In this document: positions 1-6,790 of the stretch, one piece after another
Layout of the letters: every line of letters starts with the position of its first letter
How positions within the stretch are numbered: position 1 is the first letter of the stretch
DNA from: a virus
Lineage: Duplodnaviria; Heunggongvirae; Uroviricota; Caudoviricetes
IMG/VR virus record: IMGVR_UViG_3300015179_000038
DNA: 6,790 nt
Reading direction: 5' to 3' (one strand)
Translations under genes and position numbers: made by a program
The notes under the pieces: model-generated
The model's input: the letters and a program-made list of their open reading frames with translations, nothing else
Told to the model about the DNA's origin: nothing
The model's database searches: none

Positions 1-502
1 CATAATGTGCCAGGAGAACTTCGCCGCGCTGGCTTGCTCCCATCTGGTTAAGCGCCAGTGGTGCGGCGCTGTCTTCTGTTTTTTTCTTAACAGGAAGCTG
101 AATCACCAGACCATCAGAAAGATTCTGGCGCTCACGGGCCAGATATTCGCGCCAGTTCTGCACCTCCTGACCGTGCATACCCTCAGGATAAAAATTTGCA
201 TCCTGTACGCCTGCCGCCGCCAGCTTCTGACCAATCGCCTTTATCATTACTGGCGCAAGATATCCGGCCCTGAATATGCGCACGGATTTTCTGCCTTCCG
301 GCACAATTTGCAGCTTATCCAGTTCGGATAACTGCTGCTCCCCAAGCCACACAGGAGGCTCATTATCTCCGGCCATACGCGCGTCATGTTCCTGCCATTG
401 TTTTGCGTGTGACCAGGCATCACTACCCGCAAAAATAATGACTTCTGTTTCTTTGTGTTTTATGCCGCGTGACTGCTGTTTTACGTTCGGTGCCAGTTTC
501 AT
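1..502 (-). CDS. Hypothetical protein A, N-terminal 167 codons only (3' end lies beyond window start)
   Basis: ATG at 502-500 preceded by GGGGG Shine-Dalgarno (+ strand CCCCC 509-513), and overlapping the TGA stop of upstream gene B as ATGA. I re-translated the minus strand to position 2 and found no stop (MKLAPNVKQQSRGIKHKETEVIIFAGSDAWSH...GEVLLAHY). Absent from the supplied track because it has no in-window stop. Function not assignable by eye. Confidence 0.6.
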   Translation of the reverse strand, partial: MKLAPNVKQQSRGIKHKETEVIIFAGSDAWSHAKQWQEHDARMAGDNEPPVWLGEQQLSELDKLQIVPEGRKSVRIFRAGYLAPVMIKAIGQKLAAAGVQDANFYPEGMHGQEVQNWREYLARERQNLSDGLVIQLPVKKKTEDSAAPLALNQMGASQRGEVLLAHY

Positions 503-786
503 TTTTTACCCCCTGCGACCAGCATTTCACGAATTTTGCGGATATGACTTGCTGCACGTTTCTGATTTACGGCTTTACGATGGCCCACCAGCGTGAAATC
601 ACGCCGGAACTGATAAACAGGCATCACGCAGTCATATTCGTAGCCATCACGGCGGTAAGTGATGCGCCGTTCTGCCACGCCTTTTATCGTTACCGTGCCG
701 CCATAGTTATCCCGGAAAATATCGCCGGGGCGGATTTCAGGCCGAGCGGGGCCGCTGGCAGTAAAGCCAGAATTTTTCTTTTTCAT
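499..786 (-). CDS. Hypothetical small protein B (95 aa)
   Basis: Track ORF. ATG at 786-784 with GGAG about 10 nt upstream; E. coli-like codon usage (CTG, GGC, CGC); stop overlaps the start of gene A. No recognisable domain. Confidence 0.6.
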   Translation of the reverse strand: MKKKNSGFTASGPARPEIRPGDIFRDNYGGTVTIKGVAERRITYRRDGYEYDCVMPVYQFRRDFTLVGHRKAVNQKRAASHIRKIREMLVAGGKK

Positions 787-792
787 GTTTTT

Positions 793-999
793 TTACTCCA
801 GAGGCAGCTTTTTAGCGGCGAGCTCAATATCAGATGTCAGAGAAACCTGTGTATTTGCCAGGTCTAACAACAAAGAAATAAGAATTTCTTCTCTGCTATC
901 GGATTTATCGGTGCTAAGGCTGTTCATCCACATATTGACGACTTCCCTGATTTTTTTTCGCAGAGTGCAGGGCTTCAAATGCCAGGTCTTCAATATCAT
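793..999 (-). CDS. Hypothetical small protein orf68 (68 aa)
   Basis: Track ORF filling the gap between C and B in the same orientation. Its ATG lies 2 nt after the stop of C, and its last codons (CTG GAG TAA) supply the SD for B. Weak own SD, so it depends on translational coupling. Confidence 0.4.
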   Translation of the reverse strand: MILKTWHLKPCTLRKKIREVVNMWMNSLSTDKSDSREEILISLLLDLANTQVSLTSDIELAAKKLPLE

Positions 1000-1001
1000 G
1001 T

Positions 1002-1214
1002 TTATTTCGCATAATCGCCCCCGCGTAGCTGGTCTGCACTAACACCCGATTTAGTGAGCATTTCAGAAAATCCCGCAAGAGTGCTGATAAATTCGTTTTC
1101 CATTAAACGGCACTGACATTTAACCCGGCCTTTTTCCAGATACACCAGTACGCGCCCCGTATAATCTGACGGCACATTCAGCACTACAGGTAAGTGCGAT
1201 TCATGATTATGCAT
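1002..1214 (-). CDS. Hypothetical small protein C (70 aa), paralog of D
   Basis: Track ORF. ATG 1214-1212 preceded by GGGGGTGAG SD inside the 3' end of D; overlaps the D stop by 8 nt. Gap-free alignment with D from residue 19 gives about 13/40 identities (TG-LV--KGRV-C--L). Confidence 0.6.
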   Translation of the reverse strand: MHNHESHLPVVLNVPSDYTGRVLVYLEKGRVKCQCRLMENEFISTLAGFSEMLTKSGVSADQLRGGDYAK

Positions 1215-1416
1215 GTCTCACCCCCTGAATATTCGCATTAATCATTCCGGCACGTTCTGCGAGTTCCTGTAATGATTCCCTTGTTGCGACAATGGCTTCA
1301 TCTGGCAGGTGGTAATTACACACCACGCGACCTTTATCCACATTGACCAGTAGCTGCCCGGTAAATTTCTCACGAAACTGAACGCGGTTAAGGTCGGTAA
1401 GTGACAGGTTAATCAT
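1207..1416 (-). CDS. Hypothetical small protein D (69 aa), paralog of C
   Basis: Track ORF. ATG 1416-1414 preceded by AGGGGGAA SD; start overlaps the TAA stop of E (ATGATTAA). Shares the TGxxLV..KGRVxC core with C. Confidence 0.65.
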   Translation of the reverse strand: MINLSLTDLNRVQFREKFTGQLLVNVDKGRVVCNYHLPDEAIVATRESLQELAERAGMINANIQGVRHA

Positions 1417-1612
1417 GGTGTTCCCCCTGGCGAATACGGGCAGCGAATACCATCACGCAGCCATCAGGAGATTGCTGACGCGCTTCCTGTTCGCTGGTAG
1501 CCTCAATGGTAATCACGCGCGGTTGTGCCGTGCTCAGGGCGATAAAACGCCAGATGTATTTATTCAGGTTGTACGAGTCCCGCCCTTGCGGGTGTCTGGT
1601 ATAATTTCTCAT
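1409..1612 (-). CDS. Hypothetical small protein E (67 aa), first gene of the minus-strand operon
   Basis: In-frame ATG at 1612-1610 inside the 373-aa track ORF, preceded by GAGGT SD at 5-nt spacing. Translation MRNYTRHPQGRDSYNLNKYIWRFIALSTAQPRVITIEATSEQEARQQSPDGCVMVFAARIRQGEHHD looks protein-like, unlike the Cys/Arg/Ser-rich upstream part of that ORF. Confidence 0.5.
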   Translation of the reverse strand: MRNYTRHPQGRDSYNLNKYIWRFIALSTAQPRVITIEATSEQEARQQSPDGCVMVFAARIRQGEHHD

Positions 1613-1708
1613 AGCTACCTCGATACGCTTTCTATCGTTGGTGGTTAGAAGCCCGGTTAGTGTTAGCGCACTGCCGGGTTTCGTCGTTTCTGCACCTTGC
1701 ATCAGTAA

Positions 1709-1763
1709 GGTGTTGAACACCAATTTAAGCTCTGGTGTTAAACACGTCAAGTGTTGAACACTT
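1709..1763. promoter_or_regulatory. Divergent promoter region with three palindromic operator-like sites GTGTT(G/A)AACAC
   Basis: Sites at 1709-1721 (GGTGTTGAACACC), 1734-1745 (GGTGTTAAACAC) and 1749-1763 (AAGTGTTGAACACTT). Candidate + promoter: -35 TTGAAC 1754-1759, -10 CATACT 1777-1782, leading to the ORF at 1812. Candidate - promoter: -35 TTGACG at 1750..1745, -10 TTAAAT at 1728..1723, leading to gene E. The palindromes overlap both. Confidence 0.5.
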
Positions 1764-1811
1764 ATTTTTTTTCCTGCATACTGCATTTGTTTTTTGTAAG
1801 GGGTACACAAC

Positions 1812-1991
1812 ATGGCAACAAAAGCAGTAAACGCAAAATCACAAACAGTTGCGGCAAGGGTTCCGCATGAAGTTATGAACAATGTTGAGGCGGTAAAAAT
1901 GCCTGGTGAAAGTACAGGGCAGTTTGTAACAGCAGCATTAAAGCGAGAAGTTGAATACCGCCAGCGTCGCAAGGCCAAAGAGCAGGAATAA
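1812..1991 (+). CDS. Small ribbon-helix-helix (Arc/CopG-like) DNA-binding protein candidate, 59 aa
   Basis: Not in the supplied track (too short). ATG 1812 with AAGGGG SD 8 nt upstream; TAA at 1989-1991. MATKAVNAKSQTVAARVPHEVMNNVEAVKMPGESTGQFVTAALKREVEYRQRRKAKEQE fits a beta-strand/helix/G-x-S/helix RHH pattern (compare P22 Arc) by eye. Confidence 0.5.
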   Translation: MATKAVNAKSQTVAARVPHEVMNNVEAVKMPGESTGQFVTAALKREVEYRQRRKAKEQE

Positions 1992-2048
1992 CCATCACCA
2001 GCGCCGTGGTGTAAGGTATTACGGCGCATTGCTATGCAGGACAACACA

Positions 2049-2222
2049 ATGACCGATAAAGAATTGACCAAAACATTATCACCGACACGGAAAAGACGGC
2101 GCAGAAAGATAGAGCATGAATCAGAAAGATTCGCGCCATGTGCTTTTGCCCTTGAGCAATTCCTTAAAGAGTACAGGGAAAAGCGCTCATTGCAGGTATG
2201 GCAACGAACTGAACCAGACTGA
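2049..2222 (+). CDS. Hypothetical small basic protein (57 aa from second ATG; track calls 2034)
   Basis: Track ORF 2034-2222. ATG at 2049 has AGGA about 7 nt upstream; ATG at 2034 has none. Highly basic (RKRRRRK); followed by an intrinsic terminator. Weak support. Confidence 0.3.
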   Translation: MTDKELTKTLSPTRKRRRRKIEHESERFAPCAFALEQFLKEYREKRSLQVWQRTEPD

Positions 2223-2288
2223 TTGCATTGCCCACCAGCCGCAAATGTGGCATTGTTGGTGATGCTTTTGTTTTCCCTTGTTCCCACT

Positions 2289-2318
2289 GGCGACCCTTTT
2301 GCGGTCGCCTTTGTTTTG
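2289..2318 (+). terminator. Rho-independent terminator (stem GGCGACC/GGTCGCC, loop CTTTTGC, T-tract)
   Basis: Perfect 7-bp GC-rich stem 2289-2295/2303-2309 followed by TTTGTTTTG. Downstream of the + strand small ORFs. Confidence 0.6.
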
Positions 2319-2413
2319 CTTGTTATCCGGCAATAGTGGCGCTTCACCACACGGTTGATATAATTCCCCTGCACTGATCCATTTTTTTCGCAGCAGGTTA
2401 ATTGTTCAGAAAG

Positions 2414-2441
2414 GCGGTTCCTTATCGGGGCCGCTTTTTTT
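2414..2441 (+). terminator. Rho-independent terminator (8-bp stem with 2 G-U pairs, then TTTTTTT)
   Basis: GCGGTTCC 2414-2421, loop TTATC, GGGGCCGC 2427-2434, T7 run 2435-2441. No T-run on the opposite strand. Confidence 0.6.
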
Positions 2442-2582
2442 ATGCCTGAAAATACCCGATAACATGGCTTTTTAGTTTCACCAGGACGAACGAAGCCCCG
2501 CCCCTGTTCGGGCGTATATCCAGTATTCATGGTTAGATCTCTGTGTTAGTGGATGGGTGGCGGCGGTGCGCCGCCAGCCTGA

Positions 2583-2771
2583 TTAGTGAACTGCCTCGCG
2601 GCTGTCCTTCCATGCCAGAACTTCGGATAAAGACCAGCCAACGGAACGACCGCCGAGTTTACGCCGTGATGGGAATTGTCCGGTCTTCTCCAGGCGATAC
2701 CGACATGAGCGGCTCAGGCCTGTAAGTTGCTGACATTCTTTTTCACGTATAAAGCGATCTGTGCTTAACAC
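2583..2771 (-). CDS. alpA: AlpA/Vis-family phage transcriptional regulator / excisionase-like protein (62 aa)
   Basis: Track ORF; GTG start at 2771 with AAAGGGGG SD. FIREKECQQLTGLSRSCRYRLEKTGQFPSRRKLGGRSVGWSLSEVLAWK matches the AlpA (Phage_AlpA, MerR-like HTH) pattern L-G-S-R-STIYR-GxFP-K-G-R-W-E-W. Same strand as and downstream of int, as in CP4-57 and PICI-type elements. Confidence 0.85.
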   Translation of the reverse strand: MLSTDRFIREKECQQLTGLSRSCRYRLEKTGQFPSRRKLGGRSVGWSLSEVLAWKDSREAVH

Positions 2772-2934
2772 AATTCCCCCTTTGTTGTTTCTTAAAGAGT
2801 CATTGGGTGGGTTATTGGGTTGGGTTGTGTCTGATTGTGTCAGGATGATTCAGAGTTGGCAAATGTTGAGTCCGTATGGTTTACAGAAAGAGGAACAATC
2901 AGGATAAAATCATTTAAATTCATATTAATACAAA

Positions 2935-2963
2935 GGCATAAAATCTCGTTTTATGCCTTTTTT
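2935..2963. terminator. Hairpin with flanking T-runs (potentially bidirectional) between int and alpA
   Basis: Perfect 9-bp stem GGCATAAAA/TTTTATGCC with loop TCTCG, followed on + by TTTTTT and on - by TTTGTATT. Plausibly ends the int transcript before the alpA promoter region. Confidence 0.45.
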
Positions 2964-3054
2964 CTCACGCGTTAAAGCGTTATTCGCTAATGTATAAAAA
3001 ACCAGTCATACAAATAAAATCAGTCACTTATAAACCTGTGTACTTTTTCGCCTC

Positions 3055-3104
3055 TTGTTCGTGGTTGTTCCACGTTGTTTCACATTGTTCGCCGTTGTAT
3101 CTGT
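3055..3104. repeat. Five phased 10-bp direct repeats, consensus TTGTTC-NNNN (iteron-like)
   Basis: TTGTTCGTGG, TTGTTCCACG, TTGTTTCACA, TTGTTCGCCG, TTGTATCTGT at exactly 10-bp register, 43 bp 3' of the int stop. Confidence 0.6.
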
Positions 3105-3146
3105 GTGCTTATCCAGTATGCGCATACTGAAAAAACACGAAAAAAA

Positions 3147-4394
3147 TTATTTTCTTCTGGCTGCTGGTAGTGCGGTTACGTTTTCATGTGCTCCCGCCAG
3201 TATCCCTAACCGCTCCGTCCACATATCCAGCGCATTGCGTTTCGCATCCAGATAACGGGAGTGATTATAGACTCGTTGCATCCCTGGCATCTGGTGTCCT
3301 GTAAGCTGCTCCACGACATGCGGATCAACGCCTAAATCGTTCAGCATGGTTGTAAAGGTGCGCCGGATGTCATGCAGTGACCAGTGGGGGTGATTAAGCC
3401 TCCTGTGCGCTAATCTTCCATACTGCGATACGCTGGCCTCCTGTTTCACTTCCCCCAGCAATAAGCCCGTGTGCCTGTTCTGCTCCACCAGCTGCGTGAT
3501 GAACGGCAGTATTGCTTCCGGTATAGGCCGGAATATGGCTACCTTCGTTTTGCTGTGCTCCTTCGGAACGGTCCAGAGCATTTCGGTAAAATCCCACTCG
3601 CCGATCTCCGATAACCTAAGTTCGACCGTCCGGCATCCGAACACAATCAGGAGGCGGATTAGCGCGATGTAGTAGGGGGAAAATATTTTTTTGTCCAGTG
3701 CCTGCAATAATTCGCCCAGCTCTTTATTGCTTAAGACTCGTTCGCTTATATCCGGTTTTTTCCCAACGTCCGCTACGTTCAGATCATCGAGAACGTTACT
3801 GATTGCATAGCGCCGCCTCCGGCAGTACTTAAGCGCCTGTTTGCATGTCTGTAGCACGAATCCGGCAGTAACAGGTGTTCGCTTTGCCACCTGGTCAAAG
3901 CAGGCCAGCCAGTGCCGTAGCTCGCATTTATCCAGCGGCATAGCACCAATTTTGGTGATTATGTTTTTATTGATCCGGCTTTTCAGTGATTCGTAATCTG
4001 TGCGCTTTTCCTTTGCGTACGACTCAAGCCAATAGGTGAGCGCATCGCCAACCGTTACAGGCTTTAACGCTTCCTGCATGGTGTAATTCAGTTCATAGCG
4101 TGGATTTTTCCCCTCAGCCAGCCATGCGCGACACTGGGCGGCTTTTTCCCTGGCTGCTTTCAGACTCAGATCGGGATAATTTCCCAGCTTAACGCGTTCA
4201 GGTTGTGTCCCTCTTCCCATTCCGGCCCTGTATGTGAAATACCAGGTTAAAAGGCCGCTGGTTGAATGCCTGACGCTCAGGTTTCCACCGTCATTAAGAA
4301 AGGCTGTTTTTTGGACGGGTGTGCCGTTGATTTTCCTTAGTTGTGTGTCACTCAGTTTGTTAAGTGCTCTGCTCATAATTTTGATTCCGGTCAT
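3147..4394 (-). CDS. int: P4-family tyrosine integrase (site-specific recombinase)
   Basis: Track ORF 3147-4397 (GTG); ATG at 4394 or 4376 (MSRALNKLSD) is more likely. N-terminus LSDTQLRK...FLNDGGNLSV...WYFTYR fits the P4-type arm-binding domain; C-terminus has the box II HDIRRT ... LTGH ... RVYNHSRY tyrosine-recombinase motif with the catalytic Arg region GCRTVELRL. Confidence 0.9.
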   Translation of the reverse strand: MTGIKIMSRALNKLSDTQLRKINGTPVQKTAFLNDGGNLSVRHSTSGLLTWYFTYRAGMGRGTQPERVKLGNYPDLSLKAAREKAAQCRAWLAEGKNPRYELNYTMQEALKPVTVGDALTYWLESYAKEKRTDYESLKSRINKNIITKIGAMPLDKCELRHWLACFDQVAKRTPVTAGFVLQTCKQALKYCRRRRYAISNVLDDLNVADVGKKPDISERVLSNKELGELLQALDKKIFSPYYIALIRLLIVFGCRTVELRLSEIGEWDFTEMLWTVPKEHSKTKVAIFRPIPEAILPFITQLVEQNRHTGLLLGEVKQEASVSQYGRLAHRRLNHPHWSLHDIRRTFTTMLNDLGVDPHVVEQLTGHQMPGMQRVYNHSRYLDAKRNALDMWTERLGILAGAHENVTALPAARRK

Positions 4395-4398
4395 CACA

Positions 4399-4527
4399 AT
4401 TAACTACACCATTAACTACACCGATCGTTGCACAAAGGGCTACAACGTGAAACAAGCTGAAACAAGGAAAATTAAAAATCCGTTGAAAATCAAAAACATA
4501 ACGAACAACCTGAAACATTGTGAAACA
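4399..4527. repeat. Putative att / integrase arm-site region: tandem 12-mer ATTAACTACACC x2 plus phased TGAAACA repeats
   Basis: ATTAACTACACC at 4399-4410 and 4411-4422. TGAAACA at 4448, 4458, 4511 and 4521 (two pairs at 10-bp spacing), with degenerate copies at 4484 and 4502. Lies between the int 5' end and the allE start. Confidence 0.5.
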
Positions 4528-4548
4528 GTAAAAAACACTATTTGATAA

Positions 4549-5334
4549 AAGGGATATTTAAATAACGTCACCGGTTACCGCGATGATTTACTGGCTAACC
4601 GTGCGATTGTTAAACACGGTAATTTCGCACTGTTAACACCAGACGGTCTGGTAAAAAATATTATTCCGGGCTTTGAAAATTGTGACGCGACAATCCTCTC
4701 CACGCCAAAGCTGGGTGCCTCTTTTGTTGATTATCTGGTCACACTGCATCAAAACGGTGGCAACCAACAGGGCTTCGGTGGCGAAGGCATTGAAACGTTC
4801 CTGTATGTGATCTCTGGAAATATCACTGCCAAAGCCGAAGGCAAAACATTTGCCTTAAGCGAAGGTGGCTATCTTTATTGCCCGCCAGGCTCCTTAATGA
4901 CGTTTGTTAACGCCCATGCCGAAGACAGCCAAATCTTTTTATATAAGCGCCGCTATGTTCCAATAGAAGGCCATGCACCGTGGCTGGTTTCTGGCAATGC
5001 CAGCGAACTGGAACGCATTCATTATGAAGGCATGGACGATGTTATTCTGCTGGATTTTCTGCCCAAAGAGTTAGGTTTTGATATGAACATGCATATCCTC
5101 TCTTTTGCACCAGGTGCCAGCCACGGTTATATCGAAACACACGTTCAGGAACACGGTGCCTATATTCTTTCCGGTCAGGGGGTTTATAACCTCGACAATA
5201 ACTGGATCCCGGTGAAAAAAGGCGATTACATCTTTATGGGCGCTTATTCTTTACAGGCTGGTTATGGTGTAGGGCGTGGTGAAGCGTTCAGCTATATTTA
5301 CTCGAAAGATTGTAACCGCGACGTAGAGATTTAA
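4549..5334 (+). CDS. allE: (S)-ureidoglycine aminohydrolase (cupin; YlbA/AllE); frame lacks a canonical start codon here
   Basis: The track ORF starts at GTG 4807, but the frame is open and protein-like from 4549 (KGYLNNVTGYREDLLANRAIVKHGNFALL...), giving 261 codons to TAA 5332-5334, which matches the length I recall for E. coli AllE. Codon 4549-4551 is AAG, preceded by TGA TAA. Confidence 0.75.
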   Translation, partial: KGYLNNVTGYRDDLLANRAIVKHGNFALLTPDGLVKNIIPGFENCDATILSTPKLGASFVDYLVTLHQNGGNQQGFGGEGIETFLYVISGNITAKAEGKTFALSEGGYLYCPPGSLMTFVNAHAEDSQIFLYKRRYVPIEGHAPWLVSGNASELERIHYEGMDDVILLDFLPKELGFDMNMHILSFAPGASHGYIETHVQEHGAYILSGQGVYNLDNNWIPVKKGDYIFMGAYSLQAGYGVGRGEAFSYIYSKDCNRDVEI

Positions 5335-5376
5335 GTCATACCACTCGCCTGATTATTTTTAGCTATGTTGGATTTT

Positions 5377-5403
5377 GCCACGGTTTATACCGTGGCTTTT
5401 TTT
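5377..5403 (+). terminator. Rho-independent terminator of allE
   Basis: Stem GCCACGG/CCGTGGC with loop TTTATA followed by TTTTTTT (5397-5403), 43 nt after the allE stop. Confidence 0.7.
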
Positions 5404-5410
5404 GTAACAT

Positions 5411-5516
5411 TGCCTGATGCGCTTCGCTTATCAGGCCTACATGATCTCTGCAATATATAGAATTTGCGCGATTTTCAGGAAGGATATGGTACTCATGCCG
5501 CATCCGGCATGAGTAC
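5411..5516. repeat. REP-like palindromic units in the allE-glxK convergent intergenic region
   Basis: GCCTGATGCG...CTTATCAGGCCTAC (5412-5440) is the classical REP signature. A second perfect 12-bp-stem hairpin GTACTCATGCCG-CATC-CGGCATGAGTAC (5489-5516) contains a REP-like GCCGCATCCGGC core; a small GCGAT-ATAA-ATCGC hairpin follows at 5528-5541. Confidence 0.6.
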
Positions 5517-5561
5517 TGCACTCTTATGCGATATAAATCGCATCCGCTTTAAAGGTAAGGG

Positions 5562-6707
5562 TCAGTTTTTAATTCCCTGACCTATTTTAATGGCGCAGGC
5601 AATATTTCGCGCGCTGTTGAAGAGATTGGTTTCACCGCTGGCGAGCACTTCGGCTAAAGGTGCCAGACGAGGCAAAATGCTGAATACCGCGTCAATGCCG
5701 TACTGGTGCACCACTTCCACGCCATCACCCAATACGCCAGCAATCCCAATCACCGGTACATTAAACTGCTTCGCCACCGACGCCACACCCAGCGGCGCTT
5801 TACCGCCTGCCGTTTGCGAGTCGATGCGCCCTTCCCCGGTAATCACCAGTGCTGCGCCCTGCACTGCCTGCGCAAGATTGACCGCATTCAACACAATCTC
5901 AATACCTGGTTTAATATCCGCATTGAGAAATACCGCCGCCGCAATACCCATACCGCCCGCAGCGCCGCCGCCCGCCATCTGGCAGACGTTGATTTCAGTT
6001 TGCTGTTGTAAAACACGGGCGTAATTTTGCAGCCCCTGTTCCAGCTCTTCGACCATTTCCGGCGTTGCCCCTTTTTGCGGGCCAAACACCGCCGCCGCGC
6101 CGCGTGCCCCTACCAGCGGGTTATCAACGTCACATGCTACTTCAATATGGCAATTCGCCAGACGCGGATCGCATTCATCCATCTCAATGCTTGCCACGCG
6201 CGCTAAATTACCGCCGTTAGCCACCAGCACCTGACCGTCGGCATCAAGGAAACGCACACCGAGCGCCTGCGCCATGCCCATACCGCCGTCGACCGTCGCA
6301 CTGCCGCCAATGCCGAGAATAATATGGCGAATGCCGTTATCCAGCGCATGACGAATTAACTCCCCCGTACCAAAACTGGAGGCCAGCAACGGATTACGCT
6401 TTTCAGGCGCGACCAGCATCAGGCCACTTGCTGCCGCCATCTCAATCACCGCCGTTTTCCCGTCGCCGGTAAGGCCATAAAAAGCATTCACTTTTTCGCC
6501 CATCGGCCCGCAGACTTCAAGCGTCACGATGTTGCCGCCCGTCGCGGCGACCATCGCATCCACCGTCCCTTCGCCGCCATCCGCTATCGGCAAACAGATA
6601 TAGTTCGCATCGGGAAAGAGGGTCGAAAACCCGGCTTTAATTGCCTGACAACATTTTTCTGCACTTAAGCTCTCTTTAAAAGAGTCTGGCGCAATGACAA
6701 TCTTCAT
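5562..6707 (-). CDS. glxK: Glycerate kinase II (glycerate 2-kinase, allantoin/glyoxylate pathway)
   Basis: The track ORF (383 aa) starts at TTG 6713; the likely start is ATG 6707 ([27 protein letters not shown]...) with AAGGA SD, giving 381 aa. Full-length glycerate kinase family protein, recognised as E. coli GlxK. TGA stop at 5564-5562. Confidence 0.93.
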
Positions 6708-6758
6708 TATCAATCCTTTTTCAACAAATTATTCGATGCGTTCCCACGGAATAAGATT

Positions 6759-6790
6759 AGATCGGAAGAGCACACGTCTGAACTCCAGTC
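6759..6790. other. Illumina TruSeq adapter sequence (technical artefact at contig end)
   Basis: AGATCGGAAGAGCACACGTCTGAACTCCAGTC is the standard TruSeq read-1 3' adapter. Genomic sequence ends at 6758. Confidence 0.95.

What the first reader, a model, noticed from the sequence alone, without database searches (positions are those of the whole stretch)
1..1612. Compact six-gene operon of small unknown proteins as cargo of the element
E, D, C, orf68, B and A are on the same strand with overlapping or near-overlapping stops and starts (1416/1411, 1214/1209, 999/1004, 786/795, 502/501) and SDs embedded in the preceding gene. This is a single tightly coupled transcription unit under the operator-controlled promoter. 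None shows an obvious enzymatic motif and the last gene continues beyond the window. Genes next to int/alpA in satellite-like elements often encode helper-interference or anti-phage functions, so this is a candidate uncharacterised module, but the sequence gives no direct evidence of what it does.
Basis: inference. Interest (0 to 1): 0.55.

Follow-up and report, generated by a model that had tools for sequence, protein, structure and literature searches.

The report
Early operon of a phage satellite
The six co-directional genes are not cargo but the first-expressed operon of a capsid-forming phage satellite (cf-PICI) of E. coli: it opens with a homologue of the phage P1 cell-division inhibitor Icd, ends in the satellite's replicase, holds a shuffled set of tiny unknown proteins in between, and its first gene appears to be guarded by an undescribed antisense RNA.

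Summary
Six minus-strand ORFs with 4- or 8-nt overlaps or 2- and 6-nt gaps run from 1612 to the window edge. The exception is "orf68", the frameshifted remnant of a 72-aa gene that starts at 1012 (A8 in the window, A7 in 12 related copies).

The unit is the early operon of a cf-PICI-type satellite inserted beside allE. Near-identical elements continue into SSB, ProQ/FinO, capsid, protease, portal, HNH, TerS and TerL.
- E is a true homologue of P1 Icd.
- B is DUF4222, a Tudor/KOW-like barrel.
- A is the N-terminal domain of the replicase.
- D and C are paralogues of a tiny, almost Escherichia-only family.
- PADLOC finds nothing.

In 89 related loci the frame Icd – … – DUF4222 – replicase is constant. 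The interior is an array of 1–6 small genes drawn from about five families, and the window's order occurs in 5 of 89.

The plus strand opposite E's leader folds into two covarying hairpins behind an extended −10. This is probably a cis-antisense RNA that covers E's ribosome-binding site.

The functions of D, C and the 72-aa protein remain unknown. This is a new member of a known kind, of moderate interest.

The parts
1..502 (-). Gene A, first 167 codons: N-terminal domain of the satellite replicase (continues beyond the window)
   Evidence: It matches phrog_864 'DNA primase' (2.2e-26) and phrog_2850 (2.3e-28). In the 99.6%-identical AST20 element the gene is 604 aa with D5_N, DUF5906 and Pox_D5 domains. 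The same roughly 130-aa N-terminal domain, which has no Pfam match, heads three replicase types: D5-type, AAA_25 RepA and DUF927.
499..786 (-). Gene B, 95 aa, DUF4222 protein
793..1012 (-).
   Evidence: The window has A8 at 951-958 where AST85 has A7. Twelve related copies have A7. The intact protein matches phrog_2196 at 2.4e-5. The SD GGGGG lies 8 nt before the ATG at 1012.
1002..1214 (-). Gene C, 70 aa, phrog_340 family, paralogue of D
   Evidence: phrog_340 matches at 3.7e-20. C is 29% identical to D, E about 1e-7.
1207..1416 (-). Gene D, 69 aa, phrog_340 family
   Evidence: phrog_340 matches at 5.1e-23. The family has 31 clusters at 90% identity, nearly all Escherichia, and 58 representatives among 1.84 billion proteins. 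Some homologues are 121-128-aa fusions of two such domains. The AF2 model reaches only pLDDT 63.
1409..1612 (-). Gene E, 67 aa, homologue of the phage P1 cell-division inhibitor Icd; first gene of the operon
   Evidence: NF033153 matches at 9.6e-20. BLASTP against P1 Icd gives 37% identity over 43 aa, E 3e-7. P1 Icd hits the same model.
1613..1716 (-). Leader of the operon mRNA (inferred from the promoter position)
   Evidence: The −10 at 1727-1722 puts the transcription start near 1715. The leader fold partly sequesters the SD, with z −2.3.
1597..1694 (+). Predicted cis-antisense RNA: extended −10 TGgTATAAT at 1597-1605, RNA about 1613-1692 with two hairpins, complementary to E's SD and leader
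   Evidence: The fold is −35.1 kcal/mol, z −4.84. On 49 distinct sequences, 98.5% of cells pair, 6 pairs show compensatory changes, and 0 of 500 shuffles reach the observed values. 114 G-U cells on this strand become A-C mismatches on the mRNA strand. Model R1 hits Klebsiella, E. ruysiae and Tenebrionibacter loci, always antisense to the Icd-like gene. There is a sub-threshold SymR hit.
1722..1750 (-). Sigma-70-like promoter of the operon (TTGACG, 17 nt, TAAATT)
   Evidence: It is one of only two promoter-like sites in 1-3200.
1710..1761 (.). Three exact copies of the palindrome GTGTT(G/A)AACAC (1710, 1735, 1751) flanking and filling the promoter: putative operators
   Evidence: These are three exact matches in 52 bp. 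With one mismatch allowed the window has 5 matches, against 0.23 expected by chance, and 0 of 200 shuffles reach 5. The repeats were also found.
1812..1991 (+). Divergent YlcI/YnfO-family gene (59 aa, ribbon-helix-helix-like sequence): candidate repressor of the operon
   Evidence: NF041551 matches at 2.1e-16. A divergent homologue faces the Icd-like gene in the E. ruysiae, Klebsiella and Tenebrionibacter loci. The repressor role is an inference.

Best explanation
Window 1-1612 (minus strand) is the early operon of a capsid-forming phage-inducible chromosomal island (cf-PICI) inserted beside allE.

Shown:
- The genes are translationally coupled.
- They sit behind a sigma-70-like promoter embedded in three palindromic operators.
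- E is an Icd homologue, B is a DUF4222 barrel protein, and A is the satellite's replicase.
- The frame Icd – small genes – DUF4222 – replicase is conserved across PICI types and genera, while the interior small genes are shuffled.

Inferred mechanism:
1. In the quiescent island the promoter is held off, probably by the divergently encoded YlcI-like ribbon-helix-helix protein.
2. A constitutive antisense RNA covers E's ribosome-binding site.
3. When a helper phage induces the island (AlpA-dependent in the studied relatives), the polycistronic mRNA is made.
4. Translation of E opens the coupled chain. E delays host division as P1 Icd does. The small acidic proteins act on host or helper targets that are still unknown. 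B assists transcription or replication through its Tudor-like domain. The replicase amplifies the excised island before the capsid genes package it.

The layout parallels the P1 immI operon: operator, antisense RNA, icd, then a coupled downstream gene.
For: Element identity:
- AST20 and E203449 carry near-identical DNA at the same allE site. Their gene order is int, alpA, ylcI, Icd-like, small genes, DUF4222, primase, SSB, ProQ/FinO, capsid, protease, portal, connector, HNH, TerS, TerL.
- This is the published cf-PICI layout (10.1101/2022.09.08.507074; PMC10085698).

Gene identities.

Coupling and absence of internal terminators.

Conserved frame with a variable interior:
- This holds in 89 loci.
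- It also holds with RepA-type classical PICIs and a helper-embedded PICI.
- It also holds in Klebsiella, E. ruysiae and Tenebrionibacter.
- It also holds in a packaged 16.5-kb particle genome, vB_KppS-Ant.

Satellite specificity: in 50,697 phage records E is found only in that satellite and D nowhere.

Regulation:
- Promoter and operators.
- Antisense RNA.

Parallel with P1:
- 6 of 89 related loci carry a bona fide C4 RNA with its a1b1 targets directly after the Icd-like gene.

AlpA-dependent induction and replication are published for EcCICFT073 and EcCIEDL933 (PMC6092414).
Against: - The window ends inside A, so the capsid module is inferred from near-identical relatives, not seen.
- The window is a mosaic: 794-1420 matches other elements, not AST20.
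- No function is shown for D, C or the 72-aa gene. Their variability is what one expects of accessory genes, so 'cargo-like' is not excluded for them.
- The antisense RNA has no expression data. Its −10 lies in coding sequence and may be conserved for that reason. Its U-tail is weak in the window variant and is not called by the terminator scan.
- How AlpA would reach this promoter is unknown. alpA is separated from E by a divergent unit and several minus-strand terminator-like sites.
- The repressor role of the YlcI-like protein is untested.
Confidence: 0.8

Rival explanations
1. One reading: the operon, or at least D, C and the 72-aa gene, is accessory cargo. It would interfere with the helper phage, derepress a resident helper prophage (as P4 epsilon does from the same position), or counter host defence.
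For: - The interior genes are presence/absence-variable, reshuffled and duplicated among otherwise near-identical elements.
- Apart from the near-neutral D/C family (pI about 6-6.8), the array families are small, acidic (pI 4.6-5.1) proteins.
- These genes are absent from bona fide phages.
- They are independent of the replicase type: the same D-C-72aa set occurs with RepA, DUF927 and D5-type replicases.
- In P1 the gene coupled to icd is an antirepressor.
- Some cf-PICIs are reported to carry a P4 epsilon homologue (PMC10085698).
Against: - No PADLOC hit, and no Pfam or annotated PHROG for any cassette family.
- No antirepressor domain is present.
- Published variable or defence regions of cf-PICIs flank the packaging module (10.1101/2025.02.11.637232).
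- EcCIEDL933 does not interfere with its helpers.
- E, B and A are clearly backbone genes.
Confidence: 0.3
2. E together with the antisense RNA is a type I toxin-antitoxin-like addiction module of the SymE/SymR kind. Its purpose would be maintenance of the island rather than control of the operon.
For: - P1 Icd blocks cell division (annotation).
- The antisense RNA starts at the start codon and covers the RBS, as SymR does.
- The Rfam SymR model matches at 32.8 bits in the window and 36.1 bits in Tenebrionibacter.
Against: - Both SymR hits are far below the gathering score of 61.
- The model built from these RNAs does not find the real SymR of K-12.
- E is not a SymE (AbrB-fold) homologue.
- E is translationally coupled to five downstream genes, which fits an operon gate better than a stand-alone toxin.
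Confidence: 0.15
3. The small proteins are replication accessory factors (origin recognition, helicase loading) that work with the replicase.
For: - They lie directly upstream of, and are coupled to, the replicase.
- B abuts the replicase in 84 of 89 loci.
- All three replicase types share the N-terminal domain encoded next to B.
Against: - The interior genes vary freely while the replicase N-terminal domain stays the same.
- The same interior set goes with three different helicase bodies.
- The Klebsiella elements lack DUF4222 altogether yet are packaged.
- No DNA-binding or loader domain was detected.
Confidence: 0.15

Closest known systems
[quoted passage not shown]
   Same: - The order int-alpA, then regulatory region, small genes and pri/rep is the same.
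- Near-identical relatives continue into a full HK97-type capsid and terminase module without tails or lysis genes.
- The first half is shared between PICI and cf-PICI, as reported in PMC10085698.
   Different: - The published descriptions treat the genes between alpA and pri-rep as hypothetical.
- They state that no master repressor is known for Gram-negative PICIs (PMC6092414).
- In the papers read here I found no description of the divergent YlcI-like gene, the Icd homologue as leader gene, the cassette array or the antisense RNA.
Phage P1 immI operon (c4 RNA - icd - ant)
   Same: - The promoter is operator-controlled.
- Antisense-RNA control acts at the icd ribosome-binding site.
- An Icd homologue is the first translated gene.
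- That gene overlaps and is coupled to the next gene.
   Different: - The window has no C4 RNA or a/b target sites; they occur in only 6 of 89 relatives.
- The predicted RNA here is cis-encoded on the opposite strand.
- The downstream genes are small unknowns and a replicase, not Ant.
Satellite phage P4 left operon (kil/eta, CI RNA, epsilon, orf151, alpha)
   Same: - Both are a satellite early operon that starts with small genes under RNA-based immunity and ends in the primase-helicase. This rests on established knowledge of P4, not on a test here.
- The D5_N/P-loop body of the relatives' replicase is of the P4 alpha kind, judged from the Pfam domains.
   Different: - No sequence match of E or D to P4 was found in the phage collection.
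- No epsilon homologue was detected.
- The N-terminal domain of A has no Pfam match.
SymR/SymE of E. coli K-12
   Same: - A roughly 80-nt two-hairpin RNA starts at the start codon of the opposite gene and covers its RBS.
- There are weak Rfam matches.
   Different: - The scores are below the Rfam threshold.
- The model R1 does not find SymR.
- The protein partner is unrelated.
RgdR (DUF4222 regulator of type III secretion in EHEC O157:H7)
   Same: Both have the DUF4222 Pfam domain and are encoded on a mobile element (PMC10877973).
   Different: - B lacks the RGD tripeptide; its sequence shows RPGD and RRDG instead.
- B sits in a fixed position upstream of a satellite replicase.
- No LEE-related role was tested.

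Membership tests
cf-PICI | Tyrosine integrase and AlpA-family regulator at one end | tested here: met
   int lies at 3147-4397 (annotated in relatives). alpA at 2583-2771 matches PF05930 at 2.7e-18.
cf-PICI | Own primase/replicase downstream of the regulator | tested here: met
   The A N-terminus matches primase PHROGs. The full 604-aa D5_N/DUF5906/Pox_D5 protein is present in the 99.6%-identical AST20 copy.
cf-PICI | Own capsid, protease, portal, connector, HNH, TerS and TerL, with no tail or lysis genes | tested here: inconclusive
   This lies outside the window. It is present in AST20 and E203449, which share the allE insertion site and 99% identity over 1421-5404. However, the window is a mosaic in 794-1420.
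cf-PICI | Induction by a helper phage and packaging into small capsids | not testable with these tools
   This is shown only for relatives in the literature. A Klebsiella relative was recovered as a 16.5-kb 'induced prophage' genome.
P1 Icd family | Sequence homology to P1 Icd | tested here: met
   E matches NF033153 at 70.4 bits against a cut-off of 25. BLASTP gives 37% identity over 43 aa, E 3e-7. P1 Icd matches the same model at 52.6 bits.
P1 Icd family | Inhibition of host cell division | not testable with these tools
   This needs expression of E followed by microscopy.
P1 immI-type operon | C4 antisense RNA with a/b target sites | tested here: not met
   There is no C4 or c4-a1b1 hit in the window at E up to 1. 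They are present in 6 of 89 related loci.
P1 immI-type operon | icd translationally coupled to the next gene | tested here: met
   E and D overlap by 8 nt. P1 icd and ant1 overlap by 4 nt.
SymR (Rfam RF01809) | Score at or above the Rfam gathering threshold | tested here: not met
   The scores are 32.8 and 36.1 bits against a threshold of 61. The reciprocal model does not find K-12 SymR.
Known anti-phage defence systems (PADLOC-DB 2.0) | Match of any encoded protein to a defence-system model | tested here: not met
   There are no hits at E up to 0.1 for E, D, C, orf68, B, A, ylcI, orf62 or alpA.
DUF4222 / RgdR | Pfam PF13973 domain | tested here: met
   B scores 89.4 bits against a cut-off of 27.
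DUF4222 / RgdR | Conserved RGD tripeptide of RgdR | tested here: not met
   The B sequence has no RGD. The motif is described in PMC10877973.

The most novel reading that the evidence does not exclude
Three parts together form the so-far missing repression/immunity switch of Gram-negative PICIs: the Icd-like leader gene, the conserved cis-antisense RNA over its ribosome-binding site, and the divergent YlcI-like ribbon-helix-helix gene with its palindromic operators. It would be a P1 immI-like gate in which translation of a tiny leader gene licenses the whole replication operon. Downstream of that gate lies a combinatorial array of small satellite-specific proteins (several of the families acidic) that act as exchangeable effectors against helper-phage repressors or host functions.
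Probability: 0.3. Interest if true: 0.65.

Novelty: new member of a known kind. Interest (0 to 1): 0.4.

Why it matters
PICIs and cf-PICIs are present in about a third of complete E. coli genomes: 1881 of 5426 match this region. They move virulence and defence genes between species.

How Gram-negative PICIs are kept silent and switched on is still open. AlpA is an activator, and no repressor is known (PMC6092414).

Placing this operon correctly removes a false lead, since it is not a defence cargo. It also points to concrete, testable control parts:
- the operators;
- a divergent RHH gene;
- an Icd-family leader gene;
- a predicted antisense RNA.

It further defines a small set of shuffled, satellite-only proteins whose targets could explain helper or host specificity.

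Tried and rejected
- **PDB sequence searches.** Searches with E, D, B and the 72-aa protein found nothing below E = 0.7.
- **AF2 model of D.** It reached only pLDDT 63, so no fold search was run on it.
- **BFVD fold search with B.** It returned only uncharacterised small phage proteins and DUF1653.
- **afdb50 library.** It was not available.
- **Genome-contig scan with E alone.** It gave only 3 loci. The viral-contig scan with an alignment gave the 80 loci that were used.
- **SymR homology.** This was rejected. The Rfam hits are sub-threshold, and the covariance model R1 does not find K-12 SymR.
- **Structure on the mRNA strand.** I considered that the hairpins act in the mRNA leader. This was rejected as the main reading because 110 of the paired cells are A-C mismatches on that strand.
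- **EcCIMP1 'putative repressor'.** I suspected it might be one of these genes; it is a PerC-family protein elsewhere in that island.
- **'icd' in PMC10111431.** It refers to isocitrate dehydrogenase, not the phage gene.
- **EDL933 prototype.** Fetching 1.615-1.665 Mb of the EDL933 chromosome returned a lambdoid prophage, not the island. Direct comparison with the prototype was therefore not made.
- **Low-quality read hypothesis.** I considered that the frameshifted 72-aa gene shows a low-quality read. There are no indels against AST20 over 1421-5404, so it may be a real mutation.
Full report
**1. What is in the sequence**

The minus strand of 1-1612 carries six consecutive ORFs:
- E: 1612-1409.
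- D: 1416-1207.
- C: 1214-1002.
- 'orf68': 999-793.
- B: 786-499.
- A: from 502 to the window edge.

E/D and D/C overlap by 8 nt. C and orf68 are separated by 2 nt, and orf68 and B by 6 nt. B and A share ATGA. Purine-rich Shine-Dalgarno motifs sit inside the preceding gene. No terminator-like site lies on this strand between 1612 and 499. dN/dS against related alleles is 0.30-0.41 for E, D, C, the 72-aa gene and B, so these are real coding genes.

One correction is needed. In the 99.7%-identical copy of strain AST85 the fourth gene is 72 aa and starts at the ATG that corresponds to window 1012. That start has a proper SD and overlaps the C stop by 11 nt. The window has A8 where AST85 has A7 at 951-958. 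Twelve related copies have A7 and only the window has A8. 'orf68' is therefore the frameshifted tail of this gene. The window shows no indels against strain AST20 over 1421-5404, so the frameshift may be a real mutation rather than a sequencing error.

**2. What the element is**

The window is E. coli chromosome. It holds glxK, allE, a tyrosine integrase at 3147-4397 and alpA at 2583-2771. Strains AST20 and E203449 carry 99% identical DNA at the same allE site. Their annotation continues past gene A as follows:
- a 604-aa 'DNA primase family protein';
- a small hypothetical protein, SSB, ProQ/FinO and another hypothetical protein;
- major capsid protein, HK97 prohead protease, portal and head-tail connector;
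- HNH endonuclease, small terminase and large terminase;
- then allC.

This is the published layout of capsid-forming PICIs (10.1101/2022.09.08.507074; PMC10085698). Parts of the region match 1881 of 5426 complete E. coli genomes.

The window is a mosaic. Segments 1-793 and 1421-3200 are AST20-like. Segment 794-1420, which holds D, C and the 72-aa gene, is replaced in AST20 by unrelated small genes. That segment instead matches a helper-embedded island in AST85 and a RepA-type PICI.

**3. What the six proteins are**

*E.* It matches NCBIfam NF033153 'Icd-like' at 9.6e-20. It aligns with P1 Icd itself at 37% identity over 43 residues, E 3e-7. P1 Icd matches the same model.

*D and C.* Both match phrog_340, of unknown function. 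They are paralogues, 29% identical with E about 1e-7. Some homologues are 121-128-aa fusions of two such domains, which suggests that D and C pair (the pairing is an inference). The family is tiny: 31 clusters at 90% identity, nearly all Escherichia, and 58 representatives among 1.84 billion proteins. AlphaFold gave only pLDDT 63, with a helix, a beta-hairpin and a helix.

*The intact 72-aa protein.* It matches phrog_2196, also of unknown function.

*A.* It matches primase PHROGs. The 167 residues in the window are an N-terminal domain without a Pfam match. In relatives this domain heads three different replicase bodies:
- D5_N/DUF5906/Pox_D5, 604 aa;
- AAA_25 RepA, 471 aa;
- DUF927, 706 aa.

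No protein matches any PADLOC defence model.

**4. Is the block conserved?**

I collected 89 loci with an E homologue:
- five annotated E. coli loci;
- three loci from other species;
- 80 IMG/VR contigs.

In each I chained the genes downstream of E.

The frame is constant. E comes first, and DUF4222 is followed directly by the replicase in 84 of 89 loci. The interior is an array of one to six small genes drawn from about five families:
- a helical family of 76-78 aa;
- the 72-77-aa family;
- the D/C family;
- a 106-aa family;
- a few singletons.

Duplications such as 2-2-2 and 4-4 are frequent. The window's order, D-C-72aa, occurs in 5 of 89 loci.

The same D-C-72aa set is found with RepA, DUF927 and D5-type replicases. 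The interior proteins are therefore not partners of a particular replicase. Apart from the D/C family itself (pI about 6-6.8), the array families are acidic, with pI 4.6-5.1. B is basic, with pI about 10.

Junctions nearly always overlap by 4, 8 or 11 nt. Many share the motif ATTCAGGGGG-N5-ATG, which may serve both as an SD and as a recombination joint (the second role is an inference).

Other genera show the same logic: alpA, a variable gene, a divergent ylcI-like gene, the Icd-like gene, small genes and the replicase. In Klebsiella this layout lacks DUF4222. One Klebsiella element was deposited as the 16.5-kb genome of an 'induced prophage'.

Against 50,697 phage records, E finds only that satellite and D finds nothing. 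These are satellite genes, not phage genes.

**5. Control region**

The 1613-1811 spacer holds a promoter-like site for the operon: TTGACG at 1750-1745, a 17-nt spacer, and TAAATT at 1727-1722. It also holds three exact copies of the palindrome GTGTT(G/A)AACAC at 1710, 1735 and 1751. With one mismatch allowed the whole window has 5 matches, against 0.23 expected by chance, and no shuffle reached 5.

A YlcI/YnfO-family gene at 1812-1991 is transcribed divergently (NF041551, 2.1e-16). It has a ribbon-helix-helix-like sequence. It is the obvious candidate repressor, but this is an inference.

Upstream of the leader hairpins the sequence differs between elements, like an immunity region.

**6. A predicted antisense RNA**

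Rfam gave a sub-threshold SymR hit on the plus strand at 1613-1685 (32.8 bits against a gathering score of 61). The evidence from related sequences is as follows.

- *Consensus fold.* On 49 distinct related sequences the plus strand folds into two hairpins at −21.8 kcal/mol, against −9.1 for the mRNA strand.
- *Strand asymmetry.* 114 G-U cells on the plus strand become A-C mismatches on the mRNA strand. Mean single-sequence energy is −37.8 against −24.7 kcal/mol.
- *Covariation.* 98.5% of cells pair and six pairs show compensatory changes. No shuffle out of 500 reaches the observed values. Slid controls pair in 28-61% of cells.
- *Window sequence.* It folds at −35.1 kcal/mol with z −4.84. The mRNA leader gives z −2.34.
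- *Promoter.* A perfect extended −10, TGgTATAAT at 1597-1605, ends 7 nt before 1613. TGnTAT(A/G)AT is kept in 84 of 86 loci. A TATGCT hexamer sits at the same distance in Klebsiella and Tenebrionibacter, although E's N-terminus differs there. The caveat is that this element lies in coding sequence.
- *Cross-genus test.* A covariance model built from 41 Escherichia-type sequences finds loci that were not used to build it, always antisense to the Icd-like gene: E. ruysiae at 57 bits, Klebsiella at 43 bits (8e-9) and Tenebrionibacter at 38 bits (2e-7). It does not find the real SymR of K-12.

The RNA therefore resembles SymR in position and shape, but homology is not shown. It would be fully complementary to E's SD and leader. 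Its U-tail is weak in the window variant, so the transcript might instead run on towards ylcI. In that case the arrangement would be a face-to-face promoter switch.

Six of the 89 related loci additionally carry a bona fide C4 antisense RNA (72.7 bits against a gathering score of 45) together with its a1b1 targets, directly after the Icd-like gene.

**7. How it most likely works**

P1 immI is annotated as a C1 operator, promoters, c4 RNA with target sites over the icd ribosome-binding site, then icd overlapping ant by 4 nt. The present operon has the same logic.

*Shown:* an operator-flanked promoter, an Icd homologue as first gene, and tight coupling down to the replicase.

*Inferred:*
1. Repression by the YlcI-like protein.
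2. Occlusion of E's RBS by the antisense RNA in the quiescent state.
3. On helper-phage induction, transcription and translation of E open the coupled chain. AlpA-dependent induction is published for EcCICFT073 and EcCIEDL933 (PMC6092414).
4. E delays division, the small proteins act on host or helper targets, B assists transcription or replication, and the replicase amplifies the island.

How AlpA connects to this promoter is unknown. alpA is separated from E by the divergent ylcI-orf62 unit, a plus-strand terminator at 2289-2309 and several minus-strand terminator-like sites.

**8. Comparison with what is known, and novelty**

The element is a member of the cf-PICI/PICI kind, and the operon is its regulatory-replication half. 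Published work says two relevant things about this half:
- It is shared between PICIs and cf-PICIs and 'might be involved in cross-regulation of helper phages' (PMC10085698).
- No master repressor is known for Gram-negative PICIs (PMC6092414).

A 2026 survey merely lists 'Icd-like' and 'YlcI/YnfO' among accessory genes of Enterobacter satellites (PMC13612085).

The finding as written, a defence-like cargo module, is therefore not supported. I did not find the following described in the papers searched:
- the conserved frame with a shuffled small-gene array;
- the Icd-first, P1 immI-like logic;
- the predicted antisense RNA.

These deserve a test but rest on sequence analysis only.

**Verdict:** a new member of a known kind, interest 0.4. 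The functions of D, C and the 72-aa protein remain unknown.

Noticed in passing
window 1597-1694 (+): A predicted cis-antisense RNA lies opposite the leader and ribosome-binding site of gene E. It has an extended −10 (TGgTATAAT) and two covarying hairpins. The fold is far better on this strand than on the mRNA strand. The structure is conserved in Klebsiella, E. ruysiae and Tenebrionibacter loci. It is SymR-like in position and shape, but homology is not demonstrated.
   Followed up: yes
window 951-958 and 793-1012 (-): The fourth gene is frameshifted by one extra A in a homopolymer (A8; 12 related copies have A7). A second homopolymer after its stop codon (around 794) also varies in length among relatives, with 6, 7 or 8 A.
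   Followed up: yes
L025 2931-3135; also L016, L027, L039, L040, L070: Six of 89 related loci carry a bona fide C4 antisense RNA (Rfam RF01695, 72.7 bits) plus its a1b1 target element directly downstream of the Icd-like gene. This is the P1/P4-type RNA immunity module; the window lacks it.
   Followed up: partly
window 1-502 (-) and relatives L001, L002, L011: The roughly 130-aa N-terminal domain of the replicase (MKLAPNVK...VIIFAGSDAW...) has no Pfam match. It is shared by three unrelated helicase bodies: D5-type, AAA_25 RepA and DUF927. Its sequence loosely recalls a degenerate Toprim motif; this is my reading and was not tested.
   Followed up: partly
window 1993-2530: The 373-aa minus-strand ORF is spurious. 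PGAP calls this stretch a truncated pseudogene in relatives. Its N-terminus resembles the variable BRO/Ant-like gene that follows alpA in other genera. The plus strand carries orf62 (2034-2222, phrog_21027, 1.5e-15) and a clean terminator at 2289-2309.
   Followed up: partly
window 2761-2771: A one-mismatch copy of the operator palindrome (GTGCTTAACAC) overlaps the GTG start codon of alpA. The same binding protein might also touch alpA. A further one-mismatch copy lies at 4607-4617.
   Followed up: no
L004 5003-9502 (strain AST85): In AST85 a helper-embedded copy of the island has its replicase N-terminus, identical to window gene A, fused in frame to the prophage tail gene J. This gives a 1499-aa chimeric ORF that PGAP annotates as gpJ.
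   Followed up: no
window 5341-5407 (-) and 5433-5475 (-): Rfam hits above threshold for the enterobacterial sRNAs STnc480 (87.6 bits) and ES036/CssrF (38.1 bits) lie in the allE-glxK spacer. These are chromosomal and unrelated to the island.
   Followed up: no
L006 3075-3143; L008 3264-3329: The Rfam 'int-alpA RNA' motif (RF02996) is present between int and alpA in the E. ruysiae and Tenebrionibacter islands. It was not detected in the window at E up to 1.
   Followed up: no
89 related loci, gene junctions in the small-gene array: Many cassette junctions share the motif ATTCAGGGGG-N5-ATG. This leaves similar C-terminal tails (…QGVRHA, …QGAHHA) on unrelated proteins. It is possibly a joint for cassette exchange as well as a Shine-Dalgarno site.
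   Followed up: partly

What the first reader, a model, noticed from the sequence alone, without database searches (positions are those of the whole stretch)
1700..1811. Three-operator palindrome cluster in a back-to-back divergent promoter (genetic-switch architecture)
Three copies of GTGTT(G/A)AACAC (centres 1715, 1740, 1756; spacing 25 and 16 bp) overlap the -35/-10 elements of two divergent candidate promoters, one reading into the RHH-like ORF (+) and one into the six-gene operon (-). This resembles an autoregulated repressor/operator switch controlling the element's cargo operon. It is not the RNA-based immunity system described for P4 itself.
Basis: seen in the sequence. Interest (0 to 1): 0.6.

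Follow-up and report, generated by a model that had tools for sequence, protein, structure and literature searches.

The report
Satellite repressor switch with matched operators
Three copies of an 11-base site sit on two back-to-back promoters next to a tiny DNA-binding-protein gene in an E. coli phage satellite, and in about 50 relatives the protein's predicted DNA-reading residues and the sites change together, which points to an undescribed repressor lock on the satellite's replication genes.

Summary
GTGTT(G/A)AACAC occurs at 1710-1720, 1735-1745 and 1751-1761, far above chance.

The element is a capsid-forming phage-inducible chromosomal island (PICI), not P4. The sites lie on a leftward promoter (TTGACG-17-TAAATT) that reads into the Icd-like/DUF4222/primase operon. 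They also lie on a rightward promoter that reads into a 59-aa YlcI/YnfO-family gene.

In about 50 related loci from many enterobacterial genera the architecture is conserved and the general site is GGTG-N5-CAC(C). The 5-bp core is the same at the 2-3 sites of one element but differs between elements. It tracks residues 12 and 14 of the small protein in a one-to-one way, giving 11 residue-pair classes. Three natural chimeras follow the N-terminal half. AlpA, the Icd-like protein and the replication proteins do not co-vary with the core.

A conserved SymR-like antisense RNA (1613-1690) adds a second lock. Nothing here is shown by experiment.

The parts
1709..1721 (.). Operator O1, GGTGTTGAACACC. 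It lies immediately downstream of the -10 of the leftward promoter, over the predicted start site.
   Evidence: The equivalent site in relatives lies 98-112 bp before the ylcI-like ATG.
1734..1745 (.). Operator O2, GGTGTTAAACAC. It fills the spacer between the -35 and -10 of the leftward promoter.
   Evidence: It lies 76-78 bp before the ATG in 42 of the 49 related loci scored (the other 7 failed the automatic O2 call) and is always followed by (G/T)TCAA.
1751..1761 (.). Operator O3w, GTGTTGAACAC. It overlaps the -35 (TTGAAC) of the rightward promoter and looks like a duplicate of the 16-bp unit 'operator + GTCAA'.
   Evidence: The same extra copy occurs in Klebsiella loci L059 and L060, and the unit is triplicated in L059. 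The usual site 32 bp before the ATG is absent here.
1722..1750 (-). Leftward promoter P_L: -35 TTGACG (1750-1745), 17-bp spacer, -10 TAAATT (1727-1722). It reads into the Icd-like operon.
   Evidence: Scan hit with 9 of 12 matches. TTGAC and TAAnnT are conserved at fixed spacing in 48 distinct relatives.
1754..1782 (+). Rightward promoter P_R: -35 TTGAAC (1754-1759), 17 bp, -10 CATACT (1777-1782). It reads into the ylcI-like gene.
   Evidence: Read from the sequence. The -10 position matches the conserved TATACT of relatives. It is below the scan's threshold.
1812..1991 (+). 59-aa YlcI/YnfO-family protein, the predicted ribbon-helix-helix repressor. The predicted beta-strand is residues 11-17 and the specificity residues are T12 and A14.
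2034..2222 (+). 62-aa ORF downstream of the ylcI-like gene, probably co-transcribed. It is conserved in EcCICFT073 and in the O157 island. Function unknown.
   Evidence: phrog_21027. No Pfam or NCBIfam hit.
2289..2319 (+). Intrinsic-terminator-like hairpin plus T-run that closes the rightward ylcI-ORF62 unit.
   Evidence: GGCGACCCTTTTGCGGTCGCC followed by TTTGTTTTGC.
1613..1690 (+). SymR-like cis-antisense small RNA. It is complementary to the leader and ribosome-binding site of the Icd-like gene. It has two hairpins plus a terminator and ends about 18 nt before O1.
   Evidence: Rfam SymR, 32.8 bits, E 0.0026, below the gathering score of 61. In 48 loci 97.4% of cells are paired, 15 of 23 pairs show compensatory changes, and 0 of 500 shuffles reach this. 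Pairing is 97.4% on the + strand and 85.9% on the - strand. The model built from these loci finds K-12 symR at 29.1 bits, E 5e-6. Folding z-score -5.2.
1597..1605 (+). Candidate extended -10 (TGGTATAAT) for the antisense RNA, inside the Icd-like ORF. The predicted start is near 1612-1613.
   Evidence: Read from the sequence. TATAAT or TATGAT is conserved in E. coli relatives. Inferred, not mapped.
1409..1612 (-). Icd-like protein (67 aa), the first gene of the leftward operon.
   Evidence: NCBIfam NF033153, 70.4 bits. It is nearly invariant across loci whose operators differ.
2..1416 (-). The rest of the leftward operon inside the window. It comprises two paralogous small ORFs (1207-1416, 1002-1214), a small ORF (793-999), DUF4222 (499-786) and the N-terminus of the primase (2-502). 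Starts and stops overlap or abut.
   Evidence: It continues into the primase, SSB, capsid and terminase genes in L001.
2583..2771 (-). alpA (Phage_AlpA), the published activator of Gram-negative PICIs. It lies upstream of the operon, is co-oriented with it, and is convergent with the ylcI-like gene.
   Evidence: Pfam PF05930, E 2.7e-18. Role in EcCICFT073 from PMC6092414. It does not co-vary with the operators.
3147..4397 (-). Tyrosine integrase of the island.
   Evidence: Pfam Arm-DNA-bind_3 and Phage_integrase.

Best explanation
The window carries the left end of a capsid-forming PICI. The 59-aa YlcI/YnfO-family protein is inferred to be a ribbon-helix-helix dimer that reads the 11-13-bp sites GGTG-N5-CAC(C).

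The conserved residues (K9, S10, R16) are proposed to hold the conserved GGTG/CACC arms. Residues 12 and 14 on the DNA-facing side of the beta-strand are proposed to read the variable 5-bp core.

In the window, one dimer on O2 (in the spacer of P_L) and one on O1 (at its start site) would block the leftward promoter. That promoter drives the Icd-like, DUF4222 and primase operon, so the island's replication and early genes stay silent. A dimer on O3w (on the -35 of P_R) would limit the repressor's own synthesis, which is negative autoregulation.

A second, independent lock is a constitutively made SymR-like antisense RNA. It would pair with the leader and ribosome-binding site of any leftward transcript that escapes.

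Release presumably comes from the helper-induced AlpA pathway. AlpA-driven transcription from upstream runs into the operon and runs against ylcI transcription. This last step is speculation.

What is shown: the sites, their positions on conserved promoter hexamers, covariation with the protein, and the covarying RNA structure. What is inferred: binding, repression, autoregulation, the RNA's start site and the route of derepression.
For: 1. Sites and promoters. There are three exact copies against 0.23 expected. P_L is found by the scan. In 48 distinct relatives TTGAC, 17 bp and TAAnnT are conserved, O2 fills the spacer, O1 lies at or after the start site, and a site lies at +1 of the conserved TATACT -10 of P_R.

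2. Concerted cores. Within a locus the 5-bp cores of the sites differ by a mean of 0.32. Between loci with the same residues at positions 12 and 14 they differ by 0.15 (n=152). Between loci with different residues they differ by 3.13 (n=838). Eleven residue pairs map to their own cores, and the mapping holds across genera. For example, Q/N goes with AATCG in both E. coli O157 and Xenorhabdus.

3. Natural chimeras. P0027 combines an S/T-class N-terminal half with a C-terminal half identical to the window's, and it has TAAGA operators. P0032 shares its C-terminal half with the TTGAA-class L007 but has a K/D strand and TCAGA operators. P0033 has a T/A strand with a different helix B and has TTGAA/TTAAA operators.

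4. Other candidate binders fail. AlpA is 92-97% identical in the window, L003 and L054, yet their operators differ. The Icd-like protein is nearly invariant. The same operator class occurs with a DUF927 replication protein and with a D5-type primase.

6. The slot. In L063 and L065 a different small Arc/HicB-like protein sits in the same divergent position with its own inverted repeats.

7. The module occurs in EcCICFT073 and in the O157 island. [quoted passage not shown]
Against: - There is no binding or expression data.
- The gene and its sites are adjacent and inherited together, so the covariation is partly confounded by linkage. All protein segments correlate with operator distance, and helix B (r 0.79) correlates as well as the strand (r 0.74). 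Only the chimeras and the within-locus concerted cores break this confounding.
- Sequence-level membership of ribbon-helix-helix families is not significant. No Pfam hit reaches threshold. hhalign against Arc gives probability 5%. Foldseek and the PDB sequence searches find nothing.
- The promoter-scan count is no higher than in shuffles (2 against 2.2), and CATACT is a weak -10.
- Published work shows that AlpA alone induces EcCICFT073 and that alpA is required. This protein therefore cannot be the sole gate.
Confidence: 0.75

Rival explanations
1. The sites are binding sites for AlpA, the known activator of Gram-negative PICIs, which would switch the leftward operon on from here.
For: AlpA activates EcCICFT073 genes downstream of alpA and is required for induction (PMC6092414). 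alpA lies about 800 bp upstream.
Against: Near-identical AlpA proteins (92-97% identity) are paired with three different operator classes. Similar operators are paired with AlpA proteins that are only 26% identical. Sites inside the spacer and at +1 are repressor positions, not activator positions.
Confidence: 0.04
2. The repeats are iterons of a replication origin bound by the island's primase or replication protein.
For: Short repeated motifs near a replication module are typical of origins. P4's alpha protein binds a TGTTCACC octamer (my own knowledge).
Against: The same operator class (TGGCC) occurs with DUF927 replication proteins (L004, L064) and with a D5-type primase (CFT073). The published PICI origin lies downstream of pri-rep (PMC10111431). 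The sites sit in register with promoter hexamers.
Confidence: 0.03
3. The YlcI-like protein does bind the sites, but it is not a repressor of the leftward operon. It could be an activator, or a factor with another role such as excision or partition.
For: No expression data exist. Some ribbon-helix-helix proteins activate a divergent promoter, for example Mnt at Pmnt (my own knowledge). In relatives P_R has a poor -35.
Against: O2 occupies the P_L spacer and O1 its start site. In nearly all relatives O3 covers +1 of P_R. All three are positions that occlude RNA polymerase.
Confidence: 0.08
4. Another protein reads the sites, and the ylcI-like gene merely hitch-hikes. Candidates are ORF62, the Icd-like protein (which PHROGs labels as a transcriptional repressor), or a host or helper-phage factor.
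For: The Icd-like protein matches phrog_6196 and phrog_1743, both annotated as transcriptional repressors. ORF62 is basic and conserved in CFT073 and O157.
Against: The Icd-like protein is nearly invariant while the operators change. ORF62 is identical in CFT073 and O157, which have different operator classes, and no such gene is annotated downstream of ylcI in L002-L005. A host factor cannot explain 11 or more class-specific cores. The chimeras follow the N-terminal half of YlcI.
Confidence: 0.06
5. The repeats are a non-functional relic or a chance cluster.
For: None beyond the small size of the motif.
Against: Zero of 200 shuffles reach the observed count. The architecture is conserved across many genera, and operator columns are better conserved than the other, non-operator columns of the region (0.93 against 0.74 and 0.82).
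Confidence: 0.02

Closest known systems
Phage P22 immI region: Arc and Mnt repressors, the divergent promoters Pant and Pmnt, and the sar antisense RNA (my own knowledge of the literature)
   Same: Both have small ribbon-helix-helix repressors, operators that overlap two divergent promoters, autoregulation, and a small antisense RNA that covers the ribosome-binding region of the first downstream gene. hhalign aligns the R-x-P-x-E-V stretch of the 59-aa protein with the R13-P15 region of Arc.
   Different: Sequence similarity to Arc or Mnt is not significant. There is one repressor gene here instead of two. The controlled operon holds a satellite's replication genes, not an antirepressor. The operators form an allelic series of many specificities.
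Phage P1/P7 immI: c4 antisense RNA, icd, ant (my own knowledge)
   Same: In both, an Icd-type gene is the first gene of the controlled unit and is held down by a small RNA that targets its ribosome-binding region.
   Different: The c4 RNA is processed from the same transcript and acts in trans on that transcript. Here the RNA is a true cis-antisense. Rfam C4 and isrK give no hit in the window at E up to 1. P1 has no ribbon-helix-helix operator cluster at this position.
Stl/Rpr master repressors of SaPIs and other Gram-positive PICIs (PMC6092414)
   Same: In both, a repressor gene is transcribed divergently from the island's main operon, with the control region between them. The proposed role is also the same, which is to keep the island quiescent.
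   Different: By my own recollection Stl-type repressors are larger proteins of an unrelated fold; this was not tested here. Their release by helper-phage proteins is demonstrated, whereas nothing is known here. [quoted passage not shown]
Omega repressor (pSM19035) and CopG (pMV158), both ribbon-helix-helix (my own knowledge)
   Different: The sites here are 11-13 bp units spaced 16-35 bp apart, not contiguous heptads. There is no detectable sequence homology.
SymE/SymR of E. coli K-12 (Rfam RF01809)
   Same: The geometry is the same. The antisense RNA starts at the start codon of the target gene and covers its leader. The covariance-model hits are reciprocal.
   Different: The score is below Rfam's gathering threshold (32.8 against 61). 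The target is an Icd-like gene or another first gene, not symE. The transcriptional lock is a ribbon-helix-helix protein rather than LexA (the LexA point is my own knowledge).
P4 immunity (CI RNA with seqA/seqC)
   Same: Both are control regions of satellites of enterobacterial phages, upstream of a primase operon.
   Different: There is no C4/CI-type RNA and none of P4's late genes in the complete relative. The lock proposed here is a protein.

Membership tests
YlcI/YnfO family (NCBIfam NF041551) | Score above the curated cut-off of the family model | tested here: met
   59.7 bits against a cut-off of 30, E 2.1e-16, covering residues 9-50. RefSeq names the identical protein a YlcI/YnfO family protein.
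Ribbon-helix-helix (Arc/MetJ/CopG) superfamily | N-terminal strand with alternating DNA-facing and core-facing residues, then helix A, a G-x-S/T/N turn, and helix B | tested here: met
   Positions 12 and 14 are variable and polar, positions 13, 15 and 17 are hydrophobic, and G32-E33-S34 is conserved (E33 in all 84 proteins, S34 in 83, G32 in 77). AF2 places helices at 19-28 and 35-58.
Ribbon-helix-helix (Arc/MetJ/CopG) superfamily | Fold similarity to solved ribbon-helix-helix proteins | tested here: inconclusive
Ribbon-helix-helix (Arc/MetJ/CopG) superfamily | Significant sequence or profile match to a ribbon-helix-helix family | tested here: not met
   No Pfam family reaches its cut-off. There are only weak hits to PSK_trans_fac and CB_ParB_C. 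hhalign against Arc gives probability 5%. The PDB sequence search finds nothing.
Ribbon-helix-helix (Arc/MetJ/CopG) superfamily | Dimer whose paired strands enter the major groove of the operator | not testable with these tools
   This needs a dimer-DNA model or an experiment.
Autoregulated repressor with operators at divergent promoters | Sites overlap the core elements of both promoters | tested here: met
   O2 lies in the P_L spacer, O1 at the P_L start site and O3w on the P_R -35. The arrangement is conserved in 48 relatives.
Autoregulated repressor with operators at divergent promoters | Protein and sites co-vary, which would indicate specific recognition | tested here: met
   Eleven classes of residues 12/14 map to their own cores, and three chimeras follow the N-terminal half.
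Autoregulated repressor with operators at divergent promoters | Binding and repression demonstrated | not testable with these tools
   No experimental data were found in the paper library.
Gram-negative PICI / capsid-forming PICI | int, alpA and a primase/replication gene co-oriented, about 15 kb in size, with its own capsid and packaging genes | tested here: met
   The window has int, alpA and the primase N-terminus. Genome locus L001 is 99.6% identical and continues with SSB, HK97 capsid, protease, portal, HNH, TerS and TerL between allC and allE.
P4-like satellite | CI/C4-type immunity RNA and P4 late genes (sid, delta, psu) | tested here: not met
   There is no C4 or isrK hit at E up to 1. 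No such genes are annotated in L001.
SymR (Rfam RF01809) | Score at or above the gathering threshold | tested here: not met
   32.8 bits against 61. A related family is supported by the reciprocal hit on K-12 symR, 29.1 bits, E 5e-6.
Stl/Rpr master repressor of Gram-positive PICIs | Homology to Stl-type repressors and release by a helper-phage protein | not tested
   No Stl or Rpr sequence was compared with the 59-aa protein. Only the divergent position is shared.

The most novel reading that the evidence does not exclude
The YlcI-like protein may be the missing 'global repressor' of Gram-negative PICIs, with a SymR-like antisense RNA as a second lock. On this reading its many operator and beta-strand alleles are immunity types. 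They would let co-resident satellites, or satellites facing different helper-encoded anti-repressors, be controlled independently. The series would also be a natural set of about a dozen orthogonal 59-aa repressor/operator pairs governed mainly by two residues.
Probability: 0.45. Interest if true: 0.75.

Novelty: new member of a known kind. Interest (0 to 1): 0.62.

Why it matters
[quoted passage not shown] I found no later paper in the library that changes this.

The module described here is present in the experimentally tractable prototype EcCICFT073 and in an O157:H7 island of the EcCIEDL933 type. The 401-bp region matches 1350 of 5426 complete E. coli genomes, 672 of them over at least 80% of its length. 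The question of how these satellites stay silent therefore becomes directly testable with one knockout and a few reporter fusions.

The allelic series would also assign a function to the uncharacterised YlcI/YnfO family. It offers a compact natural recognition code for ribbon-helix-helix proteins and a set of candidate orthogonal repressor/operator pairs. The link between SymR and a satellite leader RNA suggests where the K-12 symER locus came from.

Tried and rejected
- AlpA as the binder. Rejected because it does not co-vary with the operators.
- Iterons of the replication protein. Rejected because the same operator class occurs with different replication modules.
- The Icd-like protein as the binder, despite its PHROG label of transcriptional repressor. 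Rejected because it is nearly invariant.
- The 1-mismatch copy at the alpA start (2761-2771) as a fourth operator. Rejected because it is coding sequence (GTG TTA AGC AC, the first codons of alpA). The scans for each locus's own operator in seven other loci, including the same-class L007, L059 and L060, find sites only in the divergent intergenic region.
- The 373-aa mechanical ORF 1409-2530 that runs antisense through the ylcI-like gene. Its translation does not look like a protein and I set it aside.
- Structure prediction with my own alignment A1.
- Foldseek against the PDB, and a PDB sequence search. Both were uninformative.
- hhalign against Arc, Mnt and the HicB-like protein of L063. The register was right but the scores were not significant.
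- A Mantel-type correlation. It was significant for every protein segment, so it is uninformative about which part reads the DNA.
- tblastn of the 59-aa protein against 50,697 phage records. No match, so a helper-encoded homologue could not be proposed.
- Literature searches for YlcI/YnfO, PICI with ribbon-helix-helix, Icd-like with satellite, and SymR with PICI. Nothing relevant was found.

Full report
**1. What the window is**

The 6790-base window is an E. coli contig. It ends in an Illumina adapter.

- Positions 4560-6713 are chromosomal: allE on the + strand and glxK on the - strand.
- Positions 2-4557 are the left end of a mobile element. On the - strand it carries a tyrosine integrase (3147-4397), alpA (2583-2771, Pfam Phage_AlpA) and a run of overlapping small genes.
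- That run comprises an Icd-like gene (1409-1612), two paralogous ORFs, one further ORF, DUF4222 (499-786) and the start of a primase.
- On the + strand it carries a 59-aa ORF (1812-1991) and a 62-aa ORF (2034-2222).

A 99.6%-identical stretch in a complete genome (L001) shows the whole island between allC and allE. After the primase come SSB, ProQ/FinO, HK97 capsid, protease, portal, connector, HNH, TerS and TerL. This is a capsid-forming PICI of the kind described for EcCIEDL933 (bioRxiv 10.1101/2022.09.08.507074). It is not a P4-type element. Rfam finds no C4 or isrK immunity RNA at E up to 1.

**2. The observation**

- With one mismatch allowed the window holds 5 matches against 0.23 expected, and no shuffle out of 200 reaches that.
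- The two extra 1-mismatch matches lie in coding sequence, one at the alpA start and one in allE.
- In the complete island the exact sites occur only here.
- The promoter scan finds TTGACG(1750-1745)-17-TAAATT(1727-1722) on the - strand.
- TTGAAC(1754-1759)-17-CATACT(1777-1782) on the + strand is visible in the sequence but weaker.
- O2 therefore fills the spacer of the leftward promoter, O1 lies just after its -10, and the third site lies on the -35 of the rightward promoter.

**3. Relatives**

The 401-bp region 1600-2000 matches 1350 of 5426 complete E. coli genomes, 672 of them over at least 80% of its length, at identities down to about 67%. The divergent gene pair, Icd-like and YlcI/YnfO-family, recurs with different integrases, AlpA types and replication proteins (D5-type primase, RepA helicase, DUF927).

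A scan of one genome per species returned 47 more loci. They come from Pectobacterium, Yersinia, Xenorhabdus, Klebsiella, Kosakonia, Serratia, Hafnia and other genera.

The module is also present in the prototype PICI EcCICFT073 (NC_004431, 1380473-1380652) and in the O157:H7 capsid-forming island next to roxA. Those two islands share the same AlpA and integrase proteins.

**4. Architecture**

I anchored 48 distinct upstream regions on the ATG of the small gene. The consensus is GTG-N5-CAC, then (G/T)TCAA, then a T-rich stretch, then TATACT, then G-N5-CACC, then a Shine-Dalgarno sequence, then ATG.

- On the other strand, TTGAC and TAAnnT lie 17 bp apart with O2 between them.
- O1 lies 22-35 bp further on, at or just after the predicted start site.
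- The site after TATACT covers +1 of the rightward promoter and lies 32 bp before the ATG in nearly all relatives.
- The window is unusual. That site is missing, and an extra copy of the 16-bp unit 'operator + GTCAA' supplies both a third site and a -35-like TTGAAC.
- Klebsiella loci of the same class carry both kinds of site, and one has the unit in triplicate.

**5. Who reads the sites**

The arms GGTG/CAC(C) are conserved, but the 5-bp core differs from island to island. Within an island the cores of the two or three sites are nearly identical, with a mean difference of 0.32 of 5. This is not expected of neutral DNA.

Across islands the core follows residues 12 and 14 of the small protein:

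| Residues 12 / 14 | Core |
|---|---|
| T / A | TTGAA |
| M / T | TATTT |
| S / T | TAAGA |
| A or S / K | TGGCC |
| K or R / E | TCAGC |
| R / D | TCGGA |
| K / D | TCAGA |
| K / Q | GACTC |
| K / H | GAACA |
| Q / N | AATCG |

- Two longer YnfO-like variants, from Klebsiella and Serratia, carry their own repeated sites, read by eye and not scored.
- Loci with the same residue pair differ by 0.15 in the core (n=152).
- Loci with a different pair differ by 3.13 (n=838).
- The pairing holds across genera. O157:H7 and a Xenorhabdus locus both have Q/N and AATCG.

Because the gene and its sites are adjacent, linkage alone produces correlation. Every segment of the protein does correlate with operator distance. 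Three natural chimeras break the linkage, and in each the operators follow the N-terminal half.

- One has the S/T-class N-terminal half joined to a C-terminal half identical to the window's, and it carries TAAGA operators.
- One shares its C-terminal half with a TTGAA-class protein but has a K/D strand, and it carries TCAGA operators.
- One has the T/A strand with a different helix B, and it carries TTGAA operators.

The other candidates do not fit.

- AlpA proteins that are 92-97% identical sit with three different operator classes.
- The Icd-like protein is nearly invariant.
- The TGGCC class occurs with two unrelated replication proteins.
- ORF62 is identical in CFT073 and O157, whose operators differ.

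**6. The protein**

It belongs to NCBIfam YlcI/YnfO, a family for which I found no described function.

- In 84 distinct sequences K9, S10, R16, H19, G32, E33, S34 and F38 are invariant or nearly so.
- Positions 12 and 14 are the most variable and are polar. Positions 13, 15 and 17 are hydrophobic. This is the i, i+2 pattern of a strand with one face on DNA.
- AF2 (pLDDT 81) gives helices at 19-28 and 35-58 joined by the G-E-S turn, and a poorly defined N-terminus. That is what one expects when a ribbon-helix-helix protein is modelled without its partner.
- hhalign aligns R16-V17-P18-H19-E20-V21 with R13-W14-P15-R16-E17-V18 of Arc, but without significance.
- Pfam, Foldseek and the PDB sequence search give nothing.

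The ribbon-helix-helix assignment is therefore well motivated but not proven.

In two E. coli islands that lack this gene, a different Arc/HicB-like small protein occupies the same divergent slot with its own inverted repeats. In one of them the gene is unannotated. The slot, then, is a repressor slot.

The protein has no relative in 50,697 phage records.

**7. A second layer**

Between O1 and the Icd-like start codon lies a conserved structured RNA on the + strand.

- Rfam's SymR model matches 1613-1685 over its full length at 32.8 bits, below the gathering score of 61.
- In 48 loci a three-helix structure has 97.4% of cells paired. Fifteen of 23 pairs show compensatory changes. No shuffle out of 500 reaches this, and slid controls give 36-48% paired.
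- Pairing is better on the + strand (97.4%) than on the - strand (85.9%) because of 129 G-U cells.
- The window's sequence folds with a z-score of -5.2.
- A covariance model built from these loci finds the annotated symR of K-12 at 29.1 bits, E 5e-6.
- An extended -10, TGGTATAAT (1597-1605), inside the Icd-like ORF would start the RNA at the start codon. By my own recollection of the SymR literature this matches where SymR starts relative to symE.
- The RNA is conserved even where the first leftward gene is not Icd-like.

**8. How it most likely works**

Shown:
- the sites;
- their register with conserved promoter hexamers;
- their concerted, protein-matched cores;
- the covarying antisense RNA.

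Inferred:
- dimers of the 59-aa protein on O1 and O2 shut the leftward promoter;
- a dimer on the third site limits the protein's own promoter;
- the antisense RNA blocks translation of, or destabilises, any leftward transcript.

This double lock suits an operon that opens with a putative division inhibitor and leads into replication genes.

Published work shows that AlpA is required and sufficient for induction of EcCICFT073 and is switched on by the helper phage. The repressor is therefore more likely a lock on basal expression than the trigger. One possibility, untested, is that AlpA-driven transcription from upstream reads into the operon and collides with transcription of the convergent ylcI-like gene.

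**9. Comparison and novelty**

The closest system I know is the immI region of P22. It has Arc and Mnt (both ribbon-helix-helix), divergent promoters and the sar antisense RNA. P1's c4-icd-ant region is a second parallel. Both comparisons rest on my own knowledge.

By position, the module mirrors the Stl/Rpr repressor of Gram-positive PICIs.

The mechanism is of a known kind. What is new is the assignment to the YlcI/YnfO family, the allelic series of specificities, and its place in Gram-negative PICIs. For those islands the literature I could search describes one-directional transcription and no repressor.

Noticed in passing
window 1597-1692 (+); K-12 symR at L066 2336-2412: A conserved SymR-like cis-antisense RNA lies opposite the leader and ribosome-binding site of the first leftward gene. 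Covariation is strong in 48 loci. There are reciprocal covariance-model hits with K-12 symR, although the score is below Rfam's gathering threshold. This suggests that symR is related to a satellite leader RNA.
   Followed up: yes
window 4551-4557; L001 1719-1727: The island is inserted inside the first codons of allE. The shared core GGGATAT is found at both junctions. The allE body is cut off from its ATG, its Shine-Dalgarno sequence and the allDC operon. RefSeq annotates a shortened allE.
   Followed up: partly
L063 3111-3347; L065 3108-3345: Two E. coli islands with the same Icd-like leader lack the ylcI-like gene. In the same divergent slot they carry a different small Arc/HicB-like protein with its own inverted repeats (GTGTGTACCTAT/ATAGGTACACAC and AGGTGGTCACCTA/TAGGTGGTCAC). 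In L065 the gene is not annotated.
   Followed up: partly
window 2034-2222 (+): A 62-aa basic ORF (with a KRRRRK stretch) lies downstream of the ylcI-like gene and before a good terminator (2289-2319). A near-identical, slightly shorter protein (57 aa, 2 substitutions) is annotated in EcCICFT073 and the O157 island. It matches phrog_21027. Function unknown.
   Followed up: partly
L059 1383-1480; L060 1399-1480: In Klebsiella pneumoniae relatives of the same operator class, the 16-bp unit 'GTGTTAAACAC+GTCAA' is tandemly duplicated or triplicated, giving 4-5 sites. The window's third site looks like one such duplication.
   Followed up: partly
window 4399-4422; L001 about 1810-1835: A tandem 12-mer, ATTAACTACACC x2, lies next to int and again at the other end of the island. 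Repeated (T)GAAACA motifs occur at 4447-4470 and 4510-4528, and GTTTCAC-like motifs at 3060-3090. These are possibly arm-type integrase sites.
   Followed up: no
window 1002-1416 (-): Two adjacent small ORFs (69 and 70 aa) both match phrog_340, so they are a tandem duplication. The closest genome (L001) has three small ORFs where the window has four. The window is therefore a mosaic in this stretch.
   Followed up: no
window 1409-1612 (-): PHROGs labels the families matched by the Icd-like protein (phrog_6196 and phrog_1743) as transcriptional repressors, whereas NCBI calls it a host cell division inhibitor Icd-like protein. The two annotations conflict.
   Followed up: no
window 1992-2582; L002 3388-3856: RefSeq annotates a pseudogene ('hypothetical' or 'icd-like protein, incomplete') on the - strand between the ylcI-like gene and alpA. 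In the window a mechanical 373-aa ORF (1409-2530) runs through this stretch and antisense to ylcI. I did not work out what this region does.
   Followed up: no
window 5341-5475 (-): Rfam hits above the gathering score to STnc480 (5341-5407, 87.6 bits) and ES036 (5433-5475, 38.1 bits) lie in the allE-glxK intergenic region.
   Followed up: no
window 6759-6790: The contig ends in Illumina adapter sequence (AGATCGGAAGAGCACACGTCTGAACTCCAGTC). This is an assembly artefact.
   Followed up: no

What the first reader, a model, noticed from the sequence alone, without database searches (positions are those of the whole stretch)
1812..1991. Unannotated 59-aa RHH-like ORF with strong SD, absent from the ORF track
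A short ORF with an AAGGGG SD and Arc/CopG-like sequence pattern sits immediately downstream of the operator cluster. It is the most plausible repressor of the switch but would be missed by length-filtered gene callers. The long antisense track ORF (1409-2530) overlaps it and could be mis-annotated in its place.
Basis: partly seen in the sequence, partly recalled or inferred. Interest (0 to 1): 0.45.

Follow-up and report, generated by a model that had tools for sequence, protein, structure and literature searches.

The report
Small repressor gene of a phage satellite
The 59-codon reading frame is a real, conserved gene for a tiny ribbon-helix-helix DNA-binding protein that most likely keeps a capsid-forming phage satellite of E. 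coli silent by sitting on three matching 11-bp sites over its main promoter; this class of satellites was thought to have no known repressor.

Summary
The ORF at 1812-1991 (+) with its AAGGGG Shine-Dalgarno is real. It is already annotated in RefSeq as "YlcI/YnfO family protein" (WP_000201462.1), so it was only missing from a track cut at 60 aa. It is under strong purifying selection. Its predicted fold matches ribbon-helix-helix (RHH) repressors such as AmrZ, Arc, omega and CopG. It lies in the regulatory region of a ~15-kb capsid-forming PICI inserted between allC and allE.

Upstream are three 11-bp palindromes (GTGTTRAACAC). They overlap a leftward promoter for the Icd-like/primase/packaging operon and the gene's own promoter.

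In about 38 related loci from many genera, the operator sequence changes in step with the protein's beta-strand residues, above all residue 14. It does not change with AlpA, Icd or integrase. Six blind predictions were confirmed exactly and a seventh matched 10 of 11 bases.

Two further features surfaced. A conserved SymR-like antisense RNA (1613-1691) covers the Icd-like ribosome-binding site. The long antisense ORF (1409-2530) is kept open across loci, like P4 eta/kil.

The parts
1812..1991 (+). 59-aa gene of the YlcI/YnfO family. It is a predicted ribbon-helix-helix DNA-binding protein and the candidate operator-binding repressor.
1798..1803 (+). Shine-Dalgarno AAGGGG, 8 nt upstream of the ATG.
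   Evidence: Read directly from the sequence.
1754..1782 (+). Predicted promoter P_R of the RHH gene: TTGAAC (1754-1759), 17-nt spacer, CATACT (1777-1782). The -35 lies inside operator O3.
   Evidence: Read from the sequence. A (T/C)ATACT -10 sits at the same distance in nearly all related loci. It falls below the scan threshold at 8 of 12 matches.
1710..1720 (.). Operator O1, GTGTTGAACAC. It starts 1 nt downstream of the P_L -10 and covers the expected start site.
1735..1745 (.). Operator O2, GTGTTAAACAC. It lies in the spacer of P_L, abutting the -35.
1751..1761 (.). Operator O3, GTGTTGAACAC. It overlaps the -35 of P_R. In most other operator classes the third site instead sits at -32, overlapping the -10 and start of P_R.
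1722..1750 (-). Predicted promoter P_L of the Icd-like/primase/packaging operon: TTGACG (1750-1745), 17-nt spacer, TAAATT (1727-1722).
   Evidence: Promoter scan. The TTGACG -35 and the O2-in-spacer / O1-at-start layout recur across loci.
1597..1691 (+). SymR-like cis-antisense small RNA. Extended -10 TGgTATAAT at 1597-1605, RNA from about 1613 to 1691, with a 5' stem-loop complementary to the Icd-like SD/start region and a terminator hairpin (1648-1682) followed by a U-rich tail.
   Evidence: Rfam symR 32.8 bits, below the gathering score of 61. Alifold gives -28.5 kcal/mol on the + strand and -6.8 on the - strand; 16 of 24 pairs show compensatory changes and there are many G-U pairs. MFE is -35.1 kcal/mol, z = -5.2.
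1409..1612 (-). Icd-like (host cell division inhibitor-like) gene, 67 aa. It is the first gene of the leftward operon and the nested short form of the long frame.
   Evidence: NCBIfam NF033153, 70.4 bits. phrog_6196. PGAP annotation.
1409..2530 (-). Long open frame of 373 codons, in frame with Icd-like. It runs through the promoters, the operators, the antisense RNA and the RHH gene (in antisense). Probably an eta-like read-through frame rather than a conventional protein gene.
   Evidence: The frame in phase with the leftward gene has no stop across the intergenic region in 14 of 24 loci, against 0 of 24 and 3 of 24 for the other two frames. No Pfam match. P4 eta/kil as described in PMC10111431.
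2034..2222 (+). 62-aa ORF downstream of the RHH gene, in the same + frame. Possibly co-transcribed. Not conserved next to the RHH gene in other loci.
   Evidence: phrog_21027, E 1.5e-15. Absent from L003 and others. Not called by PGAP.
2289..2319 (+). Intrinsic terminator of the rightward unit: GGCGACC...GGTCGCC followed by TTTGTTTTGC.
   Evidence: Terminator scan. The same element marks the start of the long minus-strand frame in several loci, where it reads as the 'KTKA' motif.
2583..2771 (-). alpA (AlpA/Vis-family HTH). In Gram-negative PICIs this is the activator whose expression helper phages induce.
   Evidence: Pfam PF05930, 66 bits. PMC6092414.
3147..4397 (-). Tyrosine integrase of the island. 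PGAP places the start at the equivalent of 4376.
   Evidence: Pfam Arm-DNA-bind_3 and Phage_integrase..

Best explanation
The 59-aa ORF encodes a ribbon-helix-helix (RHH) DNA-binding protein of the YlcI/YnfO family. It is the operator-binding repressor of the regulatory switch of a capsid-forming phage-inducible chromosomal island (cf-PICI).

Proposed action: dimers insert their paired N-terminal beta-strands (residues about 11-17) into the major groove of three 11-bp sites of the form xTG-N5-CAx.
- O2 lies in the spacer of the leftward promoter P_L and O1 lies at its start site. Occupancy should therefore shut off the Icd-like, primase, SSB/ProQ, capsid and terminase operon.
- O3 overlaps the protein's own promoter P_R, which would give negative autoregulation.
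- A cis-antisense RNA (1613-1691) adds a second lock on translation of the Icd-like gene.

Shown here: the gene is real and under purifying selection; the predicted fold is RHH; the sites overlap consensus-type promoters; operator sequence and beta-strand residues co-vary, and predictions from this rule hold.

Inferred: actual DNA binding; the sign of regulation (repression); and the way induction overrides it. The likely override is AlpA-driven leftward transcription. That transcript would be translated through the long eta-like frame, would cross the RHH gene in antisense, and would enter the operon.
For: Gene reality:
- dN = 0 with dS 0.38 and 0.47 against two relatives; median dN/dS 0.15.
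- 74 homologues in Enterobacterales.
- Annotated by PGAP.

Fold:
- AF2 pLDDT 85.1, with an extended segment at 12-18 and helices at 19-28 and 35-58.
- G32-E33-S34 and R16 are invariant.
- hhalign puts T12/A14/R16 on Arc Q9/N11/R13 and G-E-S on CopG G-L-S.
- Distant relatives hit RHH_1, PSK_trans_fac, HicB_lk_antitox and TacA1.

Operators:
- Three sites are present against 0.21 hits expected by chance.
- They sit at conserved positions, about -102, -77 and -32 or -61 from the ATG, and almost nowhere else in 3-19 kb of flank.

Co-variation:
- Each operator core corresponds to one beta-strand signature across 12 operator classes.
- Same operators with AlpA only 25-34% identical: window against L003 and L004, L010 against L026, L023 against L025.
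- Different operators with AlpA 94-98% identical: L028 against L013-L020.
- L003 shares only the asRNA-operator-RHH cassette with the window. L038 differs from the window only in the operators plus codons 1-33.
- Mutual information with operator class peaks at residue 14, at 2.64 of 2.94 bits, followed by residues 5, 12, 4 and 13.

Blind predictions:
- P0044, P0056, P0033, P0021 and P0059 were exact.
- P0032 matched 10 of 11 bases.
Against: - There is no experimental evidence of binding, repression or even translation.
- The window protein itself hits no Pfam RHH model. A profile search found nothing in PDB sequences. Foldseek found nothing. hhalign probabilities against single RHH sequences are low.
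- The model is a monomer, so DSSP does not assign the strand.
- Operators and the 5' half of the gene are physically adjacent, so some of the correlation could be linkage. Against this, the equally adjacent antisense-RNA segment does not co-vary.
- P_R is a weak consensus match, at 8 of 12.
- The published PICI work finds that AlpA alone induces islands and reports no repressor.
Confidence: 0.75

Rival explanations
1. The protein binds the three sites but is not a repressor of the leftward operon. It could be an activator, a recombination-directionality or architectural factor, or a marker of an origin or packaging site.
For: Binding-site co-variation says nothing about the sign of regulation. 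Some RHH proteins, such as Mnt at P_mnt or AmrZ, activate as well as repress (own knowledge). K-12 YlcI sits just upstream of the terminase gene nohD, not at a switch.
Against: O2 lies in the spacer and O1 at the start site of a near-consensus promoter, TTGACG-17-TAAATT. This layout is conserved across operator classes. That geometry occludes RNA polymerase. The sites are not in the replication or packaging regions.
Confidence: 0.1
2. The palindromes are bound by another factor, such as AlpA, the Icd-like protein, or a host or helper-phage protein. The 59-aa protein would then have an unrelated role.
For: AlpA is the only experimentally established regulator of Gram-negative PICIs. PHROG labels the Icd-like family 'transcriptional repressor'.
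Against: Operator class is uncoupled from AlpA: identical operators occur with AlpA 26% identical, and different operators with AlpA 98% identical. It is also uncoupled from Icd, which is 48% identical or undetectable with the same operators, and from integrase and primase. A host or helper factor would not explain concerted change of all three sites together with the adjacent beta-strand. The Salmonella locus L036 has neither an AlpA nor an Icd gene nearby yet keeps the predicted operators.
Confidence: 0.06
3. It is the RHH antitoxin of a type II toxin-antitoxin pair, with the downstream 62-aa ORF as the toxin. It would autoregulate through the palindromes.
Against: The downstream ORF is not conserved with the RHH gene. 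Across loci it is of 75, 108, 69, 126 or 248 aa, or absent. In Xenorhabdus, alpA follows within about 250 nt. The protein has no C-terminal toxin-binding extension, only a basic helix end. Two of the three operators serve the divergent promoter rather than the gene's own.
Confidence: 0.03
4. The real gene here is the long minus-strand ORF (1409-2530), and the 59-aa ORF is its shadow.
For: The minus-strand frame is open across the ORF in all loci and across the intergenic region in 14 of 24. GenBank LR881103.1 annotates only the long ORF.
Against: The + frame shows purifying selection typical of a protein, with an invariant RHH motif, whereas the long ORF's translation is Cys/Ser/Arg-rich. Outside the part antisense to the RHH gene it is not alignable between loci, and it has no Pfam match. 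Variation by codon position fits the + frame. The two frames share third codon positions, so both can be kept. The data fit selection for openness of the minus frame, not for its sequence.
Confidence: 0.02

Closest known systems
YlcI/YnfO family (NCBIfam NF041551; K-12 YlcI is annotated as Pfam DUF3950), small proteins of E. coli cryptic prophages DLP12 and Qin
   Same: The window protein scores 59.7 bits against a cut-off of 30 over residues 9-50. It has the same size and the same R-x-P ... G-x-x-F/W pattern as K-12 YlcI.
   Different: It is only 22% identical to K-12 YlcI. K-12 ylcI lies upstream of the terminase gene nohD in a lambdoid remnant, with no comparable operator triplet. No function has been published for any member in the searched literature.
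Phage P22 immI region: RHH repressors Mnt and Arc with the sar antisense RNA (own knowledge)
   Different: There is no significant sequence similarity (hhalign probability 4%). There is one RHH gene rather than two. The controlled operon carries the replication and packaging genes of a satellite. The operators are 11-bp xTG-N5-CAx sites in three copies.
Stl/Rpr master repressors of SaPIs and Gram-positive PICIs (PMC6092414)
   Same: Same position and logic: a gene transcribed divergently from the replication-packaging operon, next to int, that keeps the island quiescent.
   Different: Stl/Rpr are larger helix-turn-helix proteins, unrelated in sequence, and are released by binding a helper-phage protein. 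Here the fold is RHH and the release mechanism is unknown. [quoted passage not shown]
Satellite phage P4 immunity locus: vis, eta/kil nested genes, internal promoter P_LE, CI RNA (as summarised in PMC10111431)
   Same: Same gene order: alpA/vis, then a long frame with an internal promoter, then a nested in-frame short toxic product, then primase. The long frame is kept open across the promoter.
   Different: P4 uses the sense-strand CI RNA with seqA/seqC and has no protein repressor. Here Rfam C4 and isrK do not match. There is an RHH gene antisense inside the long frame plus a cis-antisense RNA. tblastn of the RHH and Icd-like proteins against 50,697 phage records returned no P4 record.
SymR, the cis-antisense RNA of symE (Rfam RF01809), as a comparator for the neighbouring RNA only
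   Same: About 77 nt, two hairpins with a similar GUGUU.GCGCAC loop, transcribed antisense to the 5' UTR and start of the gene it overlaps. The match covers model positions 1-77.
   Different: The score is 32.8 bits against a gathering score of 61. The target is an Icd-like gene, not symE.

Membership tests
YlcI/YnfO family (NCBIfam NF041551) | Score at or above the curated cut-off (30 bits) of the family HMM | tested here: met
   59.7 bits, E 2.1e-16, residues 9-50 matching model positions 1-42 of 42. PGAP uses this name in RefSeq.
Ribbon-helix-helix (Arc/MetJ/CopG) superfamily | Beta-strand, helix, helix topology in a domain of about 45 residues | tested here: met
   AF2 model with pLDDT 85: extended segment 12-18, helices 19-28 and 35-58. 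In a monomer model DSSP cannot assign the strand.
Ribbon-helix-helix (Arc/MetJ/CopG) superfamily | Structural similarity to solved RHH proteins | tested here: met
Ribbon-helix-helix (Arc/MetJ/CopG) superfamily | G-x-S/T/N turn at the N-terminus of helix B | tested here: met
   G32-E33-S34 is invariant in 35 sequences and aligns to G-L-S of CopG.
Ribbon-helix-helix (Arc/MetJ/CopG) superfamily | Significant match to an RHH sequence model | tested here: inconclusive
   The window protein has no Pfam hit at E <= 1 apart from Med10. Distant family members hit RHH_1 at 4.5e-4, PSK_trans_fac at 2.9e-4, HicB_lk_antitox and TacA1. hhalign against Arc or CopG gives E about 0.01 with low probability.
Ribbon-helix-helix (Arc/MetJ/CopG) superfamily | Obligate dimer whose paired strands bind the major groove | not testable with these tools
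   Only a monomer could be modelled. This needs AF-multimer or AF3 with DNA, or biochemistry.
Operator-binding transcriptional repressor of a mobile-element switch | Repeated cognate sites overlapping the -35, -10 or start of the controlled promoters | tested here: met
   O1 at the start site and O2 in the spacer of P_L; O3 on P_R.
Operator-binding transcriptional repressor of a mobile-element switch | Specificity-determining residues co-vary with the operator sequence | tested here: met
   12 operator classes correspond one-to-one with beta-strand signatures. Predictions were confirmed. AlpA, Icd and Int are uncoupled from operator class. Mutual information peaks at residue 14.
Operator-binding transcriptional repressor of a mobile-element switch | Demonstrated DNA binding and repression | not testable with these tools
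   Needs EMSA or footprinting and reporter assays.
Type II toxin-antitoxin RHH antitoxin | Conserved partner toxin gene immediately downstream | tested here: not met
   The downstream ORF differs between loci or is absent.
P4-type eta/kil nested reading frames (for the long antisense ORF) | Long frame downstream of vis/alpA that contains an internal promoter and an in-frame nested short gene, and is kept open | tested here: met
   Frame 1409-2530 is in phase with Icd-like. It has zero stops across the intergenic region in 14 of 24 loci, against 0 of 24 and 3 of 24 for the control frames.
P4-type eta/kil nested reading frames (for the long antisense ORF) | CI/C4-type sense immunity RNA with seqA/seqC targets | tested here: not met
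   No C4 or isrK match at E <= 1. The conserved RNA structure is on the opposite strand.
SymR (Rfam RF01809), for the neighbouring RNA | Score at or above the Rfam gathering score (61 bits) | tested here: not met
   32.8 bits, E 0.0026. The structure and strand are supported independently.
Capsid-forming PICI (cf-PICI) | Island of about 15 kb with int, alpA and primase plus its own capsid, protease, portal, connector, HNH, TerS and TerL genes and no tail genes | tested here: met
   The same island at the same allC/allE site in NZ_CM128605.1 has this gene set, as does L001. Definition taken from bioRxiv 10.1101/2022.09.08.507074. The window itself holds only the int-to-primase end.

The most novel reading that the evidence does not exclude
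The RHH gene with its operator cassette is the missing master repressor, or immunity determinant, of Gram-negative PICIs and cf-PICIs. It is built into a convergent-transcription toggle. The repressor gene lies antisense inside an eta-like read-through frame. AlpA-driven transcription, kept going by translation of that frame, would therefore run over and silence the repressor gene while entering the replication-packaging operon. A SymR-like antisense RNA would hold the toxic Icd-like product in check. The cassette (operators plus the N-terminal reading head) would be exchanged between islands as a unit that sets immunity specificity, following a simple residue-12/14 to operator-core code.
Probability: 0.3. 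Interest if true: 0.75.

Novelty: new member of a known kind. Interest (0 to 1): 0.55.

Why it matters
[quoted passage not shown] It calls the different induction strategy of Gram-positive and Gram-negative islands "a mystery" (PMC6092414). Later work treats AlpA as the master regulator.

A small, easily overlooked RHH gene could be that repressor, at least for the many islands that carry it. Its operators sit on the promoter of the replication-packaging operon and co-vary with the protein's DNA-reading residues. The region matches in 1698 of 5426 complete E. coli genomes.

The repressor question becomes directly testable by EMSA, reporter fusions and a point mutant. The natural set of 12 protein-operator pairs offers a compact recognition code for an RHH family. 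The analysis also flags real annotation errors: the gene is missing from LR881103.1, and the Icd-like CDS is over-extended in some RefSeq records.

Tried and rejected
- Pfam scan of the window protein: no RHH hit, only a sub-threshold Med10 match.
- Profile search of PDB sequences: only chance hits, E > 1.
- hhalign against single Arc and CopG sequences: correct register but low probability.
- tblastn of the protein against 50,697 phage records: no match. The family is therefore essentially absent from deposited phage genomes at this sensitivity, apart from a 36%-identical copy left unannotated in LR881103.1.
- AlpA as the operator binder: rejected, because AlpA is uncoupled from operator class.
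- Icd-like protein, integrase or primase as co-varying partners: rejected.
- Toxin-antitoxin reading: rejected, because there is no conserved partner gene.
- A fourth operator at the alpA start codon (2761-2771, one mismatch): not reproduced in any other operator class, so treated as chance.
- BRO-N identity of the long antisense ORF's N-terminal part, as the PGAP pseudogene labels suggest: no Pfam support in the window or in L002.
- C4/isrK-type immunity RNA: no Rfam hit.
- Literature searches for YlcI, YnfO, DUF3950, and RHH together with PICI: no functional study found. The library does not hold most subscription papers.
- Whether the experimentally studied islands EcCIEDL933 and EcCICFT073 carry this cassette could not be established.
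Full report
**1. Observation**

The + strand carries an ORF from ATG 1812 to the stop at 1989-1991, encoding 59 aa: MATKAVNAKSQTVAARVPHEVMNNVEAVKMPGESTGQFVTAALKREVEYRQRRKAKEQE. AAGGGG lies at 1798-1803, 8 nt before the ATG.

Three 11-bp palindromes lie just upstream: GTGTTGAACAC at 1710-1720, GTGTTAAACAC at 1735-1745 and GTGTTGAACAC at 1751-1761. With up to one mismatch the pattern gives 8 hits in the window against 0.21 expected, and none of 200 shuffles reaches 8. A minus-strand ORF of 373 codons (1409-2530) overlaps the gene. The description is correct.

**2. It is a gene, and it is already annotated**

- Against two close relatives, L002 and L003, all 11 and all 13 nucleotide differences in the first 53 codons are synonymous (dN 0; dS 0.38 and 0.47).
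- Over 23 loci the median pairwise dN/dS is 0.15.
- Differences from the window fall 408/207/598 on codon positions 1/2/3.
- NCBIfam NF041551, 'YlcI/YnfO family protein', matches at 59.7 bits against a cut-off of 30. phrog_949 matches at E 4.7e-22.
- PGAP annotates the gene in RefSeq E. coli as WP_000201462.1.
- The exact sequence occurs on at least 1000 public contigs.
- The region 1400-2800 matches in 1698 of 5426 complete E. coli genomes.

'Unannotated' therefore reflects only a 60-aa cut-off. No function is reported for the family in the literature I could search. One recent survey simply lists it as a 'prophage-associated protein' of cf-PICIs.

**3. Fold**

An alignment of 35 homologues has these invariant residues: M1, A2, T3, N7, K9, S10, R16, G32, E33, S34, Q37 and F38. 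AlphaFold2 gives pLDDT 85.1, with an extended segment at 12-18 and helices at 19-28 and 35-58.

- G32-E33-S34 is the RHH G-x-S/T/N turn.
- hhalign places it on G-L-S of CopG and places T12/A14/R16 on Q9/N11/R13 of Arc. That Q9, N11 and R13 are Arc's base-contacting residues is from my own knowledge.
- Direct sequence evidence is weak: no Pfam hit, nothing in PDB sequences and nothing by Foldseek.
- Distant relatives found by an exhaustive profile search (82 clusters) do hit RHH_1, PSK_trans_fac, HicB_lk_antitox, TacA1 and DUF3950.

I regard the RHH fold as well supported.

**4. Setting**

The window is the int-proximal end of an island:
- integrase, 3147-4397 (-)
- alpA, 2583-2771 (-)
- the RHH gene (+)
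- Icd-like, 1409-1612 (-)
- four small ORFs, the last of them a DUF4222 protein
- the start of a primase

The same island at the same site, between allC and allE, in NZ_CM128605.1 continues with SSB, ProQ/FinO, major capsid protein, prohead protease, portal, connector, HNH, TerS and TerL, and has no tail genes. That is the published definition of a capsid-forming PICI.

**5. Anatomy of the switch (predicted)**

- P_L (minus strand): TTGACG at 1750-1745, a 17-nt spacer, TAAATT at 1727-1722. O2 fills the spacer next to the -35. O1 begins 1 nt after the -10 and covers the expected start site.
- P_R (plus strand): TTGAAC at 1754-1759, inside O3, a 17-nt spacer, CATACT at 1777-1782.

In related loci the sites sit at about -102 and -77 from the ATG. 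The third is usually at -32, overlapping the (T/C)ATACT -10. The window's class has it at -61 instead. The sites are essentially confined to this intergenic region within 3-19 kb of flank.

**6. Who binds the sites**

I collected about 38 loci from Escherichia, Salmonella, Klebsiella, Edwardsiella, Pectobacterium, Kosakonia, Serratia, Xenorhabdus, Proteus and others. All sites have the form xTG-N5-CAx, but the core differs between loci. All three copies in a locus change together.

Each core goes with one signature at residues 11-17 of the protein:

| Residues 11-17 | Operator |
|---|---|
| QT[VLI]AAR[VI] | GTGTTRAACAC |
| [KR]KLEARV | GTGTCAGCCAC |
| KRFDVRV | GTGTCGGACAC |
| KKIDVRV | GTGTCAGACAC |
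| QSLKSRV | GTGTGGCCCAC |
| QK[VL]Q[AT]RA | GTGGA[CG]TCCAC |
| QKIQARA | CTGGAT[GT]CCAG |
| QKMSARV | CTGGCACCCAG |
| QSVTARI | GTGTAAGACAC |
| QALRARV | GTGTAGACCAC |
| QKTSVRI | GTG[AG][CT]GGACAC |

The 12th class is a divergent Klebsiella type (L030).

Other encoded proteins do not follow the operators:
- The window and Edwardsiella L003 share identical operators and a 98-100% identical RHH protein. AlpA is 26% identical, Icd 48%, integrase 25% and primase 38%.
- L028 and L013-L020 have AlpA 94-98% identical but different operators and different beta-strands.
- Salmonella L036 has neither alpA nor an Icd-like gene nearby; its leftward gene is KilA-N. It still shows the operators predicted from its beta-strand.

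Natural chimeras sharpen this:
- L038 is 90-100% identical to the window at 1430-1699 and at 1910-1969, but only 40-70% identical at 1700-1909. That stretch holds the operators plus codons 1-33.
- L003 resembles the window only over 1580-1969.

Mutual information between alignment columns and operator class peaks at residue 14, at 2.64 of 2.94 bits. Residues 5, 12, 4 and 13 follow. These are the Arc N11- and Q9-equivalent positions and the N-terminal arm. Invariant R16 matches the invariant TG/CA bases.

Predictions made from the beta-strand before looking at the DNA were confirmed:
- Exact for P0044, P0056, P0033, P0021 and P0059.
- 10 of 11 bases for P0032.

Physical linkage alone does not explain this. 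The antisense-RNA segment on the other side of the operators does not co-vary.

**7. A second layer: a cis-antisense RNA**

Rfam gives a sub-threshold SymR match on the + strand at 1613-1685: 32.8 bits, gathering score 61, E 0.0026. A perfect extended -10 (TGgTATAAT, 1597-1605) precedes it by 7 nt. A GC-rich hairpin (1648-1682) with a U-rich tail ends it.

In 22 loci the + strand folds into a conserved two-domain structure:
- -28.5 kcal/mol on the + strand, with 24 pairs. Sixteen pairs show compensatory changes, and many are G-U.
- -6.8 kcal/mol on the minus strand.
- The window RNA folds at -35.1 kcal/mol, z = -5.2.

It is fully complementary to the Shine-Dalgarno and start region of the Icd-like gene. 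No C4 or isrK-type RNA was detected.

**8. The long antisense ORF is not just noise**

Its last 67 codons are the Icd-like gene. The rest has no Pfam match and a Cys/Ser/Arg-rich translation that does not align between loci.

Yet the minus-strand frame in phase with the leftward gene has no stop codon across the roughly 190-nt intergenic region in 14 of 24 loci. The other two frames manage 0 of 24 and 3 of 24, with mean stop counts of 1.5 against 6.0 and 3.7. It stays open across the RHH gene in every locus, with which it shares third codon positions.

This matches satellite P4 as summarised by Mageeney et al. There, a long frame (eta) follows the alpA homologue vis and contains an internal constitutive promoter and a nested short product (Kil). 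Its translation from late-promoter transcripts prevents termination. I therefore read 1409-2530 as an eta-like read-through frame. This is inference.

Annotation practice varies:
- PGAP calls the RHH gene, but sometimes extends the Icd-like CDS to 135 aa across the operators.
- GenBank LR881103.1, a 16.5-kb 'phage' that looks like a cf-PICI, annotates the 324-aa long ORF and omits the RHH gene on the other strand.

**9. Most likely mechanism**

In the quiescent island, the RHH protein would occupy O1 and O2 and block P_L, silencing the Icd-like/primase/packaging operon. It would occupy O3 to limit its own synthesis. The antisense RNA would block translation of the Icd-like product from leaky transcripts.

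Published work shows that helper phages switch on alpA and that AlpA is required for induction. I infer that AlpA-dependent leftward transcripts, translated through the long frame, cross the RHH gene in antisense and enter the operon. That would bypass the repressor and also lower its level.

- Shown: gene reality, predicted fold, site placement, co-variation.
- Inferred: binding, the sign of regulation, and the induction path.

**10. Comparison and novelty**

The gene is a member of the YlcI/YnfO family (membership test met) and of the RHH superfamily by structure. Functionally it resembles P22 Mnt/Arc with the sar RNA, and it holds the position of the Stl/Rpr repressors of Gram-positive PICIs. 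The surrounding locus resembles P4 vis-eta/kil but replaces the CI RNA with a protein repressor plus a cis-antisense RNA.

[quoted passage not shown] I found no paper assigning this role to the family. I rate the gene a new functional member of a known kind. The more novel reading, a convergent-transcription toggle with an exchangeable specificity cassette, is possible but untested.

Noticed in passing
window 1597-1691 (+): A conserved SymR-like cis-antisense small RNA. It has its own extended -10 promoter inside the first codons of the Icd-like gene and an intrinsic terminator ending about 20 nt before operator O1. It is complementary to the Icd-like SD and start region. Rfam symR scores 32.8 bits, below the gathering score.
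   Followed up: yes
window 1409-2530 (-): The frame in phase with the Icd-like gene stays free of stop codons through the whole regulatory region and the RHH gene. This holds in 14 of 24 diverse loci, against 0 and 3 of 24 for the other two frames. It suggests a P4 eta/kil-like read-through frame rather than a chance ORF.
   Followed up: partly
window 6759-6790: The last 32 bases, AGATCGGAAGAGCACACGTCTGAACTCCAGTC, are an Illumina TruSeq adapter sequence (identified from my own knowledge). The contig end is therefore a sequencing artefact, not genome.
   Followed up: no
window 4546-4600; L043 21554-22297: The island is inserted at the 5' end of allE (ylbA). By my recollection of the K-12 AllE sequence, the position of the allE ATG reads AAG (4549-4551), preceded by an in-frame TAA. 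RefSeq annotates a shortened 247-aa allE in genomes with the island. The junction occurs in 13 complete E. coli genomes.
   Followed up: partly
window 4447-4530: Four copies of TGAAACA, in two pairs, lie between the integrase start and the allE junction. They are probably integrase arm-type binding sites in attL or attR.
   Followed up: no
window 5341-5407 (-) and 5433-5475 (-): Rfam matches above gathering score in the allE-glxK intergenic region: STnc480 at 87.6 bits and ES036/CssrF at 38.1 bits.
   Followed up: no
window 1002-1214 (-) and 1207-1416 (-): Two adjacent, overlapping small genes of 70 and 69 aa are paralogues (29% identical, both phrog_340) of unknown function. They lie directly after the Icd-like gene.
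   Followed up: no
L044 (GenBank LR881103.1) 8182-9156 (+) and 8589-8789 (-): A 16.5-kb record deposited as 'Escherichia phage vB_KppS-Ant' has the gene set of a cf-PICI. It annotates the 324-aa long ORF but not the RHH gene encoded on the opposite strand inside it.
   Followed up: yes
L003 (Edwardsiella hoshinae) 3780-4180: An island with unrelated integrase, AlpA and primase carries an RHH protein identical over 58 of 59 residues, at 83-100% nucleotide identity, together with the same operators and antisense RNA. The regulatory cassette is therefore exchanged between islands and genera.
   Followed up: partly
L034 (E. coli CP028381.1) about 3000-3364: A second module sits downstream of the first. 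It has another antisense-RNA-like hairpin region followed by a different small RHH-like ORF (VSTHKNERRGNPPFQFRLDPDLREKMEK...), resembling K-12 YlcI more than the window protein.
   Followed up: no
window 2761-2771 (-): The first 11 nt of alpA (GTGTTAAGCAC) differ from operator O2 by one base. No equivalent site is found near alpA in other operator classes, so this is probably chance.
   Followed up: partly
L002 2993-3400; L043 18369-18776: RefSeq is inconsistent about the Icd-like CDS. It is 68 aa (a 207-nt CDS) in one record and 135 aa in others. The long version runs across the antisense RNA, both promoters and all three operators, up to the RHH start codon.
   Followed up: partly

What the first reader, a model, noticed from the sequence alone, without database searches (positions are those of the whole stretch)
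3055..3129. Iteron-like array (5 x 10 bp, TTGTTC-N4) plus perfect 16-bp palindrome immediately 3' of int
Exact 10-bp phasing places all five TTGTTC cores on one helical face, typical of replication-origin iterons or arm-type recombinase sites. The units TGTTCCAC and TGTTTCAC resemble the P4 ori/crr type I iteron TGTTCACC bound by the alpha primase (recalled from memory, not verified). CAGTATGCGCATACTG (3114-3129) is a perfect palindrome between the array and the int stop. Together these suggest an origin or cis-acting site.
Basis: partly seen in the sequence, partly recalled or inferred. Interest (0 to 1): 0.5.

Follow-up and report, generated by a model that had tools for sequence, protein, structure and literature searches.

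The report
Candidate AlpA operator array, not origin
The 10-bp repeat array after the integrase gene is real and conserved. It is most likely a row of docking sites for the satellite island's small AlpA excision/regulator protein, and it is not a P4-like replication origin.

Summary
Five TTGT-cored units sit at exact 10-bp phase at 3055-3104, and no shuffle in 200 reproduced this. A perfect 16-bp palindrome lies at 3114-3129.

The window is the int/alpA end of an E. coli capsid-forming PICI satellite inserted next to allE.

The origin reading fails:
- The P4 iteron TGTTCACC is absent from the window.
- In a 99%-identical island it occurs 9 times immediately 3' of the primase gene.
- Across 76 related islands, iterons change with the replicase type while this array does not.

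The array belongs to a family of 10-bp-phased (G/A)AACAA units. These occur only inside the island: in both att arms, upstream of the capsid operon, and between int and alpA. Only ACAA is conserved; the spacers drift.

This is the signature of winged-helix excisionase/regulator sites. The mapped TorI sites of prophage KplE1 (GTTCG cores, blocks of 2 and 3) are the closest analogue. Published AlpA self-activation used a fragment that contains the homologous array.

Best reading: AlpA operator array (about 0.6). The palindrome is lineage-specific and probably not functional. This is a new member of a known kind, of moderate interest.

The parts
3045..3104 (-). Phased array: five clear units plus one degenerate unit of nnnGnaACAA, read on the int-sense (minus) strand. 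On the plus strand the units are TTGTTCGTGG, TTGTTCCACG, TTGTTTCACA, TTGTTCGCCG and TTGTATCTGT at 3055-3104. Candidate AlpA operator array.
   Evidence: None of 200 shuffles reproduced it. ACAA carries about 2 bits per position across 40 distinct units, while the spacers carry 0.5 bits or less. Related loci have 5-7 units, with one 10-bp unit gain in L052.
3114..3129 (.). Perfect 16-bp palindrome CAGTATGCGCATACTG. It is lineage-specific and probably incidental, or a hairpin in the int 3' UTR.
   Evidence: the minus-strand RNA fold has z = -4.9, but no U-tract follows it; perfect in 39 of 62 loci, single uncompensated mismatch in 4, absent in 19, where another ACAA unit takes its place.
3018..3030 (+). 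IHF-consensus match AATCAGTCACTTA (WATCARNNNNTTR), about 25 bp from the array.
   Evidence: Read directly. The consensus is kept in all group-1 lineages although flanks diverge (CFT073 AATCAAATGGTTA, L009 AATCAAATAGTTA, L010 AATCAACTTTTTA). The TGATTTT core is invariant in the 47-sequence alignment.
2982..3006 (-). Conserved block ACTGGTTTTTTATACATTAGCGAAT (minus strand). Its role is unknown.
   Evidence: most columns are invariant across 47 distinct intergenic sequences. No sigma-70 match was called there.
2932..2960 (.). Conserved hairpin, like a bidirectional terminator, between int and the alpA promoter.
   Evidence: -13.4 kcal/mol, z = -4.8 on the plus strand and -3.1 on the minus strand. 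A compensatory A-T to G-C change is seen in L009.
2834..2862 (-). Predicted alpA promoter, TTGCCA-N17-CACAAT with TG before the -10. Two further phased units, GACACAAtcaGACACAA (2825-2841), overlap the -10 and +1 region.
   Evidence: the only promoter-like hit in 2560-3200. TTTGCCA is invariant. One search shows the phased ACACA units at the homologous place in EcCICFT073.
2583..2771 (-). alpA: a 62-aa protein of the Phage_AlpA family, the proposed binder of the array.
   Evidence: PF05930, E = 2.7e-18. (44% identity to P4 Vis). (PHROG 'excisionase and transcriptional regulator'). (26% identity to TorI).
3147..4376 (-). int: a P4-type tyrosine integrase with an N-terminal arm-binding domain.
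   Evidence: Arm-DNA-bind_3 plus Phage_integrase. (annotation in L001).
4399..4422 (+). Tandem 12-mers ATTAACTACACC x2, next to the int start. Proposed Int arm-type sites. An identical pair lies in the other arm, outside the window.
   Evidence: repeat D1: a 75-nt duplication at both island ends. (P4 carries annotated attP arm 12-mer pairs at the same two positions).
4440..4466 (+). att-arm block 1: three phased units, CTACAA, GAAACAA and GAAACAA.
4503..4528 (+). att-arm block 2: three phased units, GAACAA, GAAACA and GAAACA. It overlaps the predicted Pint (TTCACA-N18-TATGTT, 4524 to 4495).
4549..4570 (.). Approximate att core and island boundary (AAAGGGATATTTAAATAAC).
   Evidence: homologous islands at other sites stop matching at window position 4550. 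The boundary is an inference.

Best explanation
The array is an operator for AlpA, the island's own small winged-helix protein and a homologue of P4 Vis and KplE1 TorI.

Proposed mechanism:
- AlpA monomers bind head-to-tail, one per helical turn, to the 5-6 ACAA-cored units and bend the DNA.
- With the adjacent IHF site, this complex takes part in the positive autoregulation of the alpA operon. That operon is the on-switch of the satellite.
- The same protein binding the same motif in both att arms would drive Int-dependent excision. There Int itself would sit on the ATTAACTACACC 12-mer pairs.
- A three-unit copy at about -53 to -77 of the capsid-operon promoter would couple packaging-gene expression to induction.

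Shown here: the array, its phasing, its selective conservation, its island-only distribution at five places, and its independence from the replicon.

Shown in the literature: AlpA activates a fragment that contains the homologous array. AlpA overexpression triggers int-dependent excision.

Inferred: that AlpA is the protein that touches these units, and how binding changes transcription.
For: 1. Distribution. The three-unit phased pattern (2 mismatches allowed) gives 12 hits in 41.7 kb of L001. All lie in five island clusters: left arm, upstream of the capsid operon, int-alpA, and two right-arm blocks. None lies in 27 kb of host flank, and chance expectation is 0.59. The same layout holds in a Shigella island, in EcCICFT073 and in a roxA-site island.
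2. Selection. In 244 units (40 distinct) only ACAA is conserved, at about 2 bits per position, while spacers drift. Unit number changes in 10-bp steps.
3. A Phage_AlpA gene lies directly downstream.
4. Binding sites of recombination directionality factors are direct repeats one helical turn apart, and some of these proteins also act at promoters (PMC7498355; PMC11963761).
5. KplE1 has five mapped TorI sites, in blocks of 2 and 3, with GTTCG/GATCG/GTCCG cores. The block of 3 is 10-bp phased and lies between the core and the Int arm sites (PMC2951348; sequence read). The layout matches this island's P arm, and GTTCG is the exact core of two units of the array.
6. IntS has the same domain architecture as this Int.
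7. The AlpA-activated PalpA-lacZ fragment of EcCICFT073 was tested in DH5alpha with no other island gene. Its primers map from the last codons of int to codon 19 of alpA, so it includes the homologous 6-unit array.
8. The capsid-operon copy sits 17 bp upstream of a predicted -35.
Against: No binding data exist for any PICI AlpA. The assignment of AlpA rather than Int rests on analogy with KplE1 and P4.

AlpA and this Int family always co-occur in the loci I could fetch, so no mosaic element separates them.

Published data say AlpA does not change Pint-lacZ in EcCICFT073, and that fragment contains the arm blocks. This is unexpected if AlpA binds over Pint.

The array is about 200 bp upstream of the predicted alpA promoter, with a terminator-like hairpin in between. 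The route from binding to activation is therefore unclear.

In a second lineage (AlpA about 60% identical), the place right after int holds a different 10-bp array of AATATCG type. The CGAAC-type array there sits nearer alpA.
Confidence: 0.6

Rival explanations
1. The units are arm-type sites bound by the N-terminal domain of the integrase. The array would be an Int store or regulatory site at the end of its own gene.
For: The same motif lies in both att arms next to the core. Int carries an arm-binding domain. AlpA and Int cannot be separated by mosaic elements. AlpA had no effect on Pint in EcCICFT073.
Against: P4 has annotated arm 12-mers as tandem pairs exactly where this island has ATTAACTACACC x2, in both arms. 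Four 12-mers fit an Int tetramer, whereas there are 15 or more ACAA units, two clusters of which lie 1.3 kb and 7.7 kb from the att core. In KplE1 the GTTCG repeats are RDF sites and the Int arm sites are a different motif. The AlpA response of the intergenic fragment needs no Int.
Confidence: 0.12
2. This is a replication origin or auxiliary cis-replication site whose iterons are bound by the island's primase, like P4 ori/crr.
For: There is a superficial likeness between TGTTCCAC/TGTTTCAC and TGTTCACC. A conserved IHF consensus and an A+T-rich block lie next to the array. In P4 the ori lies upstream of vis, the alpA homologue. In the Klebsiella relative the array unit CTGTTCATCA differs by one base from its iteron CTGTTCACCA.
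Against: There is no exact TGTTCACC in the window, and one-mismatch hits are at chance. Nine exact copies lie within 221 bp directly 3' of the primase gene in a 99%-identical island. Published work locates the ori of Gram-negative PICIs 3' of rep and confirmed it by plasmid maintenance for the EcCICFT073 pri-rep-ori segment. Across 76 loci, seven iteron families track three replicase types while the int-alpA array stays (G/A/C)AACAA. L006 has an identical array but a RepA helicase instead of a primase.
Confidence: 0.03
3. The array is a sensor for the helper phage: a docking site for a helper-encoded protein such as its excisionase. The model is P2 Cox, which binds three 10-bp-phased boxes upstream of the P4 vis promoter.
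For: P4's 'ori type 2 repeats' are three 10-bp units CCACTTAAAG upstream of vis. From my own knowledge these are the Cox boxes. The reference is listed in PMC7498355 but was not read here. Helper phages lambda and phi80 induce alpA transcription from a reporter that carries this region, and the inducer is unknown. Excisionase cross-talk between a PICI and its helper has been reported (PMC11773190).
Against: The motif also sits in the island's own att arms and at its capsid promoter. This points to an island-encoded protein. AlpA alone activates the fragment. No helper protein with this specificity is known.
Confidence: 0.1
4. The array has no DNA-level function. It would be a slippage-prone tandem repeat, or an RNA element in the int 3' UTR.
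For: It lies between the int stop and a terminator-like hairpin, so it may be transcribed with int. Unit number varies.
Against: Only four of ten positions are conserved, across lineages whose surrounding sequence is about 72% identical. The same motif recurs in both orientations at four other places, always inside the island. No Rfam family matches.
Confidence: 0.05

Closest known systems
TorI (RDF) binding sites I1-I5 in attL of prophage KplE1/CPS-53 (PMC2951348)
   Same: Short cores (GTTCG, GATCG, GTCCG), in two blocks of 2 and 3. The block of 3 is at 10-bp phase, lies between the att core and the Int arm-type sites, and is next to the int promoter. The integrase has the same Arm-DNA-bind_3 architecture. 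The RDF is a small winged-helix protein 26% identical to this AlpA.
   Different: KplE1 sites are known only in attL. Here further arrays lie 1.3 kb and 7.7 kb from the att core, and the largest (5-6 units) lies between int and alpA. The conserved core here is ACAA/TTGT rather than GTTCG. Binding is not demonstrated here.
Apl of phage 186 and Cox of P2: RDFs that also regulate promoters (PMC7498355)
   Same: Direct repeats at 10-11 bp spacing, 5-7 units, found both at att and at promoter regions. Binding is cooperative and of low specificity, with bending.
   Different: Apl and Cox repress the lysis-lysogeny switch promoters. PICI AlpA is reported as an activator of its own operon (PMC6092414). 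The protein families differ.
P4 Vis and the P4 attP/ori region (NC_001609 annotation)
   Same: Vis is 44% identical to this AlpA. P4 has tandem 12-mer arm repeats in both arms at the same positions, and 10-bp-phased GGACAA/GGAAGA/GGACGA between the pair and the core.
   Different: P4 ori and crr carry TGTTCACC, which this array lacks. That Vis binds two boxes between int and the core is recalled from Cali et al. 2004, which I could not read.
Replication origins of Gram-negative PICIs (PMC6092414, Fig. 2)
   Same: Short repeated units near an A+T-rich stretch.
   Different: Those origins lie immediately 3' of the replicase gene, and their iterons are specific to the replicase. This array is 3' of int and does not depend on the replicase.

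Membership tests
P4-type origin (ori/crr type I iterons bound by alpha primase) | Multiple exact copies of TGTTCACC in both orientations | tested here: not met
   No exact copy in the window. Six one-mismatch hits against 5.3 expected, only one of them in the array. P4 itself has them annotated.
P4-type origin (ori/crr type I iterons bound by alpha primase) | Iterons covary with the replication initiator and lie next to its gene | tested here: not met
   Seven iteron families 3' of three replicase types in 76 loci, with the array unchanged. Nine TGTTCACC copies lie 3' of the primase gene in L001.
P4-type origin (ori/crr type I iterons bound by alpha primase) | Supports replication when the initiator is supplied | not testable with these tools
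   Needs a plasmid maintenance assay. Published for the EcCICFT073 pri-rep-ori segment, whose ori lies 3' of the rep gene.
RDF / winged-helix regulator operator arrays (Xis, Cox, Apl, TorI, Vis) | Direct (head-to-tail) repeats spaced one helical turn apart | tested here: met
   Five or six units at exactly 10 bp, all in one orientation.
RDF / winged-helix regulator operator arrays (Xis, Cox, Apl, TorI, Vis) | Same motif present in the att arm between core and Int arm-type sites | tested here: met
   Blocks at 4440-4466 and 4503-4528, and in the left arm (L001 6852-6886).
RDF / winged-helix regulator operator arrays (Xis, Cox, Apl, TorI, Vis) | A small winged-helix RDF gene in the same element | tested here: met
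   alpA at 2583-2771, PF05930. PHROG annotation 'excisionase and transcriptional regulator'.
RDF / winged-helix regulator operator arrays (Xis, Cox, Apl, TorI, Vis) | Short conserved core with degenerate flanks (low-specificity sites) | tested here: met
   ACAA at about 2 bits per position; other positions 0.5 bits or less, except one G at about 1 bit.
RDF / winged-helix regulator operator arrays (Xis, Cox, Apl, TorI, Vis) | Demonstrated cooperative binding and bending by the RDF | not testable with these tools
   Needs EMSA or footprinting. The only indirect support is AlpA activation of a fragment that contains the homologous array.
Lambda-type Int arm-type sites | Sites confined to the att arms, in numbers matched to an Int tetramer | tested here: not met
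   At least 15 units, with two clusters 1.3 kb and 7.7 kb from the core. The four 12-mers fit this role better.
Lambda-type Int arm-type sites | Bound by the Int N-terminal domain | not testable with these tools
   Needs binding assays.
Capsid-forming PICI (context of the window) | int, alpA and pri-rep, plus own capsid, protease, portal, connector, HNH, terS and terL; no tail or lysis genes; about 15 kb | tested here: met
   Annotation of the 99%-identical island in L001 and of L160. The family is described in 10.1101/2022.09.08.507074.

The most novel reading that the evidence does not exclude
The array is where the helper phage is sensed. A helper-encoded winged-helix protein, such as its excisionase, would nucleate on the phased TTGT units, alone or mixed with AlpA, and switch on alpA. 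The model is P2 Cox acting on the three phased boxes upstream of P4 vis. This would give a molecular answer to how lambdoid helpers induce Gram-negative PICIs, which the PICI papers leave open.
Probability: 0.1. Interest if true: 0.7.

Novelty: new member of a known kind. Interest (0 to 1): 0.38.

Why it matters
AlpA is the master switch of Gram-negative PICIs and cf-PICIs, yet none of the papers I could search maps its DNA targets. This analysis gives a concrete, testable target set: ACAA cores at 10-bp phase, at five places. It links excision, self-activation and possibly capsid-gene expression to one protein. It also separates that target set cleanly from the replication origin. It is useful for annotating satellites and for engineering PICI-based delivery vehicles. 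The principle itself, phased operators for an excisionase/regulator, is already well known.

Tried and rejected
- Origin hypothesis. I tested it against the P4 record, the iteron cluster 3' of the primase gene, and replicase/iteron covariation, and rejected it.
- Mosaic elements. I looked for islands with the same AlpA but a different integrase, to separate AlpA from Int. A search of IMG/VR with AlpA returned only the same Int family or contigs cut at int. The genome-contig scan gave a single Shigella locus.
- P4 Vis and Int papers. I tried to read Cali 2004 and Piazzolla 2006, but they are not held. Statements about Vis Box I/II are from memory only.
- Klebsiella relative 'Ant'. I checked whether its array motif is also enriched in its att arms. 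The result was not convincing, so I use it only for positional conservation of a 10-bp array.
- Rfam search of 2500-4700: nothing found.
- Palindrome as int terminator: rejected, because no U-tract follows it on the int strand and it is not conserved.
- Pseudomonas AlpA antiterminator model. That protein is much larger, with an N-terminal RNAP-exit-channel ring that the 62-aa protein lacks. Not applicable.
- Sigma-70 promoter directly downstream of the array: none called.

Full report
**Observation**

The plus strand at 3055-3104 reads TTGTTCGTGG TTGTTCCACG TTGTTTCACA TTGTTCGCCG TTGTATCTGT. Five TTGT cores at exact 10-bp spacing occur once in the window and in none of 200 dinucleotide-preserving shuffles. 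A two-unit TTGTTY pattern gives 7 hits against 0.4 expected. The 16-bp palindrome at 3114-3129 is perfect. The int stop codon is at 3147-3149 on the minus strand.

**Context**

- The window is E. coli chromosome.
- Int (3147-4376, minus strand) has Arm-DNA-bind_3 and Phage_integrase domains.
- The 62-aa gene at 2583-2771 (minus strand) is a Phage_AlpA family protein, 44% identical to P4 Vis.
- A 99%-identical island in strain E200086 (L001) is about 14 kb and lies between allC and allE.
- That island carries int, alpA, an Icd-like gene, primase, SSB and ProQ/FinO. It also carries major capsid protein, protease, portal, connector, HNH, terS and terL.
- This is the gene set of a capsid-forming PICI (10.1101/2022.09.08.507074).
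- The finding lies in the int-to-alpA intergenic region. Both genes are on the minus strand.

**Why it is not an origin**

The P4 record confirms that TGTTCACC is the 'ori type 1 repeat' of P4 ori and crr. The window has no exact copy, and one-mismatch hits are at chance level.

In L001, nine exact copies in both orientations fill 221 bp immediately 3' of the primase gene. This region is outside the window. Published work places the origin of Gram-negative PICIs there and confirmed it by plasmid maintenance for the EcCICFT073 pri-rep-ori segment (PMC6092414).

I fetched 80 related loci from IMG/VR. In 76 replicase/locus pairs, the region 3' of the replicase gene carries 8-mers repeated 4-12 times, and these track the replicase type:

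| Replicase type | Repeated 8-mers 3' of the gene |
|---|---|
| Primase | CTGTTCAC(C), GGTAGACA or CCTCTACC |
| RepA helicase | AAAGTGAGG or AAAGTGGGGA |
| DUF927 | TGCGGGTTA or GGGACAAC |

The int-alpA array stays (G/A/C)AACAA throughout the first lineage. L006 has an array identical to the window's but a RepA helicase instead of a primase.

**What the array belongs to**

On the int-sense strand the units read nnnGnaACAA. A three-unit phased pattern with two mismatches allowed gives 12 hits in the 41.7 kb of L001, against 0.59 expected. All 12 fall in five island clusters and none in 27 kb of host flank:

- the left att arm;
- a site upstream of the capsid operon, 96% complementary to the finding's array over 25 nt;
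- the finding's array;
- two blocks in the right att arm (window 4440-4466 and 4503-4528).

The same layout holds in a Shigella island, in a roxA-site cf-PICI and in EcCICFT073, except that EcCICFT073 has no capsid-promoter copy.

Each arm also carries a tandem pair of the 12-mer ATTAACTACACC. P4 has annotated attP arm 12-mer pairs at the same two positions. I take the 12-mers as the Int arm-type sites.

**Conservation**

In 62 loci of the first lineage (47 distinct intergenic sequences), the ACAA columns are invariant or nearly so while the spacers drift. From 244 units (40 distinct), ACAA carries about 2 bits per position and the other positions 0.5 bits or less, apart from one G at about 1 bit. 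Arrays have 5-7 units, and one locus has gained exactly one 10-bp unit.

Other conserved features in the same region:

- an IHF-consensus match at 3018-3030;
- a block of unknown role at 2982-3006;
- a hairpin at 2932-2960, with one compensatory change;
- a predicted promoter TTGCCA-N17-CACAAT at 2862 to 2834, overlapped by two more phased ACACAA units.

The palindrome is not conserved. It is perfect in 39 of 62 loci, has an uncompensated mismatch in 4, and is absent in 19, where one more ACAA unit takes its place.

A Klebsiella relative (Int 50% identical) also has a 10-bp-phased array between int and its alpA homologue, with the unit TGTTCATC.

**Who binds**

Recombination directionality factors bind head-to-tail to direct repeats one helical turn apart. 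Several of them (Apl, Cox, Vis) also act at promoters (PMC7498355; PMC11963761).

The closest mapped case is prophage KplE1:

- TorI has five sites in attL, in blocks of 2 and 3, with cores GTTCG, GATCG and GTCCG.
- The block of three is at 10-bp phase next to the int promoter.
- The Int arm sites lie nearer to int (PMC2951348; sequence read).
- IntS has the same domain architecture as this Int, and TorI is a distant homologue of this AlpA.

The P arm here has the same order: core, block of 3, block of 2-3, 12-mer pair, int. GTTCG is the exact core of two units of the finding's array.

Fillol-Salom et al. showed that AlpA alone activates a PalpA-lacZ fusion in DH5alpha. Their primers map from the last codons of int to codon 19 of alpA, so that fragment contains the homologous 6-unit array.

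**Mechanism proposed**

1. A helper phage induces alpA. This is shown for EcCICFT073 in the literature.
2. AlpA coats the phased units. This is inferred.
3. At the int-alpA array, with IHF, this feeds back positively on the alpA operon. The response of the fragment is shown. The site and the route are inferred.
4. At the arms, AlpA bends DNA for Int-dependent excision. This is inferred by analogy. That AlpA overexpression triggers int-dependent excision is published.
5. The copy at about -53 to -77 of the predicted capsid-operon promoter would tie packaging genes to induction. This is inferred.

**Weak points**

- No binding data exist for any PICI AlpA.
- AlpA and Int could not be separated by mosaic elements.
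- AlpA did not change Pint-lacZ in EcCICFT073, although that fragment holds the arm blocks.
- A hairpin lies between the array and the predicted promoter.
- A second lineage (AlpA about 60% identical) has a different 10-bp array right after int, and its CGAAC-type array sits closer to alpA.

**Verdict**

This is a real, conserved, phased protein-binding array of a cf-PICI. It is most likely an AlpA operator (0.6). It is not an origin (0.03). The palindrome is incidental. It is a new member of a known kind, of moderate interest.

Noticed in passing
window 6759-6790: The window ends in AGATCGGAAGAGCACACGTCTGAACTCCAGTC. From my own knowledge this is the Illumina TruSeq read-1 adapter. It also matched the ends of unrelated phage records. 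The contig end appears to be adapter contamination.
   Followed up: partly
L001 15474-15694 (outside the window, 3' of the primase gene): Nine exact copies of the P4 type-I iteron TGTTCACC, in both orientations, flank an A+T-rich stretch. This is the island's likely origin.
   Followed up: yes
L011-L090, region 3' of the replicase genes: Three replicase types (primase, RepA helicase, DUF927) share a homologous N-terminal domain of about 130 aa but have different C-terminal domains. Each comes with its own iteron families, seven in all. This looks like modular swapping of replicon specificity.
   Followed up: partly
window 2932-2960: Conserved hairpin between int and the alpA promoter, with a T-run on the plus strand and a weaker one on the minus strand, and a compensatory change in L009. 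It may be a bidirectional terminator or the end of a short plus-strand RNA.
   Followed up: partly
window 2982-3006 and 3018-3030: A strongly conserved block (ACTGGTTTTTTATACATTAGCGAAT on the minus strand) of unknown role, and an IHF-consensus match kept in all lineages.
   Followed up: partly
L067-L090, first 80 nt after int: A second island lineage has a different 10-bp-phased array right after int (units AATATCG/T or AAGTTCG, 3-4 copies). It does not track the AlpA subtypes. The binder is unknown.
   Followed up: partly
window 4399-4466 and L001 6820-6894: A 75-nt module (12-mer pair plus two phased units) is duplicated in direct orientation in both att arms, at 79% identity.
   Followed up: partly
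L160 (strain E200139) compared with the window: A cf-PICI with a 100% identical int-alpA intergenic region sits at a different chromosomal site (phoQ/roxA rather than allC/allE). The integrase or arm allele seems to set the site while the rest of the island is shared.
   Followed up: no
window 513-1413 and 1409-2530: Window 513-1413 does not match the otherwise 99%-identical island L001, so this is a mosaic module. The 373-aa ORF at 1409-2530 (minus strand) has an Icd-like / 'transcriptional repressor' C-terminus. In relatives it is annotated as a pseudogene plus a short Icd-like gene.
   Followed up: no
window 2268-2283: A further two-unit match, TTGTTTTCCCTTGTTC, lies inside the 373-aa ORF. 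It could be chance or a sixth site.
   Followed up: no
L004 (P4) 3978-4005 and 4040-4070: P4 has 10-bp-phased GGACAA/GGAAGA/GGACGA and GGACTT/GGATGG/GGAAGT between its arm 12-mers and the core. These may be the Vis boxes reported in a paper I could not read.
   Followed up: no

What the first reader, a model, noticed from the sequence alone, without database searches (positions are those of the whole stretch)
4395..4560. Element junction sits exactly at the allE start, and allE has no start codon
The int 5' end and its repeat-rich att-like region run up to 4548, where TGA TAA (4543-4548) is followed by AAG (4549-4551) and then the conserved AllE N-terminus (GYLNNVTGYREDLL...). The first in-frame ATG/GTG/TTG is GTG at 4807, 86 codons downstream, inside the cupin fold. 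Integration (or a later mutation) therefore appears to have removed or mutated the native initiator and separated allE from the upstream allDC genes. Integration at the 5' end of a protein-coding gene is unusual for P4-family integrases, which normally target tRNA 3' ends.
Basis: partly seen in the sequence, partly recalled or inferred. Interest (0 to 1): 0.6.

Follow-up and report, generated by a model that had tools for sequence, protein, structure and literature searches.

The report
Phage satellite integrated across allE start codon
A phage satellite (a capsid-forming PICI) has inserted by site-specific recombination exactly across the start codon of the E. coli allantoin gene allE, turning ATG into AAG and cutting the gene off from its ribosome-binding site and promoter; this is a tidy but ordinary outcome for this integrase family.

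Summary
TGA TAA (4543-4548) is followed by AAG (4549-4551) and an intact AllE frame; the first canonical in-frame start is GTG at 4807. The cause is integration, not mutation or a consensus error. All 13 complete E. coli genomes with an element here read TTGATAAAA|GGGATAT|TTAAATAAC at this junction. The allC-side junction (11 genomes fetched, plus 3 other contigs) keeps ATAAAT|GGGATAT. 5316 of 5426 genomes have the uninterrupted site with ATG. The 7-bp crossover segment GGGATAT (4551-4557) starts at the G of the start codon. Integration swaps the host half-site CATAAAT for the element's GATAAAA, giving AAG. The AAGGAG ribosome-binding site and the allD promoter stay 10-15 kb away. allE is therefore probably silent (inferred), and excision should restore it. 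RefSeq hides this by calling a 744-bp allE from CTG (4591). The element is a capsid-forming PICI with a P4-type integrase. I rate it a new attachment site of a known kind, of modest interest.

The parts
3147..4376 (-). Tyrosine integrase of the satellite (409 aa), transcribed away from allE.
   Evidence: Pfam finds Arm-DNA-bind_3, Phage_int_M (weak) and Phage_integrase. PGAP annotates the same 1230-bp CDS in all occupied genomes.
2583..2771 (-). AlpA-family regulator or excisionase-like gene of the satellite.
   Evidence: Pfam Phage_AlpA, E = 2.7e-18.
4377..4550 (.). P arm of attP, now the element side of attR. It runs from the integrase start to the core half-site.
   Evidence: It is conserved in relatives at other attB sites up to (G/T)ATAAA(A/T) and then diverges.
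4399..4422 (+). Doubled 12-mer ATTAACTACACC x2, a candidate arm-type protein-binding site. [quoted passage not shown]
   Evidence: Searches place it at -155..-132 and +78..+101 from the overlap centre. Its reverse complement is listed as the 'att core' of EcCIDI14 in PMC6092414 Table S1. Doubled motifs are also described in PICI attP arms in PMC10111431.
4448..4464 (+). TGAAACA pair with 10-bp phasing, a candidate arm-type or AlpA site.
4511..4527 (+). Second TGAAACA pair with 10-bp phasing.
4544..4550 (+). Element-derived core half-site GATAAAA. It replaces the host half-site CATAAAT. Base 4550 (A where the host has T) destroys the ATG.
   Evidence: attB, attL and attR compared. The same half-site precedes different 7-bp overlaps at roxA and tqsA, with one-base variants at the MFS and cspD sites. 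In the roxA-type attP it forms a perfect inverted repeat, GATAAAA|7 bp|TTTTATC.
4551..4557 (+). Inferred 7-bp crossover (overlap) segment GGGATAT. It is shared by attB, attL and attR, and its first base is the G of the former start codon.
   Evidence: attL and attR differ on the left at 4550 and on the right at 4558. Both strand exchanges must therefore fall within these 7 bases.
4549..4551 (+). AAG at the position of the native allE ATG.
   Evidence: The same in 13 of 13 occupied genomes.
4552..5334 (+). The allE (ylbA) reading frame, codons 2-261 plus the stop. It is intact but has no initiator, Shine-Dalgarno sequence or operon promoter.
   Evidence: 1RC6 aligned over 2-261. (anti-SD duplex -8.8 kcal/mol at the native site, +0.6 here). 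(no promoter-like site on the + strand upstream).
4591..4593 (+). CTG that PGAP uses as the allE start in every occupied genome, giving a 744-bp CDS. This is probably an annotation rescue rather than a real start.
   Evidence: There is no Shine-Dalgarno sequence (-2.4 kcal/mol). CUG initiates at 0.02-3% of AUG (bioRxiv 10.1101/063800).
4807..4809 (+). First canonical in-frame start (GTG), at codon 87. A product from here would lack 86 N-terminal residues and part of the first cupin domain.
   Evidence: Cupin_3 spans residues 56-136.
5562..6707 (-). glxK, the native neighbour convergent with allE. It shows that the chromosome resumes normally.

Best explanation
The window holds the right junction (attR) of a capsid-forming phage-inducible chromosomal island (cf-PICI) integrated by its own tyrosine integrase between allC and allE. 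The bacterial site reads CATAAAT|GGGATAT|TTAAATA, and the ATG of allE spans the left cleavage point: A and T lie in the left half-site, and G is the first base of the 7-bp overlap. The element's site reads GATAAAA|GGGATAT|ATCTATA. After strand exchange within GGGATAT, the host left half-site stays at the allC side (attL), together with the AAGGAG ribosome-binding site, allDC and the AllS-dependent allD promoter. The allE body is joined to the element's GATAAAA, so ATG becomes AAG. That much is shown by sequence comparison. It is inferred that allE is silenced or nearly so, because it has no promoter, no Shine-Dalgarno sequence and no usable start. It is also inferred that precise excision would rebuild the ATG, because attL keeps ATAAAT. 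The A at 4550 is simply the family's conserved core half-site, not a change specific to allE.
For: The native site with ATG and AAGGAG is shown, and is intact in 5316 of 5426 genomes. attL reads ATAAAT|GGGATAT|ATCTATAAC in 11 of 11 occupied genomes fetched and in 3 further contigs. attR reads TTGATAAAA|GGGATAT|TTAAATAAC in 13 of 13 occupied genomes and in the window. The elements at the site run from 10.4 to 14.9 kb and carry different replication and capsid modules, and the host backgrounds differ, which argues for repeated integration. Full copies carry int, alpA, a primase or RepA helicase, SSB, capsid, protease, portal, connector, HNH, TerS and TerL, with no tail or lysis genes. Relatives at four other sites share the P arm up to (G/T)ATAAA(A/T), followed by a site-specific 7-mer. 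The roxA-type attP has perfect inverted half-sites around 7 bp. The anti-SD pairing energy is -8.8 kcal/mol at the native site against +0.6 at attR. No promoter-like site on the + strand lies upstream. Non-cognate codons initiate at 0.01-1% of AUG. allD-allC-allE is one AllS-activated operon (PMC12535856).
Against: No expression data exist, so silencing is inferred. PGAP finds a CTG start 14 codons in, and distant homologues begin to align only at residues 13-21, so a protein shortened by 14 residues might still fold if it were made. Transcription from inside the element, for example from the + strand YlcI/YnfO gene at 1812-1991, could read into allE. No excised attP form was found in any collection, so current mobility is not shown. 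The exact cleavage positions are inferred from sequence, not mapped. Replacement of one island by another in situ through homologous recombination could mimic independent integrations.
Confidence: 0.85

Rival explanations
1. AAG is a point mutation acquired after integration, or an assembly or consensus error in this contig.
For: The contig is lightly curated. Its last 31 bases (6760-6790) are Illumina adapter sequence.
Against: The identical AAG junction occurs in 13 of 13 complete genomes that carry diverged elements. The A is part of the GATAAAA half-site that relatives at roxA and tqsA also carry.
Confidence: 0.02
2. allE stays functional in carriers. It would be translated from CTG at 4591, as RefSeq annotates, or from another near-cognate codon, on a transcript that starts in the P arm or inside the island. 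Integration would then be nearly neutral.
For: PGAP calls an intact 744-bp allE in 12 of 13 occupied genomes. The frame is undamaged. The first ~12-20 residues are poorly conserved in distant homologues.
Against: There is no Shine-Dalgarno sequence before CTG (-2.4 kcal/mol against -8.8 at the native site). CUG initiates at 0.02-3% of AUG even with a good ribosome-binding site. No promoter-like site is found upstream. The operon promoter is 10-15 kb away, across genes transcribed towards it.
Confidence: 0.1
3. The junction arose by illegitimate recombination or deletion next to a degraded island, not by site-specific integration at a dedicated attB.
For: Some copies are decayed. E300010 has a 10.4-kb copy with fused or pseudogenised genes, and AST85 has a partial capsid gene.
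Against: Both junctions are base-identical in every occupied genome, share a 7-bp direct repeat, and no host sequence is lost. The attP architecture is preserved in both arms.
Confidence: 0.01

Closest known systems
EcCIEDL933, the prototype capsid-forming PICI of E. coli O157:H7, integrated between phoQ and ycfD/roxA (bioRxiv 10.1101/2022.09.08.507074; the phoQ-ycfD/roxA site is listed, for EcCICFT073, in PMC6092414 Table S1)
   Same: The integrase is 93% identical in amino acids. The P arm is identical up to GATAAAA. Both have the same doubled ATTAACTACACC motif and TGRAACA pairs in both arms, the same int-alpA layout, and a capsid and packaging module without tail genes.
   Different: The 7-bp overlap and the next 24 nt of attP differ (TATGTCC+TTTTATC... 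against GGGATAT+ATCTATA...). Its attB lies just after the phoQ stop codon and 81 bp upstream of roxA, so no start codon is destroyed.
tqsA-site PICIs (EcCI042 and EcCIK1516; PMC6092414 Table S1)
   Same: Same integrase family (89% amino-acid identity), with the same P arm and C half-site. Integration damages the 5' end of a host protein-coding gene: tqsA is annotated as missing its N-terminus.
   Different: The crossover lies inside the tqsA coding sequence and removes codons. At allE only the initiator and upstream signals are lost.
Helper-embedded PICIs (PMC10111431)
   Same: These are PICIs whose integration interrupts a gene that is expected to be restored on excision. Their attP has a doubled motif in both arms at fixed distances (81 and 132 bp there; about 90 and 143 bp here).
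   Different: They have a different integrase clade and motif sequence, and their targets are helper-prophage late genes rather than a chromosomal metabolic gene.
Satellite phage P4 integrase at the tRNA-Leu gene (my own knowledge, not tested here)
   Same: The integrase has the same domain architecture: an Arm-DNA-bind_3 N-terminal domain plus a tyrosine recombinase catalytic domain.
   Different: P4 targets the 3' end of a tRNA gene and carries a replacement segment that keeps the gene intact. Here the target is a protein start codon and no functional replacement is supplied.
Gene-disrupting prophages that act as switches ('active lysogeny'), e.g. Listeria phi10403S in comK or S. aureus phi13 in hlb (my own knowledge, not tested here)
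   Same: Site-specific insertion inactivates a host gene, and precise excision can restore it.
   Different: Regulated excision without loss of the element, and a benefit to the host, have been shown for those prophages. Nothing of the kind is shown here.

Membership tests
Capsid-forming PICI (phage satellite) | Size of 10-18 kb, with an integrase at one end followed by a co-oriented alpA regulator and a replication module (primase or helicase). | tested here: met
   The window holds int, alpA, Icd-like and DUF4222 genes. Full copies at the same site are 10.4-14.9 kb and carry a primase or RepA helicase plus SSB.
Capsid-forming PICI (phage satellite) | Own packaging module (capsid, protease, portal, connector, HNH, TerS, TerL) and no tail or lysis genes. 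| tested here: met
   This holds for near-identical copies in E200086, AST19, E203449, 100117 and AST240. That part of the element lies outside the window, so for the window's own copy it is inferred from 99% identity over 1414-4550.
Capsid-forming PICI (phage satellite) | Induction, packaging and transfer by a helper phage. | not testable with these tools
   This needs experiments. No excised or packaged attP form was found in the sequence collections.
Lambda-type tyrosine-integrase attachment site | A short (typically 7-bp) identity segment shared by attP and attB, within which the strands cross over. | tested here: met
   GGGATAT is the only stretch bounded by attL/attR differences on both sides. 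Relatives carry a different 7-mer at the same position.
Lambda-type tyrosine-integrase attachment site | Inverted core-type half-sites flanking the overlap. | tested here: inconclusive
   They are perfect in the roxA-type attP (GATAAAA/TTTTATC). In the allE-type attP and in attB the right half-site is degenerate (ATCTATA and TTAAATA).
Lambda-type tyrosine-integrase attachment site | Arm-type repeats in both arms, and a site for a DNA-bending protein. | tested here: met
   Doubled 12-mers and phased TGRAACA pairs occur in both arms, and there is an IHF-consensus match at +23..+35. Protein binding was not tested.
P4-type integrase | An Arm-DNA-bind_3 (DUF4102) N-terminal domain plus a Phage_integrase catalytic domain. 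| tested here: met
   Pfam E-values of 8.6e-18 and 2.9e-16.
P4-type integrase | Target is the 3' end of a tRNA gene, with restoration of the gene. | tested here: not met
   The target is the allE start codon. Relatives use roxA, tqsA, MFS and cspD sites.
AllE, (S)-ureidoglycine aminohydrolase | Full-length bicupin orthologous to YlbA. | tested here: met
   Residues 2-261 align to PDB 1RC6 with a handful of substitutions. Cupin_3 and Cupin_2 domains are present.
AllE, (S)-ureidoglycine aminohydrolase | Expressible gene with a start codon, a Shine-Dalgarno sequence and a place in the allDCE operon. | tested here: not met
   AAG replaces ATG, there is no Shine-Dalgarno sequence, and allDC lies 10-15 kb away.
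Active-lysogeny type regulatory switch | Regulated, reversible excision that restores the gene and benefits the host. | not testable with these tools
   Only the sequence prerequisite is met: attL keeps ATAAAT and the Shine-Dalgarno sequence, so precise excision would rebuild the ATG.

The most novel reading that the evidence does not exclude
Integration and excision of the satellite act as a reversible on/off switch for allE, and so for anaerobic or starvation use of allantoin nitrogen. Carriers would be allE-null until helper-phage or SOS-triggered excision rebuilds the ATG. The start-codon-spanning attB would then be a selected target, not just a tolerated one. Related side reading: the family is redirected between attB sites by swapping a 31-nt attP core cassette, with no diagnostic change in the integrase protein.
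Probability: 0.12. Interest if true: 0.55.

Novelty: new member of a known kind. Interest (0 to 1): 0.3.

Why it matters
This adds a precisely mapped attachment site to the known repertoire of E. coli PICI and cf-PICI sites. I did not find it in the 2018 site table or in the full text of the held papers. It is a clear example of a crossover point that splits a start codon, so carriage of the satellite should cost the host one allantoin-pathway enzyme, reversibly. There is also a practical annotation point. RefSeq reports these genes as intact 247-aa AllE proteins starting at CTG, which hides a probable knockout from pangenome and metabolic-model pipelines. The family comparison suggests that target choice follows a small attP cassette rather than the integrase protein. 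If confirmed, that is relevant to how satellites change sites and to engineering tyrosine integrases.

Tried and rejected
1. Sequencing error or later mutation: rejected, because the junction is identical in 13 of 13 complete genomes.

2. An upstream in-frame start supplied by the element: rejected. TGA TAA lie immediately before AAG. The 103-aa ORF at 4234-4545 is in frame but ends at those stops and is antisense to int.

3. A promoter in the P arm reading into allE: none was found by the consensus scan. This is a weak negative.

4. An excised attP form as proof of activity: none found. The exact-pattern scans returned either nothing (viral contigs; metagenome; species-representative genomes) or only three further integrated attL junctions.

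5. Extra decay of the allantoin cluster in carriers. Five of 11 carriers have a pseudogene in the cluster: allC stop, allE frameshift, allW stop twice, and a fdrA/ylbE fusion. But 3 of 4 randomly taken non-carriers also have one (hyi frameshift twice; ybbY frameshift plus an IS66 element). There is no signal, so I dropped this line.

6. Literature on allE/ylbA as an integration site: no paper found. Table S2 of the cf-PICI paper, which lists six attB sites, is not held, so prior listing cannot be fully excluded.

7. Integrase residues that explain the roxA against allE site choice: only three columns discriminate in a small sample, so no convincing determinant emerged.

Full report
**What is in the window.** The window reads TGA TAA at 4543-4548, AAG at 4549-4551, then GGA TAT TTA AAT AAC and onwards. 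From codon 2 the frame is an intact AllE. Residues 2-261 align end to end with E. coli YlbA (PDB 1RC6, E = 1.5e-177) with only a few substitutions. The ORF list confirms that the first ATG/GTG/TTG after the two stops is GTG at 4807, 86 codons in. Upstream on the minus strand lie a 409-aa integrase (3147-4376; Arm-DNA-bind_3 plus Phage_integrase) and an AlpA-family gene (2583-2771). Downstream, glxK converges on allE as in the normal chromosome. Three small corrections apply: the window encodes ...YRDDLL rather than ...YREDLL, the integrase most likely starts at the ATG at 4376, and native homology begins at 4545 rather than 4549.

**Comparison with the empty and occupied site.**
- A K-12-type chromosome reads CAGAAATAAGGAGTC ATAAATGGGATAT TTAAATAACGTC. 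allC ends 10 bp before the allE ATG, and an AAGGAG Shine-Dalgarno sequence lies between them.
- This uninterrupted arrangement is present in 5316 of 5426 complete E. coli genomes.
- Thirteen genomes carry an element here.
- In all 11 where I fetched both ends, the allC-side junction (attL) reads (C/T)ATAAAT|GGGATAT|ATCTATAAC. Three more contigs, from a metagenome and from IMG/VR, show the same attL.
- In all 13, and in the window, the int-side junction (attR) reads TTGATAAAA|GGGATAT|TTAAATAAC.
- attP and attB therefore share a 13-bp block, ATAAA[A/T]GGGATAT, whose single mismatch is the T of the start codon (window base 4550).
- attL and attR differ at 4550 on the left and at 4558 on the right. 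Both strand exchanges must therefore fall within GGGATAT (4551-4557), the 7 bp expected for a tyrosine integrase (general rule quoted in PMC10111431).
- The ATG straddles the left cleavage point. A and T belong to the host half-site and go with attL. G is the first base of the overlap.
- AAG is thus the fixed product of recombination. It is not a mutation or a consensus error.

**What the element is.** Copies nearly identical to the window's (99.2-99.5% over 1414-5406 or further) are 14.7-14.9 kb long. They encode int, alpA, Icd-like, DUF4222, primase, SSB, ProQ/FinO, major capsid protein, prohead protease, portal, head-tail connector, HNH, TerS and TerL. They have no tail or lysis genes. This is the published gene set of capsid-forming PICIs (bioRxiv 10.1101/2022.09.08.507074 and 10.1101/2025.02.11.637232). 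Other occupants of the same site carry a RepA helicase, a PerC regulator, a lambda-like capsid with a decoration protein, or are partly deleted. Sizes range from 10.4 to 14.9 kb, and the host backgrounds differ. That fits repeated integration at a dedicated site, although in-situ exchange between islands cannot be excluded.

**Architecture of the attachment site.** I reconstructed attP from attR and attL and numbered it from the centre of the overlap. Window coordinates are given where the motif lies in the window.

| Position in attP | Motif | Window coordinates |
|---|---|---|
| -155 to -132 | doubled ATTAACTACACC | 4399-4422 |
| -106 and -96 | TGAAACA pair, 10-bp phase | 4448-4464 |
| -43 and -33 | TGAAACA pair, 10-bp phase | 4511-4527 |
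| +23 to +35 | IHF-consensus match (minus strand) | outside window |
| +78 to +101 | doubled ATTAACTACACC | outside window |
| +117 and +127 | TGAAACA and TGGAACA pair | outside window |

All the repeats are co-oriented. TGRAACA is enriched in the window: 9 matches against 2.1 expected, with 0 of 200 shuffles reaching 9. A doubled motif in both arms at fixed distances has been described for other PICIs (PMC10111431). The reverse complement of this particular doubled motif was listed as the "att core" of EcCIDI14 in the 2018 PICI survey (PMC6092414 Table S1). It is more likely an arm site. Which protein binds which repeat was not tested.

**Relatives at other sites.** DNA at least 80% identical to this integrase and P arm occurs in 1151 of 5426 genomes, almost all at other loci. 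I looked at five site types.

| Site | Junction | Position relative to host gene |
|---|---|---|
| allE | GATAAAA\|GGGATAT | at the start codon |
| phoQ-roxA (the EcCIEDL933 site) | GATAAAA\|TATGTCC | just after the phoQ stop, 81 bp upstream of roxA |
| tqsA | GATAAAA\|TGCTGTT | inside the gene, which RefSeq flags as missing its N-terminus |
| MFS transporter gene | TATAAAA\|ATCCGCT | 57 bp upstream of the gene |
| cspD | GATAAAT\|AACTATC | next to cspD/yljB |

- The P arm and left half-site are conserved, and the next 7 bases are site-specific. This independently supports the placement of the overlap.
- The roxA-type attP has perfect inverted half-sites, GATAAAA|TATGTCC|TTTTATC.
- The A at 4550 is therefore the family's ordinary core half-site, not a feature peculiar to allE.
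- Integration next to or inside the 5' end of a protein-coding gene is normal for this clade.

**Consequence for allE (inferred).**
- allD-allC-allE is one AllS-activated, anaerobically expressed operon (PMC12535856). After integration its promoter, allDC and the allE Shine-Dalgarno sequence sit at attL, 10-15 kb away across genes transcribed in the opposite direction.
- Anti-SD pairing energy falls from -8.8 kcal/mol at the native site to +0.6 at attR. It is -2.4 before CTG at 4591 and +0.4 before GTG at 4807.
- No promoter-like site on the + strand lies upstream.
- Non-cognate codons such as AAG initiate at roughly 0.01-1% of AUG, and CUG at 0.02-3%, even with a good ribosome-binding site (bioRxiv 10.1101/063800).
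- I therefore expect carriers to be allE-null or severe hypomorphs. Excision should rebuild ATAAATGGGATAT, because attL retains ATAAAT.
- RefSeq annotates allE in every occupied genome as a 744-bp CDS starting at that CTG (one copy is frameshifted), against 786 bp in empty-site genomes. This looks like an annotation rescue that hides the lesion.
- The phenotype may be mild. From my own knowledge (Serventi et al. 2010, which appears in the reference list shown but which I did not read), ureidoglycine also decays spontaneously.

**Checks that led nowhere.**
- No excised attP form was found in the viral, metagenome or species-representative genome collections.
- Pseudogenes in the allantoin cluster are no more frequent in carriers (5 of 11) than in a small sample of non-carriers (3 of 4).
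- No paper in the held library mentions allE/ylbA as an attachment site. The 2018 table of E. coli PICI sites lacks it. The cf-PICI paper's own site table could not be read.

**A side observation.** Integrases at the allE site are 89.5-95% identical to one another in amino acids. Integrases at the roxA site are 91-94.6% identical to those at the allE site. One allE-site integrase is closer to a roxA-site integrase (94.6%) than to the window's (90.5%), and only three columns (58, 129, 396) separate the two groups. What does differ consistently is a 31-nt attP cassette: the overlap plus 24 nt on the P' side, of equal length in both types. Target choice in this family may therefore be set mainly by that cassette. 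The sample is small, and this was not tested further.

**Verdict.** The core of the interpretation (integration removed the initiator and uncoupled allE from allDC) is supported and refined to base resolution. The "later mutation" and "unusual for this integrase family" parts are not supported. This is a new attachment site for a known kind of element, of modest interest.

Noticed in passing
window 6760-6790: The last 31 bases, AGATCGGAAGAGCACACGTCTGAACTCCAGTC, are Illumina TruSeq adapter sequence. Homology to E. coli stops at 6759. The contig end is untrimmed read-through, not biology.
   Followed up: yes
window 4544-4557; L004 4195-4232 and 15398-15418; L019, L020, L021 junctions: Integrases at the allE and roxA sites are interleaved in sequence (89.5-95% identity within the allE group, 91-94.6% between groups, only 3 discriminating columns). 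The attP differs by a 31-nt cassette made of the 7-bp overlap plus 24 nt. Target choice may be set by the cassette rather than the protein.
   Followed up: partly
window 4399-4422; L003 attL side, +78..+101 from the overlap centre: The doubled motif ATTAACTACACC x2 lies in both arms. Its reverse complement is listed as the 'att core' of EcCIDI14 in Table S1 of PMC6092414. It is probably an arm-type binding site, not the crossover core.
   Followed up: partly
window 3054-3099: A TGGAACA/TGAAACA pair with 10-bp phasing lies on the minus strand just downstream of the int stop, in the int-alpA intergenic region. It is inverted relative to the P-arm pairs. It may be a regulatory or AlpA site.
   Followed up: no
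L002 7836-7874 and the equivalent position in all occupied loci: At attL the orphaned allE Shine-Dalgarno sequence and ATG now open a 12-codon ORF (MGYIYNLFSITH*) that runs into the element's P' arm. Its last codons vary between elements, so it is probably meaningless.
   Followed up: no
window 513-1413: This stretch, covering the DUF4222 gene and small ORFs, is mosaic. It matches some islands at the site at 99.6% (1-793 in L008 and L009) and others at only about 81% or not at all. Islands sharing this attB appear to exchange modules.
   Followed up: partly
window 1409-2530 (minus strand): The 373-aa ORF listed here is mostly not a gene. RefSeq annotates an Icd-like gene and a partial pseudogene in this stretch, with a YlcI/YnfO gene (1812-1991) on the opposite strand.
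   Followed up: partly
L009 17292-18034; L002 6590-7825; L005 and L012 allW; L011 fdrA/ylbE: Several carrier genomes have pseudogenes in the allantoin cluster. A small sample of non-carriers (L022, L023, L025) has them at a similar rate, so this is not evidence of relaxed selection.
   Followed up: yes

What the first reader, a model, noticed from the sequence alone, without database searches (positions are those of the whole stretch)
4399..4527. Repeat architecture of the putative attachment site
A perfect tandem 12-mer (ATTAACTACACC x2) sits directly at the int start, and four to six TGAAACA-type repeats lie in two pairs with 10-bp spacing between it and the junction. This looks like arm-type Int binding sites overlapping the int promoter, the arrangement that gives Int autoregulation in P4. 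It also fixes the likely element boundary to within about 20 bp of 4548.
Basis: partly seen in the sequence, partly recalled or inferred. Interest (0 to 1): 0.45.

Follow-up and report, generated by a model that had tools for sequence, protein, structure and literature searches.

The report
Satellite island attachment-site arm with integrase sites
This stretch is the integrase-side arm of the attachment site of a roughly 15-kb phage-satellite island inserted at the start codon of the E. coli allE gene; the tandem 12-mer is almost certainly a pair of integrase "arm" sites, as in satellite phage P4, and the TGAAACA repeats are a second set of sites, probably for the island's AlpA excision/activator protein. 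It is a well-built but ordinary example of a known design.

Summary
ATTAACTACACC x2 lies at 4399-4422, and exact TGAAACA lies at 4448, 4458, 4511 and 4521, within 10-bp-phased RAACA arrays.

The region is element DNA, not native DNA. K-12 has only allC-stop/10 bp/allE-ATG at this place.

The element is a 14.9-kb capsid-forming PICI with the int-alpA module of the prototype EcCICFT073.

An identical, co-oriented 12-mer doublet lies in the far arm. Spacing is fixed at 132 and 78 bp from the core centre in six E. coli islands that use four different cores.

P4's GenBank record annotates the same layout as 'attP arm sequence repeats'.

Among 84 related int loci, 82% carry a 12-bp-period doublet just upstream of int, against 0.9% of control windows. 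The doublet sequence tracks Int residues 1-60. It does not track AlpA or the rest of Int.

So the doublet, not TGAAACA, is the Int arm-type site.

The TGAAACA arrays also occur beside the far-arm doublet and upstream of alpA, and their flavour shifts with the AlpA allele. They are probably AlpA (P4 Vis homologue) sites.

Int autoregulation is plausible but untested.

Verdict: a new member of a known kind, of modest interest.

The parts
3147..4376 (-). int: tyrosine integrase, 409 aa, P4-like, with an N-terminal arm-binding domain
   Evidence: ORF. Pfam hits: Arm-DNA-bind_3 (aa 8-95, E 8.6e-18), Phage_integrase (aa 214-375, E 2.9e-16) and Phage_int_M (weak). It is 24.5% identical to P4 Int (E 5e-13) and 93% identical to a 3339-member cluster.
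4399..4422 (+). Tandem doublet ATTAACTACACC x2 (GGTGTAGTTAAT x2 on the int-sense strand): two arm-type Int sites of the int-proximal arm
   Evidence: P4 annotation. An identical co-oriented doublet lies in the far arm (L001 6732-6755). The doublet ends exactly 132 bp from the core centre in 6 of 6 islands.
4430..4466 (+). Array A: 10-bp-phased RAACAAG units. The strong units are TGAAACA at 4448-4454 and 4458-4464; weaker ACAA units start at 4432 and 4442. Probable AlpA (RDF) sites.
   Evidence: The two strong units are conserved in position in 9 aligned attL arms. The flavour changes with the AlpA allele.
4488..4500 (+). IHF-like element AATCAAAAACATA (1 mismatch to WATCAANNNNTTR); tentative
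   Evidence: not significant on its own (7 matches against 7.25 expected). However, '...ATAATCA...' is conserved in all 9 attL arms. The far arm carries a perfect consensus, TAACGCATTGATT, at L001 6676-6688.
4501..4537 (+). Array B: four units exactly 10 bp apart (aCGAACA 4501-4507, TGAAACA 4511-4517, TGAAACA 4521-4527, AAAAACA 4531-4537), next to the core. Probable AlpA sites.
4495..4524 (-). Only sigma-70-like candidate for the int promoter (-35 TTCACA, 18-nt spacer, -10 TATGTT). It overlaps array B. Weak prediction.
   Evidence: 9 of 12 matches; the count of such sites is not above that in shuffles. It is not conserved in the L007 type.
4543..4550 (+). Core-type Int site C (TGATAAAA), the element-side half of the core
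   Evidence: It is conserved in all attL junctions whatever the target site. In the phoQ/roxA attP it forms a perfect inverted repeat, TGATAAAA-TATGTCC-TTTTATCA.
4551..4557 (+). Overlap (crossover) segment GGGATAT, the 7-bp identity shared by attL, attR and the empty site; this is the element boundary
   Evidence: attL, attR at L001 6651-6657, K-12 attB. With this choice of centre the 132/78 geometry is the same at four different cores.
4552..5334 (+). allE ((S)-ureidoglycine aminohydrolase), host gene, which has lost its ATG (AAG at 4549-4551)
3053..3101 (-). Array D: four perfectly phased units on the int/alpA-sense strand (GCGAACA, TGAAACA, TGGAACA, ACGAACA; RAACA starts at 3090, 3080, 3070 and 3060), between the int stop and alpA. 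It ends 21 nt upstream of a -10-like TATAAG (3032-3027) that has no -35. Candidate AlpA site of the self-activated alpA promoter.
   Evidence: (D2). It is kept as a 5-7-unit periodic array in EcCICFT073 and L006 although the flanks have diverged. AlpA activates its own promoter in EcCICFT073 (PMC6092414).
2583..2771 (-). alpA: 62-aa winged-helix protein, the proposed binder of the RAACA arrays
   Evidence: Pfam Phage_AlpA, E 2.7e-18. It is 46% identical to P4 Vis, which is annotated as an excisionase and transcriptional regulator.
2931..2962 (.). 12-bp-stem hairpin (AAAGGCATAAAA/TTTTATGCCTTT) between array D and alpA; a possible terminator in the alpA leader
   Evidence: Sequence and RNA fold

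Best explanation
Window 4399-4557 is the int-proximal arm plus core of attL of a 14.9-kb capsid-forming phage-inducible chromosomal island (PICI). The island carries the EcCICFT073-type int-alpA module and integrated by tyrosine-recombinase crossover within the 7-bp GGGATAT that overlaps the allE start codon.

Shown: the junction, the empty site, the far arm, the conserved geometry and the covariation.

Inferred:
(1) The tandem 12-mers are two arm-type sites for the N-terminal Arm-DNA-bind_3 domain of Int. Together with the identical co-oriented doublet in the other arm they offer four half-sites, one per subunit of an Int tetramer. Bends, probably made by IHF, bring them to the core sites (TGATAAAA / overlap / partner).
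(2) The 10-bp-phased TGAAACA/RAACA units are a separate class of sites, most likely for AlpA, the P4 Vis homologue. AlpA would coat one face of the helix beside both doublets and next to the core to shape the excisive complex. It would use the same motif upstream of alpA for self-activation, possibly by antitermination.
(3) Because int reads outward from this arm, Int (and perhaps AlpA) bound here probably also damps int expression, as in P4 and KplE1.

My confidence by part: attL arm and core, about 0.97; doublet as Int arm sites, about 0.85; arrays as AlpA sites, about 0.55; autoregulation, about 0.4.
For: Junction: K-12 reads taaggagtcataaATGGGATATTTAAAT. attL reads gataaaaGGGATATttaaat. 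attR reads cataaatGGGATATatctat. The island between allC and allE carries terminase, portal, protease, capsid, primase, alpA and int.

The same arms occur with other cores at phoQ/roxA (including EcCICFT073), smrA/abgR, clpS/cspD and tqsA. The distances are invariant, 132 and 77-78 bp, matching the 132+/-2 and 81+/-2 published for the HE-PICI doubled motif (PMC10111431).

P4's record annotates 12-bp 'attP arm sequence repeats' as co-oriented tandem doublets next to the int ATG and across the core.

A doublet with period 12 and at least 9/10 matches is found upstream of int in 82% of 84 loci, against 0.9% of 794 control windows.

The doublet type follows Int aa 1-60. Proteus L056/L059 (TGTATAAACA) and L060 (GTGGGGTAC) have Int 96-100% identical from aa 61 onward but 46% identical before it, AlpA differs by 1 aa, and the adjacent array region is conserved. 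There are 56 locus pairs with AlpA at least 95% identical but a different doublet type.

Far-arm doublets, 6-15 kb from int, match the int-side type in types A1, B2, C, D, E, F and in P4.

Arrays: the units are strictly one-stranded and phased. They are present beside both doublets and upstream of alpA. Elements with the AlpA-1a allele use TGRAACA, while elements with the AlpA-1b allele use only CGAAC[AC] in attL, the far arm and the alpA upstream region, with the doublet unchanged. L017, with an altered AlpA helix, has GTAYA units both in attL and in the alpA leader.

RDF sites are typically direct repeats one helical turn apart, and Apl of phage 186 binds both att and promoters (PMC7498355 abstract). 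alpA is needed for PICI excision (PMC11773190) and activates its own promoter (PMC6092414).
Against: There are no binding data for this element.

The int-side doublet is physically adjacent to the int 5' end, so a single recombination tract could co-transfer them without any functional link. This is mitigated, not eliminated, by the far-arm doublets matching.

The core of the array unit (AACA) is nearly the same across class-1 AlpA alleles, so covariation with AlpA is suggestive only. Int also differs (about 80% identity) between the two E. coli subfamilies.

In EcCICFT073, AlpA overexpression did not change a Pint-lacZ fusion. That is awkward if AlpA sits on array B over the predicted -35.

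The int-arm IHF-like match is not significant.

The promoter prediction is weak and not conserved.

That the P4 repeats are Int footprints rests on the GenBank annotation plus my recollection of Pierson & Kahn 1987, which I could not read.
Confidence: 0.78

Rival explanations
1. One reading: the TGAAACA repeats are the arm-type Int sites, and the 12-mer doublet is something else, such as an operator for AlpA or another regulator at the int start.
For: From my recollection, P4 Int was described as binding several direct repeats in the arms. The TGAAACA units are numerous, phased, and present in both arms. One pair overlaps the only promoter-like match.
Against: The repeats annotated as arm repeats in P4 are 12-mers in tandem doublets with the same placement as ATTAACTACACC x2. 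The doublet sequence switches with Int residues 1-60 while the neighbouring array region and AlpA stay the same. Identical AlpA occurs with four unrelated doublet types. The arrays also sit upstream of alpA, where Int has no known role.
Confidence: 0.08
2. The RAACA arrays are bound by a host protein (an OmpR/PhoB-type response regulator, Fis or H-NS), or act as intrinsically curved DNA, rather than by AlpA. The doublets are still Int sites.
For: Tandem TGAAACATnn units resemble OmpR half-sites (my own recollection, not tested). Phased A-rich units can curve DNA. AACA-type phased units are widespread across clades that carry different AlpA classes. AlpA did not affect Pint in EcCICFT073. H-NS controls alpA in a Shewanella CP4-like element (PMC5148205).
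Against: There is a concerted flavour shift (TGRAACA to CGAACA) in three unlinked places of the element along with the AlpA allele. There are GTAYA units in the one lineage with an altered AlpA recognition helix. Class-2 AlpA elements show a different period and motif. The units are too short and interrupted to be classical A-tracts.
Confidence: 0.17
3. The region is native allC-allE regulatory DNA, or the repeats are a chance low-complexity feature.
For: None beyond the A-rich composition.
Against: K-12 has 10 bp between the allC stop and the allE ATG. The same 174 bp occurs at at least five other chromosomal sites, always next to this int. The repeat counts exceed the shuffles.
Confidence: 0.01

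Closest known systems
Satellite phage P4 attP (Pierson & Kahn 1987; features in GenBank NC_001609)
   Same: Int is a P4-like integrase with an arm-binding domain. A 12-bp arm repeat forms a tandem doublet 16-28 bp upstream of the int ATG, with a second co-oriented doublet across the core. An IHF consensus lies in one arm. A four-unit 10-bp-phased array lies next to the int-side doublet. The AlpA-family RDF (Vis) is 46% identical to this AlpA. Int and Vis both down-regulate P4 int (Piazzolla 2006, as cited in PMC2951348).
   Different: The unit sequences are unrelated (ATGCCCCCAATT against ATTAACTACACC). Int is only 24.5% identical. The spacings are 122/64 bp against 132/78 bp. The P4 core is a 20-bp tRNA-Leu 3' end, whereas here the identity is a bare 7 bp at a protein-gene start codon. 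P4 has extra single repeats, including an inverted one over the int start, that are absent here. vis is far from int in P4, whereas alpA is adjacent to int here.
Doubled motif of helper-embedded PICIs (Tommasini, Mageeney & Williams 2023, PMC10111431)
   Same: There are two co-oriented copies of a doubled 12-bp-period motif about 80 bp on one side and 132 bp on the other side of the attP centre, with an adjacent alpA. Their motif TGTGTATTGCA shares GTGTA..T with GGTGTAGTTAAT. I recovered that motif upstream of int in L080 and L087.
   Different: The motif sequence, Int clade and targets (chromosomal genes, not prophage late genes) all differ. That paper calls the doubled motif unique to HE-PICIs and leaves the binder open (Int arm domains, AlpA or unknown). 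Here the architecture is general across the Int family, and the covariation points to the Int N-domain.
KplE1 (CPS-53) IntS/TorI attL (Panis et al. 2010, PMC2951348)
   Same: int faces attL, so its promoter lies inside the recombination arm. Arm-type Int sites and phased RDF sites are interleaved there. Both Int and the RDF repress int.
   Different: KplE1 has experimental transcription start sites and site mutagenesis. Here the promoter is only predicted. The site sequences are unrelated. TorI is not adjacent to int and is not known to self-activate.
Phage 186 Apl and other dual-purpose RDFs (PMC7498355); P. aeruginosa AlpA antiterminator (PMC7969949)
   Same: A small winged-helix protein uses direct repeats one helical turn apart both at att and at a promoter (Apl). 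An AlpA-family protein binds a bipartite element in a promoter and reads through a downstream terminator. This is comparable to array D, then a -10-like hexamer, then a hairpin, then alpA.
   Different: No binding or antitermination data exist for PICI AlpA. The element sequences are unrelated (GGGACGN5GGTA in Pseudomonas).

Membership tests
P4-type attP/attL of an arm-binding tyrosine integrase | Adjacent integrase with an N-terminal arm-type DNA-binding domain and a tyrosine-recombinase catalytic domain | tested here: met
   Pfam Arm-DNA-bind_3 (E 8.6e-18) and Phage_integrase (E 2.9e-16). BLASTP to P4 Int gives E 5e-13.
P4-type attP/attL of an arm-binding tyrosine integrase | A short identity block shared by attL, attR and the empty site, flanked by core-type sites | tested here: met
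   GGGATAT is present in attL (4551-4557), attR (L001 6651-6657) and K-12 attB. The conserved TGATAAAA forms an inverted repeat with its partner in sister attPs.
P4-type attP/attL of an arm-binding tyrosine integrase | Arm-type repeats distinct from the core sequence on both arms at fixed distances | tested here: met
   12-mer doublets lie on both arms, co-oriented, 132 and 78 bp from the core centre in 6 of 6 islands. The layout is the same as the annotated P4 repeats.
P4-type attP/attL of an arm-binding tyrosine integrase | Int protein physically binds the arm repeats | not testable with these tools
   The only evidence is covariation of the doublet type with Int aa 1-60.
P4-type attP/attL of an arm-binding tyrosine integrase | The element excises and integrates at this site | not testable with these tools
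   The site is occupied in 13 of 5426 genomes and empty in the rest. An int-att segment of the sister element EcCICFT073 integrates, according to PMC6092414.
Gram-negative PICI (EcCICFT073 family; capsid-forming subtype) | Unidirectional order of int, alpA, a regulatory zone, primase/rep and late genes, about 10-15 kb, with no tail or lysis genes | tested here: met
   See the L001 annotation. The int-alpA region is 80-93% identical to EcCICFT073 and O55:H7 islands.
Gram-negative PICI (EcCICFT073 family; capsid-forming subtype) | Own capsid module (terminase, portal, protease, major capsid protein) | tested here: met
   These genes are annotated in L001 at 7578-13574. They lie outside the window.
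Gram-negative PICI (EcCICFT073 family; capsid-forming subtype) | Helper-phage-dependent induction and transfer | not testable with these tools
   -
RDF (excisionase) binding-site array | Three or more direct repeats on one strand, phased about one helical turn apart, within an att arm | tested here: met
   RAACA starts are at 4503/4513/4523/4533 and at 4450/4460, with none on the opposite strand.
RDF (excisionase) binding-site array | A cognate small winged-helix RDF is encoded by the element | tested here: met
   AlpA matches PF05930 (E 2.7e-18) and is 46% identical to P4 Vis.
RDF (excisionase) binding-site array | The site sequence follows the RDF allele | tested here: inconclusive
   The TGRAACA to CGAACA shift goes with AlpA 1a to 1b at three unlinked places. 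GTAYA units go with the altered helix in L017. However, the AACA core is shared and Int differs too.
Autoregulated integrase promoter inside attL (KplE1/P4 paradigm) | The int promoter overlaps Int or RDF sites | tested here: inconclusive
   The orientation fits. The single 9/12 sigma-70 match overlaps array B, but it is not above background and is not conserved. No -10 is evident within the doublet.
Autoregulated integrase promoter inside attL (KplE1/P4 paradigm) | Int represses its own transcription | not testable with these tools
   -

The most novel reading that the evidence does not exclude
In all P4-like and PICI integrases, the arm-site doublets and the first ~60 residues of Int form an exchangeable specificity cassette. 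The doublets have a fixed 12-bp period and sit at fixed distances of about 132 and 78 bp. The cassette is swapped by recombination independently of the catalytic body, the core specificity and AlpA, as in the Proteus pair. The phased RAACA arrays let one small protein, AlpA, couple excision to its own terminator-gated auto-induction. This would generalise a motif published as unique to helper-embedded PICIs and would settle its binder.
Probability: 0.45. Interest if true: 0.5.

Novelty: new member of a known kind. Interest (0 to 1): 0.35.

Why it matters
For this window, the result fixes the island boundary to 7 bp. It shows that integration removes the allE start codon, and it assigns roles to each repeat class.

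More broadly, the same two-doublet geometry runs from P4 through EcCICFT073-type, fis-type and helper-embedded PICIs, with clade-specific 12-mers that follow the Int N-terminus. This gives a simple sequence rule for finding attP arms and both ends of such satellites. It points to Int as the binder left open in the 2023 description. It also suggests that core retargeting (at least 5 sites in E. coli with identical arms) and arm retargeting evolve as separate modules. That is useful for satellite annotation and for engineering integrases, but it does not change the accepted picture of arm-dependent tyrosine recombination.

Tried and rejected
(1) There is no tRNA or tmRNA in the window, so this is not a tRNA-type att site.

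(2) I tried to read Pierson & Kahn 1987, Piazzolla 2006 and Lindqvist 1993. None is held in the library. The P4 footprint claim therefore rests on the GenBank feature table and my memory.

(3) IHF in the int arm: the 1-mismatch match at 4488-4500 is at chance level. I kept it only as tentative because of its conservation.

(4) Promoter: no convincing -10 lies inside or beside the doublet on manual reading. The scan gives one weak site, and it does not align with a promoter-like hexamer pair in the clpS/cspD subfamily.

(5) Single 1-mismatch hits of the doublet unit far downstream of int in many loci turned out to be chance matches in coding DNA. Only true tandem far-arm doublets were counted.

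(6) The far arm of the Proteus C-type loci was outside the fetched DNA. The D-type far arm was recovered instead from an IMG/VR contig.

(7) I searched for a third, inverted 12-mer over the int start, as in P4. None was found with up to 2 mismatches.

(8) The OmpR-like reading of TGAAACATnn was considered from memory only and not tested.

(9) Class-2 AlpA elements show a motif with a different period (7-8 bp) in attL and in the alpA leader. I did not pursue this because strand orientation was inconsistent with class 1.

Full report
**1. Observation**

The window is E. coli DNA. It carries glxK (-) and allE (+) on the right. On the left it carries a minus-strand tyrosine integrase gene (3147-4376), an alpA-family gene (2583-2771) and small satellite-type ORFs.

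- The exact tandem ATTAACTACACC/ATTAACTACACC is at 4399-4422.
- Exact TGAAACA is at 4448, 4458, 4511 and 4521 on the + strand. That is 6 hits in the window against 1.3 expected, and 1 of 200 shuffles reaches 6.
- In-phase degenerate units extend both pairs. RAACA starts at 4450 and 4460, and at 4503, 4513, 4523 and 4533. All are on one strand, about ten times the window density.
- The doublet ends 22 bp from the conserved int ATG (4376). It does not sit on it.

**2. What the DNA is**

In K-12 the allC stop and the allE ATG are 10 bp apart: taaggagtcataaATGGGATATTTAAAT. In the window the sequence left of GGGATAT is foreign...tttgataaaaGGGATATttaaat.

In a complete genome 99.3% identical to the window (NZ_CM128603, L001), the other junction reads cataaatGGGATATatctat. 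So the crossover lies in the 7-bp GGGATAT (window 4551-4557), and the island is 14,901 bp.

The island is a PICI of the capsid-forming kind. It carries int, alpA, an icd-like gene, a primase, ssb, and an HK97-type capsid, protease, portal and terminase. Only 13 of 5426 complete E. coli genomes carry the int-allE junction.

**3. Same arms, different cores**

The 174 bp between int and the core occurs in 1160 of 5426 E. coli genomes. It is always next to this int family, at several sites:
- phoQ/roxA, including the experimentally studied prototype EcCICFT073;
- smrA/abgR;
- clpS/cspD;
- tqsA.

Reconstructed attPs read C-O-C' as follows:
- TGATAAAA-TATGTCC-TTTTATCA, a perfect inverted repeat;
- TTATAAAA-TCACGAT-ATTTATAA;
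- TGATAAAA-GGGATAT-ATCTATAA, which is this element.

In six islands with four different cores, the int-side doublet ends exactly 132 bp from the centre of O. The far-arm doublet starts 77-78 bp from it.

**4. The 12-mer doublet is the Int arm-type site**

(i) The far arm of every complete island carries the same doublet in the same orientation.

(ii) The GenBank record of P4 annotates 12-bp 'attP arm sequence repeats'. They form a tandem doublet just upstream of the int ATG (3942-3965) and a co-oriented tandem doublet across the core (4151-4174). This is the same design with a different word.

(iii) Tommasini et al. 2023 described a doubled 12-bp-period motif in helper-embedded PICIs, 81+/-2 and 132+/-2 bp from the attP centre. 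They left its binder open and called the motif unique to that clade.

(iv) In 84 int loci (42-100% Int identity, Enterobacterales to Vibrio and Shewanella), the best short tandem within 130 bp upstream of int has period exactly 12 with at least 9/10 identity in 82%. The figure is 0.9% for 794 control windows from the same loci.

(v) The word is clade-specific: GTGTAGTTAAT, GTGTAGTCnnT, GTGCAGTC, GTGTATCAnnn, TGTATAAACA, GTGGGGTAnTC, GGGGTACAT, TGTATTGC. Each goes with a distinct signature in the beta-sheet part of the Int N-domain.

(vi) There are natural swaps. Proteus L056/L059 and L060 have Int 96-100% identical from residue 61 to the end but 46% identical in residues 1-60. AlpA differs by one residue and the flanking array region is conserved. 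The doublet changes from TGTATAAACA to GTGGGGTAC. Hafnia/Yersinia loci compared with L017 show the same pattern.

(vii) The doublet does not follow AlpA. There are 56 locus pairs with AlpA at least 95% identical but a different doublet type. L036 and L057 share a doublet with only 51% AlpA identity.

(viii) The linkage caveat is that the doublet lies next to the int 5' end. This is weakened because far-arm doublets, 6-15 kb away, always match the int-side type. This holds for types A1, B2, C, D (an IMG/VR contig), E, F and P4.

Four half-sites in two adjacent pairs fit one arm domain per subunit of an Int tetramer. That last step is inference from lambda-type intasomes (established knowledge).

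**5. The TGAAACA arrays**

The arrays are a different class of site.
- They lie between the doublet and the core in the int arm (arrays A and B).
- They lie just beyond the doublet in the far arm (TGAAACAacgTGGAACAaat).
- They form a four-unit, perfectly phased array on the int/alpA-sense strand between the int stop and alpA (3053-3101).
- That last array is retained as a 5-7-unit periodic array in EcCICFT073 and L006, although the surrounding sequence has diverged.

Evidence bearing on AlpA as the binder:
- RDF sites are characteristically direct repeats one helical turn apart, and some RDFs, such as Apl of phage 186, also act at promoters (PMC7498355).
- The island's AlpA is 46% identical to P4 Vis, the P4 excisionase and regulator.
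- alpA is required for PICI excision and activates its own promoter in EcCICFT073.
- E. coli islands with AlpA allele 1a use TGAAACA/TGGAACA in the att arms. Islands with allele 1b (about 60% identical) use only CGAAC[AC] in attL (4 of 4), in the far arm (3 of 3) and upstream of alpA. The doublet is unchanged.
- The one lineage with an altered AlpA recognition helix (L017) has GTAYA units both in attL and in the alpA leader.

I therefore assign the arrays to AlpA with about 55% confidence.

Against this assignment:
- the AACA core is shared by all class-1 alleles;
- Int also differs between the subfamilies;
- AlpA did not change Pint-lacZ in EcCICFT073;
- a host winged-helix regulator or DNA curvature remains possible.

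**6. Bending sites and promoter**

The far arm has a perfect IHF consensus between the core and the doublet. It is TAACGCATTGATT in L001, with CAAnnnnTTGATT in the sister islands. P4 has one in its int arm. The int-arm match here (4488-4500) has one mismatch and is at chance level, although the ATAATCA core is conserved.

The only sigma-70-like site for int has -35 TTCACA (4524-4519) and -10 TATGTT (4500-4495), over array B. It is weak and not conserved. Autoregulation by Int, and possibly by AlpA, is expected by analogy with P4 and KplE1 and PAI I536, but it is not shown here.

**7. Comparison and novelty**

This is a textbook-type arm-dependent att site of the P4 lineage, so it is a new member of a known kind.

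Beyond the window, the analysis indicates that the 'doubled motif' is not peculiar to helper-embedded PICIs. It appears to be the family-wide arm site, with a word that follows the Int N-terminus and a geometry held constant while cores are retargeted.

**8. Consequence for the host gene**

The element-side base at 4550 turns the allE ATG into AAG, with an in-frame TAA just upstream. The next canonical in-frame start (ATG/GTG/TTG) is GTG 4807. RefSeq resorts to a CTG start. allE is therefore probably not translated normally in carriers.

Noticed in passing
window 6759-6790: The last 32 bases are the Illumina TruSeq adapter AGATCGGAAGAGCACACGTCTGAACTCCAGTC. The right end of the contig is untrimmed adapter, not genome.
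   Followed up: no
window 4546-4557 (and L001 21592; L113 2350): Integration replaces the allE start codon (ATG to AAG), with an in-frame TAA just upstream. The next canonical in-frame start (ATG/GTG/TTG) is GTG 4807, and RefSeq annotates a CTG start. attR keeps ATGGGATAT fused to 10 element codons. The sister island at tqsA likewise removes that gene's N-terminus.
   Followed up: partly
L001-L007, L112-L116: One arm design, with identical doublets and 132/78-bp spacing, serves at least five chromosomal targets in E. coli (allE, phoQ/roxA, smrA/abgR, clpS/cspD, tqsA). Int is 79-93% identical among them, and only about 30 bp around the core differ. Two further hits lie under a 'magnesium chelatase domain' gene (H93, H94); I did not open them.
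   Followed up: partly
window 1709-1719, 1735-1745, 1750-1760: Three near-palindromes (GTGTTGAACAC, GTGTTAAACAC, GTGTTGAACAC) lie in the divergent region between the leftward small-ORF operon and the rightward ORF 1812-1991 (YlcI/YnfO-like in L001). They look like an operator set for an unidentified regulator.
   Followed up: no
window 2931-2962; L010, L013, L014, L016, L017 just upstream of alpA: A 12-bp-stem hairpin lies between array D and alpA. In fis-site PICIs a terminator-like hairpin sits immediately before the alpA ATG, with two GAAC units (TAYA in L017) 10 bp apart in its loop. Pseudomonas AlpA is a promoter-loaded antiterminator (PMC7969949), so the reported 'self-activation' of PICI alpA may be antitermination.
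   Followed up: partly
L056/L059 vs L060 (Proteus); L012/L013 vs L015/L017: These are natural chimeric integrases. Residues 61 to the end are 87-100% identical, while residues 1-60 are only 46-59% identical. The arm doublet switches type along with the N-terminus.
   Followed up: yes
L081, L084, L085 (about -290 from int); L097+L110: A second doublet of the same type lies about 230-260 bp upstream of the int-side doublet, across a duplicated fis 3' end. This indicates tandem islands or an assembled attP.
   Followed up: partly
L055 about 12,000-12,500 (upstream of alpA, Klebsiella pneumoniae ATCC 13883): There are long iterated arrays (CATTCAACAG x4, ACGACACGTA x3, and five or six TGTTCATC units at 10-11 bp) between the extra ORF and alpA. 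They may be an origin-like or regulator-binding iteron region.
   Followed up: no
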